Source: Bdellovibrionales bacterium (GTDB lineage: Bacteria > Bdellovibrionota > Bdellovibrionia > Bdellovibrionales > DASUEL01). From it: a stretch of DNA of 64,000 nt. A program made the position numbers and the translations under genes. The DNA is taken from positions 29,838 to 93,837 of the forward strand of contig JBFWOZ010000007.1 in the NCBI GenBank assembly GCA_050250255.1, written 5' to 3'. The notes beneath the pieces were generated by a model that was not told where the DNA came from, searched no databases, and saw only the letters and a program-made list of their open reading frames with translations. Positions 1 through 64,000 of this stretch are shown here, piece after piece. Numbering within the stretch: the stretch's first letter is position 1; the number at the start of each line of letters is the position of its first letter.

Positions 1-628
1 CGCTTTTCCAGGCGTTGTCCCAGTCTTCTTTTGTACGGAAATCCGAAGGCTTTAAAGTTGCTGGTGACACGTCGTTAGAAGCAATGGCTTCACCACGTAA
101 AAGACGCAAAAAGATTTCGGTTGCCTCAAGAAATATTTTTCCTTTTAAGACGGGCCATACTTGTTCTTCAAAAGAATTACGAGCGAGAACTCCGCTCACA
201 CGATTCATAAATTCAAAACGACCGGCCGAAAAACCTAAATGTATTTTTCTTTTCTCTTCTGGGTTTAAACCATGAAGTGTGCAAAAAGTGGCAAGCTTTT
301 CAGCCGCTGCGATAGGACCACCGTTACAAACGATGTTCATGACGGCAGAGCCTGTTTCGATTTTTTTTGTCTTATGGAAAACTTGGTGGGAAAGCTGAAA
401 AATATCGGCATTGAGTCCGACTTCCCCTTCCCAATGAGGCACGACCACGTGTTTATGTGTTTTTTGAGTTTGCGCAGAGAAGTGGGATTCGGCAATCCAC
501 GCGGTCTCATAACCGAGTTCATCGGCGGCGATAACTTGTTCAAAAAAGTTTTCGAACATGACCTGTTCGGTCGGAAGGTAGCCTTGCACCGGCGTTTGGC
601 TGATGGAGAAAAAAATATCAAACTTCAA
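1..628 (-). CDS. LLM-class (luciferase-like) flavin-dependent oxidoreductase, runs off the window start
   Basis: Not in ORF track. Hand translation from TTG at 628: MKFDIFFSISQTPV...AADELGYETAWIAESHF...IETGSAVMNI, open to position 1; AxxxGY/FxxxWxAExH is the LLM family pattern. Confidence 0.85.
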   Translation of the reverse strand, partial: MKFDIFFSISQTPVQGYLPTEQVMFENFFEQVIAADELGYETAWIAESHFSAQTQKTHKHVVVPHWEGEVGLNADIFQLSHQVFHKTKKIETGSAVMNIVCNGGPIAAAEKLATFCTLHGLNPEEKRKIHLGFSAGRFEFMNRVSGVLARNSFEEQVWPVLKGKIFLEATEIFLRLLRGEAIASNDVSPATLKPSDFRTKEDWDNAWKS

Positions 629-666
629 ATCGCGTCTCTTGTTACGTTAATTTATTATGTCAGCTA

Positions 667-1455
667 CTAGAGGCTTTTCGTTCTGCCGCCGTCGACCGCT
701 AAACTCACGCCTCTCACATAGGATGCGGCGGGTGAGGCCAAAAAACAAATTGCGTGGGCAATTTCAGAAGGATCGGCAAAGCGGCCCTCAGGTACAGTTT
801 GGAGCCATTCTTTCTCTATTTGTTCGACGGAGCAACCCCTTTTTTCGGAGGCCATTTTCATCAAAGCCTGTAGGCGATGGGTGTTGGTGTAGCCCGGCAA
901 AACGTTATTAATTGTGACCGATTTTGGAAGCTCCATGGCGAGTGTTTTAGACCAAGAGGCCATAGCCCCTCGTAAAGTGTTGCTGACGCCAAGGTTCGGG
1001 AGAGGTTCACGTACCGAAGTAGAAATAACGTTAATGATTCGCCCATAAAATTCTGCCTGCATTGAGGGAAGGCAAACCTGTACGAGAGTTTGGGCAGAAA
1101 AAAGATGGCGCTTTAAGGCAAGAAGATACTCCTCAGAAGAGGCTTTAAGAGCGGGACCGGGATTTGGGCCCGCAGAGTTATTCACTAAAATATGGATCGG
1201 ACCTTTTGTTCCGATGACTTGCTCGACTCGCGTTTTTAATTCTGCGGTATTCTCCATATCGACTGCGAGAATCTCTCCAACTTGTCCACCTTGCGTGACG
1301 ATTTCGTTCTTTAATTCGAAAAGCGCGTCTTCGCTTCTCGCTAGAAGGTGAATCTGTGCGCCAAGTTTTGCGAGCTCGAGAGCGGTCGCCCGTCCAATTC
1401 CTTTGCTGGCACCACAAACTAAAGCAGTTTTATGTTTTAAAGAAAATGGATTCAT
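667..1455 (-). CDS. SDR family oxidoreductase
   Basis: CGASKGIG Rossmann motif, ILVNNSAG, C-terminal LAVDGG. Confidence 0.9.
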   Translation of the reverse strand: MNPFSLKHKTALVCGASKGIGRATALELAKLGAQIHLLARSEDALFELKNEIVTQGGQVGEILAVDMENTAELKTRVEQVIGTKGPIHILVNNSAGPNPGPALKASSEEYLLALKRHLFSAQTLVQVCLPSMQAEFYGRIINVISTSVREPLPNLGVSNTLRGAMASWSKTLAMELPKSVTINNVLPGYTNTHRLQALMKMASEKRGCSVEQIEKEWLQTVPEGRFADPSEIAHAICFLASPAASYVRGVSLAVDGGRTKSL

Positions 1456-1470
1456 AAAGACTCCTTATTT

Positions 1471-3033
1471 TTAGCCTCGTGTCGTTTTAAAATAGCGTGA
1501 AACAAATTCGATCCCCCAGCGTACGCCAAAGCCGGTGGTTAATGTATTCACTAGTCCCAGGCCTCCTTTGTTTTCGCAGGCAGCTAGGTCTACGTGAACC
1601 CAGTTTGTTTCTTCACCAATAAAATTTTGCAAAAAAGTAGCGGCGTAAATGTGATCTCCGGGACTTTCCATGCGGCACTGAAGAAGATCGGCCACCGTGG
1701 ATTTGATTCCGTCTTTGTAGTCTTCACCGATAGGGAAAGACCAAGTTCGTTCCCCACTTCGTTCACCTGCGGCTACTGCTTGTTCTAGGAGAGCAGGAGG
1801 TCCGCCAAAAATAGCAGAACGTTTTGTATCGAGAGCGTACACGGCAACGCCCGTGAGAGTCGCAAAATCAATTACAAGATCAGGATTTATTTTACGTGCG
1901 AGCGCCAATGTGTCGGCGAGAGCCATGCGCCCTTCGGCATCGGTATTTTGTACTTCGATGGTGGTCCCATCCATGGCCGTCACCACCTCATTGGGTTTGT
2001 AGGCGGTAGGAGAAATTAAATTTTCCGTGAGCGCGAGGTAGGCGTGTACTTCGTGGGGGAAATCTATTTTCAAAAGGGTTTCGAAAATGGCGAGCGCCAC
2101 TGCGGAACCAGTCATGTCGTTCTTCATGCCGTACATGTGTTTTACTTTGACGTCGTAACCACCGGTATCAAAACAAAGACCTTTGCCAACAAGTGCGAGT
2201 TTTTTAGAATTCTTTTTACCGGGCTTCCAAATGTGAACGATGCCTGTAGACTCTGGAGCGGCTCGTGCTACTGCAAGAAAAGCTCCGGCTCCCATTTTTT
2301 CTAATTTTTTGTGATCATAGAATTCGAATTTATATTTTTGTTCTTTAGCTCGAGCTTCCACCAACTCCGAATAGGTTTGCGGGTTGAGCATATTGGGTGG
2401 AATTTCCGCTAATGTGCGAACAAAGTTATTCGCTTTTCCAAGCATAAAACTTTGTTCCGCAATCTGTGAGATTTCCTTCGGACTTAAAGAACTTTGCACC
2501 TGAAGTTCGAAGTGTCTTGTTTTGACCTTCTTGGGTTTTTTGCTTGTTTTTGGGCTCTCCCAATGTACGAGTGCCAATAGACAAGAAAAAGCTTCGAGAG
2601 CTATTGGTTGCAGATTTTTAGGGAGGTCGCTGAGGACTAATTCGATGGGACCTTCCCAATCCAACTTAAGTGGGACTGCAAAGAGTTCGCGAAACCAAGA
2701 GTGGAGTTCGAAAACAGTGACATTGGGCTTTAGAAAAAGAAACTGACAAGCTCCGCCTTCGTCAAAATGAACGGTTGCAGCGCTCTTCACCTTCTCGTCG
2801 TTTTCCCAATCTTTCATTTTTTTGGTCAGTTGCTTTTTAGCGCCTTCAGACCACTGATTTTTTTTAGGGAAACTATCGGTCACTTTTTTGGATTGGCTTA
2901 ACGGTGCGATCACGCAAGTGAGATTTTGGAAGCGAGAAGTAGGCTTACCTGAGCTCTTTAAAACCTTCAGTGAGAGAGTTTGTTCAGAGGCTTTAACCTT
3001 GTCTTTGGGGAGGAATTTTGTGAGTGAATTCAT
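1471..3033 (-). CDS. M17 leucyl aminopeptidase family protein
   Basis: LVGKGLCFDTGG, MKNDMTGSA and NTDAEGR motifs. Confidence 0.92.
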   Translation of the reverse strand: MNSLTKFLPKDKVKASEQTLSLKVLKSSGKPTSRFQNLTCVIAPLSQSKKVTDSFPKKNQWSEGAKKQLTKKMKDWENDEKVKSAATVHFDEGGACQFLFLKPNVTVFELHSWFRELFAVPLKLDWEGPIELVLSDLPKNLQPIALEAFSCLLALVHWESPKTSKKPKKVKTRHFELQVQSSLSPKEISQIAEQSFMLGKANNFVRTLAEIPPNMLNPQTYSELVEARAKEQKYKFEFYDHKKLEKMGAGAFLAVARAAPESTGIVHIWKPGKKNSKKLALVGKGLCFDTGGYDVKVKHMYGMKNDMTGSAVALAIFETLLKIDFPHEVHAYLALTENLISPTAYKPNEVVTAMDGTTIEVQNTDAEGRMALADTLALARKINPDLVIDFATLTGVAVYALDTKRSAIFGGPPALLEQAVAAGERSGERTWSFPIGEDYKDGIKSTVADLLQCRMESPGDHIYAATFLQNFIGEETNWVHVDLAACENKGGLGLVNTLTTGFGVRWGIEFVSRYFKTTRG

Positions 3034-3095
3034 AGGTTTCGTTTAACTCTCAAACTCATTGAAGTCGAGAGAAATCCTGCCTATGATAGAGGTCC

Positions 3096-4193
3096 ATGGT
3101 GATCGCTCATGTATTTGCAAGTACCAGCTGGGGAGGGGCGGAAATCTACTCCCTTGAGCTCGCAGAAGCTCAAAAAAAAGCGGGTCTCAACATTCTTTTT
3201 TGGGCTACGCCAGGCTCCCGTCTGTGGGAAGAAGCAAGGGCAAGGGGTCTAGAGGTTATCGATCAACCTTTACCACCGCGCATTGATTTCTTCTCGCTTC
3301 GTAAAATCAAAAAAATCCTCGAAATTCATTCCATTTCGCATGTCCATCTGCACTGGTCGGGAGGGCTTTGGACCTTCGCACTCATTAAAAAATGGTTTTC
3401 GTTTCGTCTGATTTACCACGTTCATCTTTGGATGAAGCATAAAAAACGAGATCCTCTCCATTGGCAGCTCTATAAATCGATTGATCACATTGTTGTCGCT
3501 GGTCAACGAGCAAGAGAGGCCGTCTTAAGATGTTTGCCGGTGAAGGGGAATCAAATTTTTGTATGTCCTTATGCGCGCCATTTTTCTCACAAGCAAGATC
3601 CTACAATTACGCGTTCTGCTTTACAGATTCCTGAGGAGAAATTGGTTTTTGGTATTTTTGCGCGGCTCGATCGACAAAAAGGAATTTTAGAATTTTTAGA
3701 AGCTCTTAAGACAATACAATCTCACAACAACAATAAACTTTTTTTCGCACTCGTTGTGGGAGACCCTACGGCGGGAGAGCAAGATGCTGAGAAATATCAA
3801 ATGGAACTTCAGGGTTTTGCGAGGGCCTATCTACAAGGGCAGATCAAATTTCTTCCACATCAAAAAGATTATTTAAGCTTTATGAATCTCTGTGATGTGT
3901 TGGTGGCACCGAGCTATCATGAATCCTATTCCCTCGTTTTTCTGGATGCTTTTTATCTCGGAAAACCGGTCATCTCTACAAATGCGGGCGGTACGCCTGA
4001 TCTCGTCACTCAAAAGCGTGGCTGGCTTGTTCCTCCGCAAAACACGGAGTTTTTAGTTCAGACATTACAAGTCGTTGTGGAGCAACCAGAAATCATTCAG
4101 CAAAAGGGTCAAGCGGCTCAAGAGTATGTTGTGGCCGAACACTCTTTCGAAAAAGTGTTGGAACAACTTAATTTCCTCTACGCAAAAGAGTGA
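3096..4193 (+). CDS. Glycosyltransferase family 4 (GT-B)
   Basis: N-terminal GGAE; C-terminal PSYHESYSLVFLDA...GKPVISTNAGG. Confidence 0.9.
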   Translation: MVIAHVFASTSWGGAEIYSLELAEAQKKAGLNILFWATPGSRLWEEARARGLEVIDQPLPPRIDFFSLRKIKKILEIHSISHVHLHWSGGLWTFALIKKWFSFRLIYHVHLWMKHKKRDPLHWQLYKSIDHIVVAGQRAREAVLRCLPVKGNQIFVCPYARHFSHKQDPTITRSALQIPEEKLVFGIFARLDRQKGILEFLEALKTIQSHNNNKLFFALVVGDPTAGEQDAEKYQMELQGFARAYLQGQIKFLPHQKDYLSFMNLCDVLVAPSYHESYSLVFLDAFYLGKPVISTNAGGTPDLVTQKRGWLVPPQNTEFLVQTLQVVVEQPEIIQQKGQAAQEYVVAEHSFEKVLEQLNFLYAKE

Positions 4194-4951
4194 TGGAGCC
4201 AGCCTTTTTCTTGAGCAATGCCCTTGAGTCTTGCTTCGGTCGCGACGTTGACTTCGCCAGGAAGCGCAGACGCTACGGCGAGAGGTGCGGTGCTTGCGGT
4301 TTCGACGAGATGAGCATCATGAGTGGTATTTCCAGAAGCTAAAATGGGTCGCACCCCTTTTGTTCTTTCAAGGAGCACGGTCGCTTTTCCAGCATCGACA
4401 GAGAGTGGGTAGACACCCTGATCGGTAAGCACGCCGCCTTCTTCTGTGACCTCAATACCCAGGACATGACCCGCATCAATCCCCATACTTTTCGCAAAAG
4501 GTTCAACCGCCCACTTGATCGATGCAGTCACAACAAAGACTTCTACTTTTTTGTCCTGCAAATAAGCAATCAACTCTCTTTGGCTTTCGTGTACGGGAAA
4601 ATGAGTCGTAGTTTCAAAACATTTCTGAGCTTTTTGTCGAACCTCAGTGAGTTTTAAGCCCTTATTGATTTGTGCCAGGAGGAGACAGCTTGCAGGCACA
4701 TCTACTTTTTTTACCGCACAGTAATGGTCCCATGGATCGCCGGTCATTTCTGGTGGTCGATAGGGAATGCCTTCCTTAATTTGGTATCGAAAAAAAGTTT
4801 CTCCGGCATCGAGAGGCCAAAGTGTGCCGTCAGCATCAAAAGCCGCATAATGGGGACCTGGCTGGCGCAGAGCTTGATCGACTCGCGATTTGATGTTGGA
4901 CCAGAGTTCTTTGGAGAAGCTTTTGTAGGCATAGGTTTTCTGTGGAATCAT
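4178..4951 (-). CDS. HAD-superfamily hydrolase (phosphoserine-phosphatase-like)
   Basis: AAFDADGTLW motif I, VVTAS motif II, GNTTHD motif IV; start moved to ATG 4951. Confidence 0.85.
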   Translation of the reverse strand: MIPQKTYAYKSFSKELWSNIKSRVDQALRQPGPHYAAFDADGTLWPLDAGETFFRYQIKEGIPYRPPEMTGDPWDHYCAVKKVDVPASCLLLAQINKGLKLTEVRQKAQKCFETTTHFPVHESQRELIAYLQDKKVEVFVVTASIKWAVEPFAKSMGIDAGHVLGIEVTEEGGVLTDQGVYPLSVDAGKATVLLERTKGVRPILASGNTTHDAHLVETASTAPLAVASALPGEVNVATEARLKGIAQEKGWLHHSFA

Positions 4952-4986
4952 ATGGACAATTATGTATGATGACCAAAAGGAATTCA

Positions 4987-5442
4987 ATGACGTTTGATGC
5001 ACGGGTCGTCGACATTTCGGAAACAGATGAAATCTTTGAGTTCGAGCAAAAAAGACTCGAAACCAGCGTTGAAGACGAACAACTCAGAATGATTTTATCG
5101 TGGCAGGCACCTTGGCGAAAGGAGTCTCTAGAATTTTATTTGCCAAAGGGATGGTGCTTTGCAGTTCGGCAAAACGAACAATTGGTGGGTTATTTTTTAG
5201 CTCAGCCCGTTTTATTTTTCCGCCAGATGACACAAACTTTATGGCTGGAACATGTGACTTTTGATTCTAAAGAGGCGGGGGATTATCTTCTTGAGCTTGC
5301 GTTTAAAACGGCTCGTGAAAAACACATACAGTCCGTACTCGTTTCTCCACAAGAGGAATTGATTCCCCTTCTTCAGGCGCGTGGAGCAAAACCCGTTAGT
5401 GATTTGTACTACGAATTTCAATCCACAAAAATTGCAAAGTAG
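4987..5442 (+). CDS. Hypothetical protein, GNAT-like fold
   Basis: SD AAAGGA; CFAVRQNEQLVGYF...GDYLLELAFKTARE pattern resembles GNAT. Confidence 0.6.
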   Translation: MTFDARVVDISETDEIFEFEQKRLETSVEDEQLRMILSWQAPWRKESLEFYLPKGWCFAVRQNEQLVGYFLAQPVLFFRQMTQTLWLEHVTFDSKEAGDYLLELAFKTAREKHIQSVLVSPQEELIPLLQARGAKPVSDLYYEFQSTKIAK

Positions 5443-5451
5443 GAATACGGC

Positions 5452-7095
5452 ATGAAAGAATTTTCGAGCCAAACTCGTAGTGAAAACCTCCAGAAACTTT
5501 CTGAAGAAAATTTTGATTTGTTGATTATTGGCGGTGGGATCACGGGTACGGGTGCCGCACGAGATGCTGCGAGCCGAGGCTTAAAGGTTGCGCTCATCGA
5601 CGGCCAAGATTTTGCCTCGGGCGCGAGCTCACGATCGAGCAAACTCATTCATGGTGGTATTCGTTATCTCGAAAACTATGAATTTCATTTAGTTTTTGAA
5701 GCACTTAATGAGCGACAACGTTTATTTCACATCGCCCCTCATCTCGTTCATCCTCTGAAGTTTGTTCTCCCGCTCTATGAGGGGGACCGCGTCACTCCAT
5801 TTCTCATGGGAATTGGAATGTGGCTTTATGATGCGCTCGCACTGTTTGATGTGCCAATGCTCCATTACTTTATGGGCCCTCGAAGTACGAAACGTGAGAT
5901 TCCAAGTCTGCAAACAGATGGTTTAAAGGGTTCTTATGTCTATTCTGATGCGTACATGGATGACGATCGACTCGTGATCGAAACCTTGCGCTCGGCTCAT
6001 CAGTGGGGAGCCACAGCGGTGAACTACACCAAAGCGATCGGTGTAGAAATGCAAAATGGAAAAGTGGTGGCCGTTGATTGTCGCGATGAAAAAACAAAAA
6101 ACACTTTTAAGATCAGAGCCAAACATTTTATTTCGACTGTAGGTCCGTGGACCGATATTTTAGGTCAGGATTTACTCAAAGATTGGAAAAAGCTTCTTCG
6201 ACCAACAAAGGGAATTCATCTCACGTTTGAACAACATCGCTTTCCTTTGAAAGATGCCGTGGTTATGTCCACTCGAAATGATAAGCGCATTGTTTTTGGA
6301 ATTCCTCGCCACGATATGGTGATTGTTGGAACGACAGACACCGCCTACCAAGAGCATCCAGAAAAAGTTTCGGCGACACGAGAAGATGTCGAATACCTTC
6401 TTAAAATTGTGAATAGTTATTTCCCTGGTGCAAAGCTCACCACAAAAGACATCGTAGCAAGTTACGCAGGCGTTCGTCCGCTCATTGATGACGGCGCCGA
6501 GACCGAGAGTAAAACCAGTCGCGAACATCTCATCAAAAGTGATCCACGCAACATCACATTTGTGGCGGGCGGGAAATACACAACCTACCGCTACATGTCG
6601 CAGCAGACGATCGATGCAGCACTTGAAAACTTTGATCACGAAACTCGAAGTCGTTTGCAAAAGAGTCAAACCGAGTTGCCGCTCAATCCTGCCGCGAGCA
6701 CGGACAATATCTGGAGAAGTTTGCGAGAAGTGGACGGGCTTGCTCAAGAATATGGACTCAAACCTTCGAGCGTAGAATGGCTCATTCGTCGACACGGTTA
6801 TGAAGCACAAAATCTTTTAGCAATAAAAACCGAGCAAGACCCTGATCTCGCCATTTGGCAAATGGAGGTGATTCAAGCGGTACGATATACAATGTGTCTG
6901 CACCTATTGGATTTTTATGTTCGAAGAACTCCACTGATGTTGTCGCGAAGAGATCACGGCATGGGACTCATCGATGCAATCGCTCAATATTTCAGCCAAG
7001 AGCTCGGCTGGTCTGAAAATCAAAAAAGAGCTGAAGTTGAATCGGTAAAACAGTTCATTCTCACCGAATACCGCTGGCGCACCACGAAGTTCTAA
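5452..7095 (+). CDS. glpD: FAD-dependent glycerol-3-phosphate dehydrogenase
   Basis: IIGGGITG, DFASGASSRSSKLIHGGIRYLE, GVRPL, GGKYTTYR. Confidence 0.95.
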   Translation: MKEFSSQTRSENLQKLSEENFDLLIIGGGITGTGAARDAASRGLKVALIDGQDFASGASSRSSKLIHGGIRYLENYEFHLVFEALNERQRLFHIAPHLVHPLKFVLPLYEGDRVTPFLMGIGMWLYDALALFDVPMLHYFMGPRSTKREIPSLQTDGLKGSYVYSDAYMDDDRLVIETLRSAHQWGATAVNYTKAIGVEMQNGKVVAVDCRDEKTKNTFKIRAKHFISTVGPWTDILGQDLLKDWKKLLRPTKGIHLTFEQHRFPLKDAVVMSTRNDKRIVFGIPRHDMVIVGTTDTAYQEHPEKVSATREDVEYLLKIVNSYFPGAKLTTKDIVASYAGVRPLIDDGAETESKTSREHLIKSDPRNITFVAGGKYTTYRYMSQQTIDAALENFDHETRSRLQKSQTELPLNPAASTDNIWRSLREVDGLAQEYGLKPSSVEWLIRRHGYEAQNLLAIKTEQDPDLAIWQMEVIQAVRYTMCLHLLDFYVRRTPLMLSRRDHGMGLIDAIAQYFSQELGWSENQKRAEVESVKQFILTEYRWRTTKF

Positions 7096-7151
7096 AAGGT
7101 ACGGACACACTTTTGGGACTTGGTGCGTCCCAAAAGTGTGTCCGTACCTTT
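7095..7151. repeat. Perfect 25-bp inverted repeat, 7-nt loop, between convergent genes (REP-like or bidirectional terminator)
   Basis: AAAGGTACGGACACACTTTTGGGAC-TTGGTGC-GTCCCAAAAGTGTGTCCGTACCTTT. Confidence 0.9.
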
Positions 7152-7419
7152 ATAGAAATTTGATGACTGTCGCGGCAGCTGCGATCGCTATGGTGACAAT
7201 TGTTCCAAGTTTAATAACGATTCGGTATTCTGATTGAAGCATTTTGTGTTCCAGTCGTTCTACAGACACGTCTAATTTGACTTCGAGATTTTTGACATCT
7301 TGTTTGGTAGCCAAATCACCCTCCGTGATTTCAGTTATCACTTGCACGTGGGCTTCAGCTTGTTCTCTCGCAATCCCACTTGCTTCAAGAAGTTTAACAT
7401 ATTTCAAAGTATTGTTCAT
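7150..7419 (-). CDS. DUF1640/CCDC90-like small coiled-coil membrane protein
   Basis: TLKYVKLLEASGIAREQAEA...LATKQD pattern plus C-terminal TM helix; SD GGAGG before ATG 7419. Confidence 0.75.
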   Translation of the reverse strand: MNNTLKYVKLLEASGIAREQAEAHVQVITEITEGDLATKQDVKNLEVKLDVSVERLEHKMLQSEYRIVIKLGTIVTIAIAAAATVIKFL

Positions 7420-7523
7420 AGTGACCTCCAATGATAGGTACTGCTGCAATCTCTGTTGCGGTATGGAGGTTGTGCTGCGTATGACTTGAAACAATTTTCA
7501 GGTCGATAGTCGTACATTGGAAG

Positions 7524-7544
7524 GAGCCTGTCTTAGACAGGCTC
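7524..7544. repeat. Short palindrome GAGCCTGTC-TTA-GACAGGCTC
   Basis: 9-bp perfect stem just after the stop of 7551-8009; related copy at 36748-36769. Confidence 0.6.
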
Positions 7545-7550
7545 GAGAAG

Positions 7551-8009
7551 TTATGTACTCTTCAGGTTTTTGACGATCGAGGCGATCTTTGAAAGGCTTG
7601 AAACTCCGTGCATTGCGAGGAATTTCATGAAAGTGGCGCCGCCTTCTTTCACGATGCCGAGATAGCCATTCATGGTGATGGACAGGACGCTGCCGGGAAC
7701 TTTGATTCTGACTCCGCCCGCCATATATTCTTTCAGTACGGCAATACCGAATTCGCCGACATCTTCACCGGGGTGTTGGCAGAGAATTTCTACCGTTTCG
7801 GGCTTCAGGTAGAAAATCACATCAGGTTTTTGCGCCGGTCGTTCTTCCAAAACGGGCTGTCCGTCACGGTGAAAATAGGCACATTCGATCTGATTGCCAA
7901 TCACAACGCCCACTTCGACGTTTTTCTTCAGATGTTTCACGGATTTCTGGCTTGCAGGCTTGGATTCCAAAAAGGCTTTAAGTTTTTCGAAGGTAGTTGG
8001 AGCTGGCAT
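7551..8009 (-). CDS. Hypothetical protein, possibly SCP2-like lipid-binding fold
   Basis: Clean ORF with SD GAGG; PDVIF...YMAGGVRIKVPG resembles the SCP2 pattern (inference). Confidence 0.55.
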   Translation of the reverse strand: MPAPTTFEKLKAFLESKPASQKSVKHLKKNVEVGVVIGNQIECAYFHRDGQPVLEERPAQKPDVIFYLKPETVEILCQHPGEDVGEFGIAVLKEYMAGGVRIKVPGSVLSITMNGYLGIVKEGGATFMKFLAMHGVSSLSKIASIVKNLKST

Positions 8010-8141
8010 AGAATCGACCTCGTTTCAGCGGTTTCTTAACAGGTGTTAGTGGGTACACCCAAACCCCCTAGAGATCAACGGATCGCCACGACAATTTGCG
8101 CATAGCAATAGGACCCCCTCAAGAGATGGTAACTAATCGTA

Positions 8142-8171
8142 TTGACTCTTTTTTTGGCACCGCCGTAAGAT
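8142..8171 (+). promoter_or_regulatory. Sigma-70-like promoter for mreB operon
   Basis: TTGACT-N18-TAAGAT. Confidence 0.5.
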
Positions 8172-8176
8172 TGTAG

Positions 8177-9259
<1,083 letters not shown>

Positions 9260-9262
9260 AAA

Positions 9263-9727
9263 ATGATCAACGAAACACAGATGAAATCTGTGGCACTCTT
9301 CTTTTTCTATGCATTTATGGAAGAGTCTGTGGCAACGGCGGCGATTAGCAAATCTTTACGAAAAATCGAAAGATCCCTGAGAAAAGGCGACGGCTTTTCC
9401 TCTTTTTCTTCCGCTTCCGTTTACTGGACAGAAAAAGTGTGGAGTCGTTATAACAAGAAAAAACAATTTGTAAACCTTGGACTCGAGCGCATGTTTTCTC
9501 TGCCCAAAGATGTCGAACTAGAACCATGGAAACAACTACAAAAAGATGTGCTCCCTGAAGAGTATTTGGCGGCTATCTGGACTGGTCTGCTTCAATATCC
9601 TCCGCAAGATATCGCAGAAGGTTTGGGTGTTAGTGTCGGCACGGTTCAACATCGTTCAGGTATAGCTCTTAAAAAATTAGGTCTCTTACTCCAATCAGGA
9701 AAGCTTCATGCCAAAAAGAGAACTTAG
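9263..9727 (+). CDS. Degenerate ECF sigma factor-like protein (region 4 HTH)
   Basis: C-terminal PQDIAEGLGVSVGTVQHR...ALKKL; precedes a ZAS anti-sigma gene. Confidence 0.6.
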   Translation: MINETQMKSVALFFFYAFMEESVATAAISKSLRKIERSLRKGDGFSSFSSASVYWTEKVWSRYNKKKQFVNLGLERMFSLPKDVELEPWKQLQKDVLPEEYLAAIWTGLLQYPPQDIAEGLGVSVGTVQHRSGIALKKLGLLLQSGKLHAKKRT

Positions 9728-10790
9728 TTGCTTTCTATGCCGCGAACTCCTCTATGAATTCGTGACGGGGACAATCGATAGTCGCCGCCGTCAAGCGGTG
9801 CAAGAGCATTTAGAAACCTGTCCTGAATGCAAAAAAGAACAAGACACTTTCAATCAGGGTCTCACTTATTTGAAAGAACTGGGTCAGGCTAAAATTCATC
9901 CGAATTATCTTAAAGAAATTTCTGAACCAGAACCATTTCCAAAACGAATTCTCAAAAAGATCGGGTGGCATAAGTGGCCAGATCCGGTGAGATGGACTGT
10001 AGAAAGTGTTGTTGTCGGTTCTGTGCTAGCAGTATTGATCGGAGTGGTATCTCAAAAATTTCTTTTCAACTCCGAGAACAATGAGGCGGCTCTTTACACA
10101 GATACTGAAAATCCAGTAGAAGTCGCACAGCAGGTTCCAGAAACACCTTCCGATCAATTACAGGGTAATGAAAACGGTGAAAATCCCTATACAGGAAGTG
10201 ATGAAGAATACTCTCCTGAGGTGGAGACGACTCCTGCTGCAAAAGTGGAAACTTCACTGCCCCCAGCGTCGACACCATCAGCTCCCGTTGCTAAGAGTGA
10301 AGCAGTGGCTAAAGCTCCGACGGTGACAGAGCCAAAATCCGACGGCTTTCTCTACCGTGGCAGCATGTATATTCAAGAGGTGGGTGCGGCAACTCCTTCT
10401 GTCGTGAAAAAAATTATTTCTCTTGGCGGAAAAAGAGCAGGGGAAGTGGAGCTGGGTTGGAAACAACCTGGAGGAAGCTACTTCCACTTTTCTATGCCGG
10501 AAAAAGAGTTGAATGCTCTCTTGGAACATTTAAAACAGTATGGAAAATTAAACCTCGTAAAAGAAAAAAATCGTCGGGTCATGCCGTCAGGAACAATTCG
10601 TATCATTTTAAATTTGAATGGTCCTCGAGGAGACGCTACAGTTCCGATGACAAATCCTGAACCTTCTAATCCTTCAGAGCCTTCTGAAAGTGCGGTTCCT
10701 GTGCCAACGCCGGCGTCGGATGTGCCCGTACCTCCAGCGGTTCCAGTGGAAGAGGCAACTCCTGAAGCAAATGTAGAGGAGGCCCAGTGA
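9708..10790 (+). CDS. zf-HC2 (ZAS) anti-sigma-like membrane protein with Pro-rich linkers
   Basis: C...HLETCPEC zinc motif, single TM helix, acidic/Pro-rich periplasmic part. Confidence 0.75.
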   Translation: MPKRELSCFLCRELLYEFVTGTIDSRRRQAVQEHLETCPECKKEQDTFNQGLTYLKELGQAKIHPNYLKEISEPEPFPKRILKKIGWHKWPDPVRWTVESVVVGSVLAVLIGVVSQKFLFNSENNEAALYTDTENPVEVAQQVPETPSDQLQGNENGENPYTGSDEEYSPEVETTPAAKVETSLPPASTPSAPVAKSEAVAKAPTVTEPKSDGFLYRGSMYIQEVGAATPSVVKKIISLGGKRAGEVELGWKQPGGSYFHFSMPEKELNALLEHLKQYGKLNLVKEKNRRVMPSGTIRIILNLNGPRGDATVPMTNPEPSNPSEPSESAVPVPTPASDVPVPPAVPVEEATPEANVEEAQ

Positions 10791-12718
10791 GATCCGCAAG
10801 AAAATCAAAACGTTCTCTCCGAAGCGCATTGATGTTTTCTTATTTGCTCTTTTCAATCGCACCGCTCGCATTTATTACCGCTTACTCGCTCGCAATCTAT
10901 CAGGGAGCTATTAACGATGAATTGAAAAAGCGTCTGGATGGCAATGCTCGTGAGATCAGTGTGATTATTACGGAATGGGAACAGCACTTACTTTCCTATG
11001 GAAGGATTCACGCGTCAGAACCAAGTTTAATCTACGATCTCTCTACTAGTTCGACATCACGATCAAAAACTTTGCTAGAAGGTTGGCTGCGCACTTATAT
11101 TGCGAATCGAATTTCAGTGTTTGATGACGAAGGGGCCCTTGTTATTTCTAGTACCAGAGTCGGTCCAGGAAAAGTACAGACAGTGGCCAGCTCTTCTGAT
11201 CAAGAAGTCTTGTTAAACACGAACATTCTGAGCACACTCAAAAATAAGGACCAAATGAGTGTGCGTGACCCACGTCCTAGCGAAAATCTAGAATTAGTTG
11301 TTTATACGAAGATCATGAACAAAAAGGGTGGAGTTGCTGGTTATCTTGAAGAGCTCATCGTGATCGATCAAAATTTTCTTTCCAATTTAAAAAATCGACT
11401 GAAGCTTGAGGTGATTTTGCTTAATGAACAGGGACAAGTCTCCGTTTCTAGCCAAAAAGACTTTTCACTCTACTCCCAATCGTTTTTCCAAGAGCGTATG
11501 GATCAGGAGAAAATTGGTTTTTTTGATCACACGATTCGTGATGAGCCTTATGGATTTATCATTCGTCCTTTGCAAAGTTCTGGCGGAAAAATTCTTATCG
11601 CACTTGGTGCCTCTAAAAAAGACTCTCAGCAAGTCTTGAGGCGTATTGCGGTAGCCATGTTTTCTGTCTCGGGCGTTCTTATTTTACTTCTGTTCCCTAC
11701 GCTTTTTTGGATTTCCCGCATGATCTTAAAACCATTAGATCAACTTGTTTCGGCAGCGCAAAAAATTGAAAGCGGCGAGGCGGTTCAAAAAATCCCAATT
11801 GAAAGTACGAGCGAAATATCGGTTTTAACTGATGCCTTCAACAATATGTCGCATAAGGTGAGCCAAGCTCGTAAAGAGCTCACGAATAAAATTGCAGAGT
11901 TAGAATTAACCAATAAAGAACTTCAAGAAACGCAAGCGCAGCTTGTTCATTCCAGCAAGATGGTGAGCCTTGGTCAGTTGGTAGCGGGTATTGCCCACGA
12001 ACTTAACAATCCGATTGGTTTTATTTATTCGAATATGGCTCACTTGAAAGAGTATTCAGATAAACTCGTAAGCCTCATCGAAACGGCAGAAAAACACCCA
12101 GAAAATCTTCTTTCGGAAAAAAAGAAAGCCGAGTTTGATTACATTATCGAAGATTTACCACGTCTTATAAAAAGCTGTGAAGATGGGGCGCGCCGAACCC
12201 GCGACATCGTTATTGGATTACGTAATTTTTCTCGTCTGGATGAAGCACAAATTAAAGAAATGGATATCACGGAGAGTATCAAAAACACTTTGGATCTACT
12301 TACCGGTGAATTGAAAAATCGAATTGATGTAAAAACAGATTTCCAAAAACTCCCTCTCGTAAAATGTTACGTCAGTCAAATTAATCAAGTTTTTATGAAC
12401 ATCCTTACTAATGCCGCTCAGGCCGTTGAAGGCAAAGGAACGATTTGGATTAAAACATCACAAGAGGCTGACCAAATTCAAGTGAGTGTTCGTGATAGCG
12501 GTCAGGGAATCAGTGAAAAAAATCTCGAGAAGATATTTGACCCGTTTTTTACGACAAAACCTGTTGGTCAGGGAACCGGGCTTGGTCTAAGCATTTCTTT
12601 CGGCATTGTCAAAAAGCACGGCGGAGATATTACGGTTGAATCTGCTCCTGGAAAAGGAACAGAATTTGTAATCTGTCTCCCCATCAATCCTCATCTCGAG
12701 GAAATCGCGGCTGTTTAA
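10787..12718 (+). CDS. Membrane sensor histidine kinase (HAMP-HisKA-HATPase)
   Basis: GIAHELNNP H-box, N-box NILTNA, DSGQG, FDPFFTTK, GTGLGLS; two TM helices. Confidence 0.95.
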   Translation: MRSARKSKRSLRSALMFSYLLFSIAPLAFITAYSLAIYQGAINDELKKRLDGNAREISVIITEWEQHLLSYGRIHASEPSLIYDLSTSSTSRSKTLLEGWLRTYIANRISVFDDEGALVISSTRVGPGKVQTVASSSDQEVLLNTNILSTLKNKDQMSVRDPRPSENLELVVYTKIMNKKGGVAGYLEELIVIDQNFLSNLKNRLKLEVILLNEQGQVSVSSQKDFSLYSQSFFQERMDQEKIGFFDHTIRDEPYGFIIRPLQSSGGKILIALGASKKDSQQVLRRIAVAMFSVSGVLILLLFPTLFWISRMILKPLDQLVSAAQKIESGEAVQKIPIESTSEISVLTDAFNNMSHKVSQARKELTNKIAELELTNKELQETQAQLVHSSKMVSLGQLVAGIAHELNNPIGFIYSNMAHLKEYSDKLVSLIETAEKHPENLLSEKKKAEFDYIIEDLPRLIKSCEDGARRTRDIVIGLRNFSRLDEAQIKEMDITESIKNTLDLLTGELKNRIDVKTDFQKLPLVKCYVSQINQVFMNILTNAAQAVEGKGTIWIKTSQEADQIQVSVRDSGQGISEKNLEKIFDPFFTTKPVGQGTGLGLSISFGIVKKHGGDITVESAPGKGTEFVICLPINPHLEEIAAV

Positions 12719-13098
12719 ATGATGTGGCCTCGATCTTTAAAGCTGTAATAAGTTTCTGTTGTTAGGACGAGATGATCTACGATAGGAATCTGCAAAAGTT
12801 GAGCCGCCTGAATGAGATTATCTGTGATTCGGACATCTTCGGAAGAAGGCTTACAATCGCCGGAAGGGTGGTTGTGCGCCACTAGTAAAGATGAAGCATT
12901 CTGCTGTATAGCAAAACGAAAAATATCTCGAGGATGAATAACGCAGCGATCGACGGTGCCTCGAAATATCATGCGACTTGCAAGCAAACATTTCTTGGAG
13001 CTAAGAGCTAAAACCCAAAACTCCTCCACATCTGAACTGATCTGGTTTTTAAGATATTGATAGGCGATTTGACTGGAAATAACGCTAATGGAACTCAT
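12715..13098 (-). CDS. RadC-like JAB domain protein (JAB domain only)
   Basis: HPRDIF, AHNHPSG...PSSED, DHLVL; SD GGGAG before ATG 13098. Confidence 0.88.
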   Translation of the reverse strand: MSSISVISSQIAYQYLKNQISSDVEEFWVLALSSKKCLLASRMIFRGTVDRCVIHPRDIFRFAIQQNASSLLVAHNHPSGDCKPSSEDVRITDNLIQAAQLLQIPIVDHLVLTTETYYSFKDRGHII

Positions 13099-13166
13099 AC
13101 TATGTCTCCCACATGCAAAGTGGGAGATTCTCAGCAAAAGCTTAAGCTAAAAAGTGAGCTTGAAAT

Positions 13167-13535
13167 TTATCGAGATTCGGATGGTTGATTCTGCTCTTCG
13201 TAAATTTGTTCTTGAATCAAAGCATCAGAATTTTTTGGTTTATAAGACTTTCGGAGCGAAGTGTCTTGAATGCCCGGCTCGGTTTGCATATTTACCCCGA
13301 AGCTGGAGTAGTCCGCTTGGTTTGTAAAGCTCGCCGACTGATCGATGTTCGGAGCAGAAAGAGAGTTGTCGACTTCGACTTTGTCTTTTTCGAGTTGCAT
13401 TTTTTTGTGAGTGTAGGTCATGTGCTCATTCACAGACTTAAGAGATTTTTTAGGCGCCTGATTCCGTGCCTCTACAAAAGAAGTCCGAGAAAACAGCAGT
13501 ATCGTTATGAGACAAAATAGATTTTTGTAAGACAT
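13167..13535 (-). CDS. Hypothetical exported protein
   Basis: Signal-peptide-like N-terminus ending VEA; SD AAGGG. Confidence 0.6.
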   Translation of the reverse strand: MSYKNLFCLITILLFSRTSFVEARNQAPKKSLKSVNEHMTYTHKKMQLEKDKVEVDNSLSAPNIDQSASFTNQADYSSFGVNMQTEPGIQDTSLRKSYKPKNSDALIQEQIYEEQNQPSESR

Positions 13536-13725
13536 ACCCTTTTATTATAGCAAAAACGTTGCCTTTTCGAAAGCTAACCAGCCCTTTGGCAGCTGTTATG
13601 GCCTGTACATCTGGGCATATGTCGCACACCTCAAATCTTCGTCCCAAAATGTCTCAAGCCATTTTATGTTGTGAGACATAATTGCAGCATTTTTAGGGTA
13701 GGGCGAGTTATAGGCGCCTTGAGAG

Positions 13726-13741
13726 CGGACCCCTTTTTGCT
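13726..13741 (+). promoter_or_regulatory. Sigma-54-like -24/-12 promoter
   Basis: CGGACCCCTTTTTGCT; GG-N10-GC spacing exact. Confidence 0.45.
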
Positions 13742-13774
13742 TCGTTAAAAGGCACAACTAGGAAGGAGACATCT

Positions 13775-14101
13775 ATGAAGTACTTTCTGTATACAGTTTT
13801 AAGTATCTTTTTTGTTTTTGGAGCTCATGCGCAGTCGGTCGTAGCACCTAATTTTGAGATTCTGTCTTATGCTTTTCAGTCAGAGAGTGTGAAGTCGGCG
13901 TTAAGGAATCATTCTCTTCAGAGCGTGGTCATTACCCAATCTGTGGAATTTACAACTTGGACTTTTGCTATTCAGATTCAGTCTATTCCCGGCGCGGAAA
14001 TAGAGACTCAATCATGCCAAACTCTTATTGTTGTGAAAGCGATCAGTGGTATTGCGGGCATGATCATCGATCCGCCAAAAGTTTTAGACTCTTGTGAATA
14101 A
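13775..14101 (+). CDS. Hypothetical secreted protein (two Cys)
   Basis: SD AAGGAG; signal peptide ending AHA. Confidence 0.7.
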   Translation: MKYFLYTVLSIFFVFGAHAQSVVAPNFEILSYAFQSESVKSALRNHSLQSVVITQSVEFTTWTFAIQIQSIPGAEIETQSCQTLIVVKAISGIAGMIIDPPKVLDSCE

Positions 14102-14112
14102 TTGGAATGTTC

Positions 14113-15165
14113 CTACTGTTTTTGCCCGCTTCGCAGCTTAAGGCTTGCGGAGGCGGCTAAAATAGAACGAACGGCCCCATCATCATCTTCATCATAAATA
14201 TCCCCGATAATTTCTTCGAGAATGTCCTCAAGCGTGATGATGCCGATTAAAATATCGGTGTTTGAGAGTACAAGGCACATATGTTTACGGCTCACTTGCA
14301 TGAGGCGAAGAGCTTTAAGAAGCGAGTCCCCTTCTTTAATTTTTAAGATGGGTCGAATGATGGATTTCCAATCCACAGCACCAGCATGTCGAAAGGCCAT
14401 AAACTCTTTGGTATGCAAGATTCCGAGAACGCTGGAGTCATCACAAACGGGGAGGCGCGTGTGGCCCGACGCTAAAACAATCTCGGCTACGCGTTCGGCG
14501 GTTTGGGTCACGTGAACCGTGTTTACTTTTTCCCATGGAAACATCACATCGCGAATTCGCTTCTTCTCTAAATCGACAAGATTGATCACGTACTGTTGAT
14601 GTTGCGCGGAGAGCTTATCGATATTGAGATTGTCGGTGCCTTGGCTTTTCGGCTCATTACGAAAGCGAAAAAATCGAGCGATGGTACGAGTGGAGATCTC
14701 TAAAACAAAAACAATCGGAGAAAAAATATTATCGAGTATGACTAAAAGAGGAGCTCCAAATTTCGCAACGGTGAGGGGGTGTCGTAGAGCTATAGTTTTT
14801 GGAACAAGCTCGCCAACCACCACCGTTAGGTAGGTGAGGGGTAATACAACAATCATCACTGCAATGGCACCGGCGACACTGTCGCTTAAGCCAAACTCGG
14901 TGGTTAAAATAGGACTTAAAACTTCTTCCGCACCGGCTCCGCCAACGGCTGCTGAAATAGCACCTACTAATGTGATCCCTACCTGTAGGATCGAGAGTGT
15001 TCGCTCAGGGTTTTCGCGGTAAGTGAGAAGGCGTCCCGCAAGGGTGTCTCCATCTTTTTTTAATTGCTTAAGAAGCGGGAGGCTTAAGGAGATAAAGGCC
15101 ATTTCCACTGCGGAAAGAAGGGCATTGATCGCAAGACATGTAAGAACGACAGCTATTTTTAGCAT
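14113..15165 (-). CDS. CNNM/DUF21-CBS hemolysin-family (CorC/TlyC-like) protein
   Basis: NALLSAVEMA, GELVPKTIA, HTRLPV, ITLEDILEEIIGDIYDE. Confidence 0.9.
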   Translation of the reverse strand: MLKIAVVLTCLAINALLSAVEMAFISLSLPLLKQLKKDGDTLAGRLLTYRENPERTLSILQVGITLVGAISAAVGGAGAEEVLSPILTTEFGLSDSVAGAIAVMIVVLPLTYLTVVVGELVPKTIALRHPLTVAKFGAPLLVILDNIFSPIVFVLEISTRTIARFFRFRNEPKSQGTDNLNIDKLSAQHQQYVINLVDLEKKRIRDVMFPWEKVNTVHVTQTAERVAEIVLASGHTRLPVCDDSSVLGILHTKEFMAFRHAGAVDWKSIIRPILKIKEGDSLLKALRLMQVSRKHMCLVLSNTDILIGIITLEDILEEIIGDIYDEDDDGAVRSILAASASLKLRSGQKQ

Positions 15166-15293
15166 CCGCGCACCATAGAAGTACTAAGGCACCATTAACT
15201 GGCCGCGTTGTCAAACGAGGCGGGGCCGCATTAAATCTTTCGTCGTTTCTAGGTTTGTATATACTTATCCTTTAATCTCTTTAAGGAGTGTCC

Positions 15294-15890
15294 ATGAAAA
15301 ACAGTTTATTTGTTTTACTGTGCGTTGCTTTGTTCGCTGTCGGCTGTGGTCCTAAGGCCTTTGTAAAAGGTGATTACGATAAGGACGTTGAAAGAGACAA
15401 TCTCTTAAATGACCAGTGGTCTGAAACAGATATGCAAAAAGCGGTGAAAGATCTCGTCGAGAGCATGGCCAATCACCACAGCATTGCTGCGGCTAAAAAA
15501 CCGCCAACCGTAATGGTGACGAAGCTTCAAAACAAAACCAGCGAACATATCGACACTCAAAGCATTATGGATATGGTTCGTGTGGAAATCATGAACAAAA
15601 AGAACGTTGCATTTGTGGATCGTGAAGCGCGTGAAGATATGGACGAAGAGTATAACTACCAAAACTCCGGTCGTGTAGGCAAAGACAGCAAAAAAGGCCC
15701 GGGCAAACAGATTGGTGCCGACTTTATTTTGAATGGTCGATTAGATTCAATCGTTCAAGAAGTGGGTAAAGACAAAACGGTTTATTACAAGCTCACTTTA
15801 AATCTCACCAATCTTGAAAGTGGTGTGATTGCTTGGTCAAACTATAAACAAATCCGTAAGATCTATAAAAAGAAATCAATCGGCCTTTAA
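15294..15890 (+). CDS. LpoB-family lipoprotein (PBP activator-like)
   Basis: Lipobox AVGC; NKTSEHIDT and GADFILNG patterns. Confidence 0.8.
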   Translation: MKNSLFVLLCVALFAVGCGPKAFVKGDYDKDVERDNLLNDQWSETDMQKAVKDLVESMANHHSIAAAKKPPTVMVTKLQNKTSEHIDTQSIMDMVRVEIMNKKNVAFVDREAREDMDEEYNYQNSGRVGKDSKKGPGKQIGADFILNGRLDSIVQEVGKDKTVYYKLTLNLTNLESGVIAWSNYKQIRKIYKKKSIGL

Positions 15891-15911
15891 TTCACTTAGG
15901 AAAAAGGAAGA

Positions 15912-17141
15912 ATGAAAAAGCTTTTTCTATCGCTCTCCATTCTTCTTTTCGTTATCGGTTGTTCGACCTATCAAAAAAAATCAGGCGAAGCTCGAGGGCT
16001 TCTCGAGCGCGGCCGCCCAGATGAGGCCATCAAAATTTTAGAACCATTAGCGAAAGAAGAAGGCGATGACCAGCTCGTTTATCTTCTCGACTATGCCGTC
16101 GCTCTCCAATCAGCTGGTCGCTACGAGGACAGTACAAAAGCCTTTTTACAAGCGGCGAAGCTTGCGGAAGTGAAGGACTACCATAGTCTTTCGCGTGTCG
16201 TGGGATCCTTCGCTCTTAATGAGGGGATGATTCAATATAAGGGCGAAGATTACGAAAAGCTGTTGATCAATGTATTTCTCGCCCAAAACTTTCTCATGCA
16301 AAACGATCTCGATGGAGCTTTGGTTGAAACTCGAAGGCTCGATCAAATGCTCAATAAATATCGTATTGAAGCCAAAAGAGATTACGAGCAAAACGCGTTT
16401 GCCGTTTATCTCTCGGCCATGATCTGGGAGGCCGACCGCAAGTGGGACGATGCTTACATTGCTTACAGCCGTGCTCACAAGCTTCGACCCGATATCAAGA
16501 TGTTAGGTGCCGATTTACTTCGTAGTTCACAGATGGCACAGCGACCTGAAGAATTCGACAAGTGGAAAAAACTCTACCCTAAAGTGAAAATGGATAAAAA
16601 GTGGTGGAAGGACCCAAATATGGGAGAGCTTGTTCTTGTCTACCAACAAGGGAGGGCGGCAGTGAAAAGACCGCATCCTGATATGCATAGAATTCCAAAA
16701 CTTTTTCATGTTCCGTCGAACACGGCCGCGGCCCGACTCGAAGTGATAGGCGGTCCCACTCAAGATACCGAGATTGTTTACAATGTTTCTCAAATTGCTA
16801 TCAAAACCCTCGATGATGCCTACACCGCGCTTATCGCCAAAAGAGTAGCGGGATTAGCGGCCAAAGCCGTGATCGCTGATCAGGTGAGACAAAAAGATGA
16901 GCTTCTGGGCTTCATCACATGGATTGGATTAAATATCGCGGATCAGGCGGATCTCAGGCAGTGGTCGACGCTCCCTGAAACCTTCCAAGTGGCCCGAATC
17001 CCTCTCGCAGCCGGTACTTACAAGATGAAGATTCATGGCTTGCTTGCTTCAGGAACTCCTTCGGGAGAGGCGGCCGGTGAGCAAGAAATTAAAATCGAAC
17101 CTCGTAAGAAAAAGTTTTTGCTCTGGCGTTCGTTCCAGTAA
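15912..17141 (+). CDS. COG3014-like TPR lipoprotein
   Basis: Lipobox VIGC; YKGEDYE and ADLRQWSTLP motifs; adjacent to LpoB-like gene. Confidence 0.8.
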   Translation: MKKLFLSLSILLFVIGCSTYQKKSGEARGLLERGRPDEAIKILEPLAKEEGDDQLVYLLDYAVALQSAGRYEDSTKAFLQAAKLAEVKDYHSLSRVVGSFALNEGMIQYKGEDYEKLLINVFLAQNFLMQNDLDGALVETRRLDQMLNKYRIEAKRDYEQNAFAVYLSAMIWEADRKWDDAYIAYSRAHKLRPDIKMLGADLLRSSQMAQRPEEFDKWKKLYPKVKMDKKWWKDPNMGELVLVYQQGRAAVKRPHPDMHRIPKLFHVPSNTAAARLEVIGGPTQDTEIVYNVSQIAIKTLDDAYTALIAKRVAGLAAKAVIADQVRQKDELLGFITWIGLNIADQADLRQWSTLPETFQVARIPLAAGTYKMKIHGLLASGTPSGEAAGEQEIKIEPRKKKFLLWRSFQ

Positions 17142-17329
17142 ATCCCCCCCCTGAGATTGTGGACATTATCATTACGCATAATCTGAGTGACATGAAAACC
17201 GTTACTTTGTGCGCGGGAAAAATTAGTATAAAAGTACTAGCTCTCGAAGATCTGATTAAAATGAAATTGCAGAGCGGTCGCCCTCAAGATCTTGAAGACG
17301 TCAAAGCCCTAAGGGAGCTTAAAAAATGA
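17141..17329 (+). pseudogene. C-terminal remnant of a nucleotidyltransferase-family gene
   Basis: Hand translation NPPPEIVDIIITHNLSDMKTVTLCAGKISIKVLALEDLIKMKLQSGRPQDLEDVKALRELKK*; N-terminal catalytic half absent; stop overlaps next ATG. Confidence 0.7.
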
Positions 17330-17574
17330 AGGCTCTACAAAAGTTTTCCAGTGAATATTTGGAGCAGTGTAAACACCTAAAGCCCGAGGAAACCCTAAAG
17401 TTCCTTGATGATTTTCGTCGCCTTCATGGAGAAAAATCGAAACTGAAATCGAAGCTTATTAGTATGAAAGTTTCCGAACCTCTTCTCGAAGCCTTTAAGA
17501 AAAAATCTGAGCTCCCGGGTATTCCCTACCAAACACAAATCAAAAAGCTCATGCTTGAATGGCTTAAAAGTTAA
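17326..17574 (+). CDS. BrnA/CopG-like ribbon-helix-helix antitoxin-like protein
   Basis: LISMKVSEPLLEAFK...GIPYQTQIKKLM pattern. Confidence 0.75.
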   Translation: MKALQKFSSEYLEQCKHLKPEETLKFLDDFRRLHGEKSKLKSKLISMKVSEPLLEAFKKKSELPGIPYQTQIKKLMLEWLKS

Positions 17575-17689
17575 TTTCGTATTGAGACATCTCAACGCGA
17601 GACGATTTTCTGAGACGTCAATCTTTTGCGAAGTAACAGCCTTCGTTTAACAAACAACGTCCTCAAGTCCATAGAAACTCATTAAAACC

Positions 17690-17705
17690 TGGTACCTACT
17701 TTGCT
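17690..17705 (+). promoter_or_regulatory. Sigma-54 -24/-12 promoter
   Basis: TGGTAC-N5-TTGCT, 32 nt before ATG 17737. Confidence 0.65.
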
Positions 17706-17736
17706 CTTATTCCTTGTATTACAAGGAGTCACAACC

Positions 17737-18390
17737 ATGACTGTTTCATTTTTAAAATATCTACTTTCTGTCTGCATTTTAGTTGTCTCAATTTCATCCA
17801 ATGTATTTGCCACCGATGAGGTTCCTCAATCTATCAAAGAGTTGGCAATGAAAATTGAAAGAAACCAACCTTTCGAAATGCCAAAAACAGAAACTGAATT
17901 AAGACAACTCCGTCGCGTTTTGAGTTCTAAGGCAACACAACATATGAAGTATGCAGTAGAGATGGTGAGTCGCATGAACTATCGAACGGAACTCGCTATT
18001 GTAGAAGTGTTGAAGCTTCATGTAGGTCGTATTACTCGCACCCTTTCAAAGATGTCCAAAGCTGCGGCTCAAGCCGCTGCACGTACAACTATGGCAGCGG
18101 ACTCGGTTGTACCTTATTTTACACGTGACTTGTATGAGCGCCGACTTACTCCAAAAACTCTTTCCATGCTTGTTGCTGTTGAAGAGAAGTGTGACCTTGC
18201 AATGTACGACTCACTTCTGTTTGGTATTGAAAAAATAAATGCAAACGAGATCTCAGATATTTTTTGTAAAACGGCTGTTCAAAACTATCTCATATATAAA
18301 TCGGGTATTGCAGAAAATCACATATTGAATGAGCAGCCCCTATCCTCTCCAGTGCCAGTGGTGGCAGAAAAGACAGAAGTGAATCGGTAG
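17737..18390 (+). CDS. Hypothetical secreted helical protein
   Basis: SD AAGGAG; signal peptide ending VFA. Confidence 0.7.
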   Translation: MTVSFLKYLLSVCILVVSISSNVFATDEVPQSIKELAMKIERNQPFEMPKTETELRQLRRVLSSKATQHMKYAVEMVSRMNYRTELAIVEVLKLHVGRITRTLSKMSKAAAQAAARTTMAADSVVPYFTRDLYERRLTPKTLSMLVAVEEKCDLAMYDSLLFGIEKINANEISDIFCKTAVQNYLIYKSGIAENHILNEQPLSSPVPVVAEKTEVNR

Positions 18391-18421
18391 GAATAGGAAG
18401 AAAAGGATTGTGGAGTTCCGA

Positions 18422-19087
18422 ATGCGGATGATTATACTAACCATTTTATTATTTACTTCTAGTTTAGCGAAGGCAGATAACCTTGCGCTTAAATTATTTG
18501 AACAACAAGTTTCCGAACTCACTAGAGAAATTGCTGTTGGTTTTAAGCCAGTGGAAGTTTTGGCGCAAGACTTGCTAAAGCTCTATGCCATTTATCCAGA
18601 TGAGTACATTAAATTAGCTTCAGCATTGAACTCTCGCATTGAAGGATCTCTTGTGAGACATGCCTATGAACATTATAACTTCGAAGAGGCACAGCAATTC
18701 CGATCACGACTAAAAGATATATTGAAAATCACTCGTGAGGCCGCTGTCGCTCGTGATTTTTCAGCTCAACCATCCATAGCCGCACATTTAGATCTTCTCA
18801 TCATTAAAAAAGCAAACTTAAAGGGGTCACACTTACCCTCTACGATAAGTCGCCTTGAGCATTTACAAGCTCAAATTTTGAGATGGGCGGAACTTGAATA
18901 TAAGGGTGCAAAAATCTTGGGACAAGGAAACGATTCCTACATGGGATTTTCTCAAAGAGCGCGAGATCTAAAAATGGCTGCACGGCTTATCTCACAAAAG
19001 ATGAATGCAATTAAGGTGGACACCGCTAAGGATTTCCATGGTGTAGCAGCGGGCTTTTGTGGGAATTACTTAAATATAAATCACTAA
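18422..19087 (+). CDS. Hypothetical secreted helical protein
   Basis: SD GGAG; signal peptide ending AKA. Confidence 0.7.
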   Translation: MRMIILTILLFTSSLAKADNLALKLFEQQVSELTREIAVGFKPVEVLAQDLLKLYAIYPDEYIKLASALNSRIEGSLVRHAYEHYNFEEAQQFRSRLKDILKITREAAVARDFSAQPSIAAHLDLLIIKKANLKGSHLPSTISRLEHLQAQILRWAELEYKGAKILGQGNDSYMGFSQRARDLKMAARLISQKMNAIKVDTAKDFHGVAAGFCGNYLNINH

Positions 19088-19101
19088 ATAAAGGATATAG
19101 C

Positions 19102-19665
19102 ATGAAAAAACTTTTCACTCTTTTTGTTGTTTTGTTCTCTGCAATGACCTCATATGCGCAACGCCTTTCTGATGAGGAGCTCAATAGGCGTGTTCCAAAG
19201 TCTATTGCTAATTTCTCTATTCTGGATTCCGCCATTCGCGAGTTTAGCCAAGGCAAAGAAAACGTGGGTCGATACCTCACTCTCGTCTCTGGAGCGATGG
19301 GAAGTGAAAAGACCGGACAAACGATCTTTACCGAAAAAAACATTGTGGACACTTACAATAAAGTGAAAGACGATTCACGTACACTTCAAAATCTCTATTT
19401 GATTCTTATAAATTACACAGAACTTTTAAAGACGGGTAAGCTTGCAGGACGAGTCACGCTAAGAGATGCCACGGTAGAGGTAATAGCTTTTCAGCATTAT
19501 AAAAATATGGGTGATTTGGGTGTGGTGGAGCCAGGTGTAGACGCACGAATTAAAAATGAGGCCCGCGTTGAGGCTGCTCCAATTGCGAATCAACTTTTAC
19601 AAGATCTCTTTGTCGCAGAAACAACCGCCCCACAAAAGCCTACCATGCAAAAAGGTGGAAGATAG
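19102..19665 (+). CDS. Hypothetical secreted protein
   Basis: SD AAGGA; MKKLF...SYA signal peptide. Confidence 0.7.
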   Translation: MKKLFTLFVVLFSAMTSYAQRLSDEELNRRVPKSIANFSILDSAIREFSQGKENVGRYLTLVSGAMGSEKTGQTIFTEKNIVDTYNKVKDDSRTLQNLYLILINYTELLKTGKLAGRVTLRDATVEVIAFQHYKNMGDLGVVEPGVDARIKNEARVEAAPIANQLLQDLFVAETTAPQKPTMQKGGR

Positions 19666-19684
19666 GCCGTGAGATTTTATTCGC

Positions 19685-20236
19685 TTAATCTTTATTATCA
19701 AACACGTACATCACTCTTAGAAGTACGGTGACAAAACTTTGAATACCTTTGAGTCGCTGTCCTGAAGGGTCGGTGACTTCTGTATCAAAAGCCCAGTGAT
19801 ATTTTCCTTGAAGACCGGCGTTGAAGCGTTTGCCGAGTTCAAAATCCACACCTAATCCCGTGTAAAGTCCAAAGCCTGAGCTTGTTGCTCTTTCGGTAGG
19901 AAGATCGTGACCAATAAAGTCCACCCCAGCAAGAGCAGAAAAGTAAGCGGCATCGTAACTATTGAAGTAAAAATTTAAACCGGTGCTGATTTCTTGATGG
20001 CGAAGTCCGTTGTGGCTGCTACTCAAGTAACCAATCTCAAATTGCATTTCAGAGCTTGTCGTATAGTTTCCAAATACTCCAAACCCAAGAGCATTGCCGT
20101 AGCGGCTTCCAACGTCTTGTTGTAATCCGACATGACCTGCTTGAACACCAAGGCGCACCTCGTGCTCATCGATGGCAAAAGCGGGGGAGAGAAAAAAGAA
20201 ACTTACTGCAGCTGCAGAGACAAATCGGGAAATCAT
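19685..20236 (-). CDS. Outer-membrane beta-barrel protein (OmpW/OmpA-like 8-stranded)
   Basis: Signal peptide ending AFA; alternating amphipathic strands; terminal YVF. Confidence 0.75.
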   Translation of the reverse strand: MISRFVSAAAVSFFFLSPAFAIDEHEVRLGVQAGHVGLQQDVGSRYGNALGFGVFGNYTTSSEMQFEIGYLSSSHNGLRHQEISTGLNFYFNSYDAAYFSALAGVDFIGHDLPTERATSSGFGLYTGLGVDFELGKRFNAGLQGKYHWAFDTEVTDPSGQRLKGIQSFVTVLLRVMYVFDNKD

Positions 20237-20311
20237 ACACACTCCTTCTAAAATATGAGGTTATTTGAAACCTCGAAAAAATTTAGTGTAGTTGAGAGTC
20301 TCTAAAAACAC

Positions 20312-20345
20312 AAAAGCCCTACTCGTTGCGGCGAATAGGGCTTTT
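20312..20345 (-). terminator. Intrinsic terminator after PhaR-like gene (bidirectional shape)
   Basis: AAAAGCCCTA...TAGGGCTTTT stem with A/T tails. Confidence 0.7.
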
Positions 20346-20370
20346 TATGGTCTTCATCTTAAAAGATGAA

Positions 20371-20970
20371 TTATTGGTTCAAAGACTTGTTAGCTCCTGG
20401 AAGCTCTGGAGTGTCATCGATATCCACTGAAGTATCAGATGAAGACTCACCGCGAGCATTCGCTAAGCGTTGATCAAGAGCGCTTTTCACATCGTCATAA
20501 GAACGAGGTGTTTCAACATACTCAGTCACGCGTGGCTCAGAAGGTCTAACCGCATTGGCTGGGAAGGCACCAAGCTTTGCAAGAAAGCTAGAGATGCTGC
20601 CGTTGCCATGCTGGATGATTTCGCGAAGAGTTGAAAGAGGAGCATATTCAGAAGCCTTCTTCTCAGCTTCAAAAATGATCTGAGTTAAAGTTGCAGCTGT
20701 GATGTCTCTTTTAGTCTTATTATCAATAACCATCACTTCTTCGTTCGCACGGATCATCTTGGCGATGTCCTCAAGCGTAACGTAGCAGCTTTGTTGCGTG
20801 TCATAGAGTTTGCGATTCTGATATCGCTTAATGATCTTCACGCTCGTGCTCGTATTTGGTCTTGCCATCACTGATGGTGTTGTTTGAGATTGTGTATTCA
20901 AGTTTGCCTCCCCTTCTTTCAAAGAGCCCTGATTAACGTTAGTACTTTCTTTTTTTGTCCATTCGTCCAT
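20371..20970 (-). CDS. PhaR-like polyhydroxyalkanoate-synthesis-regulator DNA-binding domain protein
   Basis: IIKRYQNRKLYDTQQSCYVTLEDI...DITAATLTQIIFE; start uncertain. Confidence 0.85.
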   Translation of the reverse strand: MDEWTKKESTNVNQGSLKEGEANLNTQSQTTPSVMARPNTSTSVKIIKRYQNRKLYDTQQSCYVTLEDIAKMIRANEEVMVIDNKTKRDITAATLTQIIFEAEKKASEYAPLSTLREIIQHGNGSISSFLAKLGAFPANAVRPSEPRVTEYVETPRSYDDVKSALDQRLANARGESSSDTSVDIDDTPELPGANKSLNQ

Positions 20971-21185
20971 TATTTTGTCCCACCGATTGCCTGTTAAACT
21001 ACTTATTTCACTGGCAAATTTTAAGTCGTGGTTGTCCCGTTTGATGCCCGTCCCAGATGTGTGGGCACAATAGGTCTGGCCGCCACATGTTGTCAAGCGA
21101 TCTAATAGCACCTTTCTTGATTTTTAACGCACCACGTACGGTCCCTTTGTTAGGAAGCTTTCCGAGAGAAAACTGGTTAGTGCTC

Positions 21186-21213
21186 TCAAGTTTTTCCTAA
21201 AACTGGCCGAAGG
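21186..21213 (+). promoter_or_regulatory. Sigma-28 (FliA)-like promoter
   Basis: TCAAGTTT-N12-GCCGAAGG (spacer one base longer than consensus). Confidence 0.5.
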
Positions 21214-21223
21214 TACAGGGAGC

Positions 21224-21700
21224 ATGAGAAGTTGGAATAAAAAATCAGAATTTATTGAAAAAATTAAGCAAAATCAAGCATTTGCAACGTCTGATTTGCT
21301 TCTTGTTTTGGGCTCAATTTGTCTCGTTTTGATCATTGTGATCCCTATATTACTTAAGGGGGCAGAAGGAAGCCGAGTGGAAAAGGCTCAGCGAGAAATG
21401 AGAAAATTCACTCAAGAATCAACATTTTTGCAGCTCGCCATGTATCACCCAAAAAAATCTTCGAGAAGTTTAGCCTCTGTTTCTCCAATCGTAGAAACCT
21501 CCAAGCATGATCCATGGGGACATCCTTACAAAATGGATACGATTGTCGACCATTACGGGCAGCCTAGTTTTTTCGTGATCTGGTCGCCCGGTCCTAATGG
21601 GATTATAGAGACTCCTCAAGCACAACCTATTCTTCGCAGTGGTCGTGTACAGCTTCAGTTTTTGGGGGACGATCTCGGCTATGCAATTGCGCTCAAGTGA
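21224..21700 (+). CDS. GspG-like pseudopilin
   Basis: Hydrophobic N-terminal helix after QA|FATSD; DPWGHPY and IWSPGPNG motifs. Confidence 0.7.
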   Translation: MRSWNKKSEFIEKIKQNQAFATSDLLLVLGSICLVLIIVIPILLKGAEGSRVEKAQREMRKFTQESTFLQLAMYHPKKSSRSLASVSPIVETSKHDPWGHPYKMDTIVDHYGQPSFFVIWSPGPNGIIETPQAQPILRSGRVQLQFLGDDLGYAIALK

Positions 21701-21751
21701 GCGACGTCTGTTCATCGCTCGTCGCCCTCAAATAACCAGACTTTCACCCTC

Positions 21752-21778
21752 TTAAGTCTCAGAACAGAACACCGAAGA
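21752..21778 (+). promoter_or_regulatory. Sigma-28 (FliA)-like promoter
   Basis: TTAA-N15-ACCGAAGA. Confidence 0.5.
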
Positions 21779-21806
21779 GTCATTGAAGCCTCATAAAGGA
21801 ATAAAA

Positions 21807-23639
21807 ATGGCTCAATTGGCTCGCAACTTCAGAATTCTTTTCGTCGTTTTGATCGCGGTAGGGTTGAGCGCGTGTTCTAGCGTTTCGACAAAGAAAAGTC
21901 CTAGCGAAGTCTCTTCCAATCCTTATTATGATGGCAATCAAGCACCAGAAGCGATGCGACCGCCCCAGGATTTTAGCACCGATAAAGTTCTGTTGGACCC
22001 CCTCTATTTAAACACTCAAGCAGACTATCACTACACTCTTGGCGAATCTTATAGCTTGGAAGGTTCTGCCGATCGCGCCATTGAAGAATTCAAACTCACA
22101 CTTGTGTATGATCCTAATTCTGCAAAGGTGCGTCTTCGTCTCGCGAGCGAATACGTTCGCAAGGGGATGATTTCAGAGGCGCTCGAGCAAGCAAAAACGG
22201 CAGTACAAAACGAGCCCAACTATTACGAGGCACGCGTGCTTTATGCGGGGATTCTGGCTTCTTTGAAAGTTTATGATGAAGCAGAGGCCGAGTACAAAAC
22301 GACGATCGCAAGGTTTCCAGACAAAAAAGATGCGGTTCTTCACTACGGTGCTTTGCTTGCAGAAGAGAAAAAGTATGACGAGTCGATTGCTCAATTCATG
22401 AGCCTAACTAAAGACAAAAACTACGAAACGCCACACATCCCTTACTACTATGCGGGACGTGTGTATTCAGAAGTAAAGAACTACTCCAGTGCGGAAGAAT
22501 GTTACGTAAAATCTCTTTTGAGTAAGCCAGATTTTGAAGAGTCTGTTTTGGCTCTCGGTCGACTTTTTGAAGATACAAAAAAGCGCGAGCGTACACTTCA
22601 ACTTTTTGAAACCTTTCAAGATAAACAAGGTCCCAGTGAGCGTGTTGCGGAACTTCTTGCTCGTCTCTATTTAGAAGACGAAGAGTATGAAAAAGCGTAT
22701 CGCCAATACGAAATCATTGAAGCTGCCGACGGTGCGAATTTAAATGTGAAAGTAAAAATGGCTTTGATCCTCATCGAAAAGAAAAACTTCGATCAAGCGA
22801 TTGCAAAGTTAAAGCAAGTGTTAGCGCAGGCTCCTGACTCTGACAAAATTCGTTTTTACCTCGCTGCGGTTCACGAAGAAACAAAAGAATACGACACGGC
22901 GATTGAGCACTTTTCTAAAATTCCCACGAGTAGCAGTTTCTACGTCGAGTCCATCGTGCACATGTCGTATCTACAAAAGGTCAAAGGAGATTTGCCTCAA
23001 GCGATCCAAACAGTAGAAGCCGCGCTCAAGATGAATCCCGATGCAGAACAGTTGTACACAATTTACGGATCACTCCTGCATGAAAACAAACAGTACAATC
23101 AAGCCGTTGCGGCCATGTTAAAAGCGACAGAGAAATTTCCTAAAAATGATCAGATCTGGTTTTTCCTTGGTTCTCTTTACGATAAGTTAGAGAAAAAAGA
23201 AGAAACCATCACCACAATGAAAACCGTTTTAGATTTAAACGAGACGCATTATCAGGCGATGAACTACTTAGCCTATACATATGCTGATATTGGCCAAAAT
23301 TTACCTGAAGCGGAGTCCTTGGCAAAAAAGGCACTCGCATTAAAGTCCGACGATGGATACATCCAAGACACATTGGGCTGGATTTTATTTAAGCAGGGAC
23401 GATTCGACGAGTCGGTGAGAGTTCTCGAGCTTGCATATCAGCTAAAATCTGATGAAGCTATAATTGCAGAGCATTTGGGAGATGCCTATCACCGAATGTC
23501 TTTGCCAAGTAAAGCAAAGAAAATGTACCAGAGGGCCATCCAACTTGAAACCGATACACAAGTTATTCACAAGCTTAATTCTAAAATCTCCGCGATCGAT
23601 GCGGTCATGCCTTCTCGTATCCCCGCTTCTGCTGATTAG
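21807..23639 (+). CDS. Tetratricopeptide-repeat lipoprotein
   Basis: Lipobox LSAC; many TPRs; NYLAY...DTLGW...EHLGD C-terminal signature. Confidence 0.9.
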   Translation: MAQLARNFRILFVVLIAVGLSACSSVSTKKSPSEVSSNPYYDGNQAPEAMRPPQDFSTDKVLLDPLYLNTQADYHYTLGESYSLEGSADRAIEEFKLTLVYDPNSAKVRLRLASEYVRKGMISEALEQAKTAVQNEPNYYEARVLYAGILASLKVYDEAEAEYKTTIARFPDKKDAVLHYGALLAEEKKYDESIAQFMSLTKDKNYETPHIPYYYAGRVYSEVKNYSSAEECYVKSLLSKPDFEESVLALGRLFEDTKKRERTLQLFETFQDKQGPSERVAELLARLYLEDEEYEKAYRQYEIIEAADGANLNVKVKMALILIEKKNFDQAIAKLKQVLAQAPDSDKIRFYLAAVHEETKEYDTAIEHFSKIPTSSSFYVESIVHMSYLQKVKGDLPQAIQTVEAALKMNPDAEQLYTIYGSLLHENKQYNQAVAAMLKATEKFPKNDQIWFFLGSLYDKLEKKEETITTMKTVLDLNETHYQAMNYLAYTYADIGQNLPEAESLAKKALALKSDDGYIQDTLGWILFKQGRFDESVRVLELAYQLKSDEAIIAEHLGDAYHRMSLPSKAKKMYQRAIQLETDTQVIHKLNSKISAIDAVMPSRIPASAD

Positions 23640-24213
23640 CACTTTATTCTCTGGTTGTTCCAATGTTCCCGTGCGATGGGATCAACAAACTCAAGGTCAG
23701 TGGAAGGGACGCGCGCTTGTTCGTGATCTTGTTGCAAAAAAAACCAATGTTGTTCGCATTGATTTGATTGCTCAACGGCCTCAAAAGCTTCGAGCGGATT
23801 TTTCAGCATCACTCGGTATTTATCTTGGCACCTTGACAATGAATGAGAGGGAGTTATCGTTTCTCATTAAAAATCAAAAAACTCTGTATCGCGGAAGTCC
23901 ACAATCTGAAAAGCTTTCGCAACTCACTCCATTTCCTTTGAGTCCTCGACAGCTGATGAGGTTGCTTTTTGACCAAGAGCCTGACGACTGGAAATGTGTA
24001 AGGGATGAGAAATCTTTTTTAAAAGAATGCATGACGGATTCTCATCTCAAAATCAGCTGGACGAAACGCCAGGATTCCAGGCGCACTGTGACGATTTTAG
24101 GTCGACAGTTTGAGATACAACTAGACCTAAGTGGGTCTGACTCTCCGATTCCGACGAATGACTCAATGTTTCTGCTCACCGTGCCTGCAGGATTCGCAAT
24201 CAAGAAAATTTAA
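23599..24213 (+). CDS. LolB-like outer-membrane lipoprotein
   Basis: Lipobox FSGC, beta-rich, position right after the TPR gene; start moved to ATG 23599. Confidence 0.6.
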   Translation: MRSCLLVSPLLLISTLFSGCSNVPVRWDQQTQGQWKGRALVRDLVAKKTNVVRIDLIAQRPQKLRADFSASLGIYLGTLTMNERELSFLIKNQKTLYRGSPQSEKLSQLTPFPLSPRQLMRLLFDQEPDDWKCVRDEKSFLKECMTDSHLKISWTKRQDSRRTVTILGRQFEIQLDLSGSDSPIPTNDSMFLLTVPAGFAIKKI

Positions 24214-24333
24214 TATTTTGCATTAATTCAACTTCACGTTTGCGGCCCGCAAATTTTATCAAGAAGCTTGGTGTTCCTGCTTTTTATCAGGCATAATTAT
24301 AAGAAGATCCTATCCCAAATTTGGAGGGGAATA

Positions 24334-26418
24334 ATGACCAATGATGCGTCAAAGATCGACTTCTCGGGTATTATTAAAAATCTACAATCTGCGCAAAACT
24401 ACAAAGACTTAGCGTGGAAAGGCTCATTCAACGACTACCTCACGTTGGTGAAAGAAAATCCTAAGATCACTCGCAACGCTTTTCAGAGGTTGTATGACCT
24501 CATTATGGAAGCGGGTACAGGCGAGTACGTCGAATTTAAAAAGAACATTGTTCAATACAAGTTCTTTTCGGATGAGAAACATAACGGACAAGACGCCGTA
24601 TTTGGTCTCGACGTACAACTTATGAAGTTGGTGAATGTTTTTAAATCCGCTGCACAAGGATATGGAACAGAAAAGCGCGTGATTTTACTTCACGGTCCCG
24701 TGGGAAGCGCGAAATCAACCATTGCACGTCTTCTCAAAAAAGGTGTGGAGGAATACTCCAAAACTGAGCAAGGTGCCATGTACACTTTTGAGTGGACCGA
24801 TGAGGGTGCAAACCCACACGGTCTTCTTGGTAAAGATATCAAATCATTCCCATGTCCTATGCACGAAGAGCCTTTGCATCTAATTCCGATCGAAATGCGT
24901 CCACGAGTCATGGAAGAAATGAATCGCGGCAATAAGGGCGAATATCGTGCTCACGTACAGGGGGAGCTTTGCCCTGCCTGCCGATTTATTTTCAAAGGTT
25001 TGCAAGATAAGTACGAAGGCGATGTTTTAAAAGTTTTCAATCACATCCGAATAAAGAGATTAATTCTTAGTGAATCCGATCGTATCGGGATTGGAACTTT
25101 CCAACCGAAAGATGAAAAAAACCAAGATAGTACGGAGCTCACGGGGGATATTAACTACCGTCAGATTGCGATTTATGGTTCCGACTCAGATCCTCGTGCC
25201 TTTAACTTTGATGGAGAATTCAACATTGCCAACCGTGGGATGATTGAGTTTGTCGAAGTATTAAAATTAGATGTGGCGTTCTTGTACGACCTTCTCGGTG
25301 CTTCGCAAGAGCATCGTATTAAGCCCAAGAAATTTGCACAAACTCACATTGATGAAGTGATTATTGGTCACACGAACGAGCCCGAGTATCGTCGTCTTCA
25401 AAATAATGAATTTATGGAAGCTTTAAGAGATCGTACGGTGAAAATCGATATTCCATATATCACTAAGCTTCACAACGAAATCAGTATTTACGAAAAAGAT
25501 TTTAACGATCGTAAGATTAAAGGCATTCACATTGCTCCGCATACCATCGAAATGGCAGCAATGTGGGCTGTGATGACTCGCCTTGAAGCTCCAAAGAAGG
25601 CGAATCTCACACGCATTCAGAAGTTAAAACTTTATGATGGAAAATCTCTACCAGGTTTTACTGAGGACAACGTGAAGGAGCTTCGTAAGGAAGCCATTCG
25701 CGAAGGTTTAGATGGAATTTCTCCTCGTTACGTACAAGATAAACTTTCTAACGCTCTCGTGAATACTAAACACGGAGATGTGGGGTGTGTGAATCCGTTT
25801 ATGGTTCTCAATGAACTAGAGAGCGGATTAAAACATCACTCGCTTCTTTCGAACGAAGAAAAGAAGGCATCTTATAAAGAGATGCTCGCGAGCGTAAAAA
25901 AAGAATATGAAGACATGGTGAAGTCAGAGGTTCAGCGTGCGATCAGCGCGGATGAAAATGCTCTTTCTCGTCTGTGCGGAAACTACATCGATAACGTTAA
26001 AGCCTACACGCAGCGTGAAAAAGTGAAAAACCCGTTTACGGGTCAAGATGATGAACCAGATGAAAGACTCATGCGCTCGATCGAAGAGAAGATCGAGATT
26101 CCCGAGTCGCGTAAGGATGATTTCCGTCGTGAAATCATGAACTACATCGGAGCTCTTTCTCTTGATGGAAAGAAATTCAACTACAAAACAAATGAGCGTC
26201 TCCATAAAGCGTTGGAGCTGAAGCTGTTTGAGGATCAAAAAGACAGCATTAAGATCGCAACTCTTGTTTCGAGCGTAGTGGACAAAGCCACTCAAGAAAA
26301 AATCGACATCGTTAAGACTCGTTTAATTAAAGATTACGGTTACTGCGAAATCTGTTCGACAGACGTATTAAATTACGTAGCCAGTATCTTTGCTCGCGGG
26401 GACGTAAAAAAGACTTAA
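24334..26418 (+). CDS. prkA: PrkA/YeaG family AAA+ serine kinase
   Basis: [11 protein letters not shown]alker [33 protein letters not shown]. Confidence 0.93.
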
Positions 26419-26448
26419 GGTGAAGTTATAATTTTGAATTGAGTTGAA

Positions 26449-27543
26449 ATGGGAATTAGACAAGACCACTCTCGATTTCGAGATATTATTAAAGGTCGCA
26501 TAAAAGAAAATTTTAAGCGCTATATCACTCATGGAGAAATGATTGGTAAGCGCGAAAATGATTTTGTGAAGATTCCCATTCCTCATATTGAAATCCCTCG
26601 CTTTAAATATGGACCCAAACAATCGGGCGGAATCGGCCAGGGCGAAGGAAACCCGAACGACCCTTTAGAGGAGGGAAAGCCGGGACAAGGTGCTGCCGGC
26701 GATGTGCCAGGTGAGCACATTTTAGAGGCCGATGTTTCTCTCGAGGAGCTGGCAGAAATTCTTGGTGAGCAACTGGCTCTTCCTAAGATTGAGCCTAAGG
26801 GCAACAAAACCATTGATACGACTCACATTAAGTATTCTGGTCTCGCTCCTGTGGGTCCCGAAGGACTAAGGCATTTTAAATCGTCTTATAAACAAGCACT
26901 CAAAAGATCCATCTCGATGGGAATGTATGATCCAGATAATCCTGTGATTATTCCTATCAAAAAAGACATGCGCTACAAATCCTACAAGACCGTGGTGAAA
27001 CCTCAGGCGAATGCCGTCGTTATCTACATGATGGACGTTTCGGGCTCGATGGGTGAAGAGCAAAAAGAGATTGTTCGTCTCGAGAGCTTTTGGATTAACA
27101 CGTGGCTCAAACATCATTACAAGGGCCTTCACACGCGTTTCATTATTCACGATGCGGGAGCGAAAGAAGTCGATGAAGCCACTTTTTTTAGTACGAGCGA
27201 ATCGGGTGGAACATTGATCAGTAGCGCATATAATCTCTGCAAAAAAATCATCGACGAAGAATACCCCATTAACGAATGGAACATTTATCCTTTTCATTTT
27301 AGTGACGGGGATAACTGGAGCAGTGAAGATACTCAGTATTGTATTAAACTCCTCAAAGAAGACCTCACGCAAAAAGTGAACATGTTCTGTTACGGGCAAG
27401 TTGAGAGTAAGTACGGAAGTGGGCAGTTCCTCAAGGATCTCGAGGCGGCCTTTCCTGAAAGCGAAAGCATCATCATGAGTAAAATTGAAAATCGCTCAAA
27501 AATCCCCGAATCCATCAAAGATTTTTTAGGAAAGGGTAAGTGA
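26449..27543 (+). CDS. YeaH/YhbH (DUF444) vWA-like protein
   Basis: [19 protein letters not shown] motifs. Confidence 0.9.
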
Positions 27544-27544
27544 G

Positions 27545-29065
27545 ATGTCGAATCTGACTCCTGAGCTTGAAAAAGCCAGACTCGAAATCAAAAAAATTGC
27601 GGAGAGCTATGGTCTCGACTTTTTCGAAACGATTTTCGAAGTCATCACTTACGATCAAATGAATCAGTTCGCCGCTTACGGAGGCTTCCCTGTTCGCTAT
27701 CCTCACTGGCGCTTTGGAATGGAATATGAATCTCTCTCAAAGGGTTACGAATACGGACTTTCTAAAATTTACGAAATGGTGATCAACACGAACCCTTGTT
27801 ATGCCTACCTCATGGAAGGCAATATGCTTGTAGATCAAAAGCTCGTGATGGCTCACGTTTATGGTCACTGCGACTTCTTTAAAAATAATCAGTGGTTTGG
27901 AAAAACGAATCGCAAGATGATGGACGTAATGGCAAACCATGCCACTCGTATTAGTCGATATATGGATCGTTATGGGGTTGAAGACGTCGAAAATTTTATC
28001 GATCAGTGTTTAAGCATCGAAAATTTGATCGATCGTTACAGTCCTTATATTGAGCCGAGCAAAGAAAAGAAAGAGTCAGAGGAAACGCCGAAGCCACAAA
28101 ATCCCTTCTTGTTTCAGACTGAACGCAGTTACATGGATAAGTTTATCAATCCCCCTGATTTAGTTGAAAAACAGCGAGATGAGCATCAAAAGTCGGAAGA
28201 GATTAAACAAGTTTTTGGTCGCCCTGAGCGTGATGTCCTGAATTATTTGATTCAGCACGCGCCTCTTAAAACTTGGCAGCAGGACATTCTCGCGATCATT
28301 CGCGAAGAAGCTTATTATTTTGCTCCCCAGGGTATGACCAAAATCATGAACGAGGGCTGGGCCTCTTACTGGCATAGCACGATGATGACCCAAAATATTT
28401 TATCGGATTCAGAAGTCATTGATTATGCCGATCATCACAGTGGAACGGTTTCAATGACACCGTCCAGATTTAATCCCTACAAAGTGGGCATTGAATTATT
28501 CCGTGATATCGAAGAGCGCTGGAACAAAGGCCAATTTGGTAAAGAGTGGAACGAGTGTGACAACTATGGTGAGCGAAGAAATTGGAATAAAAAATTAGGA
28601 CTTGGTCGTCAAAAAATTTATGAAGTTCGACGAGATTACAATGACGTCACTTTTATCGATACGTTTATGACCGAAGAGTTTTGCGTTCAAAATAAATTAT
28701 TCGTTTACAAATTTAATAAAAAAACTCAGCGCTACGAAATCGACACGAAAGATTTCAAACAGATCAAAAGACAACTTCTGTTTCAATTAACCAATTGGGG
28801 CCAGCCGATCATTGAAGTGATTGATGGAAATTTTGAAAACCGTGGTGAGTTGTTATTAAGGCATCTCTATGAGGGTGTCGATATGCAACCCGATTACATG
28901 GAGGCGACGCTCAAAAATATTCAAGCGATTTGGGGGCGTCCCGTGAATCTTGCCACTTACATGGATCAAGAGCCAAAAGTTTATCATTTCAATGGCAAAG
29001 AATTTAAAGATCTCACGAACAGTAACAGCCAGCCGCTCGCAAAGGGTGAAGCCAATAAAGGTTAG
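27545..29065 (+). CDS. SpoVR/YcgB family protein
   Basis: [39 protein letters not shown]. Confidence 0.93.
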
Positions 29066-29475
29066 TTGAGAGCGAAATAGAAAAGTTGGCCGGCAAGCCC
29101 TAATATCATGAGCCAACCAGTTGCAAACCAACGTACGCGTTTCATGATGCGATTTTTTCCAAGATGTTCAAAGGAGTGTCCTAAGCGACTCGCAACAAAA
29201 AGCCATGCGAGAATCAAAGTGATTTGATCCACATTCTTCATTGCAAAGTGGGCAACACAAAGAATAAGAAACACGGTCGGCAATTCAAACTGGTGATCGT
29301 AATGTCGACCAACGACGACAACACGTTCGGAAGCATCACCCTGGTAGGATTTAAAAAACTGCATAGGCATTTTTTTTGATTTGATCGCGCCAAGACGCGT
29401 ACGAAAATTCAACAGAGCTAAACACCAGATGTAGAACACATAGAAAATCATGGGGAAGAGAATTTGTTTTTCCAT
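29062..29475 (-). CDS. MAPEG family membrane protein
   Basis: HQFELP...AWLFVASRLGHS pattern, 4 TM helices. Confidence 0.8.
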   Translation of the reverse strand: MEKQILFPMIFYVFYIWCLALLNFRTRLGAIKSKKMPMQFFKSYQGDASERVVVVGRHYDHQFELPTVFLILCVAHFAMKNVDQITLILAWLFVASRLGHSFEHLGKNRIMKRVRWFATGWLMILGLAGQLFYFALN

Positions 29476-29535
29476 GCAGTTACTCGATCATCCCCAATTC
29501 TTTTCTGTCAAACCGCGTATTGGCCGCCTATATGG

Positions 29536-30366
29536 CTAAGGTACTGGCTCTAAAATCTGCATTGCAGAGTAGCCAACGAGACGAATCATGTTGGCGAGAT
29601 ACTTGTAGTTAATCGTATCCCAGGTGTCACAGGCTTGATGGTAGCAGGGCGTGCTGTCTCCAGTGAAAAACTTTTCTTGAGCGTTCACAGCGGGTAGACC
29701 GGCTCTCCAAAAGCTGCCTTGATCTGAGCGACGATTACATTGAATGACTGGCTTCAGAAAAAGGTTTTGCGTTTGGATTGTATTGATCATGAGTTTTGCG
29801 AGAGCATGACTTGCTTCCCCACTCTCAGCACAAACTTGAACTTCCATGCCACCATCATCATTAGAATCATAACCAATCATATCCATAGTGAAAGCGCCGG
29901 CAAAAGGTGGCTTCAAAACTTCTCTTACGAAAATAGAAGAACCGACCAACCCGCTTTCTTCATGATCAAAAAAAACGACTTGAATCGTGTTTTTAAAGTT
30001 CGTCTTTGCCAATGAGGTCGCAATGATCAGGGCACCAATGCTTCCTGATGTGTTGTCGTCGGCACCAGAATAGTAACGGTCATAATGAGCGCCGATAAGA
30101 ACTGTTTTAGGGGTTGGGGAGGACCCCTTCTTTTCAAAAACTAAATTGAGACCTGAAGCGTATCCAAGCTTGAAAGCGTGAGGGGTGTAGCTGTAGCCTA
30201 AAGCTTTAAGTGCCTCGATATAATATTGCTGGCGCTGTGCTTGTTCCATCGTTGTGAGAAGCTTCATCTTTGTAATGAGGTCAGCTTCACTCACTTCAAC
30301 CTGAGGAAGTGCTAAGGCAGCAGTCGAAAAAAACAAAGTGACAAAAATAGATAAGATGAATTTCAA
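29536..30366 (-). CDS. Secreted M28 family metallopeptidase
   Basis: GAHYD, GADDNTSG, HEESG, DMIG, YH; TTG start with SD AAGGAG. Confidence 0.9.
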   Translation of the reverse strand: MKFILSIFVTLFFSTAALALPQVEVSEADLITKMKLLTTMEQAQRQQYYIEALKALGYSYTPHAFKLGYASGLNLVFEKKGSSPTPKTVLIGAHYDRYYSGADDNTSGSIGALIIATSLAKTNFKNTIQVVFFDHEESGLVGSSIFVREVLKPPFAGAFTMDMIGYDSNDDGGMEVQVCAESGEASHALAKLMINTIQTQNLFLKPVIQCNRRSDQGSFWRAGLPAVNAQEKFFTGDSTPCYHQACDTWDTINYKYLANMIRLVGYSAMQILEPVP

Positions 30367-30464
30367 GCAGTCTCCTTTAAACAAAAAATGTCTAAAGGAT
30401 ATATTCATAGTTTAAACAAATATGCAAGTGGGCGAAACTGAAGAGGACGTATTAAAATACGAAA

Positions 30465-30935
30465 CTAATCGTCGTCTTCGTCCGCGTAATCTTCATCATC
30501 CTCGTCGAGATCAAGATCGTCGTCGTCATCGTCGTCTTCATCCTCTTCGTCGTCTGTACGAGCCGCTTTTTTGTTAGCGGTTTCGAGGAAGTCCGCGAGT
30601 TCTTGTGGGCTTTCGGCTTCAACACGAATGAGCCAGCCATCACCCATAGGATCTTCAGAGATGAGTTCGGGATTTTCAATGACGGAAGCATTCACTTCGA
30701 TCACGTTGCCTCTGACGGGAACGTAGAGATGAAGAGGTCCGTCGCGGGTATCAAGCTCACCACAAACCTCATCGGCATCAACAACCGTGTTTTCTGTTGG
30801 TAATTCTGCAGAAGTGATTTCGCTCAGTTCGTCTAAGCCTTCTTCTGTGATTCCAATAGTTAAGACACTGTCATTCACAGTAATCCACTCATATTCAGCG
30901 TATGGAATAAAATCTTCTTCAAAATCTTTTGCCAT
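30465..30935 (-). CDS. Glycine-cleavage H-like protein lacking the lipoyl-lysine, with acidic tail
   Basis: EWI...IGIT...LYVPVRGNVIEVN...PELISEDPMGDGWL; ELDTRDG in place of VESVKA. Confidence 0.85.
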   Translation of the reverse strand: MAKDFEEDFIPYAEYEWITVNDSVLTIGITEEGLDELSEITSAELPTENTVVDADEVCGELDTRDGPLHLYVPVRGNVIEVNASVIENPELISEDPMGDGWLIRVEAESPQELADFLETANKKAARTDDEEDEDDDDDDDLDLDEDDEDYADEDDD

Positions 30936-31103
30936 TTTTTCTCTCCGAAGTGTGAGGAAGCTATCAAATGCTAACAAAGACCGCCATCTTTTTTCTGTTA
31001 CTGCATTGCTTCCCAATAAATTATTTTATGAGTCCTCGTGTTGCGCGACCCCCTTATTTTTGATACAAGCATCGACCGTCTAAAAAATTCTGGGGGGAAT
31101 GAA

Positions 31104-31733
31104 ATGGATGTAAATACGAATTCTACGGAGTCGGCTGTCCTTTCGAGCACTTTATTCGTCTATGGTTCATTTTATGAGGGGATGGTTCACTTTGAGCGTA
31201 TTGCTCCATTTATTAGCAAAAAAGAAGATGCCGTTTTAAAAGCCACAGCTTATCGTTTGGATGCAGGTTATCCTGTTCTTCTATTAGAGGGTGAAGATAC
31301 GATTCGCGGCCAACTCGTTTCTATTGAAGCTCCTGAAACTCTTTGGAAACTTCTTGATGAATTTCATGGTTATTCTTTAAAAACTCCTGAAAAAAGTCTT
31401 TTCTTTAGAGCCTCTGTAGAAGTGGAAGTGAATGGAGAAAAAATCCATAGCTGTTCGTATGTGATGAATCCTATTAAACTTCCACGATCCGCACAAAAAA
31501 TTGAAAATGGAGACTGGCAAGGTTCCATCACCGCTCGTGAACCGATGGTAAAAACTTTGACTGTGAATCAGCGAACTTATGTTCAAAAGCTAGGTCGCTC
31601 CACAGGTCGCGATATTGTCCCTATTAACCTCGACCTTTATCGAGAGTTAATGAACAAGGGGCTTATCGTAGACAAAGGTCGAAGACTCGCGCTCACTTCT
31701 CTCGGACAAGAAGTGTTTCGATATCTGGAATGA
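31104..31733 (+). CDS. Gamma-glutamylcyclotransferase-like domain plus C-terminal winged-helix-like region
   Basis: LFVYGS, GYPVL, IENGDW; tail LYRELMNKGLI...LALTSLG. Confidence 0.75.
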   Translation: MDVNTNSTESAVLSSTLFVYGSFYEGMVHFERIAPFISKKEDAVLKATAYRLDAGYPVLLLEGEDTIRGQLVSIEAPETLWKLLDEFHGYSLKTPEKSLFFRASVEVEVNGEKIHSCSYVMNPIKLPRSAQKIENGDWQGSITAREPMVKTLTVNQRTYVQKLGRSTGRDIVPINLDLYRELMNKGLIVDKGRRLALTSLGQEVFRYLE

Positions 31734-32200
31734 GTTCTTCCAAGTTTCATGTTGTTCTTGTTGAACCAGAAATTCCTAATAATACCGGGAATATTGGTCG
31801 CACCTGCGTTGCTGCGACTTGCGATCTTCATTTGATAGGGAAACTCGGCTTTGAGATCACCGATACCAATTTAAAGCGCGCAGGCCTCGATTATTGGCAA
31901 CATTTGAGCTGGTATCACCATGCAAGTTGGGAAGAGTGGCTCAAACAGGTTCCAGATTCGAGCCGCATTTTTCTTTTTACGGCTAAGGCCAAGAAAAGCC
32001 TCTTCCAAGCTCAGTTCCAGGAAGGTGATTGGCTCGTATTTGGTAAGGAAACTGAAGGATTATCGGCTGATATTGTTGCGCAGCATAATGAGCGTGCGCT
32101 CACAATTCCTCAATATGGCCCCGTAAGAAGTTTGAATCTCGCAAATGCGGTCACCGTAGCCGTGTATGAGGCCATTCGTCAGATCCATTTCCCCTCTTAA
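31730..32200 (+). CDS. trmL: tRNA (cytidine/uridine34-2'-O)-methyltransferase
   Basis: PEIPNNTGNIGR, RAGLDYW, FGKETEGL, RSLNLAN. Confidence 0.93.
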   Translation: MSSSKFHVVLVEPEIPNNTGNIGRTCVAATCDLHLIGKLGFEITDTNLKRAGLDYWQHLSWYHHASWEEWLKQVPDSSRIFLFTAKAKKSLFQAQFQEGDWLVFGKETEGLSADIVAQHNERALTIPQYGPVRSLNLANAVTVAVYEAIRQIHFPS

Positions 32201-32251
32201 GCACGACTGCGAAATAGACACTCGATGTAGGAAGCGATAAGCTACATTTCT

Positions 32252-34948
32252 ATGTTTAAAAGTCTCATGGCTGCTGTAGTAGGCACCAAGCACGATCGGG
32301 ATATGAAACGTCTGCAACCCACTGTGGTTCAGATCAACTCCTTTGAGTCCAAGCTCAAAAATTTTACGGATGCGGAATTACAGTCGCAGACGGCAAAGTT
32401 TCGCGAGCGTTTGTCGCGCGGAGAAGCGCTCGACTCCATTTTACCTGAAGCGTTTGCAACGGTTCGCGAAGGTTCTCGCCGCGTTTTAGGAATGAGACAT
32501 TACGATGTGCAGTTGATTGGTGGACTTGTACTTCATCAAGGTAAAATTGCAGAGATGAAAACAGGAGAAGGAAAAACTCTCGTCGCCACTTTGCCAGTGT
32601 ACACAAATGCCCTTGAGGGAAAAGGTGTTCACGTTGTAACGGTGAACGATTATCTTGCAAAACGTGACTCCGAGTGGATGGGTCGCCTTTATAGTTTTCT
32701 TGGAATGAAGACAGGCATTATTGTTCACGAACTCAATGATCGCCAAAGAAAAGAATCATACGGAAGCGACATCACTTACGGAACAAATAACGAATTTGGT
32801 TTCGATTACCTTCGCGACAACATGAAGTTTGAGCTTTCGTCTTACGTGCAAAGAGGCTTCAACTACGCCATCGTGGATGAGTGTGACTCTATTTTAGTGG
32901 ATGAAGCACGTACGCCTCTTATTATTTCAGGTCCTTCGGAAGACTCCACTGACAAATATTATACCGTGAACAAAGTGATCCCGAGCCTTCTTCGTGGAAA
33001 ACACTTTGAGATGGAAGAAAAATCCAAAACCGCTTCGCTTACCGAAGAGGGTGCAACGAAAGTCGAAGAATTACTTTCTATCGACAATCTTTACGAACCT
33101 GCGCACATCGAAATTCTTCATCATATCTATCAAGGCTTAAAAGCTCATCATCTCTATCGTCGTGACGTGGAGTACATGGTGAAAGATGGCGAAGTGGTTA
33201 TCGTCGATGATTTTACAGGCCGACTTATGCCAGGTCGTCGTTGGAGCGATGGGCTTCACCAAGCGATCGAAGCAAAAGAGGGTGTAGAAGTTCGTAGCGA
33301 AAACCAAACGCTCGCGACAATCACATTCCAAAATTATTTCCGTATGTACAAAAAACTGTCGGGCATGACGGGAACAGCCGACACCGAAGCAGTGGAATTT
33401 AAGAAGATTTATAATCTTGATGTCATCGTGATTCCAACCAACAGGGCGGTTTCGCGTAAAGACATGAACGATGTTGTTTACAAGACGGAAGAAGGAAAGT
33501 TTAAGGCCCTCGCGACAGATATCAAAGAACGACACCAGGCGGGTCAGCCAGTTCTTGTTGGTACCGTGAGTATCGAAAAGTCGGAAAAACTCAGCACCTA
33601 TCTTAAAAAGCAAAATGTGACTCACAATGTACTCAATGCCAAACATCACGAGCGTGAAGCCGAGATCATTGCGCAGGCGGGACGAAAAGGGGCAGTCACG
33701 ATCGCTACCAACATGGCAGGTCGTGGAACCGATATTCTTTTGGGCGGTAACCCAGAAGGGCTCGCGAAGAAACTTCACAAAGATGAAGAGTCTGAAGATT
33801 TCAAAAAAGAAGTCGCTAAGTGGAAAGAAACCACGGAGCAAGAAAAACGTGAAGTGATTGAGGCCGGCGGCCTCTACATTATGGGAACCGAACGTCACGA
33901 ATCTCGTCGTATTGATAATCAGCTTCGAGGTCGAGCGGGTCGTCAGGGAGATCCGGGAGCTTCTAAGTTTTACCTTTCTCTTGAAGACAATCTCATGCGC
34001 ATTTTTAGCGGTGAGCGTATTCAAAAACTAATGACCATGCTGAATATGCCAGACGATGAACCTATCGAAGCACCGATGGTGAACCGTGCTATTGAAGGCG
34101 CACAAAGAAAAGTAGAGGGTCACAACTTCGATATTCGTAAACATCTTCTTGAATATGACGATGTGATGAATAAGCAGCGAAACGCGATCTACACTTTACG
34201 CCGTGAAGTTCTAGAGGGCGAAAAGCTTGAAGAAATCGTTTCCGAGATGATGGGTGATGTGGCTTCTCACATCATGGATACTTTTGCTCCGGAGGGTGTG
34301 AAGGCTCATTCCTGGGATTTAGAAGGGTTAAATACCGCACTCCAAAGACAATTCGGAGCTTCGCTAAAATTTGAAGGAGATCTTGCTCCAACAAATCTCA
34401 ATTCTGACAAGCTGACACAAGCTGTGAGTCAGCTCGTAAAAAGAGAATATGAGCGGCAAAAAACAACTTTGGCCCATCTAGTAACAGAAGTTCAAAAGCG
34501 TATTCTTTTGCAGACGATCGATACGTTATGGAAAGAACATCTGTTGAGAATGGACCATTTGAAAGAGGGAATTAATCTTCGTGCTTATGCACAAAAAGAT
34601 CCTCTCATCGAATACAAAAAAGAAGCATTTAATGCTTTTGCGGAAGTGGATCATTTAATCAAAGCTCAGGCCGTAGAGATGTTTTTGAAAATTCAAATCG
34701 TCACGCAGCCCTTGACAGATAGCGCGGTTGAAGAGCCTGAAGAGGCGCTTAAGAGTTTGGCTCCAAAGCCCGCGAGACAAAAATTGACGTTCACACATGA
34801 ATCCGAATCGACATTCAATGAGTCGAAGAAATCTTCAGAGCCTGCACGTCGCGCAGAGCGGGTCGGCCGTAATGATCCGTGTCCTTGTGGCAGCGGGAAG
34901 AAGTATAAAAAATGTCACGGAGCCGATGCTGATCAACTGAATGATTAG
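32252..34948 (+). CDS. secA: Protein translocase subunit SecA
   Basis: [48 protein letters not shown]. Confidence 0.99.
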
Positions 34949-34966
34949 TACTTAAGGGAGAGGCGT

Positions 34967-35677
34967 TTGGCAAACTGTCTCAAATGTAGTGCGCAACTGG
35001 ATGGTGATTTTGGTATGGAAACCTGTCCCAGTTGCGGTGAAATTAATTTTCTCGATGCAGACGCTCCGGCGGATGCTCCTGCAGATGTAAGCTCTGCTCC
35101 CAAGCCTAAAAAAAATGAGTTCAGTGTTCTTGTCAGTGGTAATCCTTCTCACGAAGAGGCCCGATCGTCGGGAGAAGATCGTGAGCGAGCGGGTGGCATG
35201 AACGAATGGCTTGCTGACGAACCAGGGATAGAACCTCTCACGCCAGCTATTGAGCCTCTCGAATCACCTGTGTCAGCTCCATTCGAGGAGGAGACAAAAA
35301 CTGGTTCTCACGCTCAAGTCAGGCCTGCGACAACGGCCACGGCAATGGACGCGCCGGCAGAACCCAACATTGAGGAGATCGCGGATTTTGGTAATGACAT
35401 CAGTTCCAACGCCGCCGATGGATTTCTCTATTACGATTTAAAAGTTGCCGGTATTGATTCCAAAGAAGTGCGGCAGTCTGTGCTCAATGCACTTCTTGAT
35501 AAAAAATTGGGTTGGAGCCAAGCGACCCTTGAGAAAAAAATCGAAAATGGAACTCTCTCGTTTTCTGGTTTGAATCCTATGAAAGCAAGTCAGATCGTTA
35601 AAAAATTAAGATTTCTAGATGTGCAAATCACGTGGACTCAAAAGCCACTTCCCTCTTCAACGCCGGAGCAAACATGA
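34967..35677 (+). CDS. Zinc-ribbon hypothetical protein
   Basis: CxxC...CPxCG N-terminus, disordered linker, small C-terminal domain; SD GGGAGAGG. Confidence 0.7.
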   Translation: MANCLKCSAQLDGDFGMETCPSCGEINFLDADAPADAPADVSSAPKPKKNEFSVLVSGNPSHEEARSSGEDRERAGGMNEWLADEPGIEPLTPAIEPLESPVSAPFEEETKTGSHAQVRPATTATAMDAPAEPNIEEIADFGNDISSNAADGFLYYDLKVAGIDSKEVRQSVLNALLDKKLGWSQATLEKKIENGTLSFSGLNPMKASQIVKKLRFLDVQITWTQKPLPSSTPEQT

Positions 35678-36210
35678 CAAAAATTTGTGTTTTTATTTTT
35701 TGCTTCTTCCTTATTCAGGGCGTTTTTGCTCGCGAGTGGGACGCTCATGAGGTGAGTTTAAAAGCGAGTGTCGACAAGATTCGAGAGAAAGAAAAGAAGA
35801 TCGCAGAATTAATCAGTCATAAAAATCTTATGCACGAAGGTGCTCCAGAGCTCAAAGCCGCATTAGAGGAAATCACGAGGGAACATAAGGAGCTCATTGC
35901 TCTTTACAAAGAATTTGATGATGAAAAAGAGCACGTTCGCTTTAACCATCCCGATCAAGGACAAAAAATTGAAAGAAAGTATTCACGTTTTAAAGTGAAA
36001 ACTCTCGATGCTTTTGAGGGCGAAGGCGGGATTGACGGAAAACTATCTCGCGTAAAATCTAAAGCGCTGAAAAAATTTGGAGAAAAAGCTCCAGTTATAG
36101 AGCCAGAGGAGCCGACAGAAGAAGAGCAAGAAAAGCTCAAAGAGGCTGAGCGAATCGCAAACGACGCTAAGAATGATAAAAATAGTAAACGTATCCGAAT
36201 GAAGAAGTGA
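35674..36210 (+). CDS. Hypothetical exported coiled-coil protein
   Basis: Signal peptide ending VFA; charged helical body. Confidence 0.65.
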   Translation: MTKICVFIFCFFLIQGVFAREWDAHEVSLKASVDKIREKEKKIAELISHKNLMHEGAPELKAALEEITREHKELIALYKEFDDEKEHVRFNHPDQGQKIERKYSRFKVKTLDAFEGEGGIDGKLSRVKSKALKKFGEKAPVIEPEEPTEEEQEKLKEAERIANDAKNDKNSKRIRMKK

Positions 36211-36217
36211 GCCGAGA

Positions 36218-36712
36218 ATGAAATATCTCTTATTTATTTTTCTTTTTTTAAACCTAGCTTGTTCAACAACTCCGTTTAAGAGATTTGAAAAAGTAAAAGT
36301 GGGAATGTACAAAGATGATGTTTTAGATATCGCAGGCTCACCTCAAGAATCCAATTTTAAAAATGATGAGTATGTTTGGTATTACCGATTTATCACTGAT
36401 GCGGGCACCTTGGTGCGTGAAGTAAGGTTGAAACAGGATTTCGTCAGCTATGTGGGTGATCCTTTGGGTACAAGCGGTGAGAAGTTTTCGAAAGTAAGAG
36501 TAGGCATGACCAAGGCACAAATCTTAGATTTAGTGGGTTTTCCAGGTCGAGCTGAAACCGTGAATGGCTTAGATATTTGGACCTACACTGTGAATACACC
36601 AAAAGAAAAGAAAACGATGTCGATAGAATTCGCACAAGATAAAGCGACTTACGCAGGTCCACCCAAAGAAAAGTCAGAGGCACCAACTGGCGACTTTGTT
36701 CCAGTCGAATAA
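36218..36712 (+). CDS. BamE/SmpA-like lipoprotein with two tandem domains
   Basis: Lipobox NLAC; VKVGMYKDDVLDIAGSP and VRVGMTKAQILDLVGFP. Confidence 0.75.
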   Translation: MKYLLFIFLFLNLACSTTPFKRFEKVKVGMYKDDVLDIAGSPQESNFKNDEYVWYYRFITDAGTLVREVRLKQDFVSYVGDPLGTSGEKFSKVRVGMTKAQILDLVGFPGRAETVNGLDIWTYTVNTPKEKKTMSIEFAQDKATYAGPPKEKSEAPTGDFVPVE

Positions 36713-36781
36713 AAATTAAGAAATTGGCGAGTCATGATGATGTTCAAGAACCTATTTTAAGACAGGTTCGCAGAACTCTAA

Positions 36782-37546
36782 TTACAAAATATGAGCGCCG
36801 CTATCCACAAACATCGTTGTGCCGGTGATGTGTCGTCCACCTGGTCCGCAGAGGAAGGCACCTAAGTGACCAACGTCATCGGCAGAGATATTTTCTTTAA
36901 GCGGAGTTTTTTCTGCAGCCGACGAGAGCATTTCACGGAAATTACGAACGCCAGCAGCAGCCAATGTTTTCACGGGTCCTGCGGAAATCGCGTTCACACA
37001 AATCTTCTGTGGTCCAAGATCGTAAGCTAGATATCTCACGCTGGCTTCAAGTGCTGCTTTCGCAACTCCCATGACGTTGTAATTTGGGACAACCTTTTGG
37101 GCTCCCAAATAGGTCATTGTTAAAATAGTTCCACCATTTGGCATAAGAGGTTCGGCATGTTTCGCAAAAGGAATGAGAGAAAATGCACTCACATCAAGTG
37201 CGAGCCGAAAGCCTTCACGACTTGTGTTTACAAAGCGGCCATCGAGTTCTTCTCGGTTGGCAAAAGCCACCGAGTGAATGACCGCGTCCAGTGTGCCCCA
37301 TTTTTTCTTTGTGGTTTCAAAAAGTTTTGCGATGTCTTCGTCTTTTGCGACATCGCAAGGTTCGATTAAAGTGGAACCTAAGCTTTCTGCAAGAGGGCGG
37401 ACGCGTTTTTCAAGGCGCTCATCTAAATATGTAAACCCTAATTCACAGCCAGCCGCATGAAGTTGTTGGGCGACCGCCCAGGCGAGACTACGTTCATTCG
37501 CAACACCGACGATCAAGGCTTTTTTGCCCTTCATTGTTTCTGACAT
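36782..37546 (-). CDS. fabI: Enoyl-ACP reductase
   Basis: GVANERSLAW, YNVMGVAKAALE, ISAGPVKTLAA. Confidence 0.95.
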   Translation of the reverse strand: MSETMKGKKALIVGVANERSLAWAVAQQLHAAGCELGFTYLDERLEKRVRPLAESLGSTLIEPCDVAKDEDIAKLFETTKKKWGTLDAVIHSVAFANREELDGRFVNTSREGFRLALDVSAFSLIPFAKHAEPLMPNGGTILTMTYLGAQKVVPNYNVMGVAKAALEASVRYLAYDLGPQKICVNAISAGPVKTLAAAGVRNFREMLSSAAEKTPLKENISADDVGHLGAFLCGPGGRHITGTTMFVDSGAHIL

Positions 37547-37548
37547 GT

Positions 37549-38667
37549 TCAAATTCCTTTCACGATTTCCACAACTTTTTCCACACCTTCAAGCCCTGAC
37601 CAGAGTGGCAGTCGTACCACGCGTTCACTAAGATCATCCGTAACTGGAAGTGCGCCATTGGTACGACCAAAGCGTTCTCCTGCAGGTGACGAGTGAAGTG
37701 GGATGTAGTGGAAAGCGGCTGTGATTTCTTTTTTCTTAAGTTGCTCAATAATGGATTCACGAATTTTATGTGTGGGTGCGATCATGTAAAAAATGTGAGC
37801 GTTGTGTTCGCACTCTTGGGGAATCGTTGGGAGTTTGAAATCTCCCTTTTCTTCGAGAGGTTTGAGAGCTTTGTAGTATTCATCCCACACTAACATGCGC
37901 CCTTTTTGAATCTCTTGAGATCTTTCAAATTGCGCAAGTAGCAAGGCTGCTAACAAATCGCTACAGATGTAAGAAGAGCCTACGTCCATCCAAGTGTAGA
38001 AAGCGGTCTCTCTTCGAAGAAAGCTTGTACGGTTCGTTCCTTTTTCGCGAATGATCTCGGAACGTAGCAGGTAACTCTCGTCATTTACGACAAGAGCGCC
38101 ACCTTCTCCAGAGACGAGATTTTTTGTTTCATGAAAACTGAAAGTACCAAAATCGCCAAGAGTACCAAGAGCTTTCCCTTTGTAGCGAGAGAGCACGGCC
38201 TGCGCGGCATCTTCCACTACGTAAAGATGATGTTTTTTGGCGATCGCAAGAATTTTATCCATCTCGCAAGCAACGCCTGCGTAATGAACAATAAAAATCG
38301 CTTTTGTTTTGGGAGTGATATGCGCTTCGATGAGATTCTCGTCGATATTCAAGATATCGGGCCTGATGTCGACAAATACCGGTGTTGCCCCACGAAGGAC
38401 TACGGCGTTAGCCGTCGAAACGAAAGTGAAGGAAGGCATGATCACCTCATCGCCCGGTTCTAATTCACAAAGTAGAGCCGACATTTCAAGAGCTGCGGTA
38501 CAGGAGTGAACAAGAAGAGCTTTTTTTGCTTTCGTTTGCGACTCGATCCACTGTTCACATTTACGCGTAAAGGACCCATTTCCTTTAATCTGGCCAGATT
38601 CGAGGCAGGTCTTAATATATTCCATCTCTTTGGAAGAAAGGGAGGGTTTCGTGAACTCTATTGCCAT
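37549..38667 (-). CDS. wecE: dTDP-4-amino-4,6-dideoxygalactose transaminase (WecE/RffA type)
   Basis: SCTAALEM, VEDAAQ, FSFHETKN, EKGTNR, YTWMDVGSSY. Confidence 0.9.
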   Translation of the reverse strand: MAIEFTKPSLSSKEMEYIKTCLESGQIKGNGSFTRKCEQWIESQTKAKKALLVHSCTAALEMSALLCELEPGDEVIMPSFTFVSTANAVVLRGATPVFVDIRPDILNIDENLIEAHITPKTKAIFIVHYAGVACEMDKILAIAKKHHLYVVEDAAQAVLSRYKGKALGTLGDFGTFSFHETKNLVSGEGGALVVNDESYLLRSEIIREKGTNRTSFLRRETAFYTWMDVGSSYICSDLLAALLLAQFERSQEIQKGRMLVWDEYYKALKPLEEKGDFKLPTIPQECEHNAHIFYMIAPTHKIRESIIEQLKKKEITAAFHYIPLHSSPAGERFGRTNGALPVTDDLSERVVRLPLWSGLEGVEKVVEIVKGI

Positions 38668-38678
38668 AGGGGGTGAAT

Positions 38679-38945
38679 ATAGAACTCATCTCACGAATAG
38701 GCAAGGCCCGACGATTTCTAATGGTTTCAATATCGAGGCGCGAGGAGGAGGCATAGCGGTCCTATGCCGACGACGAGTAATGAAGAGATTGAAACCATTA
38801 GAAATCGCCCAAAGGGTTCTTCGCTCTTTCCTAGAACTTTTCGTTACTTCTCCTCAAAATAGCACCACTATTTTTCGTCGTCGCGCCTCAATTTCTAGAA
38901 AAGAGCGAAGAATCGGGTCTTGCCTATTCGTGAGATGAGTTCTAT
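38679..38945. mobile_element. MITE/REPIN-like palindromic element, 267 bp
   Basis: 33-bp terminal inverted repeats (1 mismatch) enclosing two internal hairpins with 20-bp stems. Confidence 0.75.
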
Positions 38946-38957
38946 TAAGTGTGTCTC

Positions 38958-39779
38958 ATGCAAAAGCTTTCTGTCGTGGTCTTAAGCTATAACCATCCAT
39001 TACACACTGCGCGAGCGGTGAGGTCGGCTTTGCAATGGAATCTCCCAGTTTTGCTCGTACACAATGGCAGTCTTTCCAAGCATGTGGAGCTTTTAAAAAA
39101 AGAGTTTCAGGAAACTTCACAATTCACACATTTGGTTCTTCCTGAAAATAAAGGTTATTCCGGCGGAGTGAATGAGGGTCTTTATGCGGCCACTTCTGAG
39201 TGGGTGATTTTTCTGACAAATGATTGTGAGCTACTGAGTGTACCGAAACTTCCTTTAAAGCCAATGGCGGTGATCCCCCAAGTTTTTCGTAGATCTCTCA
39301 ATCAAATTGATTCTATAGGTGGTCTCTTTGAACCAACGAGCGGAAAGCTCGTGCACTGTAAAACCAAAGAAGATTTTGAAAATCCTGACGCAAAATGGTC
39401 GCCCTACATTCCGGGTTCAAGCTTTCTCGTGCATCGCGAGGTGTTTGAAAAAACAAAAGGGATGGATGAGAGTTTGGGAACCTACTGGGACGACGTCGAT
39501 TGGTCCCTCAGAATTCAAAAAATGAATTTCCCTATCCAGCTTCAAGAGCAATGGCATGTGCTTCACTACGTAGGAAAAACTTGCCAAAAAAATCCGCTCT
39601 ATTCCATTTACTATTTCCAGAGAAATCGAAAAAAGATTTCCTGGAAATACACAAAACCTTCTGAGAAACCAAAACTATGTTTCGCCTTAGCTAAAGATTG
39701 GACCCGCTTAAGTCTCAATCTCATTTCTAAAAAACGCTACTCCGACTTGCGCTTGATCAAGCGCGCTCTTTTTGAATAG
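38958..39779 (+). CDS. Glycosyltransferase family 2
   Basis: VVVLSYN, ENKGYSGGVN, FLTND, WDDVDWS. Confidence 0.88.
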   Translation: MQKLSVVVLSYNHPLHTARAVRSALQWNLPVLLVHNGSLSKHVELLKKEFQETSQFTHLVLPENKGYSGGVNEGLYAATSEWVIFLTNDCELLSVPKLPLKPMAVIPQVFRRSLNQIDSIGGLFEPTSGKLVHCKTKEDFENPDAKWSPYIPGSSFLVHREVFEKTKGMDESLGTYWDDVDWSLRIQKMNFPIQLQEQWHVLHYVGKTCQKNPLYSIYYFQRNRKKISWKYTKPSEKPKLCFALAKDWTRLSLNLISKKRYSDLRLIKRALFE

Positions 39780-39798
39780 AATATCTGGTTAAACGGTA

Positions 39799-39826
39799 TT
39801 GACATCGATCAATAATATGTTAAACT
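39799..39826 (+). promoter_or_regulatory. Sigma-70 promoter of vapBC, probably leaderless mRNA
   Basis: TTGACA-N16-TAAACT with TG extension; ATG 7 nt downstream and no SD. Confidence 0.6.
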
Positions 39827-39833
39827 ATGAATT

Positions 39834-40055
39834 ATGAGCGTGAAAGTTTCCCCTAAATACCAAGTCGTGATCCCTGAGCAGGTTAGGCAAACCCTTAATA
39901 TTCGTCCTGGCATGGAAGTAGATGTGATCGCAAAGGGTGGTATTGCCTATATCGTTCCTGTCCCAACGGTGACGTCGCTTCGTGATAAAGTGAAAGATTA
40001 TCTTTCTGCTTCTGACAAAAAGACGTTACGTGAAAAGAAAGACCGGAAGTTTTGA
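39834..40055 (+). CDS. AbrB/MazE-type antitoxin (VapB)
   Basis: VKVSPKYQVVIPEQVRQTLNIRPG. Confidence 0.9.
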   Translation: MSVKVSPKYQVVIPEQVRQTLNIRPGMEVDVIAKGGIAYIVPVPTVTSLRDKVKDYLSASDKKTLREKKDRKF

Positions 40056-40056
40056 T

Positions 40057-40419
40057 ATGGTTGTCGACAGTTCCGTTTGGCTCGAGATTTTCTTAGAAGG
40101 GGAAAAGTATAAAGAGTGCGAAAAACTTATAAAAAAAGAAACTCTCTATGTTCCGAGTCTCATCCTTTTTGAACTTTATAAAAAAATTAAAACAAAAGTA
40201 TCAGAAGATATCGCACTTGAGTGCGTCTCGCATTTAAGCCAGCACACCGTAGTGGATCTAACGCGAGACGTGGCTTTACTTGCCGGCGACTTATCACTCG
40301 AATATAAACTCGCAATGGCCGATAGCGTAGTGCTCGCTCATTCGCGGCTTCTTTCATGTCCTCTTGTCACCTTAGACAATGATTTTTCTTCTGTACCTGG
40401 AGTTCTCGTCGTCAGATAG
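40057..40419 (+). CDS. PIN-domain toxin (VapC)
   Basis: VVDSSVWLE, FELYK, LAMADS, TLDNDF acidic PIN residues. Confidence 0.9.
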   Translation: MVVDSSVWLEIFLEGEKYKECEKLIKKETLYVPSLILFELYKKIKTKVSEDIALECVSHLSQHTVVDLTRDVALLAGDLSLEYKLAMADSVVLAHSRLLSCPLVTLDNDFSSVPGVLVVR

Positions 40420-40562
40420 AGGGTCTTGCTCTGACCTACATCAAACGTTATGATGACAATCACCAATTTGGACTCAGTTTCAAAAGATAATGAAGCTTGT
40501 CCAAAGGGTGACCAGGTCGTCACGATCTTAGAACGCCCTTAGTTCTGTTATGTAGATTTAAG

Positions 40563-40586
40563 TAGCGGAAGACATTTCTTCCGCTA
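40563..40586. terminator. Hairpin between convergent vapC and pepP
   Basis: TAGCGGAAGA-CATT-TCTTCCGCTA; weak U-tract. Confidence 0.5.
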
Positions 40587-40599
40587 TGAGTTTAGACAA

Positions 40600-41922
40600 T
40601 TACTTCGCGCTATCAATAATCGCTTCGAGATCTTTTACTTCCTTTGGACAAGTCGAGGTCATGTTCTCATGGCCGGTATCGGTGACAAGAATGTTGTCTT
40701 CGATACGAACGCCGAGACCGCGTAAGTGGGCTGGCGCCGTCATGTCATCGACGGGTACGTAAAGTCCGGGCTCCACCGTGAAGACCATTCCGCTTTCAAG
40801 AGGTCGTGAAGGCCCGTCTTTTTTGTAAAGACCGGCATCGTGCACATCCATGCCGAGCCAATGAGAGACACCGTGTGGATAATATTTTTTGTAATTGAGT
40901 TGCTCAATATTTTGCTGAACGGTTCCTTTAAGAAGGCCAAGTTCAAGCATGTGTTCCGTGAGCATTTCGATCGTTGTGTCCTGTAGAGTTTTGAAAACGA
41001 CACCTGGACGAATCATTGATACCAAATGTTTTTGTACAGTGAGCACTCGGTCATAAAAATCTTTTTGCACGGGCGTGAATTTTCCATTCACCGGATAAGT
41101 ACGAGTGATGTCGCCGGTGTAGTAGTTGTACTCGGCACCCATATCGACAAGGAGAAGATCTCCAGACTTACATTCTTGATCGTTGAACACATAGTGAAGG
41201 GTGGTGGCAGACGCACCGGAAGCCACGATGGATCCATAACCGTTACGTGGAGAACCGAGCATGCGGAATTCATGTTCAATCACCGCTTGTACTTGGCGCT
41301 CGTTGACTCCGGGTTTGCAGTATTTCATTCCGGCAATGTGTCCTTCGGCAGAAATACGACAGGCTTTTCTCATCCACTCTGCTTCGACAGCAGTTTTCTT
41401 TAAACGCATTTCGCCAAGAAGCTCGGTGACATCCCAAATCGGTAAAATTCCAGAGCCGCTGCGGCCTTGGCTCGCGCGAGTTGTTTCGATGGCACTACGA
41501 AATTTTTTATCAAAGTCATTGTTAAGAAAGAGGCGGTAATAAACTCGATCTACATCGGCTAGTAGTTTAGGAAGTTCTGTTTCGATTTCATCGTAGGTGT
41601 AGGATTTATCAGCACCAAAACTTTTCATGGCGCCTTCAGGGCCGTAACGAAATCCATCCCATGTTTCACGAAGAGGATCTTTGTTTCTTACGAAGAGAAC
41701 ATACTCTGGATCTTTCTTCGGGCGAAAAACGAGAACAGATTCTGGTTCTTCAAACCCAGTCAGATAAAGAAAATGACTATCCTGTCGATAAGGGTGATGA
41801 ACGTCGTGATTACGAATCATGTCGGGGTGAGCGGCCATAATGATGGCAGCACCCTCGGCTTTAGAGGCGAGAGAGTGGCGACGATCTTTAAAGATTTTCA
41901 TATCAAAACTTGGCTGTCTCAT
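40600..41922 (-). CDS. pepP: Xaa-Pro aminopeptidase
   Basis: YRQDSHFLYLTG, LHY, DITRT, HGVSHWLGMDVHD, EPGLY, GVRIED. Confidence 0.95.
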   Translation of the reverse strand: MRQPSFDMKIFKDRRHSLASKAEGAAIIMAAHPDMIRNHDVHHPYRQDSHFLYLTGFEEPESVLVFRPKKDPEYVLFVRNKDPLRETWDGFRYGPEGAMKSFGADKSYTYDEIETELPKLLADVDRVYYRLFLNNDFDKKFRSAIETTRASQGRSGSGILPIWDVTELLGEMRLKKTAVEAEWMRKACRISAEGHIAGMKYCKPGVNERQVQAVIEHEFRMLGSPRNGYGSIVASGASATTLHYVFNDQECKSGDLLLVDMGAEYNYYTGDITRTYPVNGKFTPVQKDFYDRVLTVQKHLVSMIRPGVVFKTLQDTTIEMLTEHMLELGLLKGTVQQNIEQLNYKKYYPHGVSHWLGMDVHDAGLYKKDGPSRPLESGMVFTVEPGLYVPVDDMTAPAHLRGLGVRIEDNILVTDTGHENMTSTCPKEVKDLEAIIDSAK

Positions 41923-42836
41923 AGTCTAAACTCCGTGGCCATTTTCTTTGCCGCAGCGGCGCCGAACTCTTGGCCAAATATCACAAAGGATTCTTTTGCA
42001 TCGTAATCAAGAATATCAAAGTTGCGTGTGTGAACGCCGATCACCCAGTTTACTCCGCGAGGTGGGGAGTTTAGTTGACGAACTCCTTCCCACCAGAGTG
42101 TTTGTACTTGGTCTTCGTTCTTTACGCGTTCTTCTTTTAAAACTGTGCCACGTGCGAGTACGTTCACAAAAATCACAACTTCTGCGCCCTGATCTCTTAA
42201 CCACTGAGCGGCTTCTTCCACATGAAATGCGGCTGCCATCCAACCTTGAGTGGATGTGAAGTAAGGCGGGAAGGACATGCACTTTTCAAGAGCTGATTTG
42301 TAAGTCCCATTGGTCCATATGCGTGTCTTACCGTTTTTTAACAGCATGCTAGGACAACCGAATTTAATCGTCGCGTTTTGAATTTGTGAACTCGCAAAGG
42401 CCTGATCAAAAAACGGAGTGATTTGTCGAATCGAAGTCGGTGCTAAGTCGCCACCTAAAAAACCCTTTGCCGGTAAGTTATTTTTCTTAAGTTTTGTAAG
42501 TTGCCATTCAAGATCGTTGGCTTTTCCTTTTTGCGAATAAGCGGCGGCGATTAAAGATCCCCACTCCAAACCGACGATGGCATGTACCGGAATATTTTGT
42601 TTTTCAAATTCTCTTAAGACGCCCACGTGTGCGAAGGACTTCATTCCGCCCGGGCCTAAAATAAAGCCAATTTTAGGGACTTGGCCTGGCTGAAAAACAG
42701 GAGCGGTAGGACTTTCTTCTTCGGGAACATTTGAGGGGTAAGAGGGGCCGGTTGTTCCGTTTCTTTTTTGAGCTTTACTGCAGGCGAAGGATGTAAAAAT
42801 CAATAAAAGTAGAAGGAGAGAAGTCAGTTTTTTCAT
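41919..42836 (-). CDS. Patatin-like lipoprotein, catalytically degenerate
   Basis: Lipobox SFAC; LGPGGMKSFAHVGVL; GLEWG instead of GxSxG; no DGG. Confidence 0.8.
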   Translation of the reverse strand: MKKLTSLLLLLLIFTSFACSKAQKRNGTTGPSYPSNVPEEESPTAPVFQPGQVPKIGFILGPGGMKSFAHVGVLREFEKQNIPVHAIVGLEWGSLIAAAYSQKGKANDLEWQLTKLKKNNLPAKGFLGGDLAPTSIRQITPFFDQAFASSQIQNATIKFGCPSMLLKNGKTRIWTNGTYKSALEKCMSFPPYFTSTQGWMAAAFHVEEAAQWLRDQGAEVVIFVNVLARGTVLKEERVKNEDQVQTLWWEGVRQLNSPPRGVNWVIGVHTRNFDILDYDAKESFVIFGQEFGAAAAKKMATEFRL

Positions 42837-42896
42837 AGCGCCCATCATAATCCTATTGGACTCGACTTAAAAGCACTTTTGTTTTACATTTAGTCT

Positions 42897-43457
42897 ATGG
42901 CAGTGAGAAATATATTGCGCATGGGTCATCCCGTTCTAAGGCAAAAAGCTCGAGAACTCAAAAAAAAGGAGATTCTCTCTCCCGCCATTCAAACTCTCAT
43001 CAAAGATATGATAGAAACGATGCACGACGCTGATGGCGTTGGTATTGCTGCGCCTCAAGTGGGCGAGTCTCTTCAGCTTTCGGTGATTGAATTTGGCGAC
43101 GATAACCCTCGTTACCAGGATTTTGGAGCGCAGGGACTTACGGTTTTTATCAATCCCGTACTCACGGTTGTGGATAAAAAAGAGCAATCATTTTGGGAGG
43201 GTTGTCTCTCGGTTCCAGATTTGCGTGGGCTTGTTCATCGACCAAGAAAAGTGAAAGTCACTTATCTTGATGAGAAAGGCGAAAAGCAAGAGCTCGAAGC
43301 CGAAGGTTTTTTAGCGACGGTTCTTCAACATGAGTTTGATCATCTTGATGGAGTTCTGTACATCGATCGCATTCAAGATCCTCGCGATCTTTCCTATATT
43401 GAAGAGTACAAAGAATTCATTATGGACCAAACGGAACACGACGAACTCGACGATTAA
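42897..43457 (+). CDS. def: Peptide deformylase
   Basis: GVGIAAPQVG, EGCLSVP, QHEFDHLDG. Confidence 0.97.
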   Translation: MAVRNILRMGHPVLRQKARELKKKEILSPAIQTLIKDMIETMHDADGVGIAAPQVGESLQLSVIEFGDDNPRYQDFGAQGLTVFINPVLTVVDKKEQSFWEGCLSVPDLRGLVHRPRKVKVTYLDEKGEKQELEAEGFLATVLQHEFDHLDGVLYIDRIQDPRDLSYIEEYKEFIMDQTEHDELDD

Positions 43458-44203
43458 TTCTTTTTTAAGAAGATGAAGAACTCTTGGTTGCCATCTCCAC
43501 CCGTGATTTCGCAGGGAAAATAAGACAAGATTTTGAGTTCAAGGCTTTCGGATTTTTCGCGCACTTTCTGCTCGACCTCGGCATACATTGCAGGATCTTT
43601 CACCACTCCAGCAGGATTTAAACTCTTTGGATTTAACTCAAATTGAGGTTTTACGAGAGCGAGAATATGTCCGCCACTTTTAACGTGCCTCACCGTGCTC
43701 TCGAGAACTTGGGTGAGAGAAATAAAAGACACATCAATGACTGCCAAATCAAAAGTGCGATCTAATTGAAAATTTCGTGCATTGATTCCTTCAAACGCTT
43801 CTAGTCTCGGATGATTTTTTAGGCTGTCGTGCAATTGCCCATGTCCTACATCGACCCCAACAATATGTTTTGCACCCTTTTGTAAAAGGCAATCGGTGAA
43901 TCCTCCGGTGGAAATGCCCACATCGAGCACCGCCAGATCGGCGGGACTAAATTTCGTCTTCTCAAGCGCGGCTTCGAGTTTAATGCCTCCACGCGAGACG
44001 TATTGAGTGAGGTTCGATTTTGAAATTGAAATTTCGTTTTTGATATCTGGTGTAACGGCGACTTTCTCGTTAGCTTCTTTAAATATTTTATTTTTCAATC
44101 TTACTGCGCCAGATTCTATGAGCTTTCTCGAGAGTGTACGAGATTTTACAAGGCCTAACTCAACAAGGAGAACGTCAATACGTTTTTTTTCGTCGTTACT
44201 CAT
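43454..44203 (-). CDS. tlyA: TlyA family rRNA methyltransferase
   Basis: S4 domain, YVSRGGIKL, DVGISTGGFTD, DVSFISL, LVKPQFE. Confidence 0.93.
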   Translation of the reverse strand: MSNDEKKRIDVLLVELGLVKSRTLSRKLIESGAVRLKNKIFKEANEKVAVTPDIKNEISISKSNLTQYVSRGGIKLEAALEKTKFSPADLAVLDVGISTGGFTDCLLQKGAKHIVGVDVGHGQLHDSLKNHPRLEAFEGINARNFQLDRTFDLAVIDVSFISLTQVLESTVRHVKSGGHILALVKPQFELNPKSLNPAGVVKDPAMYAEVEQKVREKSESLELKILSYFPCEITGGDGNQEFFIFLKKN

Positions 44204-44213
44204 TTTCTGCCAC

Positions 44214-45107
44214 TCATTTTTGAATTCTCTGCCAGTTATAGAGAGCGGCACCCCGAAGTGCATCGGCAAATGAATCAAAACCTACTAAAGCCTGAATCGA
44301 TTTCTCTGTGAGATCTTTTAAACGATCGCAGGTTTCACTCACGCCAAGAAGATGGACGATGTTGGTCGTTTCAGGTTTAGAAATTTCATAGTCGTCAAGG
44401 TCGTCGGCCACTTGAAAGGCATAACCAACATATTCCCCAAATTGTTTGAGTGCCTCGGCCTTTTCTTTACTAGCGTCGCAAATCATGCTGCTGCCTTTGA
44501 TCGCGCAACGAATGAGAGCGCCCGTTTTCATAATATGAAGTGTTTCTAAAATGGGGTAGCTCACATCCGTCTTGGAAGCAAAAAGATCCAAGGCTTGTCC
44601 TCCGACCATCCCTTGTATTCCTGAAGACTGTGCGAGTTCTTGTATAAGGCTAAGTGCCAGCGTTGGTTGAGAAATGTAGCGCATAGAAAGTAGGTGGAAA
44701 GCTTCTGTAAGAAGGGCGTCACCTGCAAGTAGGGCAAAATCTTCTCCGAAAACTTTGTGATTCGTAGGTTGGCCTCGTCGCACGTCCGAATTGTCCATAG
44801 CGGGCATATCATCGTGAATGAGGGAATAGCTGTGGACAAATTCGACCGCGACGGCAAAAGAAAATACTTCATCAAAGTTTTTATGTAGGGCTTGAGCGGT
44901 GAGGAGAGATAGAAGCGGTCGGAACCGTTTTCCTTCTCTTGCCGAAGAATACTCCATGGCATACTTGAGCTTCTTTAAGCCTGGGAGCTCGGATTTGATC
45001 AAGTGATCAAGCTCTTCTTGAGTTTTCTTTTGAATCAACGGCGTATGCTCAGCTCCAAAATTTTTGAAAGCTTCAACCCACGATTGATCCCAAGCTTTAT
45101 TCAGCAC
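44214..45107 (-). CDS. ispA: Farnesyl-diphosphate synthase / geranyltranstransferase
   Basis: GKRFRP, LIHDDMPAMD, RRG, GGQALD, FQVADD; GTG start overlapping xseB end. Confidence 0.9.
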   Translation of the reverse strand: MLNKAWDQSWVEAFKNFGAEHTPLIQKKTQEELDHLIKSELPGLKKLKYAMEYSSAREGKRFRPLLSLLTAQALHKNFDEVFSFAVAVEFVHSYSLIHDDMPAMDNSDVRRGQPTNHKVFGEDFALLAGDALLTEAFHLLSMRYISQPTLALSLIQELAQSSGIQGMVGGQALDLFASKTDVSYPILETLHIMKTGALIRCAIKGSSMICDASKEKAEALKQFGEYVGYAFQVADDLDDYEISKPETTNIVHLLGVSETCDRLKDLTEKSIQALVGFDSFADALRGAALYNWQRIQK

Positions 45108-45315
45108 GGAATTCCTTTGTCGTAGGCGTGCCGTCAGCACCGACTTTTACAAGTTGTTGAATTTTTTGTTCGGCAGCTGTCAACTCGCTTTGGCATTCGC
45201 GAGAGAGCTTCACTCCCTCTTCGAAAAGTTGGAGGGATTGATCAAGGGAGATGTCGCCACCTTCCATGTTTTTTACGATTTCTTCAATGCGTTTGAGTTT
45301 GATCTCAAAAGTCAT
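45097..45315 (-). CDS. xseB: Exodeoxyribonuclease VII small subunit
   Basis: TFE...LDQSLQLFEEGVKL...AEQKI. Confidence 0.95.
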   Translation of the reverse strand: MTFEIKLKRIEEIVKNMEGGDISLDQSLQLFEEGVKLSRECQSELTAAEQKIQQLVKVGADGTPTTKEFRAE

Positions 45316-46601
45316 GGGGTCTCCTTTTTCGCAACGCTGTTAGATACGGTTGCGGTGACTTCGCCATCAGAGAGGCGAATGGTCAGTGAATCATTTGCTT
45401 TTGTTTCTTTATGGCTTTTAACAATTTTTCCCTGAAGACTTACGATGGCGTAACCGCGATCGATCACTTTCAGGGGACTTAGAGAATCCAAGAGCGACAT
45501 GGATCGGCCCAGCTGAGACTGTTTTCTCTCGAGAATGTAGCGCCACTGGTTTTTTAAGCGGTCGATCAATTCGTCACAGCGGATGGCCATGTCTTGGAGT
45601 TTTCTTTTAGGGTCAATGAGTCTACGTGATGTCAGTTGTAATCTTTCAAGGCGTCTTTGAATCGAAGAAAGACAAAGATGCTGGAGGCGCTGTTGAAAAA
45701 CTTTGAGCTGATCTAAAACATCACTCATATTTTTTACGACAAGTTCTGCGGCCGCACTTGGAGTGGGGGCTCGAAGGTCTGCCACAAAGTCGGCAATCGT
45801 AAAATCAATTTCATGTCCAACGGCAGAAACAGTCGGGATTTTGGAAGCATGAATGGCGCGTGCGACCGGCTCGGTGTTGAAAGCCCAAAGATCTTCGATC
45901 GAACCGCCGCCGCGGCCAACGATCATCACGTCGTAAGCGGGGAGTACGGAGTTAGCAAGTTCTATGGCTTTCACAATTTCCATCGGCGCGGCTTCACCTT
46001 GAACTGCAGTAGCGATCAAAGTGATGTCTAAATTTTTACAGCGTCTGGTGAGAACATTGAGCATATCGCGGATCGCCGCTCCTGTTGGGGAGGTCACGAG
46101 AGCCACTCGCTTGGGAAATGCGGGGAGCGGTCTTTTTTTCTTTACGTCAAAGAGACCTTCGGATTCTAGTTTTTTCTTGAGCTGCTCAAAAGCTTTTTGA
46201 AGTGCACCTGCTCCAACAGGCTCCATCAGTTCACAAAAAACTTGGTAAGAGCCGCGTGGTTCGTAGACGGTGAGGCGTCCACGGATCATCACTTCCATTC
46301 CATCTTCAGGACGAAATTTGAGTCGTGAGTTGTGTCCTTTAAACATCACCGCACTGATCTGAGATGTGGCGTCTTTCAAACTAAAATAAAAGTGGCCAGA
46401 GCTGTGAGGTTTAAAATTCGAAATTTCTCCGCGAATCCAAATAAGGGGAAACTCACTCTCAATCGTGTTTTTTACTAAACGGTTGAGTTCGCTAATGGAA
46501 TAAACGTGGGGTTCGCTGCTTTCGGTCTCTGCTTTTGAAGCAGCGTCTGGAGACACGTCTGCAGAGGCCGCATAGCTAAAAAGATCTTGTCGATCAGACA
46601 T
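45312..46601 (-). CDS. xseA: Exodeoxyribonuclease VII large subunit
   Basis: SGHFYFSLKD, GRGGGSIEDL, SAVGHEID, APTPSAAAE. Confidence 0.97.
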   Translation of the reverse strand: MSDRQDLFSYAASADVSPDAASKAETESSEPHVYSISELNRLVKNTIESEFPLIWIRGEISNFKPHSSGHFYFSLKDATSQISAVMFKGHNSRLKFRPEDGMEVMIRGRLTVYEPRGSYQVFCELMEPVGAGALQKAFEQLKKKLESEGLFDVKKKRPLPAFPKRVALVTSPTGAAIRDMLNVLTRRCKNLDITLIATAVQGEAAPMEIVKAIELANSVLPAYDVMIVGRGGGSIEDLWAFNTEPVARAIHASKIPTVSAVGHEIDFTIADFVADLRAPTPSAAAELVVKNMSDVLDQLKVFQQRLQHLCLSSIQRRLERLQLTSRRLIDPKRKLQDMAIRCDELIDRLKNQWRYILERKQSQLGRSMSLLDSLSPLKVIDRGYAIVSLQGKIVKSHKETKANDSLTIRLSDGEVTATVSNSVAKKETP

Positions 46602-46652
46602 GGAAAACCCCTGCTTTCGGGGAGTGAGCCTATAGCTGTCTCGAGACGCAGT

Positions 46653-46865
46653 CTAGCTAAAAATAAGGTTTTGGAGAGCCCAGAAGCCACCTACAAATAA
46701 ACAAATAAAGCCTAGGATACGATTGGCTTTAAATTGCTGCAGAATAGCTTCGGGAAAGAGGTGCTCCGCTTTCGACACGAGAGGAGAATTCAGAACGAGC
46801 GTCATCAAAATTCCGTAAGCAAAAACGATAAAAGGAAAGTAAAAATCAAGTTCTTGTATCGACAT
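46653..46865 (-). CDS. Small two-TM membrane protein
   Basis: Two hydrophobic helices; SD AAGGGA. Confidence 0.7.
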   Translation of the reverse strand: MSIQELDFYFPFIVFAYGILMTLVLNSPLVSKAEHLFPEAILQQFKANRILGFICLFVGGFWALQNLIFS

Positions 46866-47521
46866 TTTTTCCCTTTCCGTTGGAACGAAGATTGCTAGTG
46901 TCGTGTTCTCTCATCGGAAAAATGTGTCTCAAAATGAACTAGATCAAGGATTAATTTTTTATCTACTGGAATTCATTGAATCCTTTCAAGATTTCTCGAT
47001 TGACATGAAACATGCGCTTAGTCTCGTTGACCCAGAGGATAAATTTTTGTATTCTTCATGTAGAAGGTTTCTGTGTGGCGCGAGCTTAAACATAGTAATT
47101 TTCAACCTAACAAGCATCATAAAGGGGACTGTCCCTGGCAATGGTGAGCAAGCTCAACTCGTATTGAGAAGCCTAAAGTTGCTAAATGGTCTACCGCATT
47201 GAAAAGCACGGGTTGAAATTCAGATGTTTTTACGCCCAACATGGAGCCTTTTTTTTGTTTTCTGCCGTGCCTCCAATTTTCACGCATCTTTCAACGGTTC
47301 TCCTTCCAAAAATCCTCAGCGTACAGAAGTACGCCTCCGGTTTTCTTCAGTCCGAGCCGTTGAAATCTGCATAAAAATTGAAGGCACTTACGCCTGGTTC
47401 CGCGCGTTTTCAAAGCTTCGCTTTGAAACCTGCACGGAGATTGGAAGGCTTACTCCTCGAGTGCATCCTGTAAGTCCGCTCCTCATGAGCGTATGGACTC
47501 CCACAAAGATTTTAAAAAACC

Positions 47522-47644
47522 TTAAGCCCGAATTAAGTACATCAAAAACCAAAGTAACAACTTCAAAATCTCCACGAGATCTTTTCGTTGAATCTTTAGT
47601 TTTCGTTTCCTAGGCCGATAATTACTAACGTTGTTAGTTTTCAT
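47522..47644 (-). CDS. Unannotated 40-aa basic/hydrophobic peptide, candidate type I toxin
   Basis: MKTNNVSNYRPRKRKLKIQRKDLVEILKLLLWFLMYLIRA*; SD AAAGGAGGT 4 nt before ATG, paired with upstream GCCTCCTTT. Confidence 0.6.
   Translation of the reverse strand: MKTNNVSNYRPRKRKLKIQRKDLVEILKLLLWFLMYLIRA
47595..47621 (+). promoter_or_regulatory. Sigma-28 (FliA) promoter inside the 40-aa ORF, antisense orientation
   Basis: TTTAGTTT-N11-GCCGATAA versus consensus TAAAGTTT-N11-GCCGATAA. Confidence 0.7.
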
Positions 47645-47749
47645 CGGTACCTCCTTTCTACGAAAAAGGAGGCTTCGTGCCCCAGACTTACGGGATGCGG
47701 GTGGGGAGATTGCAAAGGGGATTCTGGGTTCAGAGTCCCTTTATTTTTT
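47628..47749 (+). ncRNA. Candidate ~120-nt sRNA antisense to the start/SD of the 40-aa ORF
   Basis: Bounded by the sigma-28 promoter and an intrinsic terminator; carries CCTCCTTT; 5' end estimated from -10 spacing. Confidence 0.55.
47718..47749 (+). terminator. Intrinsic terminator
   Basis: GGGATTCTG-GGTT-CAGAGTCCC followed by TTTATTTTTT. Confidence 0.75.
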
Positions 47750-47858
47750 AGTGGGATAGCTTCTAGCCGAAGGCCGTTTTTTTCTTCATTTTTCCCTTAA
47801 GTTTTTAGCGGAATGTTTCGATATGAGATTGTGGACCTGTGTCCTTGGGGGTAAACCT

Positions 47859-49628
47859 ATGTTGAAAATCAGCGTGAGCCTGTTTCTGTTAGTCGTTGGT
47901 TTTACATTTACAATATTCGCGCAAGATCCAGATGTGGATGAATACGGAATTCCCATTGAGCCGAATCGTCGACAAACCGAGACTGTGGACCCTTGTGACG
48001 ATTCTGATCCCGCAAGCTATCTAGCTTGCCAAGAGCAAATGAGACGTAGAGCTCCTGCCTCGAACTCTCGCTCTCTTCCCACAGGAGTGTTGCCTACGGT
48101 GATTATGGTGCCTACGGATGAAAACTCACCAAGTGAGGTAGGAAACGGACGCTCAGGCTCTCGTGTAGACCCTAATAACGTGACAACAAACAATTGTACG
48201 ATTGCTCTGATTTGTGGCCAAAAAAACAGTGGATATTCTTTCACTGCCGACCAATGTGAGAGAGCTCAAGAGGCATGTAGTGGTGCCAGCACTAATAAAT
48301 CTTGTGAGAATATCGCGAAAAAATTTGAGGAGTATCAAGGAAAAGCACAGAGCTGTTCCGTTAGCGGAACTAGCTCGATTCAATCTTGCGCGAACCTTAT
48401 TACTCAGTGTTCTCAGGAAATTAACAGGCTCCAGAGCTCTTCACAGCAAGGCCAAGTAAATTTTCAGGCACTTTCTCCAGACTGTAAAACTATTGCGCTC
48501 TCTCAAAACAAAGAAGATTTACAAAAGCTCAGAGACAAATTTGAAAAAGAAATTGAGAAGGAAACAGACAAGGCCAATGAACTTAGCAAGGAAATGATCA
48601 AAAGTCAGGGTGACCAAGAGAAAGCTATCAGAGAGCTTGCGCAGAAAGAACTTAATGCAAAAAAGGATTTTAGAAAGTCTCAGGATAAACTCTATGACCT
48701 TCGCGAAAGAGATGACCAGCGCTTTAAAACATTTCTTGATGCGACGGAAAAGCTCGATGAAGAGCTCAAGGGCATTGAGTCGGAAAAGCGCAATATCGAA
48801 GTGAAGATTGTGGAACTTAAAATAAGAAATTCTTCAGAGATTGCTAAAATCAATGATGCTTGCGCAATGAAGGCACGTGCCGATGCAGCCAAGGCGGAGC
48901 TAGATCGCCAAAAAACACTGACAGACAGTTCATCAGGGGTTCGTGTAGACGGTGGTATCGGTGAGCTCGCAGCTTATAGTGGTAAACGTGGCACAGCAAA
49001 ATCGCGTGTGAAGCGTAAAGAAGCCATCTTCAGAGACCTTTGCCTTTTCGACACACAAAACCAGGTCAAAGCCCTCGAGGAGGGTGAAAAGGCCATGCTG
49101 CAAGTAATAGAAAATCAAAAGAAAGATTTTGATACAAAAGCGACTCTTTTAAAAGATCGTCTCACCAATCTTGCAAAAACTTTGGATAGAACGGCCGCAA
49201 CCGATTACGAACGCGCCATGTTTAACTACATTCAGGATGCCGAGGACTACACGATTGCACAGCAATTATCCGTTCAAGCTAGAACATCTAGTTTAGAGCA
49301 GGCTCAAAAAGAACAGTCTATGCTCAACCAGCAAATTTACCAATCACAAGGGAAGTTACAGCAGGCTCAAAGCAACTTAAGTATGATTCCTGAATTATCT
49401 GGGGTCAGTAAAACTGAGGCTGAAGATTTCAAGAAAGCCAAAGAGGGTTTAAGTAATCTTCGGGGCCTCTACGAATCTTCTTATAACACTTGCTGTACTA
49501 CGGCGAAGAAGGCCAAGCGTAAGGCTGATCAAGAGCAGTATAATGAGTTTTGTCGCTCAGCCAGCCAGGCTTATTCGAGGACCCAGAATCCTTCATCTTC
49601 CAACAGCTCTCGCACAGGCACACGGTAA
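47859..49628 (+). CDS. Secreted long coiled-coil protein with Cys-rich ends
   Basis: Signal peptide ending IFA; Cys clusters at both ends; long K/E/Q heptad region; weak sigma-28-like TAAGTTTT-N11-TTCGATAT at 47798-47824. Confidence 0.8.
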   Translation: MLKISVSLFLLVVGFTFTIFAQDPDVDEYGIPIEPNRRQTETVDPCDDSDPASYLACQEQMRRRAPASNSRSLPTGVLPTVIMVPTDENSPSEVGNGRSGSRVDPNNVTTNNCTIALICGQKNSGYSFTADQCERAQEACSGASTNKSCENIAKKFEEYQGKAQSCSVSGTSSIQSCANLITQCSQEINRLQSSSQQGQVNFQALSPDCKTIALSQNKEDLQKLRDKFEKEIEKETDKANELSKEMIKSQGDQEKAIRELAQKELNAKKDFRKSQDKLYDLRERDDQRFKTFLDATEKLDEELKGIESEKRNIEVKIVELKIRNSSEIAKINDACAMKARADAAKAELDRQKTLTDSSSGVRVDGGIGELAAYSGKRGTAKSRVKRKEAIFRDLCLFDTQNQVKALEEGEKAMLQVIENQKKDFDTKATLLKDRLTNLAKTLDRTAATDYERAMFNYIQDAEDYTIAQQLSVQARTSSLEQAQKEQSMLNQQIYQSQGKLQQAQSNLSMIPELSGVSKTEAEDFKKAKEGLSNLRGLYESSYNTCCTTAKKAKRKADQEQYNEFCRSASQAYSRTQNPSSSNSSRTGTR

Positions 49629-49655
49629 TACATCGCATTAACATCCTCGACGAAA

Positions 49656-49684
49656 GACGGGCTCATCTCCTGAGATGAGCCGTC
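49656..49684. repeat. Hairpin GACGGGCTCATCTC-CT-GAGATGAGCCGTC
   Basis: 13-bp stem with one bulged G, after the stop of 47859-49628. Confidence 0.55.
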
Positions 49685-49762
49685 CAATCTTTCTTGCTCC
49701 ATTCCCGTTCCCGGCGCTACACTAGTAGCTTCATTATTTCTTCGGCGATGGAGCATTCTTCT

Positions 49763-52450
49763 ATGAAACTCAAACGACTTGTTACGATTGGTTTGATCGG
49801 CTTTTTTGCGGGGCTACTTATTGTAGGGGCGACTCTTCTCATCGTCTCCGCGACACTTCCAAGCCTCATCACCATGAATGATTACAAACCTTTGTTAGTT
49901 TCGCATGTGTACTCCGCTAAAGGCGAAAAAATTGGTGAGTTTTTTCGTGAGAGAAGAATCATCACGCCTCCAGATCAAATTCCGGAAAAACTCATAAAGG
50001 CTTTCATCGCGGCGGAAGATGCTTCGTTCTTCCAACATCAGGGCGTGAATTTTGTGGCAATCTTTCGTGCGTTCCTCGCAAATCTTCGTGCGGGTCGCAC
50101 AGTACAGGGTGGTTCGACCATCACTCAACAGGTGGCAAAGTCTTTACTTCTCACTCCCGAGCGTACTTATACTCGTAAGGTCAAAGAGATCATGCTGGCT
50201 TACCGTATGGAAGCGCACTTAAAGAAAGAAGAAATTCTTCATCTTTACTTGAACCAGATTTACCTCGGTCAAGGGGCTTACGGTGTGGCTGCTGCTGCGG
50301 AGACCTACTTTCGAAAAGCCTTAAAAGATCTAACGGTGGCAGAGATGGCGATTCTAGCGGGTCTTCCTCAAGCGCCAAGTCGCTACACGCCGATTCACAA
50401 CCCACTTCGTGCGAAAGAGCGACAACGTTACGTTCTTGGTCGTATGGCCGAAGAAGGCTTCATCACGGAAGCCGAGGCAAAAAGTTCCATGCAAGAGCCG
50501 GTCGTGGTTTACACACGTGAAGATCTTCGCGATAAAGCTCCATTTTTTATCGAAACCGTACGTCAATATCTCGTACAAACTCTCGGAGAAGTTCCGGTTT
50601 TGGACGAAGGTTTAAAAATCTACACGAGTCTTGATCTTGAAAAACAAATGGCGGCACAAAAGAGCGTGCAAGATGGTTTAAGAGAGCTGGATAAGCGCCA
50701 AGGATTTCGTGGAGTCACAAAAAATCTTACGGATTCTCAAGAGGTCGCAAAATTTCTCGTGGAAACACGCGATGCTTTGATCGATCAGTACTTGCCCGCA
50801 CGAACAATATCTCCAGAGGGAATCGCTCTTCCAGTGAAAGAGCCACTCAACCTCAATAAAAAACCTGGCCAACCAAACCTCCCGGAGTACATTCACGCAG
50901 GCGACATCACGCAGGGGATCGTCACGAAAGTGGATGATGTCTGGGGCGTGGTGACTGTGCGTTTTGCAGAAAGCACAGGACTCATTGATCTGGAAACTAT
51001 CAAGTGGGCCCGTAAGCCGAATCCCAATGTTATGGCGAGATTTGAAGAACTCACAAAACCTTCGGCGGCGCTTAAGGCAGGCGATGTGATTGATATCAAA
51101 ATTCTGGCTGAGAAGTTCCAATCGTCTCGCATTCAAGAAATTCTTCAAAAAGAGAAAAAGAAGAACAAACAGTATCAGCCAAAAGATCTTCCGGATTTGA
51201 CTCAATTTGCCGAAGTCACTTTAGAGCAAAGCCCTACGGTCGAATCTTCGCTCATTTCTTTTGATCTTGAGAGTTCTGATATTCTTGCGATGGTGGGTGG
51301 TTATGATTTTGAACGCAACGAATTCAACCGTGCTCTGCAAGCGGTTCGACAAACGGGCTCATCGTTTAAGCCCATCGTTTACACAGCGGCTCTCGATAAA
51401 GGATACAATCCGGCTTCAACGATCGTTGATGCACCGATGGTTTTCGAAGAGGAGGGGCAGCTAGACGACAAGCAAGATTTGAATAACAGTGCACAGACTG
51501 ATGTAAAGAAGTGGAAACCTTCTAATTATTCCGAAAAATTCACGGGTGATATTCTCTTTCGAAATGCGCTCATTAAATCTCTCAATATCCCAACGATCAA
51601 AATTTTGGAAAAAGTCACGGTGGCGGAGGCGGCTAACTACGCTAAGCGCTTAGGGGTCTTTAGCCCTATGAATATGGATTTGAGTTTGGGCTTAGGGTCT
51701 AGCGGTGTGACGCTTTATGAATTAACGAAAGTTTTTTCTCACTTTGCACGAATGGGAAAACGCACCCACCCTCAATTTATTAAAAAAGTGGAAGATCAGA
51801 GTGGTAAAGTTCTTCTAGAAAAAGTATCTTTGGATTTGCGCTTTCAAGAACAAATCCAACAAATCGACACGGAGTTTGAAGAGCGAAGGCAGAAGCAAAT
51901 CGCCTCTCAAGCGCAACCGGTTGCAGAGGGCAGCGAGCCGGCCAAACACTCGCTTCTCTTTCAAGATCCCGAGCAACTCCTTTCTCCCCAAACAGCTTAC
52001 CTGATGACAAGCCTCTTGCGAGGCGTAGTGGAAGAAGGGACGGCTCAAAGAGCCAAGGGGCTCGGGCGCGTGTCGGCGGGGAAAACGGGAACCACGAACG
52101 GTTACTTTGATGCTTGGTATGTCGGTTATACCCCTCAAATCGTGACGGGCGTATGGGTGGGTTCAGATAAAGAACGCACTTTGGGACGTGGCGAAACCGG
52201 TGCATCCGCTGCGTTACCGATCTGGCTCGAGTATATGAAGGTGGCTCATAAAAAACTTCCCGAAATCAATTTCCCTGTCCCCTCAGATATTGTATTTGTA
52301 AATATCGACAATGAGACGGGACATCTCGCTTCGGCTTCTTCGAAACACGTGGTCAGACAGCCATTCCTAGAAGGCACAGAACCAAAAAGTTCAACCGAAG
52401 AAAGTAAGTCCAATGAAGAGAACTTTTTGAAAGAGGATTTAGCGGAATGA
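49763..52450 (+). CDS. mrcA: Class A penicillin-binding protein 1A
   Basis: AAED, GGSTITQQ, RKVKE, YLNQIYLG; SSFK, SLN, KTGT. Confidence 0.93.
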   Translation: MKLKRLVTIGLIGFFAGLLIVGATLLIVSATLPSLITMNDYKPLLVSHVYSAKGEKIGEFFRERRIITPPDQIPEKLIKAFIAAEDASFFQHQGVNFVAIFRAFLANLRAGRTVQGGSTITQQVAKSLLLTPERTYTRKVKEIMLAYRMEAHLKKEEILHLYLNQIYLGQGAYGVAAAAETYFRKALKDLTVAEMAILAGLPQAPSRYTPIHNPLRAKERQRYVLGRMAEEGFITEAEAKSSMQEPVVVYTREDLRDKAPFFIETVRQYLVQTLGEVPVLDEGLKIYTSLDLEKQMAAQKSVQDGLRELDKRQGFRGVTKNLTDSQEVAKFLVETRDALIDQYLPARTISPEGIALPVKEPLNLNKKPGQPNLPEYIHAGDITQGIVTKVDDVWGVVTVRFAESTGLIDLETIKWARKPNPNVMARFEELTKPSAALKAGDVIDIKILAEKFQSSRIQEILQKEKKKNKQYQPKDLPDLTQFAEVTLEQSPTVESSLISFDLESSDILAMVGGYDFERNEFNRALQAVRQTGSSFKPIVYTAALDKGYNPASTIVDAPMVFEEEGQLDDKQDLNNSAQTDVKKWKPSNYSEKFTGDILFRNALIKSLNIPTIKILEKVTVAEAANYAKRLGVFSPMNMDLSLGLGSSGVTLYELTKVFSHFARMGKRTHPQFIKKVEDQSGKVLLEKVSLDLRFQEQIQQIDTEFEERRQKQIASQAQPVAEGSEPAKHSLLFQDPEQLLSPQTAYLMTSLLRGVVEEGTAQRAKGLGRVSAGKTGTTNGYFDAWYVGYTPQIVTGVWVGSDKERTLGRGETGASAALPIWLEYMKVAHKKLPEINFPVPSDIVFVNIDNETGHLASASSKHVVRQPFLEGTEPKSSTEESKSNEENFLKEDLAE

Positions 52451-55287
52451 AAGACATTCACCTTTGGGGGGTGAAGCAGAACAATCTCAAAAACCTAGAT
52501 GTGAAAATTCCTCTAGGGTCCTTTACTGTTGTATGTGGTCCAAGCGGTTCCGGAAAAAGTTCTCTCGCTTTTGAAACTCTCTACGCAGAAGGGCAGCGCC
52601 GCTATATCGAGAGTCTTTCTAACTACGCGAGACAGTTTCTCAATAAAGCGCCAAAGCCAGATATTGAAGGTGTTGAGAATATCCCCCCAGCCATCGCGAT
52701 TGAACAGAAAAACTACGTGAAAACTTCGCGCTCTACTGTGGGCACGCATACGGAGATGCTCGATTATCTGCGTTTGCTTTACGAAAAAATCGGCGAACCT
52801 TACTGCCCGAATTGCAAAATTCCTATCGAGCGCAGTTCGGTAACAGACAGTACCGACAAAACGCTCTCTCTTTTTGAAGGTCAAAGAGGATATGTGCTGG
52901 CTCCTATCCTCAAAGAAGTACGAGTGGCTAAGGGCACGAAGCTTTTAGATATTCTTCTCAAAGAAGGTTTTTTACGTATTTATCACAAAGGTAAAGTGGA
53001 AGAGATCGATACAAAATCGAAGCTGCCGGCGGATGATTTTTTTGTTGTCGTCGATCGTATGAGTTTTAACACCGACGACCGCGGCCGTGTTGCTGATTCT
53101 ATTTCTCAAGCTTACGCCACGGGTATGAATCTCAATAAAGGAATGACAGGTGGAAAAGCCGAAGTGATCACTGTGGAAGGTGGGAAACTCCGTGTGTCCG
53201 AGGAAAACGCCTGTACAAACTGTGGTTACGTGGTGCCTCAGATCACTTCCACCTTATTTAATTTCAGTAATCCTGTGGGTGCTTGTCGTACCTGTAATGG
53301 TTTTGGAAACACGTTAGAGATTGATGTAAACAAAGTCATTCCCGATCCCACAAGAAGTATTTCTCAGGGCGCGCTCCAGCCGTTTACCATGCCGAGCGCG
53401 AGCCAAGATAAAAAAGAGCTTCTCGCATTTTGCAAAAAAGCGAAGATCGAAACTTCGGTACCTTGGGAAGATTTGCCCACAAAACATCAGAAGGCGATTT
53501 GGGAGGGCACCAAAGATTTTTTTGGTGTTAAGGGCCTCTTTGAATATCTCGAAACCAAAAAATACAAAATGCACGTGCGCGTTTTTCTTTCGCGCTACAA
53601 GAGTCCAGTCACTTGTCCCACTTGTGGTGGCACGCGACTTCGACCTGAAGCCGAATCGATTTTGATAAAGGGAAAGTCGATTACAAAACTGTCGCAGATG
53701 ACGATCGAAAAGCTCCTGATTCTCTTGCAAGAAATTGAGCTCACAAAAACTCAGAAGAAAATCTCGCAAGAAATTTTATTGCAATTGATTTCGCGTCTAC
53801 AATTTTTGGCAGAAGTGGGAGTCGAGTATCTCACGATTGATCGACCTACGCGAACGCTCTCCGGTGGAGAATACCAACGTATTCAGTTGGCCAATCAACT
53901 CGGGATGATGTTGTCACAAACTTTGTACGTGCTCGATGAACCTACAGTGGGTTTGCATCCGCGCGATAACGATCGCCTTATCGGTATTCTTAAAAAACTT
54001 CGTGATTTAGGAAATACTTTGGTTGTTGTCGAACATGATGCCGAGGTGATTAAAAATAGCTCTCACGTCATTGAAATGGGCCCAGGCTCAGGACATCTTG
54101 GTGGAGAAGCCATCTTTGCGGGAACCCGTGAAGAGTTCATGCGCTCCACAAAATCTGTTACGGTTCCTTATTTGACGCCGAAACAATGGGTGCCGCCTCC
54201 GGTGACACGACCTGTGGACCTCGAGCAATTTCGTTACGCTTTGGAACTCAAAGGTGCAAAGGGACACAATCTTAAAAACGTGGATGTGAAAATCCCTCTA
54301 CGTCGATTAACGGCGATCACAGGGGTCAGTGGCTCGGGCAAATCCACTCTCATTAGCCAAACACTTTTCCCGGCCATTGCACGCGTGCTTTCGATTGAAT
54401 TTGAAGAAGCGCAACCCTTCAAATCCCTTCACGGTGATGAGCATTTAAAAAATGTGGTCTACATCGATCAAAGACCGATCAGTCGAAGTGCGAGAAGTAA
54501 TCCGCTCACATATCTTAAAGCCTATACGGAAATCCGTGAATTGATGGCTTCAACAGAAGATGCCAAGGTTAAAAACTTCACCGCCGGTCACTTTAGCTTA
54601 AATGTGGATGGTGGTCGCTGTCCCGTCTGTCGTGGCGAGGGTTACGAAACCGTCGATATGCTTTTCATGGATGACGTGAAACTTATCTGTGATGCCTGTG
54701 ATGGCAAACGCTTTACCAAAGAGATTCTCGACATTCGCTATAAAGGTAAAAATATCGACGAGATTCTCAATATGACGGTCACGGAATCCATGGGATTTTT
54801 TGTTCCTCATCCGTCGATTCGTCAGCGCCTTCACATTCTCAAAGAGGTGGGGCTTGATTATCTTCGTCTTGGACAACCGACTTCAAATTTGAGCGGTGGA
54901 GAGTCTCAGCGTTTAAAGATTGCTCGTGAACTCAGCGAGTCCGAGCAGCGAGAAACTCTCTATATTTTGGATGAACCTACAACGGGTCTTCACTTTCGCG
55001 AAGTAGAACTTCTCATGTCGATTCTTAACCGCCTGATTGATGCAGGTGGAACCGTGATCGTCATCGAACACAATCTTGACGTCGTAAAAGCTTGTGACTA
55101 CGTGATTGATTTAGGACCTGAGGGTGGAGAAAAGGGCGGAAAGATCATTTTTGCGGGCACGCCACAAGACTTAGCAAATCAAGAAAACAGCCACACCGGT
55201 CGTTTTTTAAAACCTATTTTTGGTTTAGAACCACAAAACCGTAAACCAGCCACAAAAAATAAATCCAAAGGGGTCAGTCTTGTCTGA
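52447..55287 (+). CDS. uvrA: Excinuclease ABC subunit A
   Basis: Two Walker A (GPSGSGKSS, GVSGSGKST), LSGGE twice, Zn fingers, FSLNVDGGRC. Confidence 0.95.
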   Translation: MKDIHLWGVKQNNLKNLDVKIPLGSFTVVCGPSGSGKSSLAFETLYAEGQRRYIESLSNYARQFLNKAPKPDIEGVENIPPAIAIEQKNYVKTSRSTVGTHTEMLDYLRLLYEKIGEPYCPNCKIPIERSSVTDSTDKTLSLFEGQRGYVLAPILKEVRVAKGTKLLDILLKEGFLRIYHKGKVEEIDTKSKLPADDFFVVVDRMSFNTDDRGRVADSISQAYATGMNLNKGMTGGKAEVITVEGGKLRVSEENACTNCGYVVPQITSTLFNFSNPVGACRTCNGFGNTLEIDVNKVIPDPTRSISQGALQPFTMPSASQDKKELLAFCKKAKIETSVPWEDLPTKHQKAIWEGTKDFFGVKGLFEYLETKKYKMHVRVFLSRYKSPVTCPTCGGTRLRPEAESILIKGKSITKLSQMTIEKLLILLQEIELTKTQKKISQEILLQLISRLQFLAEVGVEYLTIDRPTRTLSGGEYQRIQLANQLGMMLSQTLYVLDEPTVGLHPRDNDRLIGILKKLRDLGNTLVVVEHDAEVIKNSSHVIEMGPGSGHLGGEAIFAGTREEFMRSTKSVTVPYLTPKQWVPPPVTRPVDLEQFRYALELKGAKGHNLKNVDVKIPLRRLTAITGVSGSGKSTLISQTLFPAIARVLSIEFEEAQPFKSLHGDEHLKNVVYIDQRPISRSARSNPLTYLKAYTEIRELMASTEDAKVKNFTAGHFSLNVDGGRCPVCRGEGYETVDMLFMDDVKLICDACDGKRFTKEILDIRYKGKNIDEILNMTVTESMGFFVPHPSIRQRLHILKEVGLDYLRLGQPTSNLSGGESQRLKIARELSESEQRETLYILDEPTTGLHFREVELLMSILNRLIDAGGTVIVIEHNLDVVKACDYVIDLGPEGGEKGGKIIFAGTPQDLANQENSHTGRFLKPIFGLEPQNRKPATKNKSKGVSLV

Positions 55288-57022
55288 GATGAAAAAGCTG
55301 TGGCCTTTTGTTAGGCCACACAAATGGAACCTCGTATTGATTTTGTTTTTTGGTTTTCTGATGAGTGCTACGACCGTAGGACTCTTACCATTTGTGAAAT
55401 TCTTTTTTGACGAAGTTTTAGAAAAAAAGAACGTGGAATTAAAATATATTATTCCGCTCGCGTTTCCTGCAATTTATCTCGTTCACGGAGCCGCTCGCTT
55501 TTTTCATCTCTATTTTCTTAAAATTACCGGCGAAAGAATCATTGCGAACGTTCGTTTGGCACTCCAAGAAAAATTTATGCACCTCAACCTCTCTTTTCAT
55601 GGAAAGTACGAAGCGGGCTCCGGGGGACTCCTGAGCCGTATTCTCAACGACATGGTGATTGTGCAATGGGGTCTTAATATTTTTGCCGATATTGTACGTG
55701 AACCAATTACGGCTATTGGACTTCTCGTTGGAATGTTTTATCTCGACTGGAAACTGACTCTTTGTATCTTGCTCGTAGCACCGCTAATTGCCGTTACCCT
55801 CAAGCAGCTTTCTAAGAGCATTCGTAAATACAGTCATATGCAGCAGTCGACGATGGAAGACGTCACCTCGGTTTTAAAAGAAACTTTAGACGGTGTGCGG
55901 GTGATTCAGTCTTTTAGCCTTGAGTCGGAGCTACGTCGTCGTCTAGATGTTGTTCTCACGGATTACTTGAGCCATCGCCGCAAAATCATTGTCCGTGAAG
56001 AAATCGCGGGTCCTATTTCGGAGGTTGTAGGGGCTTGGGTTTTTGCCGCGATCTGTATGTACATGGCCGATCAAATCATTGGGGGGAAATCGAGCACAGG
56101 AACTTTCTTGGCATTTGTAGGAGCTGCCGCTCTTTTCCAACCGCCCATTAAAAAACTGCAGGATGCCTACATTCGCCTTCAGCAAACCTTTGCGGCCACG
56201 GCTCGACTTTTTGAAATTCTTGATGATCCCAACGAAGTCCCCAGGTCAGAAAAAAATCTTCCATTTCCAAAAGACTGGAAGCAGATCGAATTTCGAAACG
56301 TTTCTTTCTCCTACGATCAGCGACCAATTTTAAAAAATATCAATATCACGATTCAAAGAGGTGAAGTCGTGGCCTTGGTTGGAGAAAGCGGGAGCGGTAA
56401 GTCCACTCTTGTGAACCTGCTAGAGAGATTTTTTGAACCTGTGACAGGCCAAATTTTTATTGGTGGCGTACTCATTGGTGATATCAATCTCCATGAATTA
56501 AGAAAAAACATTGCATTGGTTACTCAGGACGTATTTCTCTTTAAAGACACCATCGCTCGAAATATTCAGTCGGGAGATTTTGAGCGCTTTTCAAAAGAAA
56601 CCTCTCATGTCGAAAAAGTTGTCGAAAGTGTTTCTCAGTCTGCCAACGCCCATGACTTTATTCGTAATATGACCAATGGTTTTCAAACGGATGTGGGGGA
56701 ACGCGGCTCTAAACTGTCTGGTGGCGAAAAACAGCGAGTGAGTATTGCACGAGCATTTTATAAAGACGCCCCGATTTTGATTTTAGATGAAGCGACCAGC
56801 GCTCTCGATTCGACCAGTGAGGTGGAAGTGCAAAAAGGCTTAGATCATTTGATGTCGGGCCGTACCGCGTTTGTGATCGCCCATCGTTTGGCGACGGTTT
56901 CAAAAGCTGATCGCATCGTAGTTCTTAAAAACGGCGAAATCGTAGAGCAAGGCGCTCATCAAGACTTACTCACCAAAAAAGGTCAGTACTTCCAATTCTA
57001 CCAACTCCAAACCTTGCGTTAA
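55280..57022 (+). CDS. msbA: MsbA-like ABC exporter (TMD-NBD)
   Basis: TM domain plus GESGSGKST, LSGGEKQR, DEATSALD; exact orthology unverified. Confidence 0.8.
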   Translation: MSEMKKLWPFVRPHKWNLVLILFFGFLMSATTVGLLPFVKFFFDEVLEKKNVELKYIIPLAFPAIYLVHGAARFFHLYFLKITGERIIANVRLALQEKFMHLNLSFHGKYEAGSGGLLSRILNDMVIVQWGLNIFADIVREPITAIGLLVGMFYLDWKLTLCILLVAPLIAVTLKQLSKSIRKYSHMQQSTMEDVTSVLKETLDGVRVIQSFSLESELRRRLDVVLTDYLSHRRKIIVREEIAGPISEVVGAWVFAAICMYMADQIIGGKSSTGTFLAFVGAAALFQPPIKKLQDAYIRLQQTFAATARLFEILDDPNEVPRSEKNLPFPKDWKQIEFRNVSFSYDQRPILKNINITIQRGEVVALVGESGSGKSTLVNLLERFFEPVTGQIFIGGVLIGDINLHELRKNIALVTQDVFLFKDTIARNIQSGDFERFSKETSHVEKVVESVSQSANAHDFIRNMTNGFQTDVGERGSKLSGGEKQRVSIARAFYKDAPILILDEATSALDSTSEVEVQKGLDHLMSGRTAFVIAHRLATVSKADRIVVLKNGEIVEQGAHQDLLTKKGQYFQFYQLQTLR

Positions 57023-57260
57023 AAAGTGCTAGCCGTTGCGCCAGCACCGTTCAAGGAGCCTTTTATTTTAGCTCTTGTTTAGCTTGCTTATGAGACAGTC
57101 GACAGAAGATAAGCTGCTTGTTGTAAACGTTTTAAATGGATCTGAAACTTTCTTAGACGCCTGTCGAGCATTCTCAAGCGCTGCCCAAAATAGGCTCCTT
57201 TTTGGCCACCATAACCTCTTAAAATTGTTCGGATTCAGAATTTTGCCTTCTCTAAAAAAG

Positions 57261-57276
57261 GGGCACGAACTTTGGA
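57261..57276 (+). promoter_or_regulatory. Sigma-54-like promoter with variant -12
   Basis: GGCACG-N4-TTGG; consensus -24, GG instead of GC at -12. Confidence 0.45.
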
Positions 57277-57316
57277 AAAGGTCTTCTTGTTGGTTTAACT
57301 TTTTGGGGAGCTAAAG

Positions 57317-58402
57317 ATGAAGATTCTTACGATCCTTTTTATGGGCACACTTTCTTTAATGGTCGCCTGCGGAGAAATAAAATCAAAATTGGAAGGTGGC
57401 TCCAACGCCTCAACACCTATGAAGACCAACTTTAGCAGTGGACACATTGACCGCAAAGATTTGACAGATAAGCTGGAACGTCTCCACCGATTTTATATCG
57501 AGGAATTAAAACGTGACGGAGTCAATAGGCCAGAAATCGGTTTGTATAAAAACGGTAAACCCGATTTTGAGGGAATTGCGGCCTGGATTTTAGATGTCTA
57601 TTTAAACGAATTTCTAACAGGTGTGGATTGCGAACTCGCCTGGGAAAAAACTAAGGCTGCGATACAAAATGCGGCGGGAGATGAGTGGAAAAGGGCGAAT
57701 CCTGGAAAAACGCCTGAGCGACCACCAAGCCTCACTATTATTAAAAAATTTGATCGTCATGATGTGGAAGCAAAGCTTGAAGATCTTCACAGATTTTATA
57801 TTACAGAGCTAAAGCGTGATGGAGTTTTTAAACGTGAAATTGGTCTATATAAAGATGGCAAACCTGATTTCGAAGGCATCGGTACTTGGATTATGGAGAT
57901 CTATCTTAATCGCCTCCTTGAGGGGAAAGCGCCTGCCATTGCTTGGCAGTACGTGGTTTATGGCATCCAAATGACAGGTGAATGGAAAGACTTGCATCCT
58001 GGAGTGCTTCCAACCATACCAACGGGTGAAAAGGCGCCTCTACCAGAGGTCGTTGGCGAAAAAATGATTAAAGAAGTAGGACAGAATCTTCACTTACTTC
58101 AGACCTCCTGCCAAGATAAGGGTGGCAATAACAACTATCTTTACGAAGTGATCAGACGTTTACGAGCGACCGGTGACAAACGCTGGGGCCTCAATTGGAA
58201 GAGGGGTATCGTCAACGACCTCTCTCCTGATGCCATTAGTTACTATCGAGGTCCTGGACTGCCGTCAGAGGGCGCAGACGATGTCTACATTATCGATATC
58301 TTAGGTGGACATTGCGGTGATAGTCCACAGCCCGCGTGGACGGATGTAACCCGTTATGGGCCTGGTAAATGGACGCTCGAGAAATGCCCTAACTGTAACT
58401 AG
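57317..58402 (+). CDS. Lipoprotein with two ~101-aa tandem repeats and a Cys-containing C-terminal domain
   Basis: Lipobox MVAC; LHRFYIxELKRDGV...EIGLYKxGKPDFEGI twice. Confidence 0.8.
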   Translation: MKILTILFMGTLSLMVACGEIKSKLEGGSNASTPMKTNFSSGHIDRKDLTDKLERLHRFYIEELKRDGVNRPEIGLYKNGKPDFEGIAAWILDVYLNEFLTGVDCELAWEKTKAAIQNAAGDEWKRANPGKTPERPPSLTIIKKFDRHDVEAKLEDLHRFYITELKRDGVFKREIGLYKDGKPDFEGIGTWIMEIYLNRLLEGKAPAIAWQYVVYGIQMTGEWKDLHPGVLPTIPTGEKAPLPEVVGEKMIKEVGQNLHLLQTSCQDKGGNNNYLYEVIRRLRATGDKRWGLNWKRGIVNDLSPDAISYYRGPGLPSEGADDVYIIDILGGHCGDSPQPAWTDVTRYGPGKWTLEKCPNCN

Positions 58403-58488
58403 CCGTTTTGATTGTTTCAAAATGAGAAGTGCTTGTTATGGATAACGCAGTCCTGGACAAAAAGTCGACGGGCACGCTTGCTCAACTC

Positions 58489-58515
58489 TTAAGTTGTACA
58501 AATTATTGACGATAA
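58489..58515 (+). promoter_or_regulatory. Sigma-28 (FliA)-like promoter
   Basis: TTAA-N15-GACGATAA. Confidence 0.6.
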
Positions 58516-58551
58516 GTTGTTAGACACAACTATTTAGAAGGGGTGCGCACT

Positions 58552-60111
58552 ATGATTAATTGGGACGAGTTTGAGCATTTACACGTCATTAGAAAACTCA
58601 AGCAGATTTTAAATACTTGGTGGAATATCGATGTCGTTTTCACTGATGACCGCGGCCGCTTACGTGGTTTGAATAAAGAAAAAACAAAAATGGTAAACCC
58701 TGCGATTGAGCAGCTTATGTCAAAGGATGCATCGTTAGAGTCTTTGGCTGAAATTGTAAATAACGCAGTCAATGATTTGAAAGTGAGCGGTAATCGCTAT
58801 GCTCTCAAAAGATGGGATCTTGCAGGTCATGACGTGGGTGTATTCCCAATCATCATTGAGAACGACTTTGTTGGAACCGTTGTCGCTATGGGATTTTATA
58901 AAGATCCTATTCAAGAGGGAACTCTCACGGAAACTCGAGAAAGGCTCGCGACTTTTGGTTTTGCGCGTGAAATGATCGATCGTTCGATCAGCCTCATTAA
59001 GCATCTTGACGAAAAAGAGCGTTCACACTTTTGTCAGCTCGTAGACCTTGTAGCAGAAGAAATCGTGACTCTACACCTTGAAATCTCTAAACGCGAAGAG
59101 CGTATTAGCGAACTCAATAAAGAGCTTGGTAGCCGTTATAAGTATGACAGCATGATTGGTAAATCAAAACCCATGCAGCAGTTGTACTCTCTGATGGATA
59201 AAATCAAACAAGCAGAAAGCACGGTTCTTGTTCAGGGAGAAAACGGTACAGGTAAGGAATTGATTGCGAAGTCGATTCACTACAATTCTCTTCGTAAAGA
59301 TAAGGCTTTTGTCATTCAAAACTGTTCTGCTTTTAACGATAACCTCCTCGAGTCAGAACTTTTTGGACACGTTAAAGGTTCATTTACGGGTGCGGTTCGC
59401 GATAAAAAAGGTCTTTTTGAATTGGCAGACAAGGGGACATTTTTCCTTGATGAAATCGGGGATACCTCTCCTACAATGCAAGTGAAGCTCCTTCGTGTTC
59501 TTCAGGAAGGGACTTTTATTCCTGTAGGCTCTGTAGACTCGAGAAGAGTAGACGTACGTATTATCGCAGCGACAAACCGTGATTTGAAATCCATGGTTGA
59601 GCAGGGCTCGTTCCGAGAAGATTTATACTATCGTTTGAATGTTATTAACATCACCGTTCCGCCTTTGAGAGATCGTAAAGAGGACATTCCTCTACTCATC
59701 GATTACTTTCTTGATCGCGCAACAAAGGCGTCTGGAAAGCCTAAGAAAATCATTACGAAGCAAGCACTTGAAAAGCTTTATGACTACTCTTGGGCCGGAA
59801 ACATTCGTGAACTCCAAAACGAAATCGAAAGACTTGTTGTACTTGCTGGAGACGAAGTGAAAATCACCGGTGATATGTTATCTGGCCGTGTGATGGAAGA
59901 CGCTCAAAAGGGTCGCGTTCAGGGCGCCCGTATTCATGGCAAATTGAAAGACGCTCTCGATGAACTTGAAAGAGAGATGATTAAAGAAGGACTTCGTCGT
60001 ACAGGTTGGAACAAATCCAAATTGGCGAAAGAACTTGGAATCAGCCGCGCTGGTTTGATCATGAAGGTAGAAAAATACGGCCTCGATAAGCGCCGTCTTT
60101 TGAAAGCCTAA
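58552..60111 (+). CDS. Sigma-54 enhancer-binding protein with PocR/GAF-like N-terminal sensor and Fis HTH
   Basis: GENGTGKE, ESELFGH, GSFTGA, DEIG, WAGNIRE, C-terminal HTH; no receiver domain seen. Confidence 0.93.
   Translation: MINWDEFEHLHVIRKLKQILNTWWNIDVVFTDDRGRLRGLNKEKTKMVNPAIEQLMSKDASLESLAEIVNNAVNDLKVSGNRYALKRWDLAGHDVGVFPIIIENDFVGTVVAMGFYKDPIQEGTLTETRERLATFGFAREMIDRSISLIKHLDEKERSHFCQLVDLVAEEIVTLHLEISKREERISELNKELGSRYKYDSMIGKSKPMQQLYSLMDKIKQAESTVLVQGENGTGKELIAKSIHYNSLRKDKAFVIQNCSAFNDNLLESELFGHVKGSFTGAVRDKKGLFELADKGTFFLDEIGDTSPTMQVKLLRVLQEGTFIPVGSVDSRRVDVRIIAATNRDLKSMVEQGSFREDLYYRLNVINITVPPLRDRKEDIPLLIDYFLDRATKASGKPKKIITKQALEKLYDYSWAGNIRELQNEIERLVVLAGDEVKITGDMLSGRVMEDAQKGRVQGARIHGKLKDALDELEREMIKEGLRRTGWNKSKLAKELGISRAGLIMKVEKYGLDKRRLLKA

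Positions 60112-64000: not shown

Follow-up and report, generated by a model that had tools for sequence, protein, structure and literature searches.

A diverged member of a multi-copy family in the Bdellovibrio order that resembles type I toxin-antitoxin modules, with putative sigma-28-type and sigma-54-type promoters

In a 64,000-nt stretch of a Bdellovibrionales genome (hereafter the window), a 40-aa minus-strand ORF follows a Shine-Dalgarno (SD) hairpin, and a sigma-28-type box within the ORF on the opposite strand is followed by a terminator. This set of features, first noted in the window alone, is real in the sequence. Comparison across genomes identifies the locus as a divergent copy of a multi-copy family of the Bdellovibrio order, and we think it reasonably probable, though well short of certain, that the module is a type I toxin-antitoxin (TA) system resembling aapA/IsoA. 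The elements of the window copy are as follows.

47522-47644 (-): 40-aa ORF, putative toxin, with a basic N-half (net charge +9) and a predicted helix over residues 14-39
47657-47649 (-): SD AAAGGAGGT, within the SD/anti-SD hairpin at 47649-47673
47673-47665 (-): anti-SD, pairing with the SD at 47657-47649
47615-47647 (-): predicted AUG-burying hairpin formed by 47647-47641 and 47621-47615, the latter complementary to the antisense -10 box
47685-47698 (-): 5′ arm of the 5′-3′ long-distance helix, 14 nt, beginning at predicted +3
47463-47476 (-): 3′ arm of the 5′-3′ long-distance helix, 14 nt, which pairs both mRNA ends
47500-47506 (-): TTGTGGG motif, 15 nt past the stop, common only to the window copy and its five closest relatives among 73 modules
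47711-47725 (-): sigma-54-type promoter, degenerate, with AG at -25/-24 (47725/47724), GC at -13/-12 (47713/47712) and a predicted +1 at 47700
47595-47621 (+): sigma-28-type promoter of the antisense RNA, TTTAG-N15-CCGATA, within ORF codons 8-17
47629-47750 (+): predicted antisense RNA, putative antitoxin, about 120 nt, spanning codons 1-5 together with SD, leader and sense promoter
47715-47751 (+): intrinsic terminator of the antisense RNA, a stem at 47715-47742 and then a T tail

The ORF reads exactly as the original prediction had written it, and its SD is indeed sequestered by the adjacent anti-SD, in a predicted stem of 11 bp and -14.0 kcal/mol. Nested hairpins over the whole 243-nt predicted mRNA (47700 to ~47458, minus strand) would bury the SD, the AUG and the ORF; the fold has a z of -7.5, with none of 150 shuffles equally stable, compared to -5.5 for its reverse complement. 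Among 15 small intergenic ORFs, drawn from 149 AGGAGG..ATG sites in the whole genome, the window ORF has the most stable local fold. The basic N-half of the peptide stands, as its net charge indicates. The C-half had been described as hydrophobic; hydrophobicity is modest (best 19-mer 1.5), and the AlphaFold model gives a helix at residues 14-39, with a pLDDT of 90 over residues 21-40.

The module lies between a 6S RNA gene and a 601-aa gene. The 6S RNA gene (47065-47251, plus strand; Rfam RF00013, 79 bits) stands alone with a T run at its end and is separate from the module. A 120-nt imperfect palindrome at 47267-47387, with a partial third unit at ~47424-47460, is REP/MITE-like; it is single-copy in the window genome and has three relatives in G029 (L021:2077-2291 and L022:1980-2078). 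Palindromic repeats also flank the module of L171. On the other side, a second FliA-type box, TTAAG-N16-TCGATA at 47797-47823 (+), precedes the 601-aa gene, whose true start, judged by eye, is probably downstream of 47823. Further away, a 70-aa ORF at 46653-46865 (-) with two hydrophobic stretches sits immediately upstream of xseA and has no Pfam match.

Sequence similarity did not lead directly to relatives. The window peptide had no match in the protein collection and reached no E value below 0.025 across 300 further genomes of the order, an exact DNA pattern had 0 matches in the genome_contigs set, and a DNA search of 100 relatives gave good matches only to the 6S RNA and, in G029, to the palindrome. 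An architecture scan for small intergenic ORFs behind AGGAGG in the window genome found the 15 ORFs mentioned above, five of which have the window layout (C7:2933, C4:49840, C8:64047, C18:46498 and C2:20696, the last with an internal stop), bringing the genome to six copies. A looser pattern applied to 384 genomes of the order yielded 30 loci with two further clear modules, and a 7-member profile matched in 38 of these 384 genomes. With a 33-member profile, matches were found in 50 of 401 phylum genomes, namely the window genome, 42 of 101 others in the order (up to 10 matches per genome) and 7 of 299 outside it, where all 7 matches are weak. One family copy belongs to a named B. bacteriovorus strain (L171). 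The curated set used below comprises 73 modules, made up of 47 of 53 profile matches and 26 from a later search; it contains paralogues, near-duplicates and broken copies, and 44 modules remain after clustering. The other six profile matches (L103, L106, L110, L132, L133 and L135) were dropped, being without an SD or module features. On this comparative basis the family is new, order-wide and multi-copy, and it looks like a type I TA system.

A promoter-only pattern provided a family test free of peptide bias. It picked out 76 sites, spread over 38 of 121 genomes, compared to 0 for the reversed control. In a sample of 30 loci with 32 distinct sites, 22 were modules and 10 were not; the 22 comprised 13 with family peptides of 33-42 aa (by script), 3 that are family-like (by eye), 4 broken and 2 at contig ends. 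Tandem module copies 0.3-2 kb apart were seen in L094, L095, L129, L198 and G052:C10:127066-131106. P0003, P0004 and L139 are metagenomic relatives of the window subfamily, and the gene calls for P0003 and P0004 begin further upstream than their likely start. No family module was confirmed in viral contigs (two alignments), and no module match was found in named phages and plasmids. Among sequencing runs, X1 may be the source of the window DNA, and X2 from the same study covers part of the module with no differences. One of 24 listed runs is labelled RNA (share 0.04), runs with a small share were left out of the evidence, and four runs compared with the B. bacteriovorus locus gave no coverage of the module.

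The window copy itself is a divergent outlier member of this family, as judged by alignment. With profiles built without it, the window peptide fell outside the top 10 matches, and a DNA profile of its closest paralogues matched it at E = 0.08. Global DNA alignment to its five closest relatives scored 58.8, compared to a maximum of 37.1 for 436 SD-anchored controls (z = 5.6) and of 37.7 for 500 shuffles in the same type of alignment; the peptide comparison to the paralogues gave p = 0.0015. The peptide link from the window subfamily to the large family is marginal (E 0.035-0.075), and the two are joined on the basis of shared anatomy.

The sigma-28 box that had been proposed inside the ORF on the opposite strand lies where it was placed, as TTTAGTTT-N11-GCCGATAA at 47595-47621 (+). 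Only 1 of 113 exact GCCGATAA sites, this one, has a -35 within two mismatches of TAAAGTTT, and the box is one of 4 genome sites with at most two mismatches in total. The genome encodes fliA and has seven flagellin matches, six of them full genes and one weaker; TAAAG-N15-CCGA boxes occur in the leaders of at least three flagellin genes. In the accessible parts of a promoter-mapping study of strain HD100, the motif TTAAG-N16-CCGATA was mapped at 92 of 140 attack-phase promoters, and mapped FliA promoters, compared by eye, pair a TTTAG -35 with 16-nt spacers and TAAAG or TTAAG with 15 (PMC3627812). TTTAG and 15-nt spacers thus both occur there, but in separate promoters. The window copy fits the general FliA pattern of a T(T/A)AAG-like -35, a 15-16-nt spacer and a CCGATA-like -10. 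In the window genome TTTAG-N15-CCGA peaks at 11 vs 3-7; in the whole-genome spacer profile the sole peak was TAAAG-N15 (7 vs 1-3), with none for the other four pentamers.

Across the family, a score with the consensus set beforehand (TTAAG/TAAAG and CCGATA) averaged 8.74 on the antisense strand of 47 modules, whereas synonymous shuffles gave 7.94 and 8.09 (sd 0.12) and the sense strand gave 6.96. With a wider -35 set from mapped variants, picked after the family had been seen, 59 of 73 modules reach 9 of 11 where synonymous shuffles expect 25.9, and 35 of 44 non-redundant modules do so where 14.6 are expected; because family members are kin, set-level statistics such as these are overstated. 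A sigma-70 promoter for the antisense RNA was rejected for want of enrichment (24 vs 24.3 expected). The antisense boxes occupy three main reading-frame combinations with different amino acids, and the anchor arginine is encoded as NNT-CGN in 56 of 65 cases, compared to 24 of 168 for other arginines. Taken alone, the window copy is not significant against synonymous shuffles (p 0.13-0.21), and it also matches sigma-70 at 8 of 12. In 43 of 73 modules the mRNA fold pairs every base of the -10 core, so its conservation may be partly structural.

With the antisense start set 9 nt past the -10, following mapped FliA promoters, the predicted antisense RNA of the window copy has a fold z of -2.8. The clear terminator described for its 3′ end was borne out by the stem and T tail listed above. 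A hairpin with a U-rich tail is found in 51 of 71 modules, in a test that found none in the four close paralogues, as judged by eye.

Promoters recognized by sigma-54 carry GG at -25/-24 and GC at -13/-12. No convincing promoter for the minus-strand mRNA had been found earlier; a box of this type is clear in the family and degenerate (AG) in the window copy. When modules were anchored on TGC(A/T) located 66-86 nt before the ATG, -24 is G in 57 of 63 and -25 is G in 40, compared to 0-11 at six neighbouring offsets; GG..GC occurs in 40 of 73 modules (4.3 in shuffles). The window genome contains rpoN, and GGC-N8-TGC is common in it (169 vs 70-108). On the sense strand, neither a sigma-70 nor a sigma-28 promoter turned up. 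We conclude from these alignments that the sense promoter of the family is probably of the sigma-54 type. The assignment is weak for the window copy, because it has AG, because GG at -25/-24 is absent throughout its six-member subfamily (GA, CG, AA and AA in the four closest paralogues of the window genome) and because AGC-N8-TGC shows no peak in the window genome. We note that G000 intergenic DNA has about 60 canonical sigma-54 boxes, many preceding exported-looking proteins, as in a large sigma-54 regulon.

Folding is a shared property of the modules. In the local folds of 57 of 73 modules, most of the SD is paired. Counted from the predicted start, the first 18 nt bind their own tail at -21.5 kcal/mol, compared to -13.1 with the tails of foreign modules (n = 68), and the own 3′ tail pairs better in 58 of 68 modules; this preference supports both the predicted start site and the long-range helix. 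In equilibrium folds, 3′ trimming does not free the SD, which is paired in 7 of 7 lengths (P unpaired ≤0.01), leaving AapA-like activation by 3′ trimming unsupported. The motif A(A/C/T)GGA, which is CsrA-site-like, occurs 80 times in the 3′ tails, in 52 of 73 modules (27 in shuffles, maximum 44); csrA is present in the window genome, and the motif is absent from the window copy.

The peptide helix is under purifying selection across the family, as indicated by 15 disjoint close pairs with dN/dS of 0.25 past the twelfth aligned codon; up to that codon the ratio is 0.86, with less synonymous change as well (0.20 vs 0.32). This selection contradicts an incidental ORF. Family medians are 39 aa, a charge of +6 and an amphipathic moment of 0.59. 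By synteny, the module behaves as accessory DNA: between a PBP gene and fxsA it is intact in L171, partly deleted in G058 and missing in G066, and the site is empty in G082, G070 and G122. By annotation, the same interval spans 469 bp in HD100, where it holds no annotated gene, vs 571 bp in L171. As with TA loci, copies are often broken and sites often empty.

Several features known from type I loci are found in the sequence, among them a predicted mRNA of 243 nt (within 150-400 nt), a small ORF under selection, predicted SD sequestration and an antisense gene across the translation start that has a promoter and a terminator of its own. The layout proposed from the window alone thereby gains comparative support from the 73-member family; the direct searches for the window peptide added no homologues to it. 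For 33 members, nothing was found below E 0.04 in Pfam, NCBIfam and PHROGs or below E 0.99 among PDB sequences, and no Rfam family covers the module in the window or in the loci of 10 relatives. The best ESM Atlas matches (0.84 and 0.87) are to unnamed clusters and below the usable level.

The closest known system is aapA/IsoA of H. pylori. According to the accessible parts of PMC6733600, PMC8594479 and PMC11951105, both are multi-copy and chromosomal and encode a small basic/hydrophobic peptide; both have an antisense RNA over the 5′ region and ORF start with its promoter within the ORF, anti-SD sequestration, 5′-3′ long-distance pairing and an mRNA of ~225-245 nt. The family promoters are of the sigma-54 and sigma-28 types, whereas for IsoA3 these sources, in the same parts, describe only a -10 box. 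Neither toxin nor antitoxin matches in sequence. The family further differs in that a local hairpin holds the SD and survives 3′ trimming in silico, and in that the antisense RNA passes the predicted mRNA start by ~50 nt. TisB/IstR1 shares a short amphipathic helix, and TisB is the nearest named ESM Atlas cluster (0.77 and 0.82, below the usable level), but its antisense RNA is non-overlapping, whereas that of the family overlaps the mRNA. None of the 33 members matches Pfam TisB (PF13939). The short amphipathic helix is presumably also a likeness to DinQ/AgrB.

Within the same order, APsRNA3, 6 and 7 of HD100 are likewise non-coding RNAs from FliA promoters (PMC3627812), and none of the 8 listed HD100 attack-phase sRNA sequences resembles the window antisense RNA by eye (PMC3627812 Fig. 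S1). A 2010 survey, in its accessible part, counts no type I locus in B. bacteriovorus HD100 (PMC2887945). Fozo's sole HD100 candidate, Bd3114, was rejected because two genomes of that family have no family-like ORF upstream of the second rpsD. In our literature search, which covered largely papers free of subscription, Bdellovibrio had no type I TA, and FliA or sigma-54 control was not described for any; the accessible parts of PMC12622784, PMC8687705, PMC13200544, 10.1101/2020.11.01.364414 and PMC13689555 contain no such system. The pairing of sigma-54 and sigma-28 promoters on a type I-like module is undescribed in the literature covered.

We considered whether the gene and its antisense RNA could be real and the peptide not a self-toxin, being instead a phase-restricted membrane protein or a prey-directed amphipathic peptide. 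In that case the sigma-54 promoter would drive its production within prey, and the FliA RNA would keep it off in swimming cells. The amphipathic character of the family (median moment 0.59), its confinement to a predatory order and the canonical sigma-54 boxes that precede many exported-looking proteins in the window genome (by eye) are consistent with this. We regard it as unlikely, though the best of the alternatives, since a patchy distribution, with vacant syntenic sites, copies in tandem and many breaks, is better matched by a selfish or defensive module than by a core predation tool, the complete predicted occlusion of SD and AUG points to a product whose leaky synthesis would do harm, and no signal peptide is apparent (by eye).

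A less likely explanation still is that the family is TA-like and the boxes are by-products of mRNA structure or peptide sequence, or that the window copy is silent and decaying. The paired -10 core in most mRNA folds, the degenerate -24 of the window copy, the lack of GG in its six-member subfamily and the internal stop in one paralogue are in its favour. Against it, pairing partners vary by subfamily, yet both boxes and the 15/16-nt spacing persist across frames; the ORF, arms, terminator and perfect CCGATA of the window copy are all intact, and TTTAG-N15-CCGA peaks in the window genome. The alternative in the original prediction, a plus-strand trans-acting anti-SD or GGA-rich sRNA over an incidental ORF, has the CCUCCUUU and AAGGAGG motifs of that RNA, its own promoter and terminator and the presence of csrA in its favour, but it is very improbable and contradicted by the purifying selection on the helix, by the family peptide in most promoter-only matches, by the pairing of the two motifs with each other in the plus-strand RNA and by a folded mRNA that reaches ~170 nt beyond the antisense RNA start.

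Returning to the type I TA reading, we propose that a folded mRNA, likely from the sigma-54-type promoter, would encode a basic, helical and likely membrane-damaging peptide, whose synthesis would be blocked by a cis-antisense RNA likely transcribed from the FliA promoter within the ORF. The primary mRNA (47700 to ~47458) would start out untranslatable and be activated by some processing or standby-loading event. The antisense RNA (~47629-47750) would pair across the leader, the SD and the start codon, and the resulting duplex would go to RNase III if the module follows known type I loci.

Published expression values (PMC3627812, in its Table S1, with columns read as attack vs growth phase) are 19 vs 1834 RPKM for RpoD, 990 vs 104 for FliA and 169 vs 271 for rpoN. 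With RpoD low and FliA high, a FliA promoter would be the natural route to an antitoxin in swimming cells: in attack phase, where RpoD is nearly silent, it would maintain the antitoxin. Once FliA output drops, or the sigma-54 promoter is switched on by an activator, the peptide would enter the inner membrane and depolarise or kill the cell. We tentatively suggest a life-cycle-coupled toxin switch on two alternative sigma factors, with a FliA-driven antitoxin RNA in attack phase and an activator-gated sigma-54 toxin mRNA, although we hold this form of the hypothesis to be rather doubtful. A fall in FliA at prey entry, starvation or phage attack might then let the membrane peptide stop, quiet or kill the predator. 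If true, it would show how an RNA-controlled toxin adapts to a host whose sigma factors change from one life stage to the next, and would give access to what lets attack-phase cells of a candidate living antibiotic survive or die. The family supplies natural variants by the dozen, with start sites predicted on both strands, on which toxicity and promoter logic are directly testable.

Other small ORFs behind SD hairpins, outside the family, were seen at L069/L076:1536 (G295), L058 (G331) and L070/L077 (G217). They are 52 and 50 aa long with a hydrophobic C-half and may be further type I-like loci. At G000 C21:19943 (-), a 31-aa hydrophilic ORF lies behind an 11-bp SD hairpin, with a strong terminator upstream.
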